DNA from: an uncultured Poribacteria bacterium
Lineage (GTDB): Bacteria > Poribacteria > WGA-4E > WGA-3G
Length of the DNA: 64,000 bases
Assembly (NCBI GenBank): GCA_951813565.1
Contig: OX638351.1
Location: 2,208,001 to 2,272,000 of the forward strand
Reading direction: 5' to 3'
Part shown: positions 1 to 64,000 of the stretch, one piece after another
Position numbering within the stretch: the first letter of the stretch is position 1
How the letters are laid out: each line of letters begins with the position of its first letter
Position numbers and translations under genes: made by a program
The notes under the pieces: generated by a model
Databases searched by the model: none
Seen by the model: only the letters and a program-made list of their open reading frames with translations
What the model was told of the DNA's origin: nothing

Positions 1-780
1 CCTGCAATTCTTGACTTCAAAGCGCAATTGGACACAGCAGGTATTGAATTGATCTTCGTTCCTATACCCGCAAAAGCCACCATCTATCCTGAGATGGTTT
101 CAGAACATGGGAAAATAAAACCACGTACTGACGAACAGCATCAAAAATTCTACGACATTCTGCAAAAACAGGGCGTGAATGTGCTGGACCTAACCGATCT
201 TTTCATAAAAAATCGGTTTGCGGATGCCGGCTCGCTGTATTGTAAACAGGATACGCATTGGTCTGGGTATGCATGTGTTTTGGCTGCGGAAACAATCGCA
301 GAAGCTATCGGCACGCCGCAGTGGATGGCTGAAATTCCAAAACGAAAAGCAAAACTTGAAACACGAACTGTTGAAATAACAGGGGATCTTTGGAAAGAAC
401 TCGGTGATAAGGATTTACAGAAGGAACGATTACAACTCACCTACGTCAAAGAAGATATAGAATCATCTGCCAAAACACAACTATTCGGCACGTCGTGGCG
501 AGAGAGTCCTATTGTTTTGTTAGGTGATAGCCATAATCTTGTTTTTCACGCAGGCAGTGGTATGCACGCTGAGGGTGCGGGATTACCAGACCATCTCGCG
601 CATCAACTTGGCTTTTCTGTGGATGTGGTAGCGGTTCGCGGTTCGGGAGCGACACCATCAAGATTGAATCTGTTTCGTAGACGCGACAAAATGAGGGGGA
701 AGCGAGTTGTTATCTGGTGTCTCAGTGTCCGTGAATTCACGGAGGGGCAAGGTTGGCGTAAGGTTCCAGTGTTAAAATAA
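1..780 (+). CDS. AlgX/AlgJ-like SGNH polysaccharide O-acetyltransferase domain protein (5' partial)
   Basis: Frame is open from base 1. Motifs 'LIFVPIPAKATIYPE', 'LYCKQDTHWS' and 'VLLGDSH' are typical of the ALGX family. Confidence 0.75.
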   Translation, partial: PAILDFKAQLDTAGIELIFVPIPAKATIYPEMVSEHGKIKPRTDEQHQKFYDILQKQGVNVLDLTDLFIKNRFADAGSLYCKQDTHWSGYACVLAAETIAEAIGTPQWMAEIPKRKAKLETRTVEITGDLWKELGDKDLQKERLQLTYVKEDIESSAKTQLFGTSWRESPIVLLGDSHNLVFHAGSGMHAEGAGLPDHLAHQLGFSVDVVAVRGSGATPSRLNLFRRRDKMRGKRVVIWCLSVREFTEGQGWRKVPVLK

Positions 781-892
781 CGTGAGTTCTGTGTAAGAAA
801 TATAAATTTTTAATTCTTGAATTCTACTCTCGTAACCGTGTTTCTCCGAAAACGAACAGCCGCTCTTGTGGGAGGTGTTTTCAATCCTAATA

Positions 893-1004
893 TATAGTAA
901 AACCTATAATTAATGGGACACTTCTGTAGCGCAAACTTCTGTTGTCCGTTATGTTTCCGAAATAGGTTTATCAAAGTGTCCCAATAATTTGAAAGTTCAC
1001 TATA
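893..1004. mobile_element. TA-flanked MITE (TATAGT...ACTATA ends)
   Basis: Imperfect terminal inverted repeats including gggacact/agtgtccc. An inverted, expanded copy lies at 57571-57847. Confidence 0.7.
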
Positions 1005-1074
1005 TAGGTTGAGGCTTATAAAGTCTTCCATCCTGGTAGGTGCGTTTTGTAAACGCGCCGTTTATCGTGTCTTA

Positions 1075-2227
1075 TACCAAATTAACGTGAGTCATATTGT
1101 GTTTTCCATTTTGCAAATCCACTGAAAACCGACATGTTCTTGCACCTTCTTTCTGTTTTTGGAGAACCACTGACACCTTTTCACAAGCACTTCTTCAAGG
1201 TCTGATAGCGTTCTAAAAACTTTATTGGCAACCACCTCTCGCAACAGAGGCCACAGCCGTTCGGCAGGTTGAAGTTCCGGTGTATACGGCGGTAAAAAAA
1301 ATAACTCAATACCTTGTGGGACATCTAAATCCTTACCCGTGTGAAAACCGGCACGATCTAATAAGAGGATTATCTCTTTTTTGCCTTCCGGGTTTACATC
1401 CCGAGCAAACTCTGCCAACGCAAGGTTCATCACTTCAACACTCACACTCGGCATCAGAAGCCAATAGGTCTCACCCGTCTGTGGACGGACAAATCCGAAA
1501 CCATAAAGCCATTTATATGACGGACACACCGAGGCTGTCGGTCTTTCACCTTGCTTCGCCCAGACACGCCGATGAACCGGCAATAATCCCACGCGTGCCT
1601 CGTCTTCTGCCCAGACTTCTACCGATTTCTCCGGGTGCTGACCTTCAAGCTCAGCTACCCGCTCCCTAAGTTTTTTTTTAATGCTTGCTGCTCATCTGGT
1701 GTTGCAGCTGACTGATGTTGAGGACGAGGTGTTTGTAAAGTATAACCGAGACGCTTGAGATATTTCCAACCTGACACATCACTGACAGGACGCTTGAGTG
1801 TCTCGGATATCCACGCAGCCACCTTCGGACCTGTCCACAGACCGCCATCAGCAGGAGGCGAAGAAAGTGCAGCTTCAAGGGCTGCTTGCTGTGTTTCATC
1901 CAAAATACGCTGGCGTCCATTGTTTTTGCGTTTGTCTCGCATAGCTGCTTCGCCTTCAGCGTTGTAGCGTTTGAGCAACTTCCGAACCCAGTCCGGCGTG
2001 CATCCTACAATCTCAGCAACTTCGCGAGGTGTTCGTGGATGTGTGGTATCAGCAAGAAGCCAAATAATATGCCAGTGCGTCCGTTCAATAGGACATTCAC
2101 ATTCAAGATACCTTTGTTTCAGAACTTCTACTGAAAAGTGAGGGGAAACCCCATGTTTTTTATTTTTCATCTGATCACAATAACACATCCAAAAAATAAA
2201 TGCAAGAACAATCATGTTAATATGTTA
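1075..2227 (-). mobile_element. IS630-family insertion sequence
   Basis: Imperfect ~18-bp terminal inverted repeats (taccaaattaacgtgagt / aatcatgttaatatgtta), with TA on both sides (1073-74, 2228-29). Encodes HTH and DDE ORFs. Confidence 0.85.
1092..2170 (-). CDS. IS630 transposase, two ORFs joined by a -1 frameshift at an A9 run
   Basis: HTH ORF ends ...LKKNLGSG. A -1 shift at A9 (1671-1679) gives KKLRERV...VWAEDEARVG, then LDRAGFH and LPPYTPELQPAERLW (DDE_3 motifs). Confidence 0.85.
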
Positions 2228-3217
2228 TAAAAACGTATTCGCTATTTCCAAGGCTTCATCCCATGCCTCTGTAGGAAGTAGATGTTCAATGAGCATGTGT
2301 TGTATTTCATACGCAGGAATGTCTTGATCCATACCGAAGAAAAGGTACTTGCCTGTTTTTCCTGCTTCATTCGCTATCAGACGCATAGTTGGCGACGTTG
2401 TAATTAAGACGACACGAATTCGCTCGTCAGCAAGTAATTCGTGATAATCTAATGTGTAGTCCACATTGATATCAACAGCAAGTTTTTCTGCCAATTCCTC
2501 TCGCGAATCACTTACGCAGATAACCTCTAATCCTTCAACAGCATGTGCGTTGGTTGCGAGTCGTCTCCCCATTTCGTCACAACCGATAACGCCGATTCCG
2601 ATTGATTCCATCATTTTTTCCATTAAGTTCGTTGAAGGTTGAAAACTTCCTAAGGTTTCACGTACCATGTGATCCTCCTTCTGTAAACGTTGGCGGGCGC
2701 GATAGAGACGGCTTTTCACCGTGTTTAATGATACGCCCAAAAATTGGCTTATCTCTTTAACCGAACTTCCAGCGAGGTAATGGAGTGTAATCACGATCCG
2801 TTCACTTTCTGGCAATTTCTGGAGGAGACGTTTGACAAGATCAACCCGTTTTTCTGATGCACGTTCTTCACGTTGTTTTGCCGTATATTCGGAATAGAGG
2901 TGTTCCTCAAGTTCCACTGTTGGCACGGTTTCCAGCGATTGCATATGAGGCGATCTTTTTTCGAACCAAGTGTTGCAAAGGCGATTCGCTATCACATAGA
3001 GCCATCCTGCAAACAGATTTGGATTCTTCAACGTGCCAAGATTTTTGTAAGCTCTCAGGAAGGTATCTTGTGTTATCTCTTCAGCGACGTGGAAATCTCC
3101 GGTTTTTCGCCATGCAAGTGCGTGGACACGTTTTTGGTATTTCTGCACGAGAGCAGTAAAAGCGTCCTGATCACCAGATAACGTGCGTCTAATCAGTTCA
3201 AAGTCAGTGCTTTCCAT
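2225..3217 (-). CDS. ECF RNA polymerase sigma factor fused to a Gfo/Idh/MocA-like N-terminal Rossmann domain
   Basis: Region 2 'AEEITQDTFLRAY...WLYVIANR' and region 4 'LGVSLNTVKSRLYRAR'. C-terminal 'IGIGVIGCDEMGRR...DYHELLADERIRVVLITT'. Confidence 0.85.
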   Translation of the reverse strand: MESTDFELIRRTLSGDQDAFTALVQKYQKRVHALAWRKTGDFHVAEEITQDTFLRAYKNLGTLKNPNLFAGWLYVIANRLCNTWFEKRSPHMQSLETVPTVELEEHLYSEYTAKQREERASEKRVDLVKRLLQKLPESERIVITLHYLAGSSVKEISQFLGVSLNTVKSRLYRARQRLQKEDHMVRETLGSFQPSTNLMEKMMESIGIGVIGCDEMGRRLATNAHAVEGLEVICVSDSREELAEKLAVDINVDYTLDYHELLADERIRVVLITTSPTMRLIANEAGKTGKYLFFGMDQDIPAYEIQHMLIEHLLPTEAWDEALEIANTFL

Positions 3218-3252
3218 GTCTCTTCTCCAAAATTGGCTATCTCATAATGCAA

Positions 3253-3287
3253 AGACTCTGATTTTAGTTGCAAAGGTTGCATAAAAT
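3253..3287 (-). promoter_or_regulatory. Putative autoregulatory ECF promoter (GCAACC-N16-GAGTCT)
   Basis: 16 bp (3272-3287) are identical to the upstream region of the second ECF gene (49564-49579). AAC -35 core with 16-bp spacer. Confidence 0.6.
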
Positions 3288-3469
3288 TAGCAGAAATGGA
3301 GGGAAATCTTAGTTTTATCTGAATTCGGCGTAATTTGTGTGTTTGTGTGAAGTGTAATTTGATGGGAAAAGTATAGCATGTTTGAGGTTAAAAATGAAGT
3401 TTTAGGATTATCTGAAAATCAAAACCGACAACCGATAATTCAAAGTCAACAACCAGTTCTGAAAATAGA

Positions 3470-3498
3470 TTGACAAAATATAGATTAGATGGTACCAT
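3470..3498 (+). promoter_or_regulatory. sigma70-type promoter TTGACA-N17-TACCAT upstream of dgoD
   Basis: Consensus -35, 17-bp spacer, TG extension. Confidence 0.55.
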
Positions 3499-3534
3499 AG
3501 ATAAAATTGTAGGCATGCTTAGTGTGCCATAAAG

Positions 3535-4647
3535 GTGAACCCTATGAAAATAACGAAATTAGAAACGTTTCTTGTGCAGCCGCGCTGGCTCTTTCTAAAA
3601 ATTCATACCGATGAAGGATTAGTCGGTCTCGGTGAACCGATATTAGAAGGACGCGCGAAAACTTGTGCACAGGCAGTTGATGAACTTGCGCCTTATCTGA
3701 TCGGTAAAGACCCAAGACGTGTTGTACATCATTGGCAGGCGATGTATCGCCACGCATTTTACCGTGGAGGCCCTATTCTTACGAGTGCGCTGAGTGGCGT
3801 TGAACAGGCATTATGGGATTTAGCAGGAAAATCGCTCGGTGTTCCAGTATATCAGCTTTTCGGCGGACCAACTCGCGATCATATAAGATTGTACAAAGGT
3901 GGTGGCGATCCAGAGGGAATTAAAGAATGGATTGACAAAGGGTTCACGGCATTTAAAACAGGTGTTGCAGGTGGCAGACCTGCCCGTATCATCGAAAACA
4001 AAGCTTTTATTGACAGAGCCGTCGAGCATTTTGCTGCACTGCGTGAAGCCGCAGGCACAGAGGTTGATTTAGCAATAGATTTTCACGGTGCGGTGAGTCC
4101 GCAGACAGCAAAGGTGTTAATTAAGGCGTTGGAACCGTATCAACCGATGTTTGTTGAAGAACCGATACAGTGTCAAAATGTGGACACACTTGCAGAAATT
4201 GCGCGCAGCACACATTTACCGATTGCAACAGGTGAGCGGATTTTCACCAAGTGGGGATTCCGTGAGATTTTAGAGAAACAGGCGGCATCCATTCTGCAAC
4301 CGGATTTGTGTCATGCAGGGGGTATCAATGAAGTGCGGATCATCGCGGGAATGGCAGAGGCATATTACGGTGGTATTGCACCACACAACCCACTCGGTCC
4401 TATTTCGTTAGCAGCGTGTATTCAGTTAGATGCTTCCATTCCGAACTTTGTGATGCAAGAACATACAACCCTCGGTGAAGGGTATCTTAAGAATCCATTT
4501 GTTTTCAAAGATGGGTTCGTTGAACTGCCGACGGGACCCGGTTTAGGGATTGAACTTGATGAAGACGCACTTGAAGATAAAATTGACCACGACTGGCTGA
4601 ATCCAATGTCATACCATCCTGATGATGGCTCTGTTGTGGATTGGTAA
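3535..4647 (+). CDS. dgoD: Galactonate dehydratase (enolase superfamily); likely start ATG 3544
   Basis: 'MKITKLETFLVQPRWLFLKIHTDEG', 'FYRGGPILTSALSG', 'IDFHG', 'APHNPLGP', 'DDGSVVDW'. Confidence 0.9.
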   Translation: MNPMKITKLETFLVQPRWLFLKIHTDEGLVGLGEPILEGRAKTCAQAVDELAPYLIGKDPRRVVHHWQAMYRHAFYRGGPILTSALSGVEQALWDLAGKSLGVPVYQLFGGPTRDHIRLYKGGGDPEGIKEWIDKGFTAFKTGVAGGRPARIIENKAFIDRAVEHFAALREAAGTEVDLAIDFHGAVSPQTAKVLIKALEPYQPMFVEEPIQCQNVDTLAEIARSTHLPIATGERIFTKWGFREILEKQAASILQPDLCHAGGINEVRIIAGMAEAYYGGIAPHNPLGPISLAACIQLDASIPNFVMQEHTTLGEGYLKNPFVFKDGFVELPTGPGLGIELDEDALEDKIDHDWLNPMSYHPDDGSVVDW

Positions 4648-4768
4648 ATATATATCGGGTTTACAAAACCCTCCAACAAGAAAATATAACGGGCTTTCAA
4701 AACCCTCCAACAATTTGAAGTAAAGGTCGCGATTCGGAGATCGCTCCTACAATATGATTTAATAAAAT

Positions 4769-5569
4769 ATGAAATTTATAATGTTCACAAAACATCTGGA
4801 AGGTTTAGAAATTCCAGATATTATCACTGCATTAAAAGCAGTGGGCGTTGAAGGTGCTGACCTTTGTGTTCGTCCCGGTTATCCGGTAAATCCTGAAAAT
4901 GCGGAGAAAGAATTACCTGCAGCCGCGAAACAGTTTGCGGAAGCAGGTTTGTCTATTCCACTTGTTACTTCCCCTGGAGATTTTTTAGACCCCTCCACGG
5001 ATGAAACAGTCCGCGTTTTTGCTGCTGCAGGTGAAGCAAGTGTCGAAAATATCAAATTAGGATATTGGCATTGGCATGCAGAGGATGGTGGATATTGGGC
5101 TCAGGTTGATTTTATTCGCACTCAACTTGACGGGTTCGCAAAACTCTCAGAAAAATACGGACCTCGAACCTGTATTCATAATCATTCGGGAACCTCTATG
5201 GGGCTAAACTCATGCGCGGTGATGAACCTTGTAAAAGGGTTTGATCCCCAACATATCGGTGTTTTTGCTGACACGGGACACCTGTCTATTGTTGGTGAAC
5301 CGATTAACATGGCACTTGATATTGTCAGATCGCACCTTGCTGTGATTGCCTTCAAAGACCTCGCGCGTTCCCCCGGAATGCGAGGCGGAAAAGTCGTTCG
5401 CATGGGCAAAGGTTTTGTTGATTGGGAAACAACTCTTGACACATTAAAGACGATAGAATTTTCAGGACCTGTTAGTTTTCATAGTGAATACGGTGGTGAA
5501 CCCGTGGATAGTGTGGTTGATCTCGCTCGCGTAGATGTGCGATTCATTCGCGCTTTGATGGACAAATAA
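4769..5569 (+). CDS. Sugar phosphate isomerase/epimerase (xylose-isomerase-like TIM barrel)
   Basis: 'HNHSG', 'DTGH', 'AFKD', 'GKGFVDW', 'SFHSEY'. Confidence 0.8.
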   Translation: MKFIMFTKHLEGLEIPDIITALKAVGVEGADLCVRPGYPVNPENAEKELPAAAKQFAEAGLSIPLVTSPGDFLDPSTDETVRVFAAAGEASVENIKLGYWHWHAEDGGYWAQVDFIRTQLDGFAKLSEKYGPRTCIHNHSGTSMGLNSCAVMNLVKGFDPQHIGVFADTGHLSIVGEPINMALDIVRSHLAVIAFKDLARSPGMRGGKVVRMGKGFVDWETTLDTLKTIEFSGPVSFHSEYGGEPVDSVVDLARVDVRFIRALMDK

Positions 5570-5578
5570 GGAGTTAGC

Positions 5579-6391
5579 ATGGGACAATTTCAGTTAGGGT
5601 TAAATACAAGCACGATTCGTCCTGCCGATTTGATGGATAAAATTCGGATTGCAGGGGAAACCGGTTATACGGCAATAGAGTTGTGGAATAACGATTTATC
5701 GGATTACGAAGAGCAGGGCGGTTCACTTGCTGATGTGAAAAGCGCACTTAACGATCATGGGCTTTCTGTGCCGACCGTCATTGCCTTGCACGGATGGCTC
5801 AACACTACAGGCACAGAACATCAAAAAGCAATTGAGGATGCCAAAAAACGGATGGCACAAGCCGCCGCTGTCGGTGCGACTTATATCATCTCGAGTCCAC
5901 CGCGTGAAGTAGCAGACTTGCAATTAGGCGGTGAGAATTATCGCGAACTGCTTGAACTCGGACGAGAATTTGGCGTAAAACCTGCTATGGAATTCCTCGG
6001 CTTCGTTAATGGTGTTAATCAGGTGAAACATGCGTGGGAAGTGATAGAAGTTGCTGATCATCCGGATAGCACGATTGTGCTTGACCCGTTCCATATCTAT
6101 CGTGGTGGCGGAGAAATAGAGGATATGGAAGGTATTCCCGGCGAAAAAATCGCTGTGTTTCACTTCAACGATGCGCCTGCTGAACCTGCGCGTGCAGAAC
6201 AAACAGATGCAGATAGAGTTTATCCGGGTGATGGTATCCTCGATCTAAAAAGGATGATCTCTATTTTGAAAGATGCAGATTATTCGGGTGTTATCTCGTT
6301 AGAACTGTTCAATCCGAGTTATTGGGAGGAAGACCCTGCAGAGGTTGCGCGGATTGGGTTGGAAAAGATGCGTGCTATCGTGGAATCATAA
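5579..6391 (+). CDS. Sugar phosphate isomerase/epimerase (IolI-like)
   Basis: 'AMEFLGF', 'LDPFH', 'FHFNDAP', 'DRVYPGDG', 'SLELFN'. Confidence 0.85.
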   Translation: MGQFQLGLNTSTIRPADLMDKIRIAGETGYTAIELWNNDLSDYEEQGGSLADVKSALNDHGLSVPTVIALHGWLNTTGTEHQKAIEDAKKRMAQAAAVGATYIISSPPREVADLQLGGENYRELLELGREFGVKPAMEFLGFVNGVNQVKHAWEVIEVADHPDSTIVLDPFHIYRGGGEIEDMEGIPGEKIAVFHFNDAPAEPARAEQTDADRVYPGDGILDLKRMISILKDADYSGVISLELFNPSYWEEDPAEVARIGLEKMRAIVES

Positions 6392-6462
6392 AAAGTGTTT
6401 CTGCGCTTTGTTCTCATGATAAAATAAAAAAGTGAATTTTTGGAAAATAAAGGAAACATTGA

Positions 6463-7611
6463 ATGAGTTATATTGATGGATTATTGTCATCGTTGACACG
6501 CGTGAAAGATGCGCGGTCTCTTCGCGCCTCCTCGTGGGATACCACCGGACGCAATAACGATGCATGGAATATTGCGCCCGGTGAAACTCGCGTGCTTGCC
6601 GACATCAAAGGACCGGGATGTATTAATCATATCTGGATGACACAACCAAACGGGTATCGGAACGTGCTAATTCGGATGTTTTGGGACGATGAAGAACACC
6701 CAAGTGTTTTGTGTCCATTGGGCGATTTTTTTGGACTTGGAAATGAAATCGTTAACTCTTACGATTCCATTCCGTTTTCAGCATCTACGCACAGCAACAA
6801 TCAATTTAATTCAGGGTGTGCGCTCAACTGTTATTTACAAATGCCTTTTAACCGTTCTGCTCGTGTTGAACTTGTCAACGAAGGTGACACATCACACCGC
6901 CAATATTTCTATATTGACTATGAACTATATCCATCGCCGCACGGTGAGGATATAGCCTATTTTCACGCGCAATTCCATCGCGAAAACCCGTGTGATGGAT
7001 GGGGACATGAAATCAAGGTCAACACAGCAGAAGCAAATATCATAAATGCTGAACGTCTCGCGTGGGATAACAATTATCTTATTTTATCCGCAGAAGGAAA
7101 AGGACACTATATCGGCTGTAACCTTTCTGTCAGCAACTTCCAAGGCACGTGGTGGGGTGAAGGCGATGATATGATTTGGATTGATGGCTACAAATGGCCG
7201 CCAGACTTACATGGCACAGGGTCAGAGGATTATCTCAATCAGGCGTGGGGTATGCAACAGAACGCATTCGCACATAACGGTTCATCTATTCACGAAAACA
7301 GGACCAACGGTTACCAGACATCCTATGTTTTTCATTTAGAAAACCCTATCCGTTTTGAGAAAGAGATTCGGGTAACAATTGAGCACGGACACGGCAACCA
7401 TCTCAGCAATGAGACATCCTCTGTCGCATATTGGTATCAGATAGAGCCGCATAAACCGTTTGGTGTGCTACCCGTTGGACAGCGCAAACCGGTGCTAAAA
7501 GATGAAGATGAGAATTGGATCATTGACGAAGCTAATCAAACACCGTCATCCGACCTTGTTCTCAACGATGAAATGGAACAGAAAAAACAGCAGTGGCAAG
7601 AAAAACAATAG
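6463..7611 (+). CDS. DUF2961 / GH172-like glycoside hydrolase
   Basis: 'GPGCINHIWMT', 'PLGDFFG', 'WWGEGDDMIWIDG', 'GTGSEDY', 'IEHGHGN'. Confidence 0.85.
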   Translation: MSYIDGLLSSLTRVKDARSLRASSWDTTGRNNDAWNIAPGETRVLADIKGPGCINHIWMTQPNGYRNVLIRMFWDDEEHPSVLCPLGDFFGLGNEIVNSYDSIPFSASTHSNNQFNSGCALNCYLQMPFNRSARVELVNEGDTSHRQYFYIDYELYPSPHGEDIAYFHAQFHRENPCDGWGHEIKVNTAEANIINAERLAWDNNYLILSAEGKGHYIGCNLSVSNFQGTWWGEGDDMIWIDGYKWPPDLHGTGSEDYLNQAWGMQQNAFAHNGSSIHENRTNGYQTSYVFHLENPIRFEKEIRVTIEHGHGNHLSNETSSVAYWYQIEPHKPFGVLPVGQRKPVLKDEDENWIIDEANQTPSSDLVLNDEMEQKKQQWQEKQ

Positions 7612-7651
7612 ACACAAATTTCTGCCCTAAATTGACCAGAGGAGATATAAA

Positions 7652-10600
7652 ATGCTGACGTTTTTCCAACATTTTCTTATCGGAAAAATGGACGAAGAAA
7701 CACAAAATGACGAGGAGGCCGTTGATCAAGAACAACCGGAGTCAGAACATCAAAACGAAACTCCTGATCCTGATTCGCCTGAACCTGTTGACGAGAACGC
7801 TGAATCGGATACCTCTAATGATGCACAACTGGAATCTGATTCAGACGCACCGTCAGAAGATACAGAAACACCTCACCCCGAAGAAACACCAGAAACTGAT
7901 GAAGTATCAGAAGTTGAAGTAGTATCTGAGGTAGAAGAAACACATGAACCTCAAGGAACATCTGAAATTGAAGAAACTCCAGAAGTTGAGATGATGCCTG
8001 AAACTGAAGATATACCCGAGGCAGATCGGACATCCGAGTCTGAAGATACACCAGTGGAAGATTCACCACCTGAAGTTGAAGTGATGTCTGAGACCGAAGA
8101 TGAAACATCTGAAACTGAAGAAACATCCAAAACAGACGAGACACCTGAAACTGAAGAAACACCAGAGGAAGAAGCGTCACTTGAAGTTGATGAGACACCC
8201 GCTCCAAGCGAACCGCAAATCCCTTATTCTCTTGGTGAGAGCGAGGAATTGTTCGATTTCGTTGCGATGTTTGAGGAGAGCAAGTCCTCTGGTGCTGAAC
8301 ACATATCTGCTAACATGGCAGATTCAGCGGGTGGCGTTACCAAACCTGCCCTCTTTGAACACCCATCACCGACCGATTCTGCTCGAATTGTCTATGAATT
8401 AACCCTTCCTTCAGTTGAAGAAAACGAAAACCTCTGTTTATATTTTAGTATCGGTCTAAGAGATGGTGTTGTATTTGATGACCCGCAAAGGCAGCCCGGT
8501 GGTGTGAAATTTTCTGTTGAAATTGCTGGCGAACAATGTTTTGAAGCTGTTTCAACAGCGTGCCAATGGGCTGAAAACGGTGTAAATTTAACTCGCTATG
8601 CTGGCGAAAAGGTGGAACTTGTTTTTATCACGCAATGTAATGTTGAGGGGAATAGCAGTTTTGCATGGGCATTGTGGGGGCAACCGAAACTTCTCAAACT
8701 CACTCGGACAGGAGCTGCTTCAACGGAAGAAGGTGCTAAGAATCCACAAGGAGTGCCTTCAGAAATACAGTGTGGACTTGCGATTGCGAAATTGCCTGAA
8801 GATCGTACAGCGCTGTTTGAATTCAATCGTGATGGTTGGACACCTGCCCATGAAATTGCGGCTGAAATCTATAATCAATTAGACATTGAACCAATTGATT
8901 TGACCCTCTATGCAGCGCAACCGAAATTAGAAATCGTAAGTGTAGGCACAACAGCGGCAGTTGTTTGCACAGGTGAAGCGTTTGAAATCCAATGCACTAT
9001 TAAAAACGTTGGTGCTGGACCTGTCGGAAAGGATAGTGGCACGCGACTTAGTATCAGTGATATTAAGTTAAGGCGCGGCAGACCTTCACATAATGTGAAG
9101 ACACTTGCACCCGGTGAAACATCAACTTTTGTATGGTACGTACGTGGTGTTCCACGTCAAACTGACCTTAAATTTTCGGTTTTGCTTAAGTCTCGGGCCC
9201 TCAAACTTGAAGAACGGATGAGAGGCGTTGTTCAGATGCGTCCGGCACTGCCGAAACTTGAAACGCAAGTCATTCCGGAACTCCATACCTACATGGATGG
9301 CGAACATGTGGTGCTTGGTAATAAAAATCTCCGTATTGTGCTTGTTCATAGTGGAGAACAAGCACAACCGAAGAATCGAAAATCCAATAAGAAACCACAG
9401 GAAAAATTCTTGGAAGGTTTTGAATATTACGCGATTTTCGTATCGAAAGGAAGTACCTATCAGCAGGTAGCAACTTCCAAAATGATTGCTGAGGTAACTT
9501 ACCGCTCTAACGACACCGTCCACAACCTAAAATTTGTTCCAAATGATGTGCAGTTAGCTGGAAATAGCCTTGGAGAATCCATTGTCCGCTTGACAGGTGA
9601 ACATAAAGATTCGGATGGTGTCACGTGGACGATTCAGTTACAGTTGATCCTCACAGAAGATGCAAAACGCGTCAAAGCGATATATCGTTTAGCCGTTGAT
9701 GGGGAGCGTCAACTGCTTGCTTTCCGAGGCGCAGAAATTTACGCTGGACACAAGAGTAGTCGGGAAAAGAAAACTGCAGCCCTATTCCCCGGTTTGGAAT
9801 TTCTTGAAGATGATGAACCTTCTTCAAACGTCCGTGATGCTGCGCCTCCGCTCAATAACCGATTGGTCCCGCATCCCTATAAGATTACTGTTCCGGTAAT
9901 GGCAGTTGAGATGCAGAAATCGGTTGTCGGCATTACTTGGAATCCATTGCAAAGTTGGGATGGTGAGGCACAAAGTGTCTCTGCTGTGTTTGCTTCACCG
10001 AATTGGCATCATCAGGAGAGAAATCATCTGATGGGGCTTTTTGTTCCGACTGTGCCAGAGTGGGTGAAGGAAAATACGCTTGTTGCTGAAACTGCTTACC
10101 AACTAACGCCGAAACAGCCTATCACAATTGATTGTCAGATTATTGCTGATGGAAATGCCACTATCTTAGATGCAATTTCGCATTGGACATCCGCGTACGG
10201 TAAGCCTAAACCGCTTGAATCCCCTCGAAATGATGAAGAGGAGGTATTGCTCTCACGGCACGGTTTCATGCATACTATCTGGGATGAAGAGGCAAGACAA
10301 TCCAGACACTGTGTAGATTGGGCTTCTCATAACGAACCCGGATTTGCTACTTTACTTTGGTATGATTACCTTGTGACGAAATCTGAAGATGTTAAGGCAC
10401 GGATCAAGGAAATAGCAGAGAAAACAATTGCTGATGTTGGTGCTGATGGTTTGGCTGCACGAGGATCATGCCATATACTAAGCGGAGAGTTTCCCTTCTA
10501 TTATGGACATTTGGACGCTGCGTTAGGATACTATGAAGCTGAAGTGCAGCCCATAATTGAGTCTCAAACCGAAGATGGCAGCTGGGGTTTTCAACCGACA

Positions 10601-11608
10601 TCTGAGAAAACGGAGAACCTTGGGAAAGCTGGTGATGTCGTTCTTGGCACATGTGCAGCAAAGGCACTTAAACTTCTAAAACATGCCCGTATCACGGGTA
10701 ACGGCGCCTCACTTGAATCGGGTAAAAAAGCGCTTTCGTTCATGGATCGTTTTTCGGTGCCACGTGGTGCGCAGACGTGGGAATGTCCACTGTATGAACC
10801 TGATATTCTCGCTGCAGCACACGCAATCGGTGCCTATGTGGAAGCGCATGAAATCACCGGTAATAAATCATATTTGAAGCGAGCAGAATATTGGGCAGAG
10901 ACAGGGCTGCCGTTTCTTTATCATTGGCATCTTCCTGATCGCCCCGGCATGCTGTTCGCTTCCATACCGGTTTTCGGCACTACATTCTACACCCATTCTT
11001 GGCTCGGCGTGCCGGTGCAGTGGAACGGTTTGGTGTATGCCTATTATTTGCAGCGTCTAAACCAACATACACGAGATGAAAAATGGCGCAAGGTGGCTGA
11101 AGGTATAACGATAAGTGCCATGTATCAGCAGTGGACAGACGGTGAATTGAAAGGCACGTATCCTGATGGATTCTACGGTTTTTGCACTGAAGGCAAAGGC
11201 CCGCATCTTAATCCTGAAGATATTATGGTCAATGTTTATGCACTTCGTGGACTCGACCCCGGTGTTAAGACCGCAATCGCAGGTTCAATCCATTTGAGTT
11301 CTGGGGCAGTCCCCGAATCTCTAACTACATCCCGTAATGGTGAATTAAAGTGGACCCTTAACTATGCAGAAAATGAAATCAGCCATACAATGATTACCGG
11401 TTATAAACATATTCCATCTCTCATCCGTGCACAATCTGCAGAAGGTGATGGGGATAGAGATGATTCTGCATTTGACATACCTCAAGTTGATTCCCTTGAA
11501 GAGGTCACATCAGGATGGCGTTACCTACAAGAAAAAGACGCTATCCTGATAAAACAGATACACATTACTGCAGAGATGCAGTTTCAACTTATTAAAGAGG
11601 TTGAATAA
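7652..11608 (+). CDS. Large hypothetical protein: acidic E/T/P-rich disordered N-terminus, CARDB/Ig-like domain, probable alpha/alpha-barrel C-terminus
   Basis: 1318-aa ORF with AGGAG RBS. 'IKNVGAG...LAPGETSTFVW' is CARDB-like; helical 'YLKRAEYWAE' segment. Confidence 0.7.
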   Translation: MLTFFQHFLIGKMDEETQNDEEAVDQEQPESEHQNETPDPDSPEPVDENAESDTSNDAQLESDSDAPSEDTETPHPEETPETDEVSEVEVVSEVEETHEPQGTSEIEETPEVEMMPETEDIPEADRTSESEDTPVEDSPPEVEVMSETEDETSETEETSKTDETPETEETPEEEASLEVDETPAPSEPQIPYSLGESEELFDFVAMFEESKSSGAEHISANMADSAGGVTKPALFEHPSPTDSARIVYELTLPSVEENENLCLYFSIGLRDGVVFDDPQRQPGGVKFSVEIAGEQCFEAVSTACQWAENGVNLTRYAGEKVELVFITQCNVEGNSSFAWALWGQPKLLKLTRTGAASTEEGAKNPQGVPSEIQCGLAIAKLPEDRTALFEFNRDGWTPAHEIAAEIYNQLDIEPIDLTLYAAQPKLEIVSVGTTAAVVCTGEAFEIQCTIKNVGAGPVGKDSGTRLSISDIKLRRGRPSHNVKTLAPGETSTFVWYVRGVPRQTDLKFSVLLKSRALKLEERMRGVVQMRPALPKLETQVIPELHTYMDGEHVVLGNKNLRIVLVHSGEQAQPKNRKSNKKPQEKFLEGFEYYAIFVSKGSTYQQVATSKMIAEVTYRSNDTVHNLKFVPNDVQLAGNSLGESIVRLTGEHKDSDGVTWTIQLQLILTEDAKRVKAIYRLAVDGERQLLAFRGAEIYAGHKSSREKKTAALFPGLEFLEDDEPSSNVRDAAPPLNNRLVPHPYKITVPVMAVEMQKSVVGITWNPLQSWDGEAQSVSAVFASPNWHHQERNHLMGLFVPTVPEWVKENTLVAETAYQLTPKQPITIDCQIIADGNATILDAISHWTSAYGKPKPLESPRNDEEEVLLSRHGFMHTIWDEEARQSRHCVDWASHNEPGFATLLWYDYLVTKSEDVKARIKEIAEKTIADVGADGLAARGSCHILSGEFPFYYGHLDAALGYYEAEVQPIIESQTEDGSWGFQPTSEKTENLGKAGDVVLGTCAAKALKLLKHARITGNGASLESGKKALSFMDRFSVPRGAQTWECPLYEPDILAAAHAIGAYVEAHEITGNKSYLKRAEYWAETGLPFLYHWHLPDRPGMLFASIPVFGTTFYTHSWLGVPVQWNGLVYAYYLQRLNQHTRDEKWRKVAEGITISAMYQQWTDGELKGTYPDGFYGFCTEGKGPHLNPEDIMVNVYALRGLDPGVKTAIAGSIHLSSGAVPESLTTSRNGELKWTLNYAENEISHTMITGYKHIPSLIRAQSAEGDGDRDDSAFDIPQVDSLEEVTSGWRYLQEKDAILIKQIHITAEMQFQLIKEVE

Positions 11609-11748
11609 ATTACCTAAATTCTGTAAAGTGTCTAAAGTTGTATAGATTTTAGAATGGAAACGAAAGACATCGTTTTTAATGATCTGCAACCCTTTTCACA
11701 TTTACAAACTTTTTTTAGATGGGACTATGTGTCCCAATCGGAGGAAAC

Positions 11749-12090
11749 ATGAAAGCGCAAAGAATCGTATCAGCAACATTCTGTTTGGTGATGGTATCAC
11801 TATGTGTCTTCGCTATATTTACAACAACTGTTATAGCTCAAGATGATAGTGCTGCCGCAGAAGAAGCTCCACTTTTTGACTTGAAAGGTATCGCACGAGA
11901 TATTATTATAGTAGCGATCTTTAGCATTGCGGGATTAATCATTTTGATGATCGGGTATAAGGTGTTTGATATGGCAACGCCGTATGACCTCAACCGGCAG
12001 ATTGCTGAAGAGAACAACACCGCTGCAGGCATTGCGGTTGCAGGTGTTCTTGTCTCGCTCGGTATTATTGTTGCTGCTGCTATGGGGTAA
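11749..12090 (+). CDS. DUF350 family membrane protein
   Basis: GGAGG RBS. 'GYKVFDMATPYDLNRQIAEENNTAAGI'. Confidence 0.85.
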   Translation: MKAQRIVSATFCLVMVSLCVFAIFTTTVIAQDDSAAAEEAPLFDLKGIARDIIIVAIFSIAGLIILMIGYKVFDMATPYDLNRQIAEENNTAAGIAVAGVLVSLGIIVAAAMG

Positions 12091-12213
12091 CAGACCACTT
12101 AGTCTTATGTAGCGGGTAGACATGTTCTGCTCGCTACATGGACGGTGCAATGACAATCTTTGAGTTTATTTGAGAGTATGAATTTTAATCATGATTATTT
12201 CGTAAGGAGTACT

Positions 12214-12671
12214 ATGTTTAGAAAGATTTTTATTCTCGTTATGATAGTTAGCGCACCGGTGCTCAACTTAGCGTATGCGGATCCGGGAGAAACAGATGAA
12301 AGAGGCGGACATTATGACCGATTAACAGGAAAATATCACTATCATAACGCAAATCCACTTGATCAAACCACCCTTGAAATACAACAGATTGCACTTGCTG
12401 ATGCTAAACGTGATGCTATGCAAGCGGATATTTCTACTTGGTACGGTGCTGGCTTTTTATTGGTATATTTGGTATCGGTGCCGCATATGTTGTAACACCT
12501 ACTGTACCTCCACAAAATTTGCTTGGTAAATCTCCAACTTATATTATATTTTATACTGATGCGTATCAAGAAGAAGCAAAAAAACAGCGGGTTGAAGCCG
12601 CAGGTACTGGTTGTCTCGTTTGGGGCGGTGCTGTGGCGTTGTATTACCTATATACTACAGGGCAATTATAA
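12214..12671 (+). pseudogene. YHYH-motif exported/membrane protein, frameshifted near 12455
   Basis: Signal peptide plus 'PGETDERGGHYDRLTGKYHYH'. The C-terminal half continues in another frame (12438-12671) after ggctttttattggt. Confidence 0.6.
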
Positions 12672-12759
12672 TTCTTGACATAAAGCCCTACACAATTTTG
12701 TTTACCCGTTTAGTGGGAAGTAAATAAAAACAAAGGCAACTTCTATTGTAGGTAGCAAA

Positions 12760-13569
12760 ATGGAACAAACATCTTACTTGTCAGAACAAACTGTCAGTCC
12801 AGATCAAATTCAGGAATGGGTGGAGACCTTCCACCGTGACGGGTGTCTATTCCTTCAAAATGTGTTAACTCCTGACCACTGCGCGGAACTTCGGCAGGAT
12901 TTGGAGTGGTCACTTGAAAACAATCCAAATGGCTTGAACAGTGGAAATCACGAATCAACGATGCACTTGTGTCATCGCATGTTTGAGCACAGCAAGGCAA
13001 ACCTACGGTTATTTGACCTTGAACCTATTGTTTCCTTTGCTGAAGCACTTGTTGCTGGAAACTGCCATGTTATCCACAACAACTCCTTTCAAACACGTCC
13101 TGGTGGCGGAATCACCTCTTGGCACCAAGACGATGCCCCACATTACATTGTAACAGAGGGCGAACCGCCAAAAAACGTAAAACTTCCCGTGCTGCTTTTT
13201 ACCGCCAATTACTATCTCACCGATGTCACCGAGATTGAACATGGTGGAACGGAGGTTATTCCGGGGTCACATCTTTTCGGCGCATCACCTCCCAACCCGA
13301 TGAAGGGAACGGAGTGGGAAGAAAAGGTCCAATACAACCTCGGTAAAGCGGGAAGCGTGATTATGTTTAACAATCAGGTATGGCATCGGGGTGGTCCAAA
13401 TCAGACCCAACGCATCAGATACATTACGCAGGTAACTTACGCGCGCCGATTGGTTGGTCATAAATTCTATCCGTTTATGAATTATAATATGCCCGAATCA
13501 GTTTATCGGGACGCTAACCCGCGGCTACGTCGATTGTTAGGATTTCTCAATCATGGTGCTTACGGTTAA
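12760..13569 (+). CDS. Phytanoyl-CoA dioxygenase (PhyH) family protein
   Basis: 'WHQD', 'GGTEVIPGSH', 'GSVIMFNNQVWHRG'. Confidence 0.9.
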   Translation: MEQTSYLSEQTVSPDQIQEWVETFHRDGCLFLQNVLTPDHCAELRQDLEWSLENNPNGLNSGNHESTMHLCHRMFEHSKANLRLFDLEPIVSFAEALVAGNCHVIHNNSFQTRPGGGITSWHQDDAPHYIVTEGEPPKNVKLPVLLFTANYYLTDVTEIEHGGTEVIPGSHLFGASPPNPMKGTEWEEKVQYNLGKAGSVIMFNNQVWHRGGPNQTQRIRYITQVTYARRLVGHKFYPFMNYNMPESVYRDANPRLRRLLGFLNHGAYG

Positions 13570-13618
13570 ACACACTTGTGTTGTATTTGCTTTTCATAGA
13601 TAGAATTTTGTCATTATA

Positions 13619-13864
13619 ACGACTTGTGCCAGTTAAGTGAAAGTTTTGTTGTTTTTCACAATTGTTCATATTTTGGAATCAACGCCAAATACGCTTTTGG
13701 CATTTGGCCGGAGCGATCTCCGAATCGCGACACGTTTGCAATCGGGAATCGGAGTTCCCTCCTACCTTGAGGACAGCAGCTATCGGAAAAGTTGCGGAAT
13801 GCAAACCCAAACAAGAGGAACATGTGAAATATAAATATACTAAATGTTAACTGGGACAACGCGT
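13619..13864. mobile_element. 246-bp MITE with 7-bp target duplication (cattata)
   Basis: Ends acgacttgtgccagttaa / ttaactgggacaacgcgt. Near-identical inverted copy at 59971-60216. Confidence 0.9.
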
Positions 13865-13951
13865 CATTATAGCAAAAAAATGTTATAATATTAATGGAGA
13901 ATTCCTTACAGATTCTGCTTGCTTCATTATATCATAAAGGTTTCCTTAATA

Positions 13952-14029
13952 ACGAGTTGTGCTAAATAACCTTTTGTATAACTTTATTTCACAAAAGAAA
14001 ATGTTCGTAAGTCATTATCATATATTTAT
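13952..14029. mobile_element. Orphan MITE end (acgagttgtgctaaataa) cut off by IS1634
   Basis: Matches the left end of the 28648-28974 element. Confidence 0.6.
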
Positions 14030-15748
14030 CCTACATTCCGCAGTTACGGATCTGGAAAATAAACTTTTTTGACTTCTATACCTAATATGTTGATAATTTG
14101 AGACTTTATCACTGTTATGTTCACGATAGTGCGTTGTATATGACCGTTTTGTTCTATCAATAGGACATCAATACCCTCAAACATTTGAAAGATGCGTCGG
14201 CGTGTTGGGTTCTGCGTTGACTTACCAACTTGGTTGGGTATCGTTTGTTCTTGTTTGACCAACTCGGTTTGAACCCATCGTTCCGCAAGCGCATAAACAA
14301 GCAGCGAAAGTCCCATCACCATCAGCAATGCCATGATGCGTTGGTTGTTTTTTAGATATAGACTGGCGGCAAAGAATAAAGGGTCTTTCAAAAAGCGAAA
14401 ACTGCGTTCTACAGAGATGTTCTGTGCTTTATACACATCAAGTAAAGTGGCATCGTCAAGTAAAGTTGTGTCTAACTCATTCGTGGCGAGCACAAATCTG
14501 CCTTTGCTGCGCTTGAGTTTTTCAATTGCTTCCACATTCGCAACGACTTTACCCTCAATCCGATAACGGAAGTGTGTCGGTTTATCCGTTTTGTTAGGTC
14601 GTCCCGGAGTTGTATAATGTGGAACAGAGATGATGGTGGCACAAGGTTGATGATACTTCCAAGATTTGGATATATCTGCCACAGCGGCTTCAGCAGCTGA
14701 ATAGGTGTCAAACGTTTTATGCTGCAATCGCTTGAAGGATGTCTCGGCAACCCCCTATGCTTTGGCAATCTTTTTTTCCAAAGTCGCCACTTCACGATGG
14801 GACGCTGCATCGGAATAAACAACTAACCACCTTTGAGGAACACCGCCATAGGTGCTATCAACCGAAAGATAACGATACCCATCAAGTAGTGCCGGCTGCA
14901 TCGCTTCAGTGGAGATAGTTTGATAGAGGGCTTTGACAGCTTTGATCGTCTCAGGCACACGCGTAATAAAACGCACATCACAGAGCGTCGTAATGTTATG
15001 GGCGGTATAGAGCGCACTATCCGCTACAAAATAAGGCGGTTCACTGCCACGCAGTTGCGCCAGATATGCGCGGATCGTGTCTGGGAAACTTGTTTTATCA
15101 GCCTTATTTCCATCAAGTGCTTTGAACCATACCGGGAACTGAGACCGATAAGAACAAATGAGTTGGACAACCACCTGTTTGAGGTCCCGACGCTGATCCC
15201 GACTATATCCGTGGGTGATGTGAATGGCGTGTTCATCGTCCGTTTCGGTATCATAGTCTCCATGCAAACTAAACGTGCTACTATCCAGATGGACAAAACG
15301 ATGGTCTATGTCAAATGTTGATAATGCCTTGGACGCAACTATCGCAAAAAGTTCGGTAACTCCGTTTTCATAAAGAGTATCTAAAGCACGCCCAAGACTA
15401 TCGTCCGAAAAATCGGCAGCACAGCGGTGAGACCGGACCAACAAGTCCACGGGTTTATTAGAAAAAAACTCAGGTGTCAAGTAGAGAGGGCGTGAGACAA
15501 AGCCTAAAGCATTCAAGATCATTGCGGACACAGCTTCACCCACTGAAACTTTCCGTTTCGTTAGACCAATAAAGGTATCAATCGTGTCAATCAAGTCAAT
15601 ACGATCACATACACCAGCAACAATGCCAAGATGATCTAAGCGTAGGGTTGTAAAAGTAGGTTCAGTTATGGTATCATCTCCTATTATTCAAGATACAACA
15701 GTATAACATAAATACTTAAAATCTGATTTAACAACTGCGGAATGTAGG
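14030..15748 (-). mobile_element. IS1634-family insertion sequence
   Basis: Perfect 16-bp inverted repeats cctacattccgcagtt (14030-14045) / aactgcggaatgtagg (15733-15748). No clear target duplication. Confidence 0.85.
14044..15669 (-). pseudogene. IS1634 transposase pseudogene
   Basis: 'RLDHLGIVAG', 'HLDSSTFSLHG', 'GYSRDQRRDLKQ', 'VERSFRFLKDP'. ATA at the expected start after AGGAG; frameshift near 14755. Confidence 0.85.
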
Positions 15749-16221
15749 ATATAAGGTAGGGTCATCCACCTATGGAGGAGGAAAAGTAAGACTTAAGGTA
15801 GTAAGCGTTTTCTGGCAAATCAACTTATACACAAAATATGAAGAGAAAAAAGAAAACACCTTTTTACGGGTGATAATTCATCAGACTTAGATGAGATTTC
15901 GGGGGCTATACATGCACTCAAATATCTAAAAGGACAAGTAGAAAATCTAAATATTGAGGGTCATTCGACGATTCCCATAATTCAAGGGGAGATCCGCAGA
16001 CTCAAGGAAACCCGCAGACTCAGACCACCCGCGAGTTTTTTAAACCATGTACTTTTGAAAATTGAATTTACTCTTGATCGCAAAATGTCAGATGGCACTC
16101 GTGGGAGTGGTATGAATCCAGACGCTATGCCAGGTAGAATAGAAGCGTGTGAGCGTATAGTGAATTTTGTACTGGAGTTAGATGCTGAAATCAAAAACGA
16201 GCACCCGTAAAGCCGAGATAT

Positions 16222-16776
16222 TTATAACAAATTCTTCCGCGAGTGAAACGTCTCCTCCCCAAACAGAGACATCTGCCCACCCGTCCTACGTTCAATAACC
16301 TGCTCCTGTGTTGCCTGCTCACTATTTTCGTCAATATGAATCACAGGCAAATCTTGATTGGTTAGGGTAGCACTAATCAGTTTAGTTCGGTGACAATGTT
16401 CCGGTTTTTCCTCAGCACACATAAGCGCAACGCGCTGCTGTTGTGAAAAAGCAGTGTGGAGACGTTCAATACCACTTTGATAGAATTCCGCATTCTTAAC
16501 TTTTTCGTAATCAACCATACCGTTCACATAGCACGATTCATCATCAGGTTTCCCACCGAGCAGATCACCCATATACACATAGCGAATACCGTGCTGTTCC
16601 AATTCATTTGCAAGCGGTTTTTTGGAAAACTCTGGTTTATAGCGTGAATACGGCACTGAGCGGACATCTATGAGATATGCAATTTTATATCGCTGTAGCA
16701 CCTCAATGAACTCTGCTATTGAACGGCTGCCATAACCTATCGTCCAGATTGGAATCGTGTCTGTTGTTATTTTCAT
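16222..16776 (-). CDS. DUF488 family protein
   Basis: 'TIGYGSRS', 'LIDVRSVPYSR', 'ALMCAEEKPEHCHR'. Confidence 0.9.
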   Translation of the reverse strand: MKITTDTIPIWTIGYGSRSIAEFIEVLQRYKIAYLIDVRSVPYSRYKPEFSKKPLANELEQHGIRYVYMGDLLGGKPDDESCYVNGMVDYEKVKNAEFYQSGIERLHTAFSQQQRVALMCAEEKPEHCHRTKLISATLTNQDLPVIHIDENSEQATQEQVIERRTGGQMSLFGEETFHSRKNLL

Positions 16777-17077
16777 GAGAGTCAGATAATATCACATCCA
16801 TCGCTAAAAAACAACCAGATTTCTAATTCATCTTTAGGACTGACCAATGCCTATAGGCGTTTGGTGTTGATTCGGATTTATCCGATTGTTGAAACAGATT
16901 CAATATAAATTTGCCAATAGGTTTCCCTAATCCGCGTAATCCGAGCAATCCGCGAAAATCCGCGATTCAGAAATTGACAAAATACGCTTGCTATCTTCGT
17001 CCGAAATCTGCTATATTTTTAAAGTTCACAGAAGTACCTTATGAGAACACACCATTTTCAAAAAGCGCGGATTTTAG

Positions 17078-19129
17078 ATGAAACACCCATTAGTTGTAAT
17101 CTTCCTCACTGTTTTAGTGATATACGTATTCATCTCCGAAGTGCCAGCACAAGACAGTGAAACTATTCCTGACAAACTTGTGCTGACATTAGACTTACTG
17201 AATTCTGGAATCGTAGTAGATTCTGGAACTGGACTTTATCCTTGGAAGTATCATCCGGGCGATAACCCAGAATGGGCAAATCCAACCTTTGATGATACCG
17301 AGTGGGAATCCATTGGTACATTAGGCACACTGGCACCTCAAAATGAACTACACGAAAGTGGGAAGAAGGGCATCGGTTGGTACAGACTACATGTATCCGT
17401 TTCTGATAAGCAGCTATGGAATGTTCCGTTGGCACTCCAGGTGATGTATCAAGCAGGGGCTTCTGAAATCTATCTTGACGGGGTGTTGATTTATGCCTTT
17501 GGTAAAGTGGGGACGCGGAAAGAGGAAGAGGAAGTTTATTGGGAGCGAAACCCACAGGTCATCTCGTTTTCCGGTGAAACTGATCATGTTATCGCAGTTC
17601 GGTATTCCAACTTCTCGTCTCCGTTTGGATTTTGGCTTGCCCTTGCACCACTGGATGAAAGTATTAAATCTCGTGTCACTATGGTTCGTCAAGGCACCAC
17701 TTTACAGATGGTATGGACAGCGATTACTGTTTTCCTCATGCTGCAGCATCTATTGCTGTTTTTCTTTTATCCCGGCGCAAGAGAAAACCTCTATTTCGCG
17801 ATATCAACTGGGAGCATCGGGGCATTTATTTTTCTCACCTTCCAATTTATTCTGTGGACGACAAGCAACACACAAATTCTGTTTTTACTTCGGCTACTTA
17901 TCTGCGTATATGTACTAATATTTGTGTCGGGAAAGTTATTCCTCTATACCCTTTTTTATCCAAAGCTGCCCAAACTCTCTTGGTTCTTTCTTACAGGATG
18001 GGTTGTTACCCTTTGTGTCAATCTATTTGATATTGATAAATACACGTTTGATATTACGAGTTCTTATTCGTCTAATTTCAGCGCAGGATTAGGAGGTAAC
18101 CTCTTACTTCTATTTACGATTTTAACGCTTTTAGAGATTGTTCGAGTTATTATTGTTGCCATCTTTAAGAAAAAAGATGGCGCGTGGATTTTTGGACTTG
18201 GTTCACTCTCGCCTTTTATCCTCCCATTCATATTCGGTTTTATCGTTTCACGAACAGGCTACGATATTACTTGGGAATTGGGAACACTCATAATATTCCT
18301 TGCGCCACTTTTTTCAATGTCGATTTATCTTGCTCGCAACTTTTCTCGAACGAGACGAAAACTTGAAACAGAGGAGCTTGAGCGACAACTCTTGGAAGTT
18401 GAAAACACGCGCAAAACAGAGGAATTGGAAGAAGCACGAAAACTCCAGATGTCAATGCTGCCGCAAGCTCCACCTGAACTTCCGAATCTTGATGTTGCTT
18501 TTGAGATGCGCCCCGCAACAGAGGTGGGCGGCGACTATTACGACTTCAATCTTACGGAGGAAGGTCGACTTACCATTGCAATCGGAGATGCTACAGGCCA
18601 CGGCATGAACGCAGGACTTGTCGTTTCTGCTGTCAAGAGCCTTTTCAAAACATCTGCACCAGGAGCAGGAAACTTAGATACACTTGAACGTATCTCACAA
18701 GGTGTTAAAAGTATGAACCTGAAAAGGTTATACATGGCAATGACGCTCGCTACGTTCAATGACAATATATTGACACTTGCAGCCGCAGGAATGCCACCGC
18801 CTCTCATCTATCGCTCAGACGAAAACATGGTAGAGGAGATACTACTTGAGGGGATGCCTTTGGGTGGGGTTATTGGTGCTGAGCGACAAGAAGCAACGTT
18901 TGAACTCCAGTCAAGGGATACTATCCTGCTTATGAGTGACGGTCTACCAGAAATGATGAATCCTAAAAACAAAATGTTGGATTATCCAAAAACGAAGGAA
19001 CTTTTTGCAGAAGTTGCGGACAAATCTCCAAAAGCAATTATCAATCATCTCTTTAAAGCGGGCACTTCGTGGGCAGACGGAGAACCACAGACAGATGATG
19101 TGACATTTGTTGTCATCAAAGTAAAATAA
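17078..19129 (+). CDS. Membrane SpoIIE/PP2C phosphatase with extracellular sugar-binding-like domain and 7TM region
   Basis: 'WKYHPGDNPEWA', 'GIGWYRLH', multiple TM helices, 'EVGGDYYD', 'IGDATGHG', 'SDGLPE', 'DDVTFVV'. Confidence 0.9.
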   Translation: MKHPLVVIFLTVLVIYVFISEVPAQDSETIPDKLVLTLDLLNSGIVVDSGTGLYPWKYHPGDNPEWANPTFDDTEWESIGTLGTLAPQNELHESGKKGIGWYRLHVSVSDKQLWNVPLALQVMYQAGASEIYLDGVLIYAFGKVGTRKEEEEVYWERNPQVISFSGETDHVIAVRYSNFSSPFGFWLALAPLDESIKSRVTMVRQGTTLQMVWTAITVFLMLQHLLLFFFYPGARENLYFAISTGSIGAFIFLTFQFILWTTSNTQILFLLRLLICVYVLIFVSGKLFLYTLFYPKLPKLSWFFLTGWVVTLCVNLFDIDKYTFDITSSYSSNFSAGLGGNLLLLFTILTLLEIVRVIIVAIFKKKDGAWIFGLGSLSPFILPFIFGFIVSRTGYDITWELGTLIIFLAPLFSMSIYLARNFSRTRRKLETEELERQLLEVENTRKTEELEEARKLQMSMLPQAPPELPNLDVAFEMRPATEVGGDYYDFNLTEEGRLTIAIGDATGHGMNAGLVVSAVKSLFKTSAPGAGNLDTLERISQGVKSMNLKRLYMAMTLATFNDNILTLAAAGMPPPLIYRSDENMVEEILLEGMPLGGVIGAERQEATFELQSRDTILLMSDGLPEMMNPKNKMLDYPKTKELFAEVADKSPKAIINHLFKAGTSWADGEPQTDDVTFVVIKVK

Positions 19130-19247
19130 TTGGGCGTATGCATAAAAACGGTGTCGGATTTCTACTTAAAAGTAGTAGGCACGCTCCGCGTGCCGTACAC
19201 AAATAAAGCACAATATATTACGCTATTATCCTTGCAGGAGTTCTGGC

Positions 19248-20456
19248 ATGACTACGATGATAACTTCATTTCTCAGCGAACAACAAATCGTAGACTACCA
19301 TGAAGATGGCTACCTGATTATTCGTAATGTCTTATCTGCAAAGGAAGCGGATGAACTTCGGCGCACTGTCGTACAACAAGTACAACGGGGAGCCTATCCA
19401 TCCACGCTTACATACCCTCAGCCAGCGAAATATACAGTTAGCGGTAACCGACTCGCTGATCCGGGACTCGCTGCGATTGCAGAACATCCTACGGTTATTG
19501 GGGCAGTAGAATCTGTGCTCGGTCAATCAGCATTTCTCACCGCTTATGTAGCATATCTACGAACGCCCGGAGATAAGGGTGCCGGTGCCCATTGTGACTA
19601 CAAAAGGTGGCGACCCGTCGGTTCATCAATGAACTGGGTATTTGCCATTATTCCACTGACTGATTTCAATACGGAATACGGGCCTTTTCTCGTATCCCCA
19701 AAATCACATAAATTGACGCAGATAATTGATCCAGACGCGCACATTTTAGATCTTACAAAACCCAATCCCGAAGAGTTGCTTCCGTTTATTGATCCTGAAC
19801 TCAAAGCAGGTGACTTACTCGTAGTCAATGAACATGTGTGGCATAAAGCACCTGCAGGCACTACAACTGAAGATCGGTGCGGTATCTTCAATAAATATTG
19901 TGCTGTAGACGCACCACCCGCAGCAGGGTATTATCCTTACAGTCCAGATGCATTGGACGCATTAAGCGACAATGGCAAACGCATCATTCCTGTCTGTTTT
20001 GACAAACCTATAACGACAACGCGTCTGCTCATTGAGTCTTTGTCAGGTCAAGAATCAAGATTTTTGCTGCACCACAACGTGGAGACTGGCACCTGGGAAC
20101 TACCGGGCGGCGAAGGATGGGAAGAAGAGAAATTGGTCGGTTGGGATGTCGGTTCACGAATCGGTTTGCTGCAAGAACTCACCCGAACGCAACTTGGATT
20201 AGAGGTGCCATGGATGTCCTATATTGAGGATATTGAAAATACAGATGGCGTCTGCCGCATCTACGGTTTTTCTGACAAACAACTGGAAACCGATGCACTG
20301 GCAAATGGCAACTACGATTGGTTTACAAAGTCCCAGCTGCAACATTACCTCAGTGAAAACGGCACTATCTGTCGCACAGTCGAAACTTGGCATCAATCCG
20401 GTATTATTCGCGGTAAAGGCAAAGCTTGCCATCAGAGTCGAGAGCAGTTTGCGTAG
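19248..20456 (+). CDS. PhyH-family dioxygenase with C-terminal degenerate Nudix-like domain
   Basis: 'AHCD', 'SPKSH', 'AGDLLVVNEHVWHKA'. C-terminal 'FLLHH...WELPGGEG'. Confidence 0.8.
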   Translation: MTTMITSFLSEQQIVDYHEDGYLIIRNVLSAKEADELRRTVVQQVQRGAYPSTLTYPQPAKYTVSGNRLADPGLAAIAEHPTVIGAVESVLGQSAFLTAYVAYLRTPGDKGAGAHCDYKRWRPVGSSMNWVFAIIPLTDFNTEYGPFLVSPKSHKLTQIIDPDAHILDLTKPNPEELLPFIDPELKAGDLLVVNEHVWHKAPAGTTTEDRCGIFNKYCAVDAPPAAGYYPYSPDALDALSDNGKRIIPVCFDKPITTTRLLIESLSGQESRFLLHHNVETGTWELPGGEGWEEEKLVGWDVGSRIGLLQELTRTQLGLEVPWMSYIEDIENTDGVCRIYGFSDKQLETDALANGNYDWFTKSQLQHYLSENGTICRTVETWHQSGIIRGKGKACHQSREQFA

Positions 20457-20753
20457 GTTGACATGAAGACCATAGGAATCAGAACAAAACAACCAAATTT
20501 ATTGCTTGTTTCTCCAATCAAAAAATTCCTTGTTATTTATATATAGAATATGTTATATTAACTAAAACTGTGATTTTGCATGAATAGTGCATCAGTTCTG
20601 CTTTTTTTTCTAACTTTTTTGGGACAATTGTGTCTAATTCATAGAGGTATGATTGGAATTTTCTGCAAGAATATCTATATCAGGAAACTTGTGCGGTGCT
20701 TCGGGGTGACTATTCAGTAGATAGACAGGATTTGCCATAGACTAAGGTAAAAG

Positions 20754-21413
20754 ATGAAAGAGAGTTGGCAAAACCTCATTGATCTCGTTGTGAAGCCGAG
20801 TGCTACATTTGAACGTCTTAAATCCAATCCGAAGTGGGTCGTGGCATTTGTCCTGTTTTTTTTACTTTCTATTGGGTTGACTTGGGCAAATTCACCGTTT
20901 ATAGAACGACTCATGTCCCTATTGCAACCTGATGTTGCTGCAACAATTTCCTTCAAATCTTATGTGGTAAAAGGTTCTATTGTTGTGGTTTTCTGGTGCA
21001 TTATACTAAGTAGTGTATTCACTTTCGCGGCACGAGTTTTCAAAATAAACCCAGCATTAAAATTTAAACATATTTTTGCTGCTATTGTGCATACCTCGTT
21101 GATTGGAACCCTAATATATTTGGTCAATATAGGTTTGTTTCCACTTTTTAGGCAGCTTGAGGATATTAATAGACCAATCGATATGAAACTGATCCCAGGA
21201 TTACACATGTTAGCGGGATCAATGGAAAATGCACATATTCTAACGTTTCTGAGTCATATAAACCCCTTGAGTGTGTGGTATATCGCTATCTTGACAATCG
21301 CTGTTGCAATTCTCGCGGAAGTGAGTCGAGTTAAGGCGTGTTTTACAGCACTAACCATCTTTCTTATTAGAATTGGCACTGAGATTCTGTTTTTTAATCT
21401 AACTTTCTACTAA
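20754..21413 (+). CDS. Yip1 domain membrane protein
   Basis: 'KPSATFERLKSNPKW', about 5 TM helices, 'INPLSVW'. Confidence 0.8.
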   Translation: MKESWQNLIDLVVKPSATFERLKSNPKWVVAFVLFFLLSIGLTWANSPFIERLMSLLQPDVAATISFKSYVVKGSIVVVFWCIILSSVFTFAARVFKINPALKFKHIFAAIVHTSLIGTLIYLVNIGLFPLFRQLEDINRPIDMKLIPGLHMLAGSMENAHILTFLSHINPLSVWYIAILTIAVAILAEVSRVKACFTALTIFLIRIGTEILFFNLTFY

Positions 21414-21568
21414 ACGTATTCAATATTACCGGAATAGTTATCAGTAAAGAGAATTTTGCGAGAATTAAAAGGCACTTTAACTAACACCGAGCACTGTCTT
21501 CAAATATAGGCGGACATCTGAAAGTTGAGCCAACCTATTTTTCGGCAGATAGGTGAAGGAGAAAATTA

Positions 21569-24500
21569 ATGAGCACCAGGGAAAATTATGCAGAATTACA
21601 GACAAGGATTTTAGACGCGCGGCGTGTGTGGAAACGCAGCCTCTTCTGGACAGGAGCTGCTATTGTACTGATAGGATTCTTAGCGATTCTGGTTGGAGAA
21701 TCAATCGTTGATTGGCTGATGCCGCTGCCAAGTGTCGTACGTATTGCACTGCTTGCGGGTATCGTCGGCGCAACACTCTATCTACTTTACAAATACCTTA
21801 TTCAACCGATGAGAGCCTCACTTACCCTCCGAGATGTTGCGCTCAATGTTGAAGAAAGCCATCCTAATCTTGAGGATAGGCTTGTTAGTGCTGTACAATT
21901 TGGTGACCGCGAATCTAATGACCCAGTTGAAGCACACATGCTTCAGCGGTTGCTTGAAGATACGACACAACGGATAAAAGGTATTGATTTCAAAGCAACC
22001 ATTGACCATAGCCGGACGCGGAAGTATGTTGGTATTGCAACTTTAGTTATTGCAGCGTGTGGTTTACTTACGCTTCTGTTTCCTACCGAAACACATACCA
22101 GCCTTATGCGGATATTTGCGCCGTGGGAAAAAACTGACCCGATTTTGACGACCAAGGTTAATGTTACACCTGGCGATGCTCGTATCCTAAGCGGAAAAAG
22201 TCTGCCTATTGAAGTTACCGTCACTGGCAAGGATGCGGAAAAAGTTGTCTTGACGTATTATAGCAAAGATATGCCGCCTACTGCAGAAAACGCAGGTAGC
22301 AAACAAGAAATTAATATGGTGCAGAATCCGGAGGATAAACGCGGATTTGCTTATGAGATTTTCAATGTTGACGCGGATATGGAATACTATGTTGTAGCCA
22401 ATGAAACGACATCTGAACGCTATACAGTAGAAGTTTTTGAAATGCCGCGGGTGGAAGAGATTTCCGTTGCCTATACCTATCCTGAATATACAAATCTCAA
22501 GCCGGTTGTCCAGCAAGGAAGTGGAGACATTCAAGCAGTTGTCGGCACGACCGCAGAACTCAGAATCACTGCTAATAAGGCTATCCAAACAGCAACACTT
22601 ACACACCAAAATTCAGAATCTGAAGATGTAACTGAAGCAGAGGTTGCAGCTGAAGCGGTTACTTTAAAATCCTCAGAAATGGTCATTGCGGACGGTAATA
22701 TACTCACGAAAACTTTAGAAGTTAGTGAAGATGGAAAATATACTGTTGAACTTCTTTGTATTGATGGGTTCAATAATGAAGTGCCGATTGAGTATACTAT
22801 CAAAGCAATGCCAGATAATGCCCCTGAAGTGGTTATCAAAGAACCCGGCCGTGACGTGAATGCAACAAAATTGGAAGAGGTGAAAATTGTCGCTGAGGCA
22901 ACAGACGACTATGGTGTTGAACAGTTTAACTTAATGTATCGTATCGGTGCTGGCGAATTGAAAGAACTTGCCTTAGAATCTATAAGCAAACCTGTAGCAG
23001 AAGGTGCTGATGTGAGATACAGTAAACACAACCGAGTTGGCACCTATACCTTTTATCTGGAGGAATTTGATGTAGAACCGGGTGAGGTCATCTCTTACTA
23101 TGCTCATGCTACTGACAATAACACACTTACAGGACCGGGTGAAGCAAGCAGTGAGATTTACTTCATAGAAGTAGCCCCCTTCAATCGAAGACTTGAAGAG
23201 GGAGGAGAATGCGAAGTCGGTACGCCGAATCCATTCCTTGCGTTAATCGCTTCCCAGAAGCAGGTTATCCGAGAAACGTGGAAGCACATTAACGCAGAAC
23301 CTTCAACACTTACAGAAGAATACACGTCTGTAGTTAAGAAAACTGGTGAGAAGCAAGGTGAGGTGAAGGATAGAACGCAGCGGGTAACAGACGAACTTAG
23401 CGCTGATATGCAAGAATTGCAGGTCGACCCAGAAATCATGATGAACCTTGAAGAGGCAATTGATAAAATGGACGAAGCAAAAGGCAAACTTGATGCTATT
23501 CAACCGCAAGTAGCAATCCCACCAGAACAAGCTGCGCTTGAACTGCTCATCAAAGTCAATCTCGAAATTCCCAAAGTGCTTAATCAAGCGAGGCAAAGTG
23601 AGCCGGGACTTGCTGAGAACTTTGAATTGGAATTAGAAGAGTTGCAAAACGAGCTTGAGCAGAATCAAGAAGAACTTGAACGCGAGCTGCAAGAACAGAC
23701 GCAGCAAATGTTAGATCAAGCACGCGAAATGCTGGCACAACAACAAGGCCTGAATCAACAAAGCCAGCAAATGAGCAAAGAAAATCAACCTTCTCCAAGT
23801 GACATGCAACAGAACAGTCAACAACAAGGGCAGCTATCACAGCAAGCGCAGCAGATGTCAGAACAACTCGGTCAAATGCAAGGTAATGCGCAAGGCACGC
23901 AAGAACAACGCTTAGGTCAAGCTGGGCAAGCCATGCAACAGGCAGGCGAACAGATGCAACAAGCTTCGCAAGGCATGCAACAGCAGCAACCCCAAATGAG
24001 TGCCGCTAAAGGTGAAAAGGCGGAAGAAAGGCTTGAACAAGCCATTGATCAACTTGAAAGAGCCTCCGCTGAATTCACAGATAATGCGTTAGAGCGCGCT
24101 TCCCAACAACTCCAACAGTTGACTGCGGAGCAATCTGATGTTCAACAGCAGACGCAGGAACTGCAGAAAAGATCAGAGCAATCTGGCATGCGTCCCGAAG
24201 ATTATCGCCAAGCCTCTGAACTCGCAAATCAGCAGCGTCAGCTTCAACAAGACTTAGAGTCGGTTGAAAACAATTTGAGTAATCTTCAGCAACAACTTAG
24301 TCAAGAAAATCCTGAGGCCTCCCAAAACGTCTCAGATGCCTCAAGAAGGCTCTCGGAAGAACAAACTGCGGAAGACATGGCAACAGCGCAGCGCGCATTG
24401 CAGTGGCGCAGTTTACAGTCCGCAGACCTGAATCAGCAAGAGGTAATAGAGACATTAGAGCAGGCACAAGCTGATCTTCAACAGGCAAGAGCCAATATGG

Positions 24501-25099
24501 CACAAACTGAAGAGGAACAACTTGAAGCTGCCCTGGAACAACTTCAAAGCTTTGAAGAACAGATGCAAGATATGCAGCGTGAAAGTCAAGCGATGGAGGG
24601 ACAGGAGCAGACAGAGGAACAACAACAGCGAGAGCAGCAACTCGCTGAACAACAACAGCAGCTTCTGGAACGGATGCAGCAGGCACAGCAGGCTATGGAA
24701 AATGCTCAGCAAGGACAACAACCCGGACAGGAAGGACAAGAGGGACAACAGCCTGGACAAGAGGGACAACAGCCTGGACAAGAGGGACAACAGCCTGGAC
24801 AACAAGGGCAAGGCGAAAATGAAAATGACTTGGCGCGCGGCGGTGCTGAATCCTATCAGGAAATTAAAGAGTTGTGGCTCGGTATGCTTGATGCTATGCA
24901 GACCCCTCCGGGCAATCGTTCGCGTCCCGCCCCGAAATATGAACTCGTTATCCGTGATCTGCAGAAACTGGAGTCTGCTATAGAAGAACGACTCAATATG
25001 CTTCAAGAGATAAAACAGTTGGCGCAGGTTGCGAAAGAGGATGTCCCGCCTGAATATCGTAGACTTGTTGATAACTATTACGAGTCTTTAGCGAAATAG
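21569..25099 (+). CDS. DUF4175-like membrane-anchored Gln-rich coiled-coil protein
   Basis: N-terminal TM helices, 'LEDRLVSAVQF', 'ATDDYGV', long Q-rich coil, C-terminal 'VPPEYRRLVDNYYESL'. Confidence 0.8.
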   Translation: MSTRENYAELQTRILDARRVWKRSLFWTGAAIVLIGFLAILVGESIVDWLMPLPSVVRIALLAGIVGATLYLLYKYLIQPMRASLTLRDVALNVEESHPNLEDRLVSAVQFGDRESNDPVEAHMLQRLLEDTTQRIKGIDFKATIDHSRTRKYVGIATLVIAACGLLTLLFPTETHTSLMRIFAPWEKTDPILTTKVNVTPGDARILSGKSLPIEVTVTGKDAEKVVLTYYSKDMPPTAENAGSKQEINMVQNPEDKRGFAYEIFNVDADMEYYVVANETTSERYTVEVFEMPRVEEISVAYTYPEYTNLKPVVQQGSGDIQAVVGTTAELRITANKAIQTATLTHQNSESEDVTEAEVAAEAVTLKSSEMVIADGNILTKTLEVSEDGKYTVELLCIDGFNNEVPIEYTIKAMPDNAPEVVIKEPGRDVNATKLEEVKIVAEATDDYGVEQFNLMYRIGAGELKELALESISKPVAEGADVRYSKHNRVGTYTFYLEEFDVEPGEVISYYAHATDNNTLTGPGEASSEIYFIEVAPFNRRLEEGGECEVGTPNPFLALIASQKQVIRETWKHINAEPSTLTEEYTSVVKKTGEKQGEVKDRTQRVTDELSADMQELQVDPEIMMNLEEAIDKMDEAKGKLDAIQPQVAIPPEQAALELLIKVNLEIPKVLNQARQSEPGLAENFELELEELQNELEQNQEELERELQEQTQQMLDQAREMLAQQQGLNQQSQQMSKENQPSPSDMQQNSQQQGQLSQQAQQMSEQLGQMQGNAQGTQEQRLGQAGQAMQQAGEQMQQASQGMQQQQPQMSAAKGEKAEERLEQAIDQLERASAEFTDNALERASQQLQQLTAEQSDVQQQTQELQKRSEQSGMRPEDYRQASELANQQRQLQQDLESVENNLSNLQQQLSQENPEASQNVSDASRRLSEEQTAEDMATAQRALQWRSLQSADLNQQEVIETLEQAQADLQQARANMAQTEEEQLEAALEQLQSFEEQMQDMQRESQAMEGQEQTEEQQQREQQLAEQQQQLLERMQQAQQAMENAQQGQQPGQEGQEGQQPGQEGQQPGQEGQQPGQQGQGENENDLARGGAESYQEIKELWLGMLDAMQTPPGNRSRPAPKYELVIRDLQKLESAIEERLNMLQEIKQLAQVAKEDVPPEYRRLVDNYYESLAK
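24740..24802 (+). repeat. In-frame 21-bp tandem repeat x3 (EGQQPGQ)
   Basis: Three perfect copies of gagggacaacagcctggacaa, plus a degenerate upstream copy. Confidence 0.95.
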
Positions 25100-25415
25100 G
25101 TAGGTTCTGACACGCTAACCATTCAATAGGGACAATGCGGGAAGAATCCGGTTGTCCCTACAATATTTTCTGGTAGGTCGGTTGCCTAACTGCACCACGT
25201 CATAAGCATCAACTTAGCGGACTCAACCCTGGTAGGTGCGGTTTCTAACCGCACCGGACTTACGCAAGTTTGCTCAAAGTAATCAGTAAAACATGACATA
25301 TTTGTAGGAGCGCTTTGTCCGCGCGATATATCGGCGTTGCAAACGCCTCCTACAAGAGTGTTTTCGGACAATACATAATTTTGGTAGACATAGTTATTGA
25401 TAATGGAGGAGGACT

Positions 25416-26231
25416 ATGGAACGACCTTTTATTGTTAAGCCCGGCGATAATATTAGTCTGGACGGGGTAGGAAACGGATGTACCCCCGAATATACAGGGG
25501 CTTATCGAAAAAAGGGTGAAACGAAAAAACCGTTGAAGAAACTACATAAACAGATGCTCAAACTTCAGGAGTTGCTTTACGCAGAGAGTCAACACGCGCT
25601 TCTGATTATCCTGCAAGGCATGGATACATGCGGCAAGGATGGTACTATCCGGAAGGTAATGGCTGGTATTAACGTACAGGGTTGTGATGTAGTTAATTTC
25701 AAAGTCCCTTCAGCAGATGAGGTTTCTCGCGATTTTTTATGGCGCGCCCACAAAGCCGTTCCACAGAAAGGAAAAATCGGAATTTTCAACCGTTCGCATT
25801 ATGAGGATGTACTTGTTGTTCGTGTGCATGATCTTGTGCCAAAATCGGTTTGGAAACAACGTTACCAGCAGATTAACGACTTTGAAAAAATGCTGGTTGA
25901 AAACGGCACGGTTGTCCTAAAATTTTTCCTACATATCTCAAAAGACGAACAGAAAGAACGTCTCGAATCCCGAATCAACGACCCGTCAAAGCATTGGAAA
26001 ATCACCGAAGCCGATATTCGCGAACGCGCTTATTGGGATGATTACATGCAGGCGTACGAAGCAGTCCTCCAAAAATGTAGTACCGATTGGGCACCGTGGT
26101 ATATTATACCTGCAAATAAAAAATGGTATCGGAATCTTGTTATCACGGAACGCATTGTTGAAACACTTGAGGGGTTAGACATGAAATTCCCCAAACCCAC
26201 TTCTGATGTGTCAATATTTTCTGTGGACTAA
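25416..26231 (+). CDS. ppk2: Polyphosphate kinase 2 family protein
   Basis: 'QGMDTCGKDG', 'FNRSHYEDVLVVRVH', 'APWYIIPANKKWYRN'. Confidence 0.92.
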   Translation: MERPFIVKPGDNISLDGVGNGCTPEYTGAYRKKGETKKPLKKLHKQMLKLQELLYAESQHALLIILQGMDTCGKDGTIRKVMAGINVQGCDVVNFKVPSADEVSRDFLWRAHKAVPQKGKIGIFNRSHYEDVLVVRVHDLVPKSVWKQRYQQINDFEKMLVENGTVVLKFFLHISKDEQKERLESRINDPSKHWKITEADIRERAYWDDYMQAYEAVLQKCSTDWAPWYIIPANKKWYRNLVITERIVETLEGLDMKFPKPTSDVSIFSVD

Positions 26232-26337
26232 TACCAATTAACCCGATTTGTAGCGCGAGGTCTCTGTGCCTCGCAATTAACTTTATCAGAAAACTTCTGA
26301 TAAAGTTAATTGCTATAACATAAATGGAAATCCTACT

Positions 26338-26634
26338 GTGAAATTCAATCTCTTGAGCGATAATAAAAAAATCGTAGACACAATAATGTTGGTAGGTTCA
26401 CTACTAATTTGCGTTGGAGTAATAATGCAGATTGCGAGTATTGCAGCAAATCATTCTTTATGGTTTTTAGGACTGGGGGCACTCGTAGCCTTCTGGAGTG
26501 CTTTTTCTCAAATATTCGTGAAAGCGAAGAAGTCTGATATCAATCCTCCAAAGGTTATCGCAAACATCTCATTTTTGATTTTGGTTGTTTTCTGGGGAAT
26601 ATTTTTAACGTGGATATATGCGATAACACAGTAG
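26338..26634 (+). CDS. Small hypothetical membrane protein (3 TM)
   Basis: 98-aa hydrophobic ORF filling the intergenic gap. Confidence 0.55.
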   Translation: MKFNLLSDNKKIVDTIMLVGSLLICVGVIMQIASIAANHSLWFLGLGALVAFWSAFSQIFVKAKKSDINPPKVIANISFLILVVFWGIFLTWIYAITQ

Positions 26635-26684
26635 TTTTTACTGTTATGTTCATGTATTTTTGGTATTGAAGGAATAAGGGACAT

Positions 26685-27467
26685 TTGATGCTTTCAACCA
26701 AACAGTTAAAGCAATTTGAAGAAGAGGGATATCTGCTACTTTCAGGTTTGATTCCGAAAGACATTATCGTCCAAGCGGAACAAGCAATGTGGCATTCGAT
26801 GGGTATGGATGCGGATGATCATGACACATGGGAACACTTCCAACGACCATTTCTCACCGGTTTTTACATAGAAAACATGTCAAACGAAAAGCGCATTGAG
26901 CTTTTCGGCTTAACGCATCCAGATATATTGGCGTGTTGCACACCAGATTATCTTACCGTCCTTAATCAACTCGCTGAAAGATATCCGAAAATTCCACACT
27001 GTAAAAGCAAGCATCCAGATGGTATCTGGGCGATGAATCAATTCCCTATTTCTGCTGAGTGGAATGCACCTTCCCCTCACCTTGATGGATACTCAAGGGA
27101 TTTACGGTTAGATCCGGGGACTTTTCGAGCATCAAGTTTAACCTATCTTACCGATGCCAATTCCCATCAAGGAACAACAATGATATGGCCCGAAGGCCCA
27201 CAAAGAATTCGGGAGTTCCGTAAAAAGAATCCAAATTTTTCAAACAATGTCCGGTCTATGCTCACACAGTTACCAAAGATAGATTTAGGTGAACCGATGG
27301 AAGTTGTGGCTAAACAAGGTGATGTGTTGCTTTTTCATCACCTACTCCCGCATTCCAACACATTAAATGTTGGCACTTCCCCACGCTTCGCAATTCGGTT
27401 TATGTGTTTATGTTTTGATTGTCGCGCATGGCAGAAAAGAGGGGAGTGGAATATCTGGATGCCGTAG
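26685..27467 (+). CDS. PhyH-family dioxygenase
   Basis: 'QFEEEGYL', 'PHLDG', 'GDVLLFHHLLPHS'. Confidence 0.85.
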   Translation: MMLSTKQLKQFEEEGYLLLSGLIPKDIIVQAEQAMWHSMGMDADDHDTWEHFQRPFLTGFYIENMSNEKRIELFGLTHPDILACCTPDYLTVLNQLAERYPKIPHCKSKHPDGIWAMNQFPISAEWNAPSPHLDGYSRDLRLDPGTFRASSLTYLTDANSHQGTTMIWPEGPQRIREFRKKNPNFSNNVRSMLTQLPKIDLGEPMEVVAKQGDVLLFHHLLPHSNTLNVGTSPRFAIRFMCLCFDCRAWQKRGEWNIWMP

Positions 27468-27475
27468 CGAATATT

Positions 27476-27745
27476 AGCGTTGTAGCGTTTGAGCAACTTC
27501 CGAACCCAGTCCGGCGTGCATCCTACAATCTCAGCAACTTCGCGAGGTGTTCGCGGATGTGTGGTATCAGCAAGAAGCCAAATAATATGCCAGTGCGTCC
27601 GTTCAATAGGACATTCACATTCAAGATACCTTTGTTTCAGAACTTCTACTGAAAAGTGAGGGGAAACCCCATGTTTTTTATTTTTCATCTGATCACAATA
27701 ACACATCCAAAAAATAAATGAAAGAACAATCATATTAATATGGTA
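27476..27745 (-). mobile_element. Truncated IS630 copy (5' end only)
   Basis: 270 bp nearly identical to 1958-2227, including the terminal repeat and flanking TA. Confidence 0.9.
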
Positions 27746-27824
27746 TAACTCATATACAACCGATCTAAGATTCTAATACCAAAAAGATCGCGAACCTTAT
27801 AAACTCGCGATTAAGGAGAAAATA

Positions 27825-28616
27825 ATGAACCAAAATCTATACTACACCAAGTTAAAATCAGCAAGGATGAATATTACGTATCTTATTATGCCGTTTATGT
27901 TAGTTTTTGCACTTACCTTTGCCCTCTTTTTAGTACAAACCGCAATCGCACAAGAAGTTTTAGTGCAAACTGGATTTGAGGAATTCACTTTCGGTGAACC
28001 CCCAACAGATTGGGAGGTCCGAGGTAATCAGATGCAAGTAACAGGCGACACAGTCAAAACCGGTGATAAATCGCTTGGTATTTTAGGTGGCGCGAATGAC
28101 GATAGGGTTGGAGTCGCCATTGAAACCGAAAATCCGATTATATCAGTTGAATTTTGGGTATATATTAAGGGCGCTGGGCGTTCCTTCAATCTCAAAGTCG
28201 TTTCTGCCGATGACATAGCACAAAACGATGGAGGGGTATATCTCAATTGGAATGCAAACGCGACACGTCTTTACAACGGTTCCGCTTGGGTAGCGGTAGA
28301 CGACTTCCCATTTGAAACTTGGAAATATGTCCGAGTTGTTGCCGATGTTGAAAATAGCGTATTTGACTATTACGTCGGAGATGACAGAGACCAAGCACTA
28401 ACTGCTGCACCCAAAACGGACCTTGCTTTTCGTAAACCCGCAACAAACCCTGTTGTCCAGTGGATTGTTTTTCACGTTTATTCCACAGTCGCACAAGGCT
28501 TCGTAGATGATTTATTTGTCTATGAAGGTGCTGAACCAGTGAACCCCGCACCCGTGAATCCAAAAGGAAAACTCACAACATTCTGGGGAGATGTCAAGAA
28601 ACACTCCTCGTTTTGA
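27825..28616 (+). CDS. Secreted ConA/LamG-like beta-sandwich protein with C-terminal KLTTxWG motif
   Basis: Signal peptide (AIA-Q), 'VEFWVY', 'VDDLFVY', ends 'VNPKGKLTTFWGDVKK'. Paralog at 29020. Confidence 0.75.
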   Translation: MNQNLYYTKLKSARMNITYLIMPFMLVFALTFALFLVQTAIAQEVLVQTGFEEFTFGEPPTDWEVRGNQMQVTGDTVKTGDKSLGILGGANDDRVGVAIETENPIISVEFWVYIKGAGRSFNLKVVSADDIAQNDGGVYLNWNANATRLYNGSAWVAVDDFPFETWKYVRVVADVENSVFDYYVGDDRDQALTAAPKTDLAFRKPATNPVVQWIVFHVYSTVAQGFVDDLFVYEGAEPVNPAPVNPKGKLTTFWGDVKKHSSF

Positions 28617-28647
28617 TGCGACAATTTCCTTTATGAATAGTAATTTA

Positions 28648-28974
28648 ACGAGTTGTGCTAAATAACTTTTTGCAACATATTATTTCACATAAGCAGAACG
28701 TTTGTCCGTGTTTCCTACTGGTTGATATGCTCTTCAGTCCCGACAAATGCCATAAGCGCATTTGGCGTTGATTTGGTAGGGACGATATGTTTATAGGAGT
28801 ACGGCAATGACGCCCTCTTTAGTCCCGACAAATGCCATACGGGGAATGCCAAAAGGCATTCATACCGTTGATTTGGCGCATTTGGCGTTGATTTGGTAGG
28901 GACGATATGTTTATATGACAACACCTAATATCTGTGAAAACAACAAAAACAATTAGTTAACTGGCACAAGTCGT
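28648..28974. mobile_element. 327-bp MITE with 7-bp target duplication (taattta)
   Basis: Ends acgagttgtgc / gcacaagtcgt are related to the 246-bp MITE. Interior is a duplicated REP-like unit carrying micro-elements. Confidence 0.85.
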
Positions 28975-29019
28975 TAATTTATATAGTAGTTACACGTATA
29001 CGCTATCAAGGAGGAAATA

Positions 29020-29811
29020 ATGGATCAAAATCAATGCCGCATCAAATTAAAATCTGTAGCCACAAAAACTACTCAATTTTTGATGGGATTCATGTTCGCG
29101 ATCGTACTTGTCTTGAGTCTTGCTTTAGGTCAAACTGCCATAGCACAAAAAGTGCTTGTACAAACCGGATTTGAGAAATTCACAGTTGGTAAACCACCAA
29201 AAGATTGGGAGGTCCGAGGAGACGGTTTTGAGGTGACAAACGATACTGTCAAAACTGATAAAAAAGCGCTCGCTATTTTAGCGGGTGCCAATGATGATAG
29301 GGTTGGAATCGCTATAGAAACCGAAAATCCCATCATTTCTGTTGAATTTTGGGTTTACATTGAGGGAGGCGGACGTTCTTTCAATTTCAAAGTTGTATCT
29401 GCTGATAATATTGCACAAAACAATGGTGGCGTTTACCTCAATTGGAATGCCAACACTGTACGTCTTTTTGATGGTGCCGCATGGCAACTCATTGACGACT
29501 TTGATACGGATGAATGGAAATACGTTCGTATCATCGCAGATGTCAGCAAGAGTGAATTTGACTTTTATACCGGTAACGACAGAAACGAGGCGCTGAAAGC
29601 TAAAGCCAAGAAAGGGCTACCTTTTCGAGATGCTGCTGTAAATCCCGTCACTAAATGGGTTGTTTTTCATGTCTATTCTATCGCTGCCCCTGGTTATGTA
29701 GACGATTTACTCGTCTATGAAGGCGACGAACCAGTAAACCTTGCTGTTGATCCGCTCGGAAAACTCACAACTGTTTGGGGACATATCAAGAGAGATACTT
29801 TAGTTCAATAG
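29020..29811 (+). CDS. Secreted ConA/LamG-like protein, tandem paralog of 27825-28616
   Basis: Same length (263 aa), shared blocks such as 'GANDDRVG.AIETENPIISVEFWVYI', ends 'VDPLGKLTTVWGHIKR'. Confidence 0.75.
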   Translation: MDQNQCRIKLKSVATKTTQFLMGFMFAIVLVLSLALGQTAIAQKVLVQTGFEKFTVGKPPKDWEVRGDGFEVTNDTVKTDKKALAILAGANDDRVGIAIETENPIISVEFWVYIEGGGRSFNFKVVSADNIAQNNGGVYLNWNANTVRLFDGAAWQLIDDFDTDEWKYVRIIADVSKSEFDFYTGNDRNEALKAKAKKGLPFRDAAVNPVTKWVVFHVYSIAAPGYVDDLLVYEGDEPVNLAVDPLGKLTTVWGHIKRDTLVQ

Positions 29812-29876
29812 AGAGGTTACTTAACCTTTAGGTTTAGATAGAGGCTTTGTTGAAACGTGTTCAAAGGAGAATAATT

Positions 29877-30692
29877 ATGGACAACGGAACAGTCCATTTA
29901 ACACCAGCGCAACGCTTACACTTTGACATCTACGGTTTCGTACTACTTGAGAACGTTCTGACTACCGATGAAATCAAACGGATGAAAGATGCACTTTACA
30001 GAATTAAAGCTGATAAAAACCTTGATGGCACAAGAACTTACCTGAATTGGCGAGGCGAACACCACGCGCACATGGGAAATCTCGTAGAATACGATCCTGC
30101 GTTGTTGACTTATGCAGCGCATCCCAAACTTGTTCCGCTTGTTGAGGAAGTTGTCGGAGGGAAAGTTCGTCTTGAGGAAACAGAGGCTATCATCAATAAG
30201 CGAAGTGCTGATGCTGATTTAGATGAACTTCATAAACGTTGTTACAACCCAACCGGTTTTCATCGTGGCACGCAGCACGGTTGGGGCACCTATATGGAAC
30301 AAGATAAGTTTCACTGCATCTTTGTGAAGACGCTTGCATATCTAACTGATGTTGGTCCTGACGATGGAGGGACGTGTGTGATACCGGGTAGCCACCGCTT
30401 GACATGGAAACAGCATGAAATGATAGAAGCAGCTTTGTCTGATGACAAACTCATCCATCAAGTTGAAGCATCAGCAGGTTCTGTACTACTTTTCGCGGAG
30501 GCACTCATTCACAGCACCACTGCCATCCGTAGCAACAAAGAGCGTGTTATCCTTATCGCAGGTTATACCCCGCCGATGGTGCGCGAGTGGCCAGGCAATG
30601 AGGTTAGCCCAGAATTTGTTGAGACACTCCCTGAAGAAATCCGTCCACTTATTTCTGGTAGTGACAGTTGGCACTGGAAACGCCGATATTAG
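29877..30692 (+). CDS. PhyH-family Fe(II)/2OG enzyme with HxG in place of HxD
   Basis: AGGAG RBS before ATG 29877. 'FDIYGFVLLENVL', 'FHRG', 'YLTDVGPDDGGTCVIPGSH', 'FAEALIHS'. Confidence 0.85.
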   Translation: MDNGTVHLTPAQRLHFDIYGFVLLENVLTTDEIKRMKDALYRIKADKNLDGTRTYLNWRGEHHAHMGNLVEYDPALLTYAAHPKLVPLVEEVVGGKVRLEETEAIINKRSADADLDELHKRCYNPTGFHRGTQHGWGTYMEQDKFHCIFVKTLAYLTDVGPDDGGTCVIPGSHRLTWKQHEMIEAALSDDKLIHQVEASAGSVLLFAEALIHSTTAIRSNKERVILIAGYTPPMVREWPGNEVSPEFVETLPEEIRPLISGSDSWHWKRRY

Positions 30693-30733
30693 CCTATTCC
30701 TATAAAATGAACTGATTCCGCAGAGACCTATAT

Positions 30734-31003
30734 TCAACTATCAAACTTTGATCGTAACTGTTCAATTTCCAACAGTGCCTTGGCGAGTTCGGCTTCAACG
30801 CTTTGGGCATCAGTATTCTTAAACGGACCTTCTTTCCATTTTGCAGGTATCCGCCTATAAGTGGGAATTATCGGATTATACAGCCCACCCCACAGAAAGG
30901 TGTTAATTTCTATGGCCTTTAAGAGAGATTCCTTGTCTTCGGGATTAACAAGAAATGCTAATTTGATTGGTCGTAACCTAACTTTAACGGTTCCGCGTGT
31001 CAT
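30734..31003 (-). pseudogene. Probable truncated or chimeric gene fragment
   Basis: 'RLRPIKLAFLV...WGGLYNPIIP' resembles the N-terminus of longer proteins, then switches abruptly to a coiled-coil tail 'EAELAKALLEIEQLRSK'. Confidence 0.4.
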
Positions 31004-31052
31004 AAAAAATCCTATTTTTCAAGCAACTGATGCCAAGTTCTCATGCGCTTTT

Positions 31053-31670
31053 TCAGTTTATATCAGTTACAGATTTGAACACAGAATCAACTGCGCCAAA
31101 AAGCGTGGATAAATTAGCCAATGCAAAGTCTGTTCTGTTTTGCGTAAAGGTATCACCGATAAGTCGTCCAAACTGCCATAATGTTCCATCGGTGACAATA
31201 CCATAAACGGGTAGGGCTGCGCCATCGTTCATTTTTTTGGCATTTATTTTTTGTGCGGCGACTAACTCCGCCAGACATTGCCCCCACCCCTGATCAAAAT
31301 CGTTTTTCTTCGCCTCAACCAGCAGTATCAACGGATTTCCAACAACGGTTTTGCCTAATTCAGATTTAGTAGAGATAAAATAGTCGGGTGTTCCGTTCAA
31401 GATGTCATCGTAAGTGATGGTTTGCTTTATCCAGAGTGCGTATCGATCAGCATAAGCTTTATAACTCTCCTTCAAAACAGGAAAGATAATCGTCTCACAC
31501 CGTGATGCTTCAGACGCAAAAACGTTGATATGTTCTCGTGTAAATTCAAAATCTCGCAAGAACTCTACCGAAGGGGTTGCCGGTTCAGCATTGACGAAGT
31601 CATCTTCCGCATAAGTAACTCTGAACCTTTCTTGCACTTCAGAGATTGTTTTAAAATCGCTAAATGCCAT
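31053..31670 (-). CDS. PD-(D/E)XK nuclease-like protein (HsdR N-terminal-like)
   Basis: 'GTPDY', 'VEAKKNDFDQGWGQCLAELVAAQ', 'YGIVTDGTLWQFG'. Confidence 0.75.
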   Translation of the reverse strand: MAFSDFKTISEVQERFRVTYAEDDFVNAEPATPSVEFLRDFEFTREHINVFASEASRCETIIFPVLKESYKAYADRYALWIKQTITYDDILNGTPDYFISTKSELGKTVVGNPLILLVEAKKNDFDQGWGQCLAELVAAQKINAKKMNDGAALPVYGIVTDGTLWQFGRLIGDTFTQNRTDFALANLSTLFGAVDSVFKSVTDIN

Positions 31671-31886
31671 GGTATTACTTCTCTATTCAAGCTGGAATCC
31701 CTGCAAACCGCGTCTATAACTCAAGGGAATGTCCTTAAAATTATTAAGTAAGTATAGTGTACTACAGCAAAATTATCAAAGAAATTATGAAAATGCTGGT
31801 TATTTAGTTTTGCCTACTACTTTTAAGTCGTGAGCTGGAGCTCGCTCCTAATGAACTTTGACAATCAAAAGAGGTAATTTCATTTA

Positions 31887-32227
31887 ACGTGAGTTCGATA
31901 AAAGAAATAAAATTTAGATGTTATGTTTCGCTTACGTCTATCTAATCCAGAAACCAAAACAAATACTTTGCTCCGTAGGAGCAATATGTTTATAGCAACC
32001 ATCAAACACCGCACCCCCGCTCCGTGAATCAACGCCAAATGCGCGCAAGGCATTTAGCGGGTGCGGTATGTGATAAATCCCTCATAGCACTCCGCTGGAG
32101 TGCGAGAACTTCGGGACATGTTTCTATAAACATAGCACTCCGCTGGAGTGCAAGAACACATTTGTTATTGAATGTAATAGACGTGAAATATCGTTCCGTT
32201 TCCTTTATAGCGGAGTCTACAATTAAC
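31887..32227. mobile_element. MITE remnant with IS982-type left end, cut by the adjacent IS
   Basis: Begins acgtgagttcgataa. Contains REP-like units (catagcactccgctggagtgc x2) and a micro-element. Confidence 0.55.
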
Positions 32228-33364
32228 TGAGGGGTGTGCATAAATACTTTTAACAAAATAGTAATTTTTATCCTGTTTTTTTATTGAAATAAAGTTTTCA
32301 TCCTTGACACCTCTCTGCCCGGTCTGTTCCATATTGAGTTGATCAACATTGCTATTTGTAGCAAGACGGCTGACAACATCAAAAAGGTTCTCACATTTTC
32401 AAGACCACACATCGGCAGTTGTTTCTGATTATTATCCGTTGCTGTCAGTTCGCTCAACAGACTAAAAACCGGTTCAATCGCTGTTTTGCGTTGTTCTTGA
32501 TAGGATTGTAGGTGTGGTGATGTTTCAATCGCTTGTAGATAGGCTAACTTCTTAGCATCTTTAGCACCCGTAATCGGTGTCAAAAGGAAGAGCCCATTTT
32601 TTGCCAGTGTCTGGATACGCCCAAAGTCGGTATAGCCAGCATCTGCTACGATATACCTAATATTCCGATCAAGCAGCGCATCAATCTTTTGGTCCAGTCC
32701 CGTTTTTTCACTCACAGAAGCAGTATAAACATCGGCGAGCCGTGGAAATCCGTTGGCAGTGGTTGTGAGATGAAGTCCATACCCATAAACCCATCCGCGA
32801 TACTTGCTTGTTGACCAACTCGCATCTGTATCCAGGTTGCGCAATCCTTCGGGGATGGGTTTGCCTTTCGGTCTTTTTGATGCCAAACGCTGCCTTGTGC
32901 TTTATAGAGACTTTTGTCTTCAAACACAACTTCTCGGGGGGTCTGAGTGTCCAAAGATACACCCAAATCACCGAGATACTCAACAAACTGCTCAATACGC
33001 AGTGTTAGTTGTTTATAGCGACGGGATAAGGTCGTTCGATCAGGGACACTTTTGAACTTGAACCGCTTCAACCAGTCTGCATGTGTGAGAAGAAATAGAT
33101 GCTGTGCTTTGAACCGATTTATACCTCTAAGTTCCATAAAGGCGAAGAAGACAACAAGTGAACTATCAGAATGTATTTTAGGTCTCCCTTTACCTTTAGT
33201 TTGATTGTATTTGATAGACACCTCAAAATCTTTGTAGCGTTGAAAGAAAAACATGATATAATACTTTTGGTCAGGATAACACATGGTTAATACCCCTTTC
33301 TTTTATACTTTAAGATAAGAGTATAACCTATATCCTGACTAAATTCAATTATGCACACCCCTCA
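32228..33364 (-). mobile_element. Insertion sequence with DDE_Tnp_1-type transposase (family uncertain)
   Basis: Perfect 16-bp inverted repeats tgaggggtgtgcataa / ttatgcacacccctca. No target duplication seen. Confidence 0.8.
32281..33284 (-). pseudogene. Frameshifted DDE transposase
   Basis: 'PDRTTLSRR', 'DTDASW...GWVYGYGLHL', 'VADAGY', 'RKTAIEPVFS'. Frame break near 32858. Confidence 0.8.
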
Positions 33365-33525
33365 ATAATAAGTGGGATCAGATCTCTTCAAGTATCCCTG
33401 ATAAAGTGCTATCTGTAGCGGTGAGTAGTGGCAAACTTTATATTGCTACAAAACAGCGTGGGATTTTCCATATTTTGCTTGAGGAAAAACCTCTAAAAAT
33501 TGATGAATTCATTAGCTTCCGTTAA
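33364..33525 (+). pseudogene. Orphan 3' end of a beta-propeller protein gene
   Basis: Translates NKWDQISSSIPDKVLSVAVSSGKLYIATKQRGIFHI..., similar to the C-terminus of 46277-49507. Confidence 0.6.
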
Positions 33526-33854
33526 AACTGTAAATGTTGGGTTTCACCTGCAGTTCAACCCAACCTACAATATAAACTTTCAGTAACACTCATCAACTAA
33601 GAATTCTTAAAACTAATAGGACTTACGCAATTTTCACAGTTTTTCCAATAATTATGACTCAAATGATGTAATTTTCAGCAGAATTCAGTGTTCTCAGCGC
33701 GTTTACAAAACGCCAAATCAAGAAATCAACGGTATGAACGCCTATAGGCGTTCCCCGGGTATGAATGCCTTTTGGCATTCCCCGCCTACCGTTTGTGCGT
33801 AAGTCCTGCAAAAAATGGATCCTTGTGTTAGTCTAATCGGTAATCTGCTCGTTT

Positions 33855-34556
33855 TCACTCATTTTTTATTCTTTCACGCGCGATTTGGACATAGTTAACG
33901 TCAAGATCACAACCAGCAAATTTTCGGGAGTTTCTAACAGCGGCAACGCCTGTAGTGCCTGAACCTAGAAACGGGTCTACCACCAGATCTCCTGTGTTAC
34001 TATGTTTTCGTACCAAATCTTCAAACAGTGATAAAGGTTTTTGTGTTGGGTGCACCCTGTTTCCGTTATGCCGCGGGATTGGATATTCATAAACACCAGA
34101 ATCATATTCGCTATTGAAGGTCGGTTTGCCGACTTTCACTCCTGTAACTGCTACTTCTCTACTATTGGACAGATAGGTTGCCCTCATATTAAGCGGTACA
34201 GGGTTTGTTTTTTGCCAGATAATCAGCCGGATCATCTTAAAGCCAGCAAATTCCATCGCTTCTTTTAACTTATCTATTTTCCAAATATCATACCAAACAA
34301 TAGCAGTTCCCCCACGTCGTAACGCTTCATAAAATGTTTGTGCCATTTTTTCAAGGTTCACTTCTGTTTGATCCCATTGTCCAAAGTCCATACTCACAGC
34401 AAACCTTTTTTCTCCTTTTACCACCGACTTAAACCCTGTCTTTTTACTTATACAATATGGGGGATCGGTTAAGATAAGGTCAACTGATTTCGTTGGTAAA
34501 GAGGTCATAAAATCTTGATAATCAGCAGTTTCAACCCGATAATCGTGAGGCATCAT
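33855..34556 (-). CDS. Orphan N4/N6 DNA methyltransferase (beta class)
   Basis: 'LILTDPPY', 'HPTQKP', 'VDPFLGSGTT'. Confidence 0.9.
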   Translation of the reverse strand: MMPHDYRVETADYQDFMTSLPTKSVDLILTDPPYCISKKTGFKSVVKGEKRFAVSMDFGQWDQTEVNLEKMAQTFYEALRRGGTAIVWYDIWKIDKLKEAMEFAGFKMIRLIIWQKTNPVPLNMRATYLSNSREVAVTGVKVGKPTFNSEYDSGVYEYPIPRHNGNRVHPTQKPLSLFEDLVRKHSNTGDLVVDPFLGSGTTGVAAVRNSRKFAGCDLDVNYVQIARERIKNE

Positions 34557-34871
34557 GGAATATTCCCTTAAGAAGATTATAACAGCGTTAATTCTCTTAG
34601 TACTTATATTTTAGTATAATCAGACACATTGAGTCCAGTATATTCTCATAATCCTAATAAACACAGAGCAGTTCAGTTTTGAAATTTCTCATCATTTAGA
34701 AATGGTCGCGAGCTGGAGCTCGCTCCTACAGAAAGAGGCTTTAAGGAGAAGGAAGAAATTACTGGAGAATTGAATGGCTCTGTAATTAGCAAAGTTTTGG
34801 TTGAAAACTGCATATTAATCTGATAAACTGTATATACTATAGTCAAATTCCACAATTGCTAAAGGGGCGAT

Positions 34872-36170
34872 ATGCAAGAACTTTATGATACACAAGCACC
34901 AAATCCACCTTCTCGTGCAATTCTTGTCGGTGTAAAACTGCGAGATAGTTCGATGCACGAAACGGAAGAATCGCTGCAAGAACTCCGACAATTGACTGAA
35001 ACTGCAGGAATTGAAGTCGTATGTGAAACAGTTCAGCAGCGCAATGTGCCAAATCCGACCTATTTTATTGGAGAAGGTAAGGTTGAAGAACTTAAGGATG
35101 TCGTTGCGGAACTCGAAGCGGATGCACTTATCTTTGACGAGGAGTTATCACCTGCGCAAACGCGAAATATTGAAAACGTGCTTGACATTGCAACTGTTGA
35201 TAGAACAGGGCTTATCCTGCAGGTGTTTGCGCAACGCGCATTAACCAGTGAAGCGCGTTTACAAGTTGCCTTAGCACAATTGGAATATGCGCTCCCGCGA
35301 CTCACACGGATGTGGACACACCTTTCACGGATTGCAACCAGTGGAGGTAGCGGTAGTGGAGCGCTACGGGGCCCCGGTGAAACGCAGCTTGAAATGGACC
35401 GTCGGTGGGTTCGCAGGCAAATTTCTCAAGTCAAAAAAGCATTAGAAACGGTTGAAAAGCGTCGACAGGTACAACGACAAAACCGTTCAGAAAAAATCAA
35501 AGTATCCCTCGTAGGATATACCAACGCAGGGAAATCAACACTTTTCAATACATTAACAGGCGAAAACGTTTTAGCTGAAGACAAACTTTTTGCTACCTTA
35601 GATTCAACCACGCGGCGGGTGAGTTTGCCAGAAAATCAGAACATTCTATTGAGCGATACCGTCGGTTTTATCAAGAAACTACCGCATCAACTTGTTGCTG
35701 CATTTAAAGCAACGTTGGAAGAGGTTGCAGAGGCTGATCTGTTGCTGCATGTCGTTGATATTAGCCATCCAGAAGCAGAAGCACAAATTGCTGCGGTAGA
35801 TACGGTGCTTCAGGAATTGGATGCATCTGATATTCCGATGGTCATGGCGTTTAATAAAATAGACCAACTTGAAAAAGAAGACCAGATGCCTATTCTTAAG
35901 GCCCGTTATCCAGAGGCAATACCTATCTCGGCACAACGTGGCGATGGTATTGAAGTGTTGATGGAGACGTTAGCACAACGTTTTGCTTCACACGGTGTCA
36001 CGCTCAATCTGAGTATTCCTTATACGGAAGGAAAAGCATTGGATATGCTATATAAGCACGGTACGGTGTTAGGCACAGAATATGCTGAAGATGCTGTTCA
36101 TGTCAAGGCACGGCTACCAAGTCGCTATCTCAAATCAGTATTACAATTTTCGGTTAAGGATACCTTATAG
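34872..36170 (+). CDS. hflX: GTPase HflX
   Basis: 'RGPGETQLEMDRR', 'GYTNAGKST', 'DKLFATLD', 'DTVGFI', 'NKID'. Confidence 0.97.
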   Translation: MQELYDTQAPNPPSRAILVGVKLRDSSMHETEESLQELRQLTETAGIEVVCETVQQRNVPNPTYFIGEGKVEELKDVVAELEADALIFDEELSPAQTRNIENVLDIATVDRTGLILQVFAQRALTSEARLQVALAQLEYALPRLTRMWTHLSRIATSGGSGSGALRGPGETQLEMDRRWVRRQISQVKKALETVEKRRQVQRQNRSEKIKVSLVGYTNAGKSTLFNTLTGENVLAEDKLFATLDSTTRRVSLPENQNILLSDTVGFIKKLPHQLVAAFKATLEEVAEADLLLHVVDISHPEAEAQIAAVDTVLQELDASDIPMVMAFNKIDQLEKEDQMPILKARYPEAIPISAQRGDGIEVLMETLAQRFASHGVTLNLSIPYTEGKALDMLYKHGTVLGTEYAEDAVHVKARLPSRYLKSVLQFSVKDTL

Positions 36171-36311
36171 GTAGGATAGTAACATGTCGGGGCACAGAGA
36201 CCCCGACCTACAATGGTTGTGGTATTGTAGGGTACGGAAACCCGCCAAATGCCATACGCGCATAAGGCGTTGATTCCAACCTAAAATGGATACGGGTTTT
36301 GCGTGGTAATC

Positions 36312-36566
36312 ATGGGATGGTTAGACAGTATTGAGATTGGACGCGACTTGCAAATCTGTCCAGATTGTAATCGTGAATATGAAGTACTTGAACAGTTTTT
36401 AGGAGAAACCCAAGATAGACTTACAGACTGGATTGATGCTGTTTTTAATGATGTATATTATATTGAACTTCGGTGTCCACAATGTCTTGAAACGCGTTAC
36501 CTGTGCATACAGGCGTTGACATCTACACAGTTCTATACCGAAAAGGAGAAAGAAAATAAAAAATGA
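36312..36566 (+). CDS. Small putative zinc-ribbon protein
   Basis: CPDC...CPQC pair; 3' end overlaps the start of the next gene. Confidence 0.55.
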   Translation: MGWLDSIEIGRDLQICPDCNREYEVLEQFLGETQDRLTDWIDAVFNDVYYIELRCPQCLETRYLCIQALTSTQFYTEKEKENKK

Positions 36567-37354
36567 AGATAGGCGTTACCCAAATAATTCTCGGTAATAT
36601 GTCACTTGATGATACACTCTCGCTCTGCCAAGATGCTGGCTACGATGCGGTTGAACTGACCTTTGGTGAAGGCAAGGACACAGACATTAATATGAGTGAC
36701 ACTGAACTCAAAGGGATTGCTGCAAAGTGTGAAGCCGCTGGTATTGAGATCGCCAGTATAACCGCAGGATACGCGAATCGTGGTAACCTGCTCAGCCCTA
36801 ATGCAGAACAACGTAAGAACGGTGCGAAATCGCTGGCACGTGGTTTAGAAGTTGCAGGAGCGCTTGGGGTTGGTGGAATTTTATTACATCCCGGTCAACT
36901 CTCTGTTGAAGGCACTTACCAACAGGTATGGGATAACCTCGTCGGAATTCTAAAGGACCTATCGCCTTCAGCGGAAGCGCACAACGTAGCCATCGGTTTG
37001 GAAAACGTGTGGAATAAATTCCTGCTCAGTCCGAAGGAGATGCGCGAGATTGTGGACGAAGTTGGCAGTGATTGGGTCGGAACTTATCTTGATACAGCAA
37101 ACATGATGGCGTATGGTTACCCTGAACATTGGATCCGTGAACTTGGGCATCGGATCAAGCGCGTACACTTCAAAGATTTCTCACGTGGTCAACATCGTTT
37201 TACGAACCTGTTAGATGGCGATACAGATTGGGCAGCGGTTATGGAAGCGTTCCGCGCTGTCGGTTATGATGGTTACGTAGTTCATGAAGTCGGTGGAGAT
37301 AGGGAAGCACAAATTGATCTTGCACAACGGATGCGTAAAATTGTTGCGATGTAG
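36563..37354 (+). CDS. Sugar phosphate isomerase/epimerase (hexulose-phosphate epimerase-like)
   Basis: 'GLENVWNKFLLSP', 'YLDTAN', 'RVHFKDF'. Confidence 0.88.
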   Translation: MKIGVTQIILGNMSLDDTLSLCQDAGYDAVELTFGEGKDTDINMSDTELKGIAAKCEAAGIEIASITAGYANRGNLLSPNAEQRKNGAKSLARGLEVAGALGVGGILLHPGQLSVEGTYQQVWDNLVGILKDLSPSAEAHNVAIGLENVWNKFLLSPKEMREIVDEVGSDWVGTYLDTANMMAYGYPEHWIRELGHRIKRVHFKDFSRGQHRFTNLLDGDTDWAAVMEAFRAVGYDGYVVHEVGGDREAQIDLAQRMRKIVAM

Positions 37355-37701
37355 ATGTTATAGTGAAACCCATTATTATTTCACGTTTTGTTCTTATGTG
37401 GATTTCAAACACACCAAAAATGTCCGAGGCGCAGTGAATTGCGCGACTACAAACGCCGCTAACCTTAAGAAAATGTCCAGGTATTTTTAGATTTTACTAT
37501 AAAAACCCAAGTTGCTACCTACAAGATAATTGACATAAAAAACACCTTTTTAATCGGGATAGTTCACTATTAGCATAGATTTTGTAGCACGGGGAATGCC
37601 ATTAAGGCATTCATACCGTTGATAGCACTTTCAGTTTGCGGAACTAATTGCACAAACTAAAAGTTTGTGCTACTATGTGGCAACTAAGGTTATAAAAACA
37701 G

Positions 37702-37728
37702 AGGCGATGGCTTGTTCAACCATCGCCT
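37702..37728 (-). terminator. Hairpin downstream of tRNA-Leu
   Basis: aggcgatgg...ccatcgcct stem followed by a T-rich tract on the minus strand. Confidence 0.65.
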
Positions 37729-37730
37729 TA

Positions 37731-37815
37731 TGCCGGAGGTCGGACTCGAACCGACATGGACCTAGGGCCCGCTGGATTTTGAGTCCAGTGCGTCTACCAA
37801 TTTCACCACTCCGGC
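37731..37815 (-). tRNA. tRNA-Leu (CAA); CCA not encoded
   Basis: GCCGGAG acceptor stem, anticodon arm CTGGA-CTCAAAA-TCCAG, long variable arm, T-loop GGTTCGAGTCC. Confidence 0.96.
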
Positions 37816-37998
37816 AAAAGAAAAAACAACCGGGGTTAGGAACCCCTCCTACAAAAGAAAAACAATCGGGGTTGAAAACCCCTCCTACAAAAGAAAAAAC
37901 AATCGGGGTTAGAAACCCCTCCTACAAAAGAAAAACAATCGGGGTTGAAAACCCCTCCTACAAAAGAAAAAACAATCGGGGTTAGGAACCCCTCCTAC
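37816..37998 (-). repeat. Five tandem 36/37-bp GTAG-type REP units
   Basis: Unit A-tract-caatcGGGGTT-nnn-AACCCCtcctac; lengths 37/36/37/36/37. Confidence 0.95.
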
Positions 37999-38027
37999 AA
38001 GAGTTTATTAAAATACATTCTTTTCTT

Positions 38028-38056
38028 AATATAACACATTTTGGGAGAAAAGTCAA
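38028..38056 (-). promoter_or_regulatory. sigma70-type promoter for tRNA-Leu (TTGACT-N17-TATATT)
   Basis: Near-consensus hexamers and 17-bp spacer, oriented toward the REP array and tRNA. Confidence 0.6.
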
Positions 38057-38062
38057 AAAATT

Positions 38063-38914
38063 ATGGCGAACCAACGAAGAGGTCTTGCATCTGAAAGTAT
38101 CTTACAACGGGTTTTTACTGCCGTGAAAGCGTTTTTGTCACTATTGATTGAAAAGGAGACATGGCAAGCTTTGACGCGTTGGATATTGTGGCGCGTTTTG
38201 CCGAAACGTCGTCGTATTCTTAAATTAGTGCAAGAGCTGAAACCGTTAGCTGAAAGTGCTGCCCCCGAGATGCATGCCTTGCGTGATGAAGTGTTTTCAA
38301 AAAGTTGTCTTGAACTGCGCCAACCACAAGACGAACAAATTCTATTGGAAATCCTCAACCATGTAGAACAACCGCTCGGATTAGAGCAAATATTTTTCGC
38401 TGCGCTGTACCCAGTTTTAGTCAAGCGGGATTTGGAGGCGATCCCGATTCCAACTGAGACACCTCATCGACTTGAGGTAGAGATCGGTTATCTTGCACAC
38501 AACGAGGATTACTTTTTCTGGGTATTCGAAATTGACAGTAACAGGCGCATGTCCCTTAAAACGGGGCTTGATGTTCGGGAAGCACGACGTGATGACAAAC
38601 GTTATGTAATCTATACACTCGGTTGTACGGGCCTCGTTGAAACAGACTTCGCGGCGTATGCGGAACAGTGGCTTCTTAATACCCAGCGTTTAACAATTGC
38701 GCTGCCACTTTTGGCTACAGCGTATGCGGAACAGTGGATCCTTAACACACGGATATACTTTGCGCACATTTTAAGAGATTTGAAAAAACGGAATTATAAA
38801 GTTACAGCAGAGGCAATACCTGATTTTGAACGGGCGCGGTTGTCAATACTACGCCATCTCTCCCTTCTCCGGCTAAGTAGACGTCAATTTCAGTCCGAAC
38901 GCCGAAATCGGTGA
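38063..38914 (+). CDS. Hypothetical protein with internal duplication; overlaps the convergent gene by 113 bp
   Basis: 283-aa ORF; 'AYAEQWLLNT' / 'AYAEQWILNT' repeat. Confidence 0.55.
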   Translation: MANQRRGLASESILQRVFTAVKAFLSLLIEKETWQALTRWILWRVLPKRRRILKLVQELKPLAESAAPEMHALRDEVFSKSCLELRQPQDEQILLEILNHVEQPLGLEQIFFAALYPVLVKRDLEAIPIPTETPHRLEVEIGYLAHNEDYFFWVFEIDSNRRMSLKTGLDVREARRDDKRYVIYTLGCTGLVETDFAAYAEQWLLNTQRLTIALPLLATAYAEQWILNTRIYFAHILRDLKKRNYKVTAEAIPDFERARLSILRHLSLLRLSRRQFQSERRNR

Positions 38915-39983
38915 GATATATACCGGGTTCTATTGAGAAACAGATACCGGGAATAAGTAATCGCGCATCTTGTGTTTCCAGATTATCTAAATTCACACCG
39001 TTTCCATGAATAACTGTGCCGATGTTGTGTCCGGTACGGTGGATAAAGTATTCTCCATACCCTTTTTCAGTAATATACCCACGGACGCAATCATCAACTG
39101 CGTATCCCGGAATCGGTTCGTTTGATACCCATTTTTCACGGATGAACGCCACTGCCCTATCCCGCGCTTCCTTCACGATTTCAAATATTTCAACATACTT
39201 GTCAGGGACGGTTGTTCCTGCATAAGCAACCCACGTTGTATCAGCAAAGACAGCATCAGGGTCTTTCTGCTTTGCCCATAAATCAATCAAGATAAAGTCT
39301 CCGGCTTTAATTTGTTCCGTGTGGGTCTCAGTAGGAGCATAATGTGGATCGCCACTGTTAGCGTTAACAGCAACAATAGGTGGATGATCCGTTACCAACT
39401 CCATTTCATCAAACTGGTTGAGAATCTGTTGCTGAACATCATATTCGGTGATCGTATTGCCTGCCTTAAGTTGGGCGCCAATCCAAGCGAAGGCGTAGTC
39501 TTTTGCTTGGAGGACTAAATTGGCAGATTTTTGATGCCCTTCGTACTGTGCTTCGCTCAGACGTGCTTCAATATGTTGCGCGAGTTCCGCTGAAGAATGC
39601 ACCTCAATTCCAAAAGAGTGAATCCACTCTAACGTGCCAGCGTCTACACGGGAAATGTAGGGAATTGATGCGTTGGGTGAATACTCCATTGCAACCAATT
39701 TGACATCATTGAGAAAAGATTTCATCTCTTCATTGAGTTCTTGCCATCCTGCGTAAAGCGATACGGTTCCCGGAACTTCGGTAAAGTTTGATGTTTCAAT
39801 TCGATGAATTAGCCATTTTGGTTCACCCTGTACTGGAATAAGGCAGAACCAACGCCGGGTAATGTTTACTCCGGCCAAACCTGCTACGTTTTGTGAAATT
39901 GGATTGATACCGCGAAAATCGTATAGCAACCAAGCATCAAGGTTTAATGTAGATAAGGCAGTTTGAATTTCAGATATTTTCAT
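38802..39983 (-). CDS. Xaa-Pro peptidase (M24 family)
   Basis: 'DPHY', 'LIDLWAK', 'ADTTW', 'HRTGHNIG', 'FSIEPGIY', 'GVRTEID'. Confidence 0.9.
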   Translation of the reverse strand: MKISEIQTALSTLNLDAWLLYDFRGINPISQNVAGLAGVNITRRWFCLIPVQGEPKWLIHRIETSNFTEVPGTVSLYAGWQELNEEMKSFLNDVKLVAMEYSPNASIPYISRVDAGTLEWIHSFGIEVHSSAELAQHIEARLSEAQYEGHQKSANLVLQAKDYAFAWIGAQLKAGNTITEYDVQQQILNQFDEMELVTDHPPIVAVNANSGDPHYAPTETHTEQIKAGDFILIDLWAKQKDPDAVFADTTWVAYAGTTVPDKYVEIFEIVKEARDRAVAFIREKWVSNEPIPGYAVDDCVRGYITEKGYGEYFIHRTGHNIGTVIHGNGVNLDNLETQDARLLIPGICFSIEPGIYLTDFGVRTEIDVYLAGEGRDGVVLTTAPVQNQVLPLL

Positions 39984-39998
39984 ATTTTTTGTGAGATA

Positions 39999-40240
39999 AC
40001 GTGAGTTTGATAAATCCCGTAGGGAATCAACACCGAATGCGCCTACGGCATTCGGTGGGGTAGAACGAAAATGGGCAATAAAAAACAGCCTCTAAAGAGA
40101 GGTTGTTGACCCATTTGAGGTCTACATTTCTGAAAAAATAAGTGAAACCCAACTCTTTAGGACTGTCAAGATGGTTGAATTGTTGGGTTTCGCTCTACCC
40201 AACGGACATCTACATTTGGGTCTAATTATCAAACTCACGT
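39999..40240. mobile_element. 242-bp MITE with terminal repeats identical to the IS982 element
   Basis: Ends acgtgagtttgataa / ttatcaaactcacgt; flanks tgagata / taagata. Confidence 0.85.
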
Positions 40241-40584
40241 TAAGATATACGAATAAGTATACGTCCACCTGTAGACGTGCTTTGTAAGCGCGCAGGACAA
40301 AGGTGTATCGTTGATTTGAATTTATCGGGCGGACAAAGCCCTCCTACAAGAAAAGTGACATCGTTAATGCCAAAATATTTACACACTCGGTCTATCTCAT
40401 TAATTCTTAAACATGGTCACCTTCACAAAGTCTAATCTTAATCGTAGGGTGGGGCTCTGGACCCATCCATTGTTCCGTTCTCAGACAAGGCACGGACCTT
40501 ACATACATGTGATTTATGAGATACACTCTACTAATGGAGTTAAATCGGGATTAAAAGTATTCCCTCAAGAATACTTTAGCACAG

Positions 40585-41862
40585 TTACCAATGCGCATGC
40601 ACAGGAGTTTCCCGTGCCTTTTCATACAATTCTGTCCATTCTTTTGTGCCATCGTCAAAAGTCAACTCAAGACGCGCGCCTTCAACGTAAGCATCTCCGT
40701 TTCCAGCGTTGAAATAACTCAAGCCATCGCCTACCATGTGGATACAACTTCCATCCGGATAGACTGCTGTTTTGATTATCCGTGGATGTGGGTGAATGGT
40801 ATAACCGTCAGCATCTAATTTTTCAGCAGGGACATGGAATTTCTCAATCGCAGCTTCGTCAACCTCAACGCCTAATCCGGGTGCATCGGGAACGGTATGG
40901 CAGCCCTCTGAAACTTCTATCGATTTCGTAAGCAGATGTTCACTATAGAGATTGAGACATGTGATCGCGGGCCAGGTTGCATGCGTAAGCACACTTCCAA
41001 GATGTGCAGCCCATGTCGTTGTTAATCCATTGCCGACGATTTGTAGCCAGAACGGCATATCAGCAGCTGCACTAAGATATCCGTCGTACATCGTCCGAGA
41101 TTTACCGCCACCGATGACAAAACCGTTGCATACATCCTCACGAATGCATGTGGTATAGGGTGGAGACCCGAAGTGCATCGCAATCGGACAATCAATTGCC
41201 TGCCGAATCTGTTTGTTGCCCTCTACATCCCCTTGCGGAATGGGCGATTCAAAAATTGCTACGTTCGGATGGGCCGCAAGTTTCCGCAATATCGGAATAG
41301 CAGTATCAGCATCGCGCAAGGAACCGTTCGGATCTAAATCAAGTTTGAAGTCAGCAGGCACAACTTCTGCAACAGCCTCTACCTGCTTGACGATATCCCA
41401 CCATGGACGTGGTTTGTTTTTGAAACTGGTATAGCCTTTTTCAACAGCATCTGCTGCTTCTGCCGCCCAATTTTCAGGTGATGAATCAATGCTCCACCAT
41501 GAAATAGGCACAGCCTCACGACACTGTGTGCCGAGGAGTTGATAAACGGGTACCTCCAAGATTTTGCCGACAACATCAAAGAGTGCCATCTGCAGCCCTG
41601 CACCGAGTGAGTCGTCGTTCATGTGCTCAGCGGGACTTTGCCCAAGCACACGTTCGACACTGGAGTCGCTGACACGCGAATAGGTGTAGTGAATGACCGT
41701 CTCACCCCACCCGACATGTCCGGTATCAGTCGTTACTTTGCATAGTTCAAGAAGTGACCAGTTGTAAACAGTTGAAACGCTTTGTGTGGTAATTTCTTGT
41801 TGGCGTGGTGTAAAGGGGACATCAACAAGGACACGTTCTATATTTGTGACTTTCATAAGCAA
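40585..41862 (-). CDS. Mandelate racemase/muconate lactonizing enzyme family protein
   Basis: 'GHVGWGE', 'QMALFDVVGK', 'SFKNK', 'LDPNG', 'FESP', 'PDAPGLGVEVD'. Confidence 0.88.
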   Translation of the reverse strand: MLMKVTNIERVLVDVPFTPRQQEITTQSVSTVYNWSLLELCKVTTDTGHVGWGETVIHYTYSRVSDSSVERVLGQSPAEHMNDDSLGAGLQMALFDVVGKILEVPVYQLLGTQCREAVPISWWSIDSSPENWAAEAADAVEKGYTSFKNKPRPWWDIVKQVEAVAEVVPADFKLDLDPNGSLRDADTAIPILRKLAAHPNVAIFESPIPQGDVEGNKQIRQAIDCPIAMHFGSPPYTTCIREDVCNGFVIGGGKSRTMYDGYLSAAADMPFWLQIVGNGLTTTWAAHLGSVLTHATWPAITCLNLYSEHLLTKSIEVSEGCHTVPDAPGLGVEVDEAAIEKFHVPAEKLDADGYTIHPHPRIIKTAVYPDGSCIHMVGDGLSYFNAGNGDAYVEGARLELTFDDGTKEWTELYEKARETPVHAHW

Positions 41863-41896
41863 ATTCCTTTTACGGTAGGGAAGATAGGTTCTATCT

Positions 41897-43172
41897 CTAC
41901 CTGTTCTTCTTACTTTTTTTAGAATACCTTTTTAATTTATTTTGCAGTGTCCGCAGACTAATTTGCAATATTCCTGCCGTTTTTGTGCGATTTCCTTCCA
42001 TCTGGTCTAAAGTTTTCAAGATAAACGTTTCTTCTACCTGTTTCATCGGTATTCCAATAGGGAGTGTGAGTGTTTGTTCTTCTTGGGGTTGTTTTTCTTC
42101 TGGCAAGTCAATATTTTGTACTTGAAAAGTCCGAATTTCTGCAGGTAGGTGTTTAGGTAAAATCTCTTCTCCTTTGGCAAAAAGGACAGCGTGACTCATG
42201 ACGTTTTCAAGTTCCCGTACATTCCCGGGCCACGCTTAGTTATGGAGTAGGACAAGTGTTTGCGGTGCAATTTTGTGTTTGGTCGCTCGGGTTCTTGACT
42301 ATATTTTAGTAAAAAGTGTTTTGCCAAACTATGAATATCTTTTTTTCGCTCCCGCAATGGCGGCAGGTGAATGTAGATCACTTTCAACCGATAGTAGAGG
42401 TCATCACGAAACGTTCCATTTTCAACATCTTTCTGAAGGTTACGGTTGGTAGCTGCCACAAGTCGGAAATTTATTGGAATCGACTTCGTGCCGCCGATTC
42501 GTTCAATCTCGCGTTCTTGAAGTGTTCGTAAAAACTTCGGTTGGAGAGACAAAGGTAACGCGCCGATTTCGTCAAGGAATAGGGTGCTATTTTGTGCTTG
42601 TTCAAACCTACCGATACGTTGCGATTTCGCATCGGTAAAGGCACCCCGCTCATGCCCAAAGAGTTCACTTTCTATCAGGTTCTCTGGCAATGCAGCACAA
42701 TTGATTGCAACCATCGCTTTTTCTGATCGGTTGCTGTTTTTGTGCAATGCACGCGCTATCAACTCTTTACCTGTTCCTGTTTCGCCATAAATTAAAACTG
42801 TTGCATTCGTGTTTGCCACTTGCTCTATTTCGGTGAGAACTTTAAGTATCTGTGAACTTTCACCGATAATCTCCGTATAATCCCCGCGTAAGATATTCCT
42901 TGATGTTTGAAGTGTAGCTCCAATCTTTTCTGTTTCTATTCTCGTAGGCGCGCTCAGCATCCACCGGGTATCAGTATTATTCACCGGTCTCAACAAATAT
43001 GCCTCTGGATTTGCGTTTATAATTTGATGTAATTCCTCGCTGTCCTTGCTGGCGATAGAAACTTCGCAACCGGACTGTTCAAGTAGTTTACTTATACTAT
43101 TTAAAGTATCGGATGGTCCCCAACAATAATTATGTGTTTTGGATCAATAGACGGACCTTTTTCGTTTTGCAT
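41897..43172 (-). pseudogene. sigma54-dependent activator (NtrC/Fis family) pseudogene
   Basis: Walker A 'GETGTGKE', 'GAFTDA', 'LFLDE', '[10 protein letters not shown]' and a Fis HTH. Frameshifts near 43120 and 42275, plus an in-frame TAA before AWPGN. Confidence 0.88.
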
Positions 43173-43352
43173 CTTGAATATTTTCCACTTTTCAGCTGTT
43201 CAGTATCTACATGCACTAAAATAACGCAGTTTTAGATTGTTATTTCATCCGATAGCATAGCAGATTTGCGAAAAATGTCAAGTGAATATTAAAAAGATTT
43301 AGTGCGGGAACGGACACAAAAAGTTTGGGAATATGGTTAAATCAACGAAGCA

Positions 43353-43398
43353 CAATAAGATAGGCAGGTAACGCATTGGTTACCTGCCTATCTTATTG
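43353..43398. terminator. 20-bp perfect-stem hairpin
   Basis: caataagataggcaggtaac-6nt-gttacctgcctatcttattg just downstream of 43417. Confidence 0.7.
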
Positions 43399-43416
43399 AT
43401 GTTGCGAGAATACCTT

Positions 43417-43983
43417 CTAGCGACTTGCACTGGCACCAGCACTCTCGTTCGGATCCGCAGCTCTGTTATTGACGTAGCTAACACCGTATGCGTTATAGTC
43501 ATCCATGTCAGGCTCCACCGAATTTTCTTCACTATAGGGAGCATAGGTAGCCCTAGATAACGGTGATGCATAAGGGACTAGTATAATTGTATTTTGGTCA
43601 CCAGACTTTACGGTGCGGAAAATACCAAGATCATCCTTCTTTTCAACTCTTGCGTGCAAATAATATTCACCCCGAGGCCAAATTACATCGGGAGTCATAC
43701 CACTCCACCGCACATACTCATGAGCATAGACATCGGCAGAACCAGATGCTCCGATGTGCCACCCGTTTCTTCCACGAAGAGGGGATTTGGTTATACTCGC
43801 GTTCGCGCCCGCACTCACGGTGGGATGGTTGTTCGAAACATCCGTGGAACTTTCCCATGTTGAGACAGCACCGCTGGGGTACTCAACGTAATCGTAAGTT
43901 GCCTCATACATATGTGACACACCGTGATTGATAAAAATGAGAAATGTGAGCAAAAGCAGGATTGAAAATTGTCTATAAGTCAT
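43417..43983 (-). CDS. Secreted hypothetical protein (S/A/Y/G-rich)
   Basis: AAGGAG RBS before ATG 43983; signal peptide 'MTYRQFSILLLLTFLIFINHGVS'. Confidence 0.7.
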   Translation of the reverse strand: MTYRQFSILLLLTFLIFINHGVSHMYEATYDYVEYPSGAVSTWESSTDVSNNHPTVSAGANASITKSPLRGRNGWHIGASGSADVYAHEYVRWSGMTPDVIWPRGEYYLHARVEKKDDLGIFRTVKSGDQNTIILVPYASPLSRATYAPYSEENSVEPDMDDYNAYGVSYVNNRAADPNESAGASASR

Positions 43984-44021
43984 TATATTTTCTCCTTGTG
44001 TTAAATCTGTGTAAGAATGAT

Positions 44022-44801
44022 TCATTTGTCTAACCCTAAAAACGAGTAGGGTTCAATGCCGGGGTCTTCAGCGTCTAAGTCAATAACTTCAACTCCTGGC
44101 GGAATATAACCGTTATGCATCTGTTCTCGGGTAGGTCTGGGTAAATCTGTCCCAGATAACCATGATGAGATAGCACGTGTAGTGTTTCCATCTGCGTCAG
44201 TAACTGGTGTCCAACGAACATAAACCCGGTTAGGATAGTTTATATAGACCTTTCCATTTTCTAATACGCCACCTCTGACTTGCGTATCACCTTCCTTCCA
44301 TAACTTGAGTGTGACACGTTCTATTAATTCAACACCGCGACTGGCTGGCGGTAACCCATACAGCTCAACCTGTAGCCAAGATGTTGGACCACATTGTGCT
44401 CTATAGTCAGCAGGCACTTTTGGATAGGGTCCAAAACCATAAGGCGACACGCGCACTTCCTGAGTACTATCCTTTGCCTGCGCTTGTTCTGTCAGGTTGG
44501 TAGATGTATCACCGGAGGGAGTGTCTTCTACCTCACCGTCGGTTGTTAGGTTGATAGGTGTCTCTGCGGTAGGCGTTATGCTATCCGCAGCGGTTACATC
44601 AGTCGCCTGTTTCGCCTCGCTATCCACATCGGAGACCTTTTTGGCTATTTCCGATTGGCGTAGCATTTCTTCGGCATCGGCAGCGGCTTTTCTCTCATCT
44701 GCGATATCGTGTTGATACCACAACACACACGCAACGGATAACACAATCAGGAAACCAACGCCACCGAGAAACCATTTGTTCGTAAGGATGTCGCGATACA
44801 T
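44022..44801 (-). CDS. Membrane-anchored hypothetical protein
   Basis: AGGAGG RBS before ATG 44801. N-terminal TM helix, T/D-rich linker, globular C-domain 'SPYGFGPYPKVP'. Confidence 0.75.
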   Translation of the reverse strand: MYRDILTNKWFLGGVGFLIVLSVACVLWYQHDIADERKAAADAEEMLRQSEIAKKVSDVDSEAKQATDVTAADSITPTAETPINLTTDGEVEDTPSGDTSTNLTEQAQAKDSTQEVRVSPYGFGPYPKVPADYRAQCGPTSWLQVELYGLPPASRGVELIERVTLKLWKEGDTQVRGGVLENGKVYINYPNRVYVRWTPVTDADGNTTRAISSWLSGTDLPRPTREQMHNGYIPPGVEVIDLDAEDPGIEPYSFLGLDK

Positions 44802-44869
44802 CTGAGACCTCCTTTTGTTTCTGTTTATCCCACGCACATGTGCGTGGGATATTCGTTGGAAACATATTA

Positions 44870-45880
44870 ACGTGAGTTTGATAATTAAAAACTGGTAAAT
44901 AGAGAACCCCTTTGTTATTATGAAGTATACCAAATACTCACAAAGGAGTTCTCTGATGGATATGATAACACTTTTCTGTGAAATTGACGACTTTTTTCTT
45001 TTGTATGAACAATATCGAGCACAACACCAGTTGCCGGAAATACTCGGCACAGGCAATACACGCGGCAGACCCAGGCGCCTTCATCCGAGCGAAGTCATGA
45101 CGATACTGGTTCATTTTCATCAGAAGCGGTATAAAAACTTTAGAGCCTATTATCAGGATTATGTTTGCTGCGAGTTGCGTTGGGCATTTCCAAACCTTGT
45201 CAGTTATAGCCGTTTTGTGCAGCTCTCACAAGAGGTATTGGTGCCGTTGTCTATTCTTCTAAACACCCGTTTCGGTGAATGTCGCGGGATTTCCTTCATA
45301 GACTCAACGCCTCTCCCGGTCTGCCACAATCGTCGGATTTCAACGCATCGCGTCTTCGCTGATGATGCGGGGCGTTCTAAAACCTCTATGGGGTGGTTCT
45401 ATGGTTTCAAACTCCATCTCGTCATCAACGACCAAGGTGAGCTTTTGTCAGCTATGGTAACAGCGGGAAACGTAGATGACAGGAAACCCGTGCCACAGTT
45501 GTGTCAAGGGCTCTTTGGCAAAGTTTTTGCCGATAAAGGATACATCGCGAAAAACCTGCGGGAGAGGCTCCAAGAAGACGGTGTGGCACTCATTTACAAG
45601 GTGCGTAAGAACATGAAACCTGAACCTTTGTCTCAGGCTGATGCAGCACTTTTACGAAAACGGATGCTCATTGAGTCGGTGAATAAAGAACTCAAAACTC
45701 AGACAGAAATACAACACACACGGCATAGAAGTCCTGTTAACTTTCAAGTGAACACAGTTGCTGCCTTGATCGCTTATACCTGTCTGACGAAGAAACCTTC
45801 ACTCAAACACAAAGAACTCCAGGAAAATGACTATCAGTTGCCAATGATATGTAACTTCTAATTATTTATCAAACTCACGT
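44870..45880 (+). mobile_element. IS982-family insertion sequence with 5-bp target duplication TATTA
   Basis: 15-bp perfect inverted repeats starting 5'-AC; tatta at 44865-69 and 45881-85. Confidence 0.92.
44920..45861 (+). CDS. IS982 transposase (apparently intact)
   Basis: 'LFCEIDDF', 'FIDSTPLPVC', 'GWFYGFKLHL', 'FADKGY', 'RMLIESV'. Confidence 0.93.
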   Translation: MKYTKYSQRSSLMDMITLFCEIDDFFLLYEQYRAQHQLPEILGTGNTRGRPRRLHPSEVMTILVHFHQKRYKNFRAYYQDYVCCELRWAFPNLVSYSRFVQLSQEVLVPLSILLNTRFGECRGISFIDSTPLPVCHNRRISTHRVFADDAGRSKTSMGWFYGFKLHLVINDQGELLSAMVTAGNVDDRKPVPQLCQGLFGKVFADKGYIAKNLRERLQEDGVALIYKVRKNMKPEPLSQADAALLRKRMLIESVNKELKTQTEIQHTRHRSPVNFQVNTVAALIAYTCLTKKPSLKHKELQENDYQLPMICNF

Positions 45881-45884
45881 TATT

Positions 45885-45901
45885 AGCAATTTCCGTGCCA
45901 A
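45885..45901 (-). promoter_or_regulatory. sigma54 -24/-12 promoter TTGGCACGGAAATTGCT
   Basis: Exact TGGCAC-N5-TTGC consensus, facing the gene at 44801 once IS982 is removed. Confidence 0.8.
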
Positions 45902-45945
45902 TTACAAAACATGCGCTGTTGAGGGATTTTATGAATTTCTTTACC

Positions 45946-46130
45946 GTGCATATATTGCACGGCATGCCAACTCTGCACGGTCAATTATGCAAAATTTGCA
46001 TACCTTCAGAGATATTAGCGCAAAATTGGAAAATAATGCCATTTCTATATTGATCGTTTTTCATTAAAACATTGCGTTTGTAGTTGCGCAATTTATTGCA
46101 CTTCTTTTTAGTTATGCGGTACAATTGCAC
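45946..46130. promoter_or_regulatory. Cluster of TGCA-N5/6-TGCA palindromes (putative enhancer sites)
   Basis: gtgcatatattgcac (45946), atgcaaaatttgcat (45987), gcgcaatttattgcac and related half-sites upstream of the sigma54 promoter. Confidence 0.55.
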
Positions 46131-46276
46131 GATTCTGGAATAGAAAAACCGACATCTAAGTATATCTGAAAATTGTTTCTTTTTGTAAGTTTTACTGGTC
46201 AAAAAGGAACAGGCGAGGTTAGAAACCTCGCCTATAAAAAAGTAGTTGGAAGGATGTATCAGAAAAGTGGGTAAAC

Positions 46277-49200
46277 CTACTGATTCGCGCGCTGAAAGCG
46301 GTACACACCGTTCTGTCTTGTACCGATGTAGAATGTATTGCTATCAATAGCGAGGGAAGTTGCCATGTGTGGCACTTCTGGGATAATCTGTTTCCATGTG
46401 TTTGTCTGCTTATCTGCTTGATAGATACCGCTATCACACACACCGTAAGCAGTTTCGCCATCGACTGCAATATAGTCTATCAAAATTACATTCCCATCAA
46501 CATCGGTGAGATCGTGCCATGTTTGCCATGTTTCACCATCGCGTGAACTCATGACACCTATATCCGTTGAAACATAGACAGTTGAACCCGCGAACAGTAT
46601 CTCCTTAAAAAATCCAGGAAATGGTAAGTTTGCAGTGACATCACGCCAAGTGTCTCCACTATTTTGTGACAAGAAAAGCTTTCCTTCCTGTTTACCGACA
46701 TAGACGGTGTTCCCAGAAGCAGCAAGCGTGAAGCCTTCTTGATCTTCCAAATCCAAACCTGTGTCGTGCCACGCCGTTTCGCCGAACCGCCATCTGAAAA
46801 GTTTATGCCTATATACCATGAAGACGGTATCGTCAGTAACCGTAAACGTTCCATTTGTCCTCTGTTCTTCAGCGATCTGTTTTTGTGTGGCAATAGCCAT
46901 CCGCTGCTTCACTACTTTGTCAAGATTCACTACTTTGTCAAGAATAGAGTCAAGATCAGTATCAGGATCGATGTTTATATCGATCCTGATATTGTCCCTT
47001 ATCGTCTTATTATTATTCCCCGATGCTTTCATACGCACTTCTATCCATTCCACCATAAACTGTTTCATCGCTTTGTCAATGTCAACATTAGGATTATTTT
47101 TTATTGCCTCCATACGTTTTTTATCCCATTCCATCTTAAACTGTTTTGCCGCTTTTTCAGTTTCGATCTTTGACTTTTTATCCAATTCCGTTTGTAAGGT
47201 GTCTATTGGAAAATGCGGTACACCTTCAACGGGTAGGAATACATCACCAGCAGCAGAGAGACGAAAGAGTGTGACACCATCAGGTTGACTATTGCTTGCA
47301 TAAAGAACACCATTCGATGCTGCAAATTTCAATTGTGTTCTTTGGAGAAAAGGCAAACCTCTTTCGTGTGTTCTTTTGAGAAAAGGCAAAGCTTTTTCGT
47401 CAGCACTCATTAAGTCAACAGATTCCCAGGACTCCCCACCATCTGCGGATTTGAGCAGTTCTGTAGGTGTTTGCGCTAATAGGACGTTTTTGCCCTTAAC
47501 CAGATTTCGAACATGAGAGTTCACTATTCCAGTCATAAATGGATGCCACGTGACACCGTCATCCGTGGATCGATTTATTCCGCCAGGGCCGATGCCGTAT
47601 AAAGTGTTTTCGTCTAACGCAATAGCAGGAAACACACTAATCATCCTAAGGTCCTCTTCAGGAGCCGTCCATGTTTTGCCACCATCTTTAGACCGTAGAC
47701 CGTAACCAGCCAATATCAGTGTGTCTCCGACTGTAACGACCTCAACAGTACTTCTTAATGAATGTTTGGGGGGCTTCGGCGTAATATCGGTCCAGGAATC
47801 GCCGAGGTCAGTGGAAGAGAAAACTGCTGCGCGAGGTATCCCTCCTCTCATAGGTCCCGGCCCGACCATTGGTCTCGGTCCGACCATCGTCCCAACATAA
47901 AGCCTTTCTTTGGCGGCTGCCAACGATTTGATACCTTGTGATGTCGGCACCGGTAGTTTTTCCCAGTCATCGGTAAATCGGAAAATCCCTTTACTTGTTC
48001 CAATAAACAAGGTGTTGTCAATGGCGAGTGCATCCCAAATGCGGAAAACCATGTTACTAATAAAGGGAGGGGACTGGGGACGAAAATTGGGATTGTCTGC
48101 AGCATCACGATTAGGACGGGTCTTGGGATTGACCGCCTCCAGGACGTCGTCGCCTTGTAAGGCATGCAAGGTATCTCCTATAAATTCCCACGCATGACCG
48201 ACATCCTCAAAACGGAGACGAAAGACATCTGTTGTGAGGACGAGGTACATCGCCGTATCCGTGACAACCAATGCAACGGCATGCCCTTCTGGGCGTCTGC
48301 CGAGGTTGTCCCATGTCTTACCTTCATCAATTGAGGCTAAGATTTCATAAGGTGTAAGGAGATAAAGGGTGTCGTCGCGTTCCGCCATAATCCCTTCATA
48401 AGCACCGGAACTGACAAGTGTCCACGCGTCTGTTTTCTCTGTGAGTTTATAAAGTTCTGTTCTTGTAATCGCGTAGAGGGTTTGGTCGGACGTAAGAAAG
48501 AGTTTTGCGCCTGAAACACCAAGACCTCCTGGTCCCTTTGTCTGAATCCATTCAGATTTTGCTGCTGGAAGATCGGTCTTTTCCTCTTGCGCAGCTGCGA
48601 AAAGCAATGATGCCGCTTGGAATTCAGTTTCACCGTTTCTACCAATTCCATCCAATCTTCCAATTTGGGTCAGTGCGTCGGATTTGCGTTCTAATTCAAG
48701 GACAATAGGCGTGTCAACCAATTCTATTTTCACCTCCGATGCCACTGCCAAACTGTAGGGTTTCTGGAAACGCGATAAAGCACGAGGTCCCATTCCCACC
48801 ATCAACATAACCAAAAATACCGATGCGAATGAGAGTCCCCACGGTATCCAAGGCTTGCTTACAGAAGTAGATGCCGGTTTGATACGCGCGATTTCACGCA
48901 TAATGTTTTCGGTTAGGGTTGGTGGCAATTGGAAGACGCCTGAGGCATCGTGGAGTAGATGTTCTTGTTTCTCCAATCGCTTGCGGGCGCGGTGGAGCCG
49001 ACTTTTAATAGTATTCGGTGATACGCCCAAGAATTGACTGATCTGTTCGCAGGTCATTTCTGCCAAATAGTGCATCGTTACGACGGTGCGCTCGCTTTCT
49101 GGAAGTTTTTGGAGAAGACGTTTGACAATTTCGCGCTGCTGTCGAATTGATACTGTTTTTTCGCGTTCTACCTCATAACGCGTATAGCATAATTCCTCAA

Positions 49201-49507
49201 GTTCCGCTGTGGGCATAGCGTCCAGAGATTCAGTTGGTTGCTGCTTTTTTCGTTGCCATGCAATACAATGCCGCGAGGCAATGACATATAACCACCCCGG
49301 AAAATGTTGAGGCGGTTTCAAGGTTGATAACTTTTTGTATGCTTTTAGGAAGATATCCTGTGTAATCTCTTCCGCAATGTGAAAATCACCAATCTTTCGC
49401 CATACAAGGGAATGTACCCATTTCTGATATTTGTTTACGAGTTCGGTAAACGCTTTCTGGTCACCCTCTAAAGTGCGCTGAATTAATAGAAAGTCGTTGG
49501 TCTTCAT
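46277..49507 (-). CDS. ECF sigma factor fused to a TM helix and a BNR/Asp-box beta-propeller
   Basis: sigma2/sigma4 motifs, TM 'WIPWGLSFASVFLVMLMVGMG', repeated 'SxDxGxTW' boxes. Confidence 0.9.
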   Translation of the reverse strand: MKTNDFLLIQRTLEGDQKAFTELVNKYQKWVHSLVWRKIGDFHIAEEITQDIFLKAYKKLSTLKPPQHFPGWLYVIASRHCIAWQRKKQQPTESLDAMPTAELEELCYTRYEVEREKTVSIRQQREIVKRLLQKLPESERTVVTMHYLAEMTCEQISQFLGVSPNTIKSRLHRARKRLEKQEHLLHDASGVFQLPPTLTENIMREIARIKPASTSVSKPWIPWGLSFASVFLVMLMVGMGPRALSRFQKPYSLAVASEVKIELVDTPIVLELERKSDALTQIGRLDGIGRNGETEFQAASLLFAAAQEEKTDLPAAKSEWIQTKGPGGLGVSGAKLFLTSDQTLYAITRTELYKLTEKTDAWTLVSSGAYEGIMAERDDTLYLLTPYEILASIDEGKTWDNLGRRPEGHAVALVVTDTAMYLVLTTDVFRLRFEDVGHAWEFIGDTLHALQGDDVLEAVNPKTRPNRDAADNPNFRPQSPPFISNMVFRIWDALAIDNTLFIGTSKGIFRFTDDWEKLPVPTSQGIKSLAAAKERLYVGTMVGPRPMVGPGPMRGGIPRAAVFSSTDLGDSWTDITPKPPKHSLRSTVEVVTVGDTLILAGYGLRSKDGGKTWTAPEEDLRMISVFPAIALDENTLYGIGPGGINRSTDDGVTWHPFMTGIVNSHVRNLVKGKNVLLAQTPTELLKSADGGESWESVDLMSADEKALPFLKRTHERGLPFLQRTQLKFAASNGVLYASNSQPDGVTLFRLSAAGDVFLPVEGVPHFPIDTLQTELDKKSKIETEKAAKQFKMEWDKKRMEAIKNNPNVDIDKAMKQFMVEWIEVRMKASGNNNKTIRDNIRIDINIDPDTDLDSILDKVVNLDKVVKQRMAIATQKQIAEEQRTNGTFTVTDDTVFMVYRHKLFRWRFGETAWHDTGLDLEDQEGFTLAASGNTVYVGKQEGKLFLSQNSGDTWRDVTANLPFPGFFKEILFAGSTVYVSTDIGVMSSRDGETWQTWHDLTDVDGNVILIDYIAVDGETAYGVCDSGIYQADKQTNTWKQIIPEVPHMATSLAIDSNTFYIGTRQNGVYRFQRANQ

Positions 49508-49544
49508 GTGTCACCTCAAAATAAGAAATGTCTTTATTAAGTAA

Positions 49545-49579
49545 TAACGCGTACCGAAGACAAAAAGGTTGCATAAAAT
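49545..49579 (-). promoter_or_regulatory. Putative autoregulatory ECF promoter (GCAACC-N16-GCGTTA)
   Basis: AAC/CGT ECF-type hexamers; -35 block identical to 3272-3287. Confidence 0.65.
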
Positions 49580-49866
49580 GGATTTCTTCAATGAATGCCA
49601 AGGATATGTAACCTTTTATTTGGGAATTTAGCAGAAAAGGTCAATTATAGTGTTTATGTATGATAGGGATTGTTACAGAGGGTATGTTGGGTCTCTGATA
49701 TTACAGTTAATCTCAAGAACCAATACATTTTCTTTGACACAAATATAAGGCGATGGTATGATAAAAAGATAGAATTAGAAAAGATGTGAGGGTTAGTCTT
49801 ACTGGATAAAAACCTGCAGGGCGGAGGCGCGGTGACCTGCCCTGCAAATATGTTTATGGATAGGCT

Positions 49867-50376
49867 TTAGTTGTTTTCAGCACCTTCATTGATCCAATCA
49901 ATAAAGAGTTGGATCTGTTCTCCGTTTAGAGGAGGTCCATTTGGCGGCATTTGGGGTGGCTGAGAACCGTCAATGCGTTTTACAACAAGGCTCCCCTTTC
50001 CATCACCTGCAACAAAAGCGGGGCCTCTATCTCCACCCTTTTTGAAGGTATCATAGGTGGATAGATCAAGGTTAGTGAAATGTCCTGCGACGTGACAGTT
50101 TGCTGTAGCACAACTCTCAGCGAGGATAGGCATAACATCATCCTTAAAGGAAACCTTCGGTTCTTCGGGGACTTCAGGTTCTTCAACAACTGGAGGATCA
50201 ACAACAGGTTCCGTAGGTTCAGGTTCTGTCGTTTTATCACCATCTCCGCTGACCATATCTGTGACTGGATCACCTTCGTCACCACAACCAGTTATAAGCC
50301 CAGCAGTGAGTAAAAGACTAATAGAAAATATGATAAGTAAAACGGAGTAGAAACGATTTAAATTCAAGTGTATCAA
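49867..50376 (-). CDS. Lipoprotein with planctomycete-type cytochrome c domain
   Basis: AGGAGG RBS with TTG start, lipobox-like 'LITGC', 'VSFKDDVMPILAESCATANCH', 'MPP', 'WINEGA'. Confidence 0.8.
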   Translation of the reverse strand: MIHLNLNRFYSVLLIIFSISLLLTAGLITGCGDEGDPVTDMVSGDGDKTTEPEPTEPVVDPPVVEEPEVPEEPKVSFKDDVMPILAESCATANCHVAGHFTNLDLSTYDTFKKGGDRGPAFVAGDGKGSLVVKRIDGSQPPQMPPNGPPLNGEQIQLFIDWINEGAENN

Positions 50377-50461
50377 GTTTTTCCTCCTTTTTGAGAAAAA
50401 CACGCTTGGATAAAGTAGTTTGTTTTATGTATAGCATACCAACAAATGGAGAAGATGTCAA

Positions 50462-51406
50462 ATGAAAATTTTGATTAACTCGGACATAACATCAGAACAA
50501 CAGCAACAGATAGAAGCAGTTTCTGACACGATAAATATTGTTAAACCTAAGAATTCTGCAGAAGCGCAACGCGAGATTGTAGATACCGACATTGTGTTTG
50601 GTGGATTTAACCGTGATCTTTTTGAAAACGCAAAGCAACTGAAGTGGGTACAAGTGTGGGCAGCTGGTGTTGATGGCATTCTGTTTCCAGAGTTTGTGGA
50701 TAGTGATGTCATTTTGACAAGTGCGAAAGGGTTTGTCGGAACACATCTGGCGGATCAAGCGTGGGCATTGATTCTTGGGCTGATTCGGGGTGTAGGTCGT
50801 TCGGCGCGGGAACGGACGTGGGATAATAAAATGTCAATCCGTTTGGCGACGTGGGAACTGGGTGAACGGACACTTGGGATTGTCGGTCTTGGCGGAACAG
50901 GGATTGAAGTTGCCCGTCGTGCACAGGGGTTTGAAATGCAGGTGATCGCTGTTGACCCTGAGGCTATTGACGCGCCAACTTTTGTCCATGAAATCTGGAA
51001 GATGGACAGATTTGATGATCTGCTTGCCCAGTCTGACATTGTATGTATCTGTGCGCCATTGACACCAGAAACAGAATGCATGTTTAATGATGCAGCGTTC
51101 CAAAAAATGCAATCGCACGCCTTACTTATCAACGTCACACGAGGCAAGATTGTTGATGGACCGGCACTCATCCGCGCCCTGAATGATGAACTGATAGGTG
51201 GTGCAGGGTTGGATGTCACACCTGTAGAACCACTTCCTGCCGATAGTCCATTGTGGGATATGCCGAATGTGATTATTACGCCCCACGTTGCTGGCGGTTC
51301 ACCGATTCGGATGGATCGGACAGTTGCGTTATTTTGTGATAATTTGGAGCGATTTCTCGTTGATAAACCGCTTCTCAGTGTGATTGATAAGCGGAAAGGG
51401 TATTAG
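50462..51406 (+). CDS. D-2-hydroxyacid dehydrogenase
   Basis: 'GIVGLGGTG', 'INVTRGKIVD', 'LDVTPVEPLP', 'TPHVAG'. Confidence 0.92.
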   Translation: MKILINSDITSEQQQQIEAVSDTINIVKPKNSAEAQREIVDTDIVFGGFNRDLFENAKQLKWVQVWAAGVDGILFPEFVDSDVILTSAKGFVGTHLADQAWALILGLIRGVGRSARERTWDNKMSIRLATWELGERTLGIVGLGGTGIEVARRAQGFEMQVIAVDPEAIDAPTFVHEIWKMDRFDDLLAQSDIVCICAPLTPETECMFNDAAFQKMQSHALLINVTRGKIVDGPALIRALNDELIGGAGLDVTPVEPLPADSPLWDMPNVIITPHVAGGSPIRMDRTVALFCDNLERFLVDKPLLSVIDKRKGY

Positions 51407-51431
51407 GATTGTATATTTCGAGTTGCATGAA

Positions 51432-51791
51432 TTAGCGTCTTGTCAAGTTCTTGATTTCACCCCAAGTTACAGCCATCTTATTTGATGGATGCACTGCCAA
51501 TGAATCTTCAACCCAACGAGGTCGCGATGGTAAATTATCTTGAGAAGTAATTAAAGGGCGAACTTTTTTAGACGCAAACGAGAAAATGTAAAGTCCATAG
51601 TCATTACCGAACTCCTTTGAAGCGGAGAAGACGAGATATTGTCCATTCGGAGACCAATCCACTTGAAAAAGAAGCTTAAACTCTCCCTTGTCAACAACTC
51701 TTCTGCGGTTAGTGCCACCTATATTGGCAACATATACACCTTGTGTAGCTGAAGTATAAGCAATTTCTTTACCACTCGGCGAAAAACTATA
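51432..51791 (-). pseudogene. 3' remnant of a TolB-like (PD40) protein
   Basis: Reads YSFSPSGKEIAY...VDWSPNGQYLVFS...VHPSNKMAVTWGEIK, and is interrupted at IS1595. Confidence 0.7.
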
Positions 51792-53199
51792 CGCAATAAG
51801 TAGTTTTGGACTTGCAAAAAGCCCTTAAGCGTTATGGAAATTTATACTTAATAGGGTATGAGAATTCGGAAAAGCACTAAACGGCGAAGACTAATTTCTA
51901 ACTCTAATCTGTGAGAACTTCTGCCCCTCCAACTCACATCGGTATAAAAGTTGAGCGCGCTTGATAGATACTTTGCAACGGCAGACAATTCTTCTAATCG
52001 TTTTGCCGTTGTGATATTAGTGTGGTCCAGCTTGTCAAGACCTTATTCTTTAAGTTCTTCTGCCATCGTTGAGTGAGTCTTCATCTCATACTCTCATTGA
52101 CAAACTTATCAAAAATGCTCTCAATGCTCCTATAGTTGTATTTATAGCACGCCTCTGCGACATATAGGGGCGTGTATTCAGTCCAATAGTGGTGATGACT
52201 TCCATACCAAGCACGTTTGAGAAGTGACCAGAAGCCTTCAATCGTATTGGTATGGACATCACCGTCAACAAATTGTTCTTGATGATCAATGATATGGTGC
52301 TTCATCTCTTTACCGAGTGTGAGATAAGCTTTATACTCATCAGTCATCAACTGCGATTTATCTACTTTAACAACTTCGCGAATAAAATTTAAGATAGTCC
52401 GTCCCGTCAAATCTTTTGCGAGTCTTGCCACAACTTTCCCACCGCGTTCAATCGCTCCGATGATAGCATCTTTATCAGTGCCACGCCCACGCTTAGCAGG
52501 ATCCCTGTCCTCTTTTTTGTTCGCTTTGCGAGGTTTACCCCCGACATAAGTTTCGTCAGCCTCTATGATACCTTGTAAGAGGATATTATCTTTAGCCATT
52601 TCAGCACGGATACATGTTCCCATACGCCACGCAGTCTTTTGATCCAAGTCCAAATCTCTTGCCAACTGATGACTTGAAAGACTCTTTTTAGCATTCGTCA
52701 TCAACGAGATAGCCAAAAACCACTTCTGAAGTGCTATCTTTGTCCCGTGAAACACCGTGCCACAAGTAACCTTGAAAGTAGCAGTGCAATCGTGGCATTG
52801 CAAGCGTCCGATGCGTCCCAATTCCGTTTCTGTTCGTCTTGCAACGTTTGGGCAATCACAATGTGGACACTTCGGTTTACCCTTCCACCGAATACTCTCT
52901 AAATGTTCAATACAACTCTCTTGATCAGGGAATCGTTCCATCACTTTCAACAAATCCATCAGAAAACTCCTTTTTAGGAGTTGCTTTTTCTGACAGGTTT
53001 CTGATACAATAACTAGATAAGACAGAATGCCAGAAAAGCAACTCGCTTTTTTGTGTTCAATTAGGGGGTTAACAGCCCTCTAATTTCTTATCTAAATTGT
53101 ATCATATTTTCACAATTAAAACAAGCGAAAAATGTAGTCTACACAAGGATTTAGAGCGATTTTTAAAATTTTGTTGCAAGTCCAAAACTACTTATTGCG
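51792..53199 (-). mobile_element. IS1595-family element
   Basis: 26-bp perfect inverted repeats cgcaataagtagttttggacttgcaa; 8-bp flanks aaactata / aaactgta. Confidence 0.9.
52081..52959 (-). CDS. IS1595 transposase
   Basis: Zn ribbon CPHC..CHDC, 'EADETYVGG', 'TDEYKAY', 'HTNTIEGFWSLLKR'. Confidence 0.93.
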   Translation of the reverse strand: MDLLKVMERFPDQESCIEHLESIRWKGKPKCPHCDCPNVARRTETELGRIGRLQCHDCTATFKVTCGTVFHGTKIALQKWFLAISLMTNAKKSLSSHQLARDLDLDQKTAWRMGTCIRAEMAKDNILLQGIIEADETYVGGKPRKANKKEDRDPAKRGRGTDKDAIIGAIERGGKVVARLAKDLTGRTILNFIREVVKVDKSQLMTDEYKAYLTLGKEMKHHIIDHQEQFVDGDVHTNTIEGFWSLLKRAWYGSHHHYWTEYTPLYVAEACYKYNYRSIESIFDKFVNESMR

Positions 53200-53491
53200 A
53201 AACTGTATTATAGTAAATTATGTAAATAAGTTCACATATATTCTGTAGGAGCGATCTCCGAATCGCGACGAAACCACTGGTAGTCGGGAATCGGAGTTCC
53301 CTCGGACAGCTCATACCAAATTACCCTAAATCGTAGGGGCGGGTCTCTGTGCCCGCCCTTACCATCGGCAATGAAAACAATGCAATTCTCGTTAATTTGG
53401 TATCAGATGTCCAGTTAATTGTAGAATCCACTATAATATGTGCTTTTTAGCGACAGCCGATTACCGTTGAATTATGTTCGAAAGGAGAAAC

Positions 53492-54409
53492 ATGGCAAAC
53501 AGTATTGAAAAAGTTGATCCGCAAACAACAAAACTTGGATGGATTGGTACCGGGGTGATGGGACGTTGGATGTGTCACCATCTTATGGACCTTGGATACG
53601 GTATGACTGTCTATAACCGCACCAAATCGAAGGCGGAACCTCTAATTGATGCAGGTGCAGCATGGGCAGATTCACCCAGCGAAGTCGCAGCTGCTTCGGA
53701 TGTGATCTTTACCATCGTAGGGTTCCCACCGGATGTCCGAGAGGTATATCTTGGTGATAACGGTATTCTGAACGGAGCAAAAGCTGGCAGCATTGTTGTT
53801 GATATGACGACAACTGAACCTTCTCTCGCACAAGAGATTTACGCCGAGGCTAAAGAAAAAAATGTTGCCTCTGTGGATGCACCTGTTTCAGGTGGGGATG
53901 TCGGTGCACGGGAAGCGCGACTCTCTATTATGGTAGGCGGAGACGAAGCTGCTGTGGAAGCAGTTATGCCGCTTTTCTCTGCTATGGGCAAAAACATTGT
54001 TCACCAAGGTGGTGCTGGGGCAGGACAACACACTAAAATGTGTAACCAAATCACTATCTCTGGCACGATGATTGGTGTTTGTGAAGGTCTAATCTATGGT
54101 CACAAAGCGGGTTTAGATCTGGAAACGATGCTATCTTCAATTAGTGGGGGTGCAGCTGCCTGCTGGTCGTTGGATAATTTAGCACCGCGGGTTCTCAAAC
54201 GTGACTTTGACCCAGGGTTCTTTGTAGAACATTTCATCAAAGACATGAGCATCGCTCTGGACGAAGCGAGAAAAATGAATCTGAGTCTGCCAGGACTCGC
54301 ACTAGTGCATCAGCTTTATACTGCTGTGCAAGCACAAGGACACGGACGTTTAGGCACGCAAGCTTTGTTGTTAGCATTAGAGCAGATGTCCGGGACAGAA
54401 GTAGGTTAA
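53492..54409 (+). CDS. NAD(P)-dependent 3-hydroxyisobutyrate/tartronate-semialdehyde reductase family protein
   Basis: 'GWIGTGVMG', '[11 protein letters not shown]', '[11 protein letters not shown]'; AGGAG RBS. Confidence 0.9.
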
Positions 54410-54519
54410 TCAGACCATGCTGCCTGATGGTCTTCGGCAGTTGGCATTCGTTTTTTAGAAGAGGTTACATCTCTTTCCGATAAGCGAGTGTCAGCTGCCG
54501 AAAACTTTAAAACGGTTCT

Positions 54520-55623
54520 TTAGGATCCTAAACGCATCGGTGCTATAAAACATATATGTCCATCATCACCCATAGGTTTAACGATCAAAAAATTAAATTC
54601 TCCTGAAAACTCAAGAATGAGAGATTCCGTTTCAATATGTGCAAAAATCTCTGTTAGCCTATGTGCATCCAAACCGATCCTTACACTTCCTGTGCCGGAT
54701 TCCACAGCGACAGTTTCATGTGCCTCACCAAGTTCAGGTGTCTGGGCAGAAATCCGAATCTGTTCTGGATCTATTTCTAAACTGATCGCATAATTTTTCG
54801 GATTTGACAGTAAAGCGACGCGCCGCGTTGCACGTAAAATCGCCTCCCTTGATACAACTACACGGTTCTCAGAAGATTCCTGAAAGACCTTTTGATATTC
54901 CGGATAATCACCCTCTATCAAACGTGTCGTTAAGGTAGCATTATCATCAGTCAAAAGTAGTTGATTCTTGAGAAGTGAAATTTTTACCTCAGGGGAATCA
55001 GCAAAGGTGCGTGCAATCTCTTTTACAGCCTTCAACGGAACAATGAATCCGCTGCCATCTTCAGAGGCTTTGAGGGGTGAACAATGTACCAACGCAAGTT
55101 GATGCATATCGGTCGCAACCACTTCAGTTCTATCTTCAAGAAGGTTGAAAAAGAGTCCGTTAAGCTGGTACCTGAACTCCTCTGTAGATGCCGCAAATTC
55201 TGCTTTATGGATAACAGCACATAGTGCTTCCCCATCAATAGTTGTCCCCTCTCCATCGGCAGATGGTAGTTGTGGGAAATCTTCATCGGAAAGACCGATA
55301 ATCTTATAAACACCATCTCCGCAAGTGAGTTCAACGCGGTCATTGGCAGTCGTAACGAGGTTTATCGGTGTATTTCCAGGTAATTCTCTGACGATGTCTG
55401 TCAATTTTTTCGCTGAGACCGTAATTGTTCCTTCTTCTTGGATAGTACCAACTACCTTGATTTTAATGCCAACTTCTAAATCGGTAGCTGCTAATTCTAT
55501 GTTTCCGTTTTCAGCACGAATGAGGACGTTTGAAAGAATAGGCAAGGTGTTACGCCCACTTGCCACACCTTGCACAATTTGAAGAGCATATAAAAGATCG
55601 TCTTTTTCAAAAACAAGTTCCAT
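54520..55623 (-). CDS. dnaN: DNA polymerase III beta sliding clamp paralog A
   Basis: 'TLPILSNVLI', 'ATDLEVGI', 'DFPQLP', 'RYQLNG', C-terminal 'PMRL'; GGAG RBS before ATG 55623. Confidence 0.9.
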   Translation of the reverse strand: MELVFEKDDLLYALQIVQGVASGRNTLPILSNVLIRAENGNIELAATDLEVGIKIKVVGTIQEEGTITVSAKKLTDIVRELPGNTPINLVTTANDRVELTCGDGVYKIIGLSDEDFPQLPSADGEGTTIDGEALCAVIHKAEFAASTEEFRYQLNGLFFNLLEDRTEVVATDMHQLALVHCSPLKASEDGSGFIVPLKAVKEIARTFADSPEVKISLLKNQLLLTDDNATLTTRLIEGDYPEYQKVFQESSENRVVVSREAILRATRRVALLSNPKNYAISLEIDPEQIRISAQTPELGEAHETVAVESGTGSVRIGLDAHRLTEIFAHIETESLILEFSGEFNFLIVKPMGDDGHICFIAPMRLGS

Positions 55624-55801
55624 ATCAAGATCTCCTATTTTATAGTAGATTTTAGAATTACGTAGACATCTTGCACCAACGAGGTGAATAAACGCTGAAT
55701 ATACGTATGCCATTTGGTGTGGTTGAGAACGTGAAACCCAACACTTTTCTATCCAACCTACAATTATACTGAAATTCTTTTATCAAACTCACGTTAGGAT
55801 T

Positions 55802-56917
55802 TTAGTGAGGAGCGGATGCTAAACGCATTGGTGCTATGAAACACATATGTTCATCATCACCTATAGGTTTTATAGTAAGAAAACTAAACTCTCCCGAAAA
55901 CTCAAGTATTAGAGATTCTGTTTCAATATGTGCAAAAATCTCTGTTAGCCTATGAGCATCTAAGCCCATCCGAACATTTCCAGTACTAGATTCCACAGCG
56001 ACAGTTTCATGTGCCTCACCAAGTTCAGGTGTTTCGGTTGAAATTCTAATTTGTTCGGGATTTATCTCTAAACTGATCGCAAAACTCTTCGGATTTGAAA
56101 GTAAAGCGACCCGCCGCGTTGCACGTAAAATCGCCTCTTTTGATACAATCGCACGTCCCTCATAAGACTCCGGAATGAGTGATTGGTAGCGCATATCATA
56201 TTCACCTTCAACTAAACGTGCCATCAACGTGGCGTTGTCATCAGCAAAAAGAATTTGATTCTTGAGAAGTAGAATCTTAACCTCAGAGGAATTGGCGAAG
56301 GTCCGAGCAATCTCTTTGACAGCCTTCAACGGTACAATAAACCCGCTAACATCATCAGATGTTTTAAGGATAGGTCCGTGCGCTAAGGCGAGGTAATGCG
56401 AATCCATTGCAACCACTTCAGTTCTATTTTCAAGAAGGTTAAAAAAGAGACCGTTAAGCAGATATCGGAACTCCTCTGTAGATGCTGCAAATTCTGTCTT
56501 GCGGATAACAGAACACAAGGTTTCACCATCAATCGTTACACCTTCTCCATCAGCAGATGGCAGTTGTGGAAAATCTTCATCGGAAAGACCGATAATCTTA
56601 TAAACACCATCTCCGCAAGTGATTTCAACACGGTAATTGGCAGTCGTAACGAGGTTTATCGGTGTATTTCCAGGTAATTCTCTGACGATGTCTGTCAATT
56701 TTTTCGCAGAAACCGTGATAGTGCCTTCTTCTTGGATAGTACCAACAACTTTAAATCTAATACCAACTTCCAAATCGGTCGTTGCAAATTCAATGTTTCC
56801 ATTTTCGGCGCGAATGAGGACGTTTGCGAGAATAGGCAAGGTATTACGCCCACTTGCCACACCTTGAACTGTCTGTAGAGCATGTAAAAGTTCATCTTTT
56901 TCAAAAGAAAGTTCCAT
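55802..56917 (-). CDS. dnaN: DNA polymerase III beta sliding clamp paralog B
   Basis: Same motifs; closely similar to paralog A. Confidence 0.9.
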   Translation of the reverse strand: MELSFEKDELLHALQTVQGVASGRNTLPILANVLIRAENGNIEFATTDLEVGIRFKVVGTIQEEGTITVSAKKLTDIVRELPGNTPINLVTTANYRVEITCGDGVYKIIGLSDEDFPQLPSADGEGVTIDGETLCSVIRKTEFAASTEEFRYLLNGLFFNLLENRTEVVAMDSHYLALAHGPILKTSDDVSGFIVPLKAVKEIARTFANSSEVKILLLKNQILFADDNATLMARLVEGEYDMRYQSLIPESYEGRAIVSKEAILRATRRVALLSNPKSFAISLEINPEQIRISTETPELGEAHETVAVESSTGNVRMGLDAHRLTEIFAHIETESLILEFSGEFSFLTIKPIGDDEHMCFIAPMRLASAPH

Positions 56918-57570
56918 ACCAAGTGCTCCTATTCATTTTGTATTATAGTAAAATCCCAAAATATGTTCACATTTCAATGAATCACAATCCCCACACACTC
57001 GCGCTAGCCAGGTTTCCTAACCTCGCCAATGTCCAGGTAATTATGGATTTCACTATAAGTATTTGATAGTAATACCTGTAATTATTGGGCTCCATTGAGC
57101 GCGTGCTTACTATTTTAGATTTGACTATAAAACGAATCACTCTGATTTACCAGGGTTATTTAGTTCTCTATATTTCTGACGCATTTTATCACATGCGTTA
57201 ATTTTTTATAATAGTATCGTCCGTTGGGTAGAGCGGAGCGAAACCCATAAGCGTCAACTTAAGAAAAAAATGTTGGGTTTTCTCTTGTGGGAAGGCTTTC
57301 TAAGCCCGATTTTGTGAGACCCAAGCCGTTAAATCGGGGTTGAAAACCCGACAAATGCCAAAAAGCGCATTTGGCGTTGATTTGGCAGCATGCCAAAAGC
57401 GCATGCTGCGTTGATTCACTCCCACAAGAAAGATTGGACGCTAAATTGACACCTATGGGTAGAGCGGAGCGAAACCCAACATTTGCACATACGTGTTGGG
57501 TTTCGCTCCGCTCTACCCAACGGACAATATAAACTTTCAGTAACACGCATCAACTGATAATTCTTAAAAC

Positions 57571-57847
57571 TATAGTGAACTTTGAAATTATTGGGACACT
57601 TTGATAAACTTGTCTTGGAAAGATAATGGACAATAGAAGTTGTAGCACAAACTTTTAGTTTGTGCCTTATGAGACGCAAACTAAATGAAGATTAATTTAT
57701 TAATTCGGTAATTTTGGAGAAAGATCCAGTGCGGTTGGGAAACCGCACCTACCGGGTTTGGGAAAAATTAGAATTACCGAAATATTTTCTTAATCTTCAT
57801 AAAGTTTGCGCTACAGAAGTGTCCCATTAATTATAGGCTTTACTATA
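57571..57847. mobile_element. TA-flanked MITE with nested REP doublet and inner inverted-repeat element
   Basis: Ends match 893-1004 inverted. Inner element bounded by atgaagattaa / ttaatcttcat (about 57685-57800). Confidence 0.75.
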
Positions 57848-57867
57848 AATAGCCCTGCTGATTTACC

Positions 57868-57896
57868 TTGACAGATATTTGATTGTTTAGTATAAC
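57868..57896 (+). promoter_or_regulatory. sigma70-type promoter TTGACA-N17-TATAAC
   Basis: Near-consensus, about 60 bp upstream of 57959. Confidence 0.6.
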
Positions 57897-57958
57897 ATAC
57901 TATAGAAAATATATCCATTCAATTTTCGCATCTAAGTTCTACAGTTTCAACAGAAACT

Positions 57959-59923
57959 GTGTCAGCATTTAAAACTTACCCTCCTACAAGAATGCATCAA
58001 ACAAACTTACAACCTTCGCGCGCGATTAAAAAACGGGCAGTGTTAATTGGAACTGTCTTGATCACTGCTAACAGTTACTGGATAGCTTATGTTGAAATGA
58101 TTTGGCACACTGCCCATCTGACAACAGTCGCTATGTCTGTTAACGTCATGTTTGGCATCTTCGTTATCACGATGCTAAACATGTGGGTTCGTAGTTTTGC
58201 GCCAAGTGCTGCACTTACACAGCGTGACTTAATTGTCGTTTACAGTATGCTTGCGGTTGGCAGCGCGTTTTCAGGACACGATTGTATGCCACGTCTGATG
58301 GGGCTTATTCCGTATGCTTTTCGTTTTGCTACTCCTGAAAATGATTGGGAAGCACTACTTTTTCATCACCTCCCAGAATGGCTCGTTGTCAAACATCCGA
58401 AAACAGTCAATGACTTTTATGAAGGTAACGTCAACTTCTTTACTGAAGGTTACGTGCAATATTGGATTGTTCCGATTCTTGCTTGGTCTGCTGTGATTTT
58501 TTTGTTGATGTTGATCTTTCTCTGTTTGACTTCTTTAATTCGCAAACAGTGGATAGAAAACGAAAAACTCGCGTACCCGATTATTCAGATTCCACTTGAA
58601 ATTACCACGAACAGTCGTATTTTCAGAAGTCGCCTGCTTTGGATAGGCTTTGGTATAGCAATGGGAATAAATTTACTTAACGGGTTACATTTTTTCTTTC
58701 CCATATTACCGGAAATTCCCGTCAGAAAATACAACCTTAATATGTACTTCACGCAGAAACCATGGAACGCGATGGGTAGCACGCCACTTCGGTTTCATCC
58801 TTACCTTATAGGTTTCTCGTTTATTCTGCCATTGGATTTAGCGTTTTCGTGTACATTCTTCTATTTAATGAAAAAAGTGCAGTTATTATTCGGAAGCGCG
58901 ACCGGGGTATCAAAGTTACAGGGATACCCATTTTTAGGAGAGCAGGGAGCAGGAGCGTTGTTAGCACTACTCGCTATAGCGTGTTGGCATGGACGAAAGC
59001 ATTTTGCCGTGGTGTTATCACAAGCAATTCGACCAAACCGTGCCATGGCAAAACTTGAAGCAATTTCTTATCGCACAACTTTGATTACATTAGCTTTATC
59101 GCTGTTTTTGCTTGCGGTTTTCTGTATTCAGGGTGGTATGTCGTTATGGGCTTTTTCAGTTTTCATCGGTATTTATCTGCTAATTGTTGTCGGTCTAACC
59201 CGTATGCGCGCAGAACTCGGTCCACCGATACACGCAATTGGTTATTTAACGCCACAATACATGATGATTTCGCTTCTTGGCACGCGTAGACTACGAGCAG
59301 GCAATCTCACAATGCTCTCGCTGATGAATTGGCTCAGCGGGGCAAGTTACGCTTCATTTCGTACGCATCCTATGCCTGATCAGCTTGAGGCGTTTAAACT
59401 TGCTGAACGGACTGGTGTTCGAAACAGAACGATGTTTATTGTGTTAGTTATCGCAAGCCTCGTCGGTATTTTGTCCAGTCTAATTCTCTATCCTTATGCA
59501 ATTTATCGGGAAGGTGTGGCTGCAGGTTCTGAGCAGATTCATGCGGGTGGAGCTGATACCTATAATTTTTTGTCATCGTGGTTAGTCAATCCGAAACCGA
59601 TGGATTGGTTAGCAACGACTGTGCTTGGGGGAACGTTTGCTGCGAATTTAGGTATCATGTTTCTCCGATCCCGTTTTGTGTGGTGTCCACTCCATCCGGC
59701 AGGATATGTTATCGGTGTTGCGCCTGGAACAACCGATGTTATTTGGTTTCCGCTGCTAATAGCAATGGTAACGAAATGGGTTGTCTTACGGAATGGCGGC
59801 ATAAAGGCATATCGAAGGGCAATACCGTTTTTCATTGGGTTGGTTTTAGGAGAAGCGTTGATGGGATGTTTCTGGCCCCTGCTGAGTTTAATTTTGCGGT
59901 CCGCGGTGTATAGTTGGATTTAA
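57959..59923 (+). CDS. Polytopic membrane protein, DUF6785/DUF6784-like putative transporter
   Basis: Many TM helices, 'RKQWIENEKLAYPIIQIP', 'TRMRAELGPP', 'WCPLHPAGY', 'PFFIGLVLGE'. Confidence 0.7.
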   Translation: MSAFKTYPPTRMHQTNLQPSRAIKKRAVLIGTVLITANSYWIAYVEMIWHTAHLTTVAMSVNVMFGIFVITMLNMWVRSFAPSAALTQRDLIVVYSMLAVGSAFSGHDCMPRLMGLIPYAFRFATPENDWEALLFHHLPEWLVVKHPKTVNDFYEGNVNFFTEGYVQYWIVPILAWSAVIFLLMLIFLCLTSLIRKQWIENEKLAYPIIQIPLEITTNSRIFRSRLLWIGFGIAMGINLLNGLHFFFPILPEIPVRKYNLNMYFTQKPWNAMGSTPLRFHPYLIGFSFILPLDLAFSCTFFYLMKKVQLLFGSATGVSKLQGYPFLGEQGAGALLALLAIACWHGRKHFAVVLSQAIRPNRAMAKLEAISYRTTLITLALSLFLLAVFCIQGGMSLWAFSVFIGIYLLIVVGLTRMRAELGPPIHAIGYLTPQYMMISLLGTRRLRAGNLTMLSLMNWLSGASYASFRTHPMPDQLEAFKLAERTGVRNRTMFIVLVIASLVGILSSLILYPYAIYREGVAAGSEQIHAGGADTYNFLSSWLVNPKPMDWLATTVLGGTFAANLGIMFLRSRFVWCPLHPAGYVIGVAPGTTDVIWFPLLIAMVTKWVVLRNGGIKAYRRAIPFFIGLVLGEALMGCFWPLLSLILRSAVYSWI

Positions 59924-59970
59924 TTCTATTTTCAAGATTGCCATTTTGTTAAGGCTTTGGTATTATATTA

Positions 59971-60216
59971 ACGCGTTGTGCCAGTTAACATTTGGTATAT
60001 TTATATTTCACATGTTCCTCTTGTTTGGGTTTGCATTCCGCAACTTTTCCGATAGCTGCTGTCCTCAAGGTAGGAGGGAACTCCGATTCCCGACTGCAAA
60101 CGTGTCGCGATTCGGAGATCGCTCCCGCCAAATGCCAAAAGCGTATTTGGCGTTGATCCCAAAATATGAACAATTGTGAAAAACAACAAAACTTTCACTT
60201 AACTGGCACAAGTCGT
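59971..60216. mobile_element. 246-bp MITE with 7-bp target duplication (tatatta)
   Basis: Inverted near-identical copy of 13619-13864. Confidence 0.9.
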
Positions 60217-60255
60217 TATATTAGCATTGAAAAGAAATAAATCAGAGGAGAATAA

Positions 60256-61158
60256 ATGCAACCACAATTACCTGATGCACGAAATGAAAATATCTTAGTC
60301 CACGTCGGTGGGGAATTGTTACCCCGCGAAAATGCGAAAATATCTGTGTTTGATAGCCTTGTCCAAGGTGGCGATGGCGTATGGGAAGGATTACGTATCT
60401 ACAAAGGTAAAATCTTTGCCTTGGATGCACACTTAGACCGACTGATAGACTCTGCCCACGCAATGGCGTTTGAAGGCATCCCTTCCCGCGATGAAATCAA
60501 AACTGCCATTTTTGAAACGCTTCAAGCTAACGACATGCGTGATGAAGTTCATATACGGTTGACACTTAGTCGTGGCAAAAAAGTGACCTCCAGTATGAAT
60601 CCACAAGTTAACCAATATGGGACATGTTTAATCGTTTTGGCAGAGTGGAAAGCACCGATTTATGCAAGCACTGGTGTTCGATTGATTACCTCAGCAATTC
60701 GGCGGAATCCAGCACAGTGTATTGACTCAAAGATACATCATAACAACTTGATTAACAATATTCTCGCAAAAATAGAAGCGAACGTTGCTGGCGTAGACGA
60801 TGCAATTATGCTGGACATTTTCGGCTTTGTCTCTGAAACAAATGCGACAAACATCTTTATAGTGAAAAAGGGACAAGTCCTCACACCGCATGCGGATAGT
60901 TGCCTTCCGGGGATTACGCGTGGCAACGTCATACATCTCGCTCGCGAGGCAGAGATTCCGTTAGTAGAACGAAACGTCTCTCTGACAGAGGTTTACACGG
61001 CAGATGAGATGTTCACGACAGGCACCGTTGGTGAGTTAAGTCCTGTGTTGGAGGTAGATGGTAGACAAATCGGCACAGGCAGTCCAGGACCGATGACCGA
61101 GCGTTTGCAAGAACTTTATGGGGAAATGACTGCACGTGAAGGCGTCCCGATACCGTAG
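60256..61158 (+). CDS. Class IV aminotransferase (branched-chain/D-amino acid)
   Basis: 'GDGVWEGLR', 'HLDRL', 'SETNATNIF', 'LPGITR', 'ADEMFTTGT'. Confidence 0.92.
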   Translation: MQPQLPDARNENILVHVGGELLPRENAKISVFDSLVQGGDGVWEGLRIYKGKIFALDAHLDRLIDSAHAMAFEGIPSRDEIKTAIFETLQANDMRDEVHIRLTLSRGKKVTSSMNPQVNQYGTCLIVLAEWKAPIYASTGVRLITSAIRRNPAQCIDSKIHHNNLINNILAKIEANVAGVDDAIMLDIFGFVSETNATNIFIVKKGQVLTPHADSCLPGITRGNVIHLAREAEIPLVERNVSLTEVYTADEMFTTGTVGELSPVLEVDGRQIGTGSPGPMTERLQELYGEMTAREGVPIP

Positions 61159-61168
61159 GGGTTTATCG

Positions 61169-62263
61169 CTACTGAATTTGCAATGCTTTCATCAAATCTT
61201 CCTCTCCGTCTTTGATGACTAATTCAATTGCCAATACAACTATCGGTAACTCTGTGGAAAGAGATGCCAACTTTTGTTCATCTTTCTGTGTTGTGACAAC
61301 CCATTCTGCCTCATACTGTTGCATCTGATGTTCAATTTGCTGTAAATCGGATTCGGTATAGGCATGATGATCAGGAAAAGCAAACAATTCTACTGCCTCT
61401 GGATTATACGCTTCAAGTGTTGCGACAAAAGCATCAGGATTACCAATGCCGCACACAGCCAGAAGTCGCTTTCCTGTTAGGTTTTTTATTGGTATTGTAG
61501 CATGTTTGTCAGGACAATTTAGCCAATACAGTGATGTGGGTTGATGTTTACTCTCCAAGATGGGTTTATTCGGTGCTAATTGGTTCAGCTCTGCCTTCAA
61601 ATCTGCAATCTGTGTATCAATAGCATCTGTCCGAGTCAGTAAAATAATGTCTGCGCGTTCAATTGCAGTTATGGGTTCCCGCAACGTACCTATAGGCAGT
61701 AGCGCGCCAGTGCCGTAAGGTTGCGTTGCATCTATCGTGAGAATATCAACATCACGTGCCAGTTGCCGATGCTGAAACCCATCATCAAGAATTAAGACAT
61801 CGCTTTTAAAGCGGTCAATAGCAGCTTCACCTGTTAGATAACGTTGTTTTCCAACAACAATCGGAACATTGGGAAGTTGACGTGTGAGCATATCCGCTTC
61901 ATCACCGCATTCTTCTCTTGAACAGAGGCGATTTTTATCATCCGATACGACCATTATTTCCTCACTGCTGCGCCGTTTATAGCCGCGTAGAAGAATTGCT
62001 ACCTGAAAACCTTTATTTTCAAGTAGTTTGGCAATTGCAGCGACTGCAGGGGTTTTACCTGTCCCACCTACAACAATATTGCCAACACTAATTACGGAAC
62101 AAGGCAATTGTTTTTGTTTAAAAATCCCACTTGTGAAGCAGTAATTTCGTATCCAGACGATACTACCGTAGAGCCAAGACAACGGCATTAGCAGGACGCG
62201 GAAGAGTGTCGGAATAACTCCGCGCTGCTTAGTCGTGATGAGAGTGTAGAGTATTCGTTTCAT
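61169..62263 (-). CDS. lpxK: Tetraacyldisaccharide 4'-kinase
   Basis: 'SVGNIVVGGTGKTP', 'LDDGFQH', 'FPDHH', 'TTQKD'. Confidence 0.95.
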   Translation of the reverse strand: MKRILYTLITTKQRGVIPTLFRVLLMPLSWLYGSIVWIRNYCFTSGIFKQKQLPCSVISVGNIVVGGTGKTPAVAAIAKLLENKGFQVAILLRGYKRRSSEEIMVVSDDKNRLCSREECGDEADMLTRQLPNVPIVVGKQRYLTGEAAIDRFKSDVLILDDGFQHRQLARDVDILTIDATQPYGTGALLPIGTLREPITAIERADIILLTRTDAIDTQIADLKAELNQLAPNKPILESKHQPTSLYWLNCPDKHATIPIKNLTGKRLLAVCGIGNPDAFVATLEAYNPEAVELFAFPDHHAYTESDLQQIEHQMQQYEAEWVVTTQKDEQKLASLSTELPIVVLAIELVIKDGEEDLMKALQIQ

Positions 62264-63414
62264 TGGGTGGGATTATGTGTTGATGCAATCTGTTCCAACA
62301 CTAACTGTGCTGTTCTTTCTGCTGCTCCTGACTCTCCCAATTGATGATAGACAGTATTGAGGGCATCGCGCTGTGCATCACATTTTTCAGGATTGCGGAG
62401 TAGGTCTAAGGTAAATTCCGTGAGTGTGTCTGGTGATAGATCATCTTGAAGAAGTTCGGGGACAATACGTCTTTTGGCAATGAGATTCGGCAATCCGCTA
62501 TGTTCTAACGGGGTTAATGCGTTAATAATCCGCCAATTGAACTGTGAGGTTCGAAACAGAATAATCATCGGTGAACCGATACAAGCGGCTTCAAGCGTTG
62601 CGGTGCCAGAAGTAATCAGCATCAACGTGGCAGCGCGCATGGCTGTGTAGGTTTCATCTTGTAATAACTTTACAGTTGGGATACCTTTGATTCCTTGTTT
62701 ACATTCGGATATTAGTTCCTCTGAAATACCCGGAGCAAGAGGTAGAATCCATTCTGTATCTGAAAGAACCTGTGCAACGTTGGCTGCTGCCTTTAGCATA
62801 ATTGGAAGAATACGTTGGACTTCAGATCGTCTGCTGCCGGGCATCAGTCCAATAACTTGGGCGTTATTTTGCAAACCGAGTTTTTTTCGTGCTTGTGTCA
62901 ATGTGAGATCAGTCTTTGCAAAATCAACAAGCGGGTGTCCGACAAATTCGGCTGGTGCGCCTGCATCTTGATAAAATTCTGTTTCAAAGGGAAAAATTGA
63001 GGCGATGGCGTTTGCGCGTTTCGCGAGTTTTTTTGCTCTACCTGGCCGCCATGCCCACGCTTTTGGTGGAATATAGTAGACCATAGGAACACCTTGCGTG
63101 TAGGCGGACTTTGCTAAAGGCATGTTAAACTCGGCAAAATCAACCAAGAGGAGGACATCTGGAGGGTGTTGACGGATACGTTTTTTTAATAATGCTTGTT
63201 TTTTTAGAAACTTTGGAAGGACAGCGAAGACATCAGCAAAACCCATGACAGCGGAATCACGGATGTGGATATCCAGACACACACCAGCTTCTTCCATCAT
63301 GTCGCCCCCCATGCCGTAGAAAGATATTTCTGTGCATTTTGCTTTAAGTGCTTGGACGACATGTGAAGCGTGCAGGTCGCCAGAGGGTTCACCTGCAACA
63401 ATCATAAGCTGCAT
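62260..63414 (-). CDS. lpxB: Lipid-A-disaccharide synthase
   Basis: 'AGEPSGDLH', 'FVGHPL', 'MPGSRRSE', 'SGTATLE', 'VPELLQ'. Confidence 0.95.
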   Translation of the reverse strand: MQLMIVAGEPSGDLHASHVVQALKAKCTEISFYGMGGDMMEEAGVCLDIHIRDSAVMGFADVFAVLPKFLKKQALLKKRIRQHPPDVLLLVDFAEFNMPLAKSAYTQGVPMVYYIPPKAWAWRPGRAKKLAKRANAIASIFPFETEFYQDAGAPAEFVGHPLVDFAKTDLTLTQARKKLGLQNNAQVIGLMPGSRRSEVQRILPIMLKAAANVAQVLSDTEWILPLAPGISEELISECKQGIKGIPTVKLLQDETYTAMRAATLMLITSGTATLEAACIGSPMIILFRTSQFNWRIINALTPLEHSGLPNLIAKRRIVPELLQDDLSPDTLTEFTLDLLRNPEKCDAQRDALNTVYHQLGESGAAERTAQLVLEQIASTHNPTQ

Positions 63415-63459
63415 TATGGTTTGTGGTTAAAATGGCACAAGGTGTGCTTATTACGGTGA

Positions 63460-64000
63460 CTACGGCATTAAGCCTGGTAATTTGAGTCCATCTGTTTCGT
63501 CGTAGCCGAACATCAGATTGAGGTTCTGCAGTGCAGCACCAGCCGCGCCTTTTCCAAGGTTATCAAGTGCTGCCATAGCAACAACACGCTGCGTCCGCTC
63601 ATCAACTTCTATCCCGACATCGCAATAGTTGCTTCCGAGGACCGCCTTGGTTTGTGGATAAATTTCTTTGTCAAGAACTCGGATGAACGGTTCATTTTGG
63701 TAAAAAGTAGTATATGTCTCAAGTAAAGTTTCAGTATCAAGCGGTTTTTTCAGGCGTGCATAGACGGTACTGAGAATCCCGCGTGTCATCGGAACTAAAT
63801 GCGGCGTGAAGGTTACTGAAATATCTTGTCCAGCAATCGCACTTAATTCTTGTTCAATCTCTGGTGTATGACGGTGTTTTCCGATATTATAAGCAACAAG
63901 ATTTGCCTCACGATTCGGATAATGCGTAGTATCTTTCGGTTTTGGTCCTGCCCCAGAAATACCTGATTTAGAATCAACAATTACTGAATCTAATTCAATG
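63460..64000 (-). CDS. argC: N-acetyl-gamma-glutamyl-phosphate reductase (5' part outside window)
   Basis: 'DSKSGISGAG', 'HRHTPEIEQ', 'FTPHLVPMTRGILST', 'DNLGKGAAG'. Confidence 0.95.
   Translation of the reverse strand, partial: IELDSVIVDSKSGISGAGPKPKDTTHYPNREANLVAYNIGKHRHTPEIEQELSAIAGQDISVTFTPHLVPMTRGILSTVYARLKKPLDTETLLETYTTFYQNEPFIRVLDKEIYPQTKAVLGSNYCDVGIEVDERTQRVVAMAALDNLGKGAAGAALQNLNLMFGYDETDGLKLPGLMP

Follow-up and report, generated by a model that had tools for sequence, protein, structure and literature searches.

A tandem pair of beta clamps with rebuilt partner-binding pockets as the only dnaN genes in a Poribacteria genome assembly

Clamp paralogs that split partners between them are known from the Sulfolobales, whose heterotrimeric PCNA is an archaeal trimer with obligate, diverged interfaces. 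The peptide-binding pocket of the bacterial beta clamp, DnaN, is described in passages of PMC3290774 and PMC6204406 as among the most conserved interaction sites of bacterial replication and as an antibiotic target. According to sections of PMC6204406 and PMC11621423, the LF end of a clamp-binding motif enters the deep subsite 1 and its QL end the shallow subsite 2, with M362 (E. coli numbering, used throughout) dividing the two. The nearest natural precedent for the genes treated here, among the literature examined, is Bacillus DnaN-2: as far as PMC3290774 describes them, DnaN-1 and DnaN-2 are two clamps with proposed differing roles in replication and repair, of which one is a standard copy and the second about 40% alike. 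GriR and MypR are extra dnaN genes located in NRPS clusters (excerpts of PMC10817943 and PMC11621423). An E. coli strain deleted for dinB can grow with a single working cleft per ring, and the substitution G174A contributes to a temperature-sensitive clamp (passages of PMC3022782).

The window, i.e. the whole 64,000-nucleotide stretch analysed from an uncultured, sponge-symbiotic Poribacteria bacterium, carries two intact clamp genes in tandem on the minus strand, copy B upstream (55802..56917, 371 aa) and copy A downstream (54520..55623, 367 aa), in agreement with a sequence-only reading that had reported two full-length beta-clamp genes head-to-tail. Both align to E. coli DnaN and match TIGR00663 over their full length (255.6 and 240 bits for the pair, cut-off 137.65); they are 82% identical to each other, and B belongs to a clade of seven orthologs in a tree built without the pocket columns. 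The predicted model of A (pTM 0.55; pocket loops below 50 pLDDT) matches solved beta clamps with E ~1e-29, indicating the three-domain clamp fold for A and, through the 82% identity, probably also for B. Both genes belong to the DnaN family. The start of A was placed at 55623 because a ribosome-binding-site-like AGGAG (55632..55636, minus strand) lies 8 nt ahead and relatives begin there; a 397-aa open reading frame from 55713 was rejected as starting too early. Another ribosome-binding-site-like AGGAG precedes B (56926..56930, minus strand), followed further upstream by a sigma-70-like promoter match, TGAACA-16-TATAAT (56942..56969, minus strand; 10 of 12 positions), which is weak since the scan gave 13 sites versus 9.0 +/- 3.0 in shuffles. 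No terminator-like site was found between B and A by a sequence scan, likewise weak. Shares of 0.13-0.14 in four RNA datasets are not counted as evidence of expression. The locus is marked by a divergent DUF6785/DUF6784 membrane-protein gene upstream (57959..59923, plus strand; assigned by its ortholog cluster and by Pfam on an ortholog) and by a convergent hydroxyacid-dehydrogenase-family gene downstream (53474..54409, plus strand). Two transposase genes, of DDE_Tnp_1_3 and IS1595 type, lie near the pair at 44920-45861 and 52081-52959, and the interval between B and the DUF6785 gene (56980-57850) holds dense palindromic repeats with very high contig depth, which suggests genome-wide repeat elements.

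Compared with canonical DnaN (TIGR00663; E. coli 1MMI-type), the pair has the same three-domain fold, family scores and interface, as well as R24, L177 and P363-R365, but is present in two copies away from dnaA, neither of which has G174, R176 or M362, with T172 and P242 also absent from B. Two clamps per cell are shared with Bacillus; unlike DnaN-2, however, the genes here are in tandem, are 82% alike with an interface common to both, and have no standard copy beside them. The likeness to GriR and MypR extends to an extra dnaN gene and transposase genes in the neighbourhood, whereas the flanks are the DUF6785 and dehydrogenase genes rather than an NRPS cluster, there is no housekeeping copy to protect, and inheritance is vertical at a fixed locus across a genus. 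With no match to the NRPS condensation domain PF00668 anywhere in the genome and no housekeeping dnaN besides A and B, the suggestion of a GriR-like resistance copy was abandoned. In contrast to the Sulfolobales PCNA, a bacterial dimer with identical interfaces is concerned, in which mixing would be facultative. The engineered heterodimeric E. coli clamps, whose unequal-cleft ring supports growth (passages of PMC3022782), are artificial, whereas the unequal protomers of this genome occur naturally, each with a cleft that is altered yet conserved. Literature searches, covering few subscription papers, found no paper on Poribacteria clamp paralogs; new here are a genome without an M362 or G174 copy, a switch-then-freeze pattern of pocket change, the common interface and the unchanged partner motifs.

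The pocket of A is changed by G174M, R176Q, Y323R and M362A and retains R152, L155, T172, H175, L177, P242, V247 and P363-R365. That of B, the most altered of the pair, carries T172M, G174S, R176Y, P242D together with a one-residue insertion, Y323R and M362A. Hence, from the standard set G174/R176/P242/M362 only P242 is present in A and none in B, while R24, L177 and P363-R365 are conserved in both as in canonical DnaN. The motifs given by the sequence-only reading are exact, all on the minus strand: TDMHQL in A (55096..55113) and MDSHYL in B (56390..56407) align to E. coli 172-177, the linkers GDYPEY in A (54895..54912, P242 present) and GEYDMRY in B (56186..56206, P242 lost and one extra residue) to 240-244, and the C-terminal APMRL of A (54529..54543) and B (55820..55834), both M362A, to 362-366. 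Its view that the first motif is altered in both copies holds for the changes named, with H175 still in place in both, and TDGHRL as the standard of comparison gives way to the ancestral motif of the lineage, TDG[RK]RL. Against a background of 124 full-length clamps (out of 150 matches in a 50%-identity library), G174 is found in 106 and M174 in none; R176 occurs in 116, P242 in 121 and M362 in 115 of the 124, M172 in none, and A362 and R323 in one each. At nine core sites A departs from the standard three times and B five times, and at least three departures are seen in 7/124 background clamps. The standard pocket consensus is typical, not invariant; the C. difficile clamp structure, for example, reads IDGYRL and LLPVR at the pocket motifs. 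For residues other than M362, subsite membership is our own assumption; with this partly assumed assignment, the deep-subsite residues appear intact in A and not in B.

The genome assembly is one contig of 5.43 Mb with no N and 95% completeness, and other one-contig genomes of the genus are 92-95% complete too. No third dnaN copy or remnant was found in the 5.43-Mb genome by tblastn, phmmer and Pfam. A and B are thus the only dnaN genes in the assembly, the very situation that the sequence-only reading had named as contradicting it, and the canonical dnaN (TDGHRL, MPMR) to be sought elsewhere did not appear in the whole-genome search. Since these are the sole dnaN genes of a 95%-complete genome, one or both must serve as the replicative clamp, and A and B therefore cannot both be accessory, decoy or GriR-like copies. 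What survives of the accessory idea concerns B, which looks accessory because all six of its orthologs adjoin an M362 copy; the scheme of a standard copy with remodelled spares fits the sister genus and not this genome. The tandem pair is no assembly artefact: a metagenome contig matches window 53102-57336 at 99.93%, and the B-A junction is bridged without difference by contigs of 4/4 runs, one study among them possibly being the window's own source. Upstream of B and before the DUF6785 gene, some 600 bp of repeats are bridged by no independent contigs. The contig ends do not overlap, and GC skew did not locate the origin. As had been noted, dnaA, recF and gyrB are not nearby; they lie ~300 kb off in the order dnaA, DDE transposase, recF, short ORF, gyrB and gyrA-like gene. 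The transposase there (L254:4563-5915) sits at the usual place of dnaN between dnaA and recF.

In three further families of this order, dnaN lies ahead of recF-dciA-gyrB in 23/24 genomes, the 24th stretch ending in recF, and follows dnaA in 17/24. Single-copy clamps of the order have M362 and P242 in 25/25 and G174 in 24/25, and the possibility raised earlier that the remodelled pocket is simply that of single-copy dnaN across the lineage thus does not hold. In the window's family, the main dnaN adjoins the DUF6785 gene, away from the dnaA-recF-gyrB operon; dnaN has left this operon and duplicated repeatedly. At least two central-domain matches, which are not copy numbers, occur in 94 of the 98 family genomes versus 27 of 57 outside, and a full-protein search gave two full-length copies in 1/24, the remaining extra matches being partial at 23-29% identity. 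Sister genera keep a near-standard copy at the DUF6785 locus (M362 in 21/21), and their accessory copies have M362 in 10/41 and G174 in 5/41. The window's genus has two to three tandem copies in 31 of the 34 genomes with the locus, where copy number varies from 1 to 3, and an M362 copy in 33/34, the exception being this genome. Its sister group in the DnaE tree consists of six genomes, each with the M362 copy, and the upstream M362 copy has therefore probably been lost. In the tree without pocket columns, the genus copies and the sister genus's accessories form separate radiations (support 97 and 100), and the downstream A/G362 clade (support 93) includes both A and B, B with six orthologs and A with none. 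Trees and counts leave out G013, G018 and G019 (no main locus), broken fusions and fragments below 330 aa, after 22 to 24 loci had been dropped as duplicates.

DNA identity between A and B is 94-97% over about residues 60-120 and 76% over domain II, which points to gene conversion, and this segment was likely shared in that way (A, 55264..55446, minus strand, with pS 0.185 vs 0.413 for the whole gene; partner tract in B, ~56558-56740, minus strand). The tract covers that half of the dimer interface which domain I contributes. The segment of A spanning 179-260 falls outside the downstream clade on segment trees, a weak sign that A may be a mosaic, the trees themselves being weak. Duplication of dnaN is ongoing, with young tandem duplicates in another family (L046), in the sister genus (L264, a near-identical pair) and in this genus (L266). 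The middle copy of three-gene arrays (L075, L079, L081, L085 and L104) ends in MSLH[KR] with P363 and R365 lost, its pocket showing no amino-acid change among the five genomes, and is by its sequence a candidate for binding a wholly different ligand. Four genomes (L067, L068, L069 and L070, ~5990-7190) have a very divergent clamp of ~390 aa and ~30% identity, flanked on both sides by ECF sigma/anti-sigma-like gene pairs; three of them are the genomes whose main locus holds one copy only.

Interface and pocket follow different courses. Nine of 21 pocket sites come from the literature, and the other twelve, like part of the interface list, are taken to belong there; column 174 is blurred by an indel in the alignment. 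The remaining interface sites follow passages of PMC12269063. At outgroup-conserved sites of 41 within-genome paralog pairs, identity is 0.93 for the interface, 0.38 for the pocket and 0.82 elsewhere. A and B are identical at 28/28 dimer-interface sites despite a pS of 0.21, with K74, L82, R269, L273, E298, E301 and E304 kept and the same in both. Between paralogs, pN is 0.46 in the pocket versus 0.16 in the rest, whereas within paralog clades the pocket pN is below that of the rest of the protein in 7/8, also without residues 172-177 (B clade, 0.016 vs 0.076); in the p3 clade, the exception, the pocket is not frozen (0.084 vs 0.055). These comparisons indicate that the pocket switches after duplication and then stays fixed within each paralog clade. 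Pocket omega is 0.097 in the genus versus 0.018 in other families, compared to 0.106 versus 0.085 for the rest of the protein and 0.044 versus 0.040 for the interface, and the extra change is concentrated on the pocket (permutation p 0.008 and 0.012, for kin that are not independent). The phylogeny and dN/dS with which the sequence-only reading proposed to be checked thus gave a tree built without pocket columns and an omega far below 1 in all partitions, i.e. no partition near 1 that would signal positive selection. Its claim of altered partner specificity gains indirect support, as the pockets diverge from one paralog to another yet are conserved inside each paralog clade apart from p3. The shared interface is compatible with mixing of the two proteins, the low interface omega holding in single-copy clamps too (0.040).

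The partners have kept their motifs. DnaE carries QMNLF in this genome, in 18/21 genus genomes and in 12/20 outgroup genomes, with close variants in the rest; MutS carries Q[ML]ALF in 19/19 genomes of the genus and 7/9 of the outgroup; and the HolA segment YP-x-[M/I], which we take to be a clamp contact, is found in 30/30. Co-evolution of partner motifs with the pocket was consequently rejected for DnaE, MutS and the HolA segment, and the unchanged DnaE and MutS motifs imply that at least one of A and B must accept the standard motif. There are 29 clamp-motif-like words near protein ends, whereas 20 shuffles averaged 16.0 and never exceeded 23. UDG, an AlkB-like protein, DprA, ScpA, a methylase and type III restriction proteins are among those that carry such words, in some cases internally, and none of the proteins searched proved to be a partner carrying a non-standard motif to match. 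In L300, L301 and G047, MutS frames of 1277-1302 aa are interrupted within the ATPase region by ~385 additional residues, which may be an intein.

Based on these patterns, we propose, with about an even chance of being right, that A and B form a divided-labour pair, in which A would be the main replicative clamp, B would be specialised for other partners and mixed rings would form. The roles are assigned in this way because the deep-subsite residues are kept in A only and the B orthologs always neighbour an M362 copy. A would carry the replicative polymerase, whose QMNLF would dock its LF end in the deep subsite of A, and B would favour another subset of partners; the shallow subsite as rebuilt (174, 323, 344, 346 and 362) would alter which motif-bearing proteins bind well. 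Given the identical interfaces, co-expression would yield A2, AB and B2 rings. A would have taken over on loss of the upstream M362 copy, possibly aided by recombination through which its middle section became of the upstream type. Against A as the main clamp, G174 and M362 are absent from A as well. A more tentative extension, possible rather than probable, is that mixed Poribacteria rings with identical interfaces and pockets that are different and under selection would act as a toolbelt, holding the polymerase on one side and another partner class or an intruder on the other, in a species that would replicate without any standard pocket while its partners keep the universal motif.

We consider it rather unlikely that the pockets were instead rebuilt to escape or soak up pocket-binding inhibitors while still accepting host motifs, variants spreading the risk; the inhibitors in question would be toxins, proteins of phages or peptides of the griselimycin type originating in the sponge community. 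Such pressure would account for the same positions having changed independently in two radiations (the tandem copies of genus g1 and the accessories of the sister genus), for the repeated changes at M362 (10) and R176 (17) with none at L177 in a 167-row tree, for host motifs that did not co-evolve and for upstream copies that also depart from the standard motif. By analogy, suppressors of the RipA and SocB toxins are located in this pocket (passages of PMC12795458), and an M-to-L change of the gate residue lowers griselimycin affinity in an engineered Rickettsia clamp (passages of PMC11621423). However, the pockets are frozen across species within clades, with no turnover and an omega of ~0.1, no inhibitor was identified, and the genome has no NRPS condensation domain. 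A phage origin of the clamps was rejected, as two search patterns found no relative in viral contigs.

Still less probable, in our assessment, is that redundancy after duplication relaxed the pocket and that compensating changes were fixed by drift, both copies doing the same job and being retained for gene dosage once dnaN was no longer next to the origin. The similar omega of pocket and rest in the genus (0.097 and 0.106), the turnover of copy number from 1 to 3, the fresh near-identical pair L264 in the sister genus and the tolerance of pocket change by essential clamps elsewhere, such as that of C. difficile, would all suit drift; yet after switching the pocket is more conserved than the rest in seven of eight clades, paralogs differ at it almost three times as much as elsewhere, and the extra change is concentrated there, with the above reservation on kinship. 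That both copies are accessory and a standard dnaN is absent from the assembly only is very improbable. The 95% completeness, the non-overlapping contig ends, the unbridged stretch of repeats (~600 bp) that lies between B and the DUF6785 gene, and the M362 copy kept by all 33 relatives with the locus leave room for a missing gene, but neither a third copy nor a remnant turned up on the single contig without N, the pair sits at the locus where the family has its main clamp, a transposase lies in the gap between dnaA and recF, and the 95% is matched by the genus's other one-contig genomes. As the only clamps of a genome in which the DnaE and MutS motifs are standard, proteins without G174, R176 and M362 show how much rebuilding the pocket tolerates while remaining functional. 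Within the family, pockets form a natural gradation that runs from the standard type of single copies to variant classes that have become fixed, which opens the questions of how clamp partners are ranked and whether the two clefts of a ring hold different partners, as in the toolbelt model.

Clamp domains also occur in fusions. An ECF sigma-beta clamp fusion is intact in five same-genus genomes (L058, L059, L060, L061 and L062, ~5350-7120), broken or cut by the contig end in five more, and present in the sister genus as well (L255:4659-6380, L256:4511-6238, L257:4214-5620); one such fusion lacks clamp domain I, Pfam confirms the arrangement in 3/5 same-genus cases plus L255 and L257, and this genome has none. 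A library match, protein P0012, is a DnaN-FtsZ fusion of 706 aa. In this genome, 28 of 48 ECF-like open reading frames exceed 400 aa, and the window itself carries an ECF sigma factor of 1076 aa with a long repeat-like C-terminal extension (46277-49507). An ECF sigma-FtsZ fusion is encoded at L328:59-1294, and an ECF sigma-FtsZ-DnaE fusion of 1435 aa at L253:4097-8401 (G000:C1:3818096-3822403), in which the polymerase portion shares 69% identity with the main DnaE and stops short of the clamp motif.
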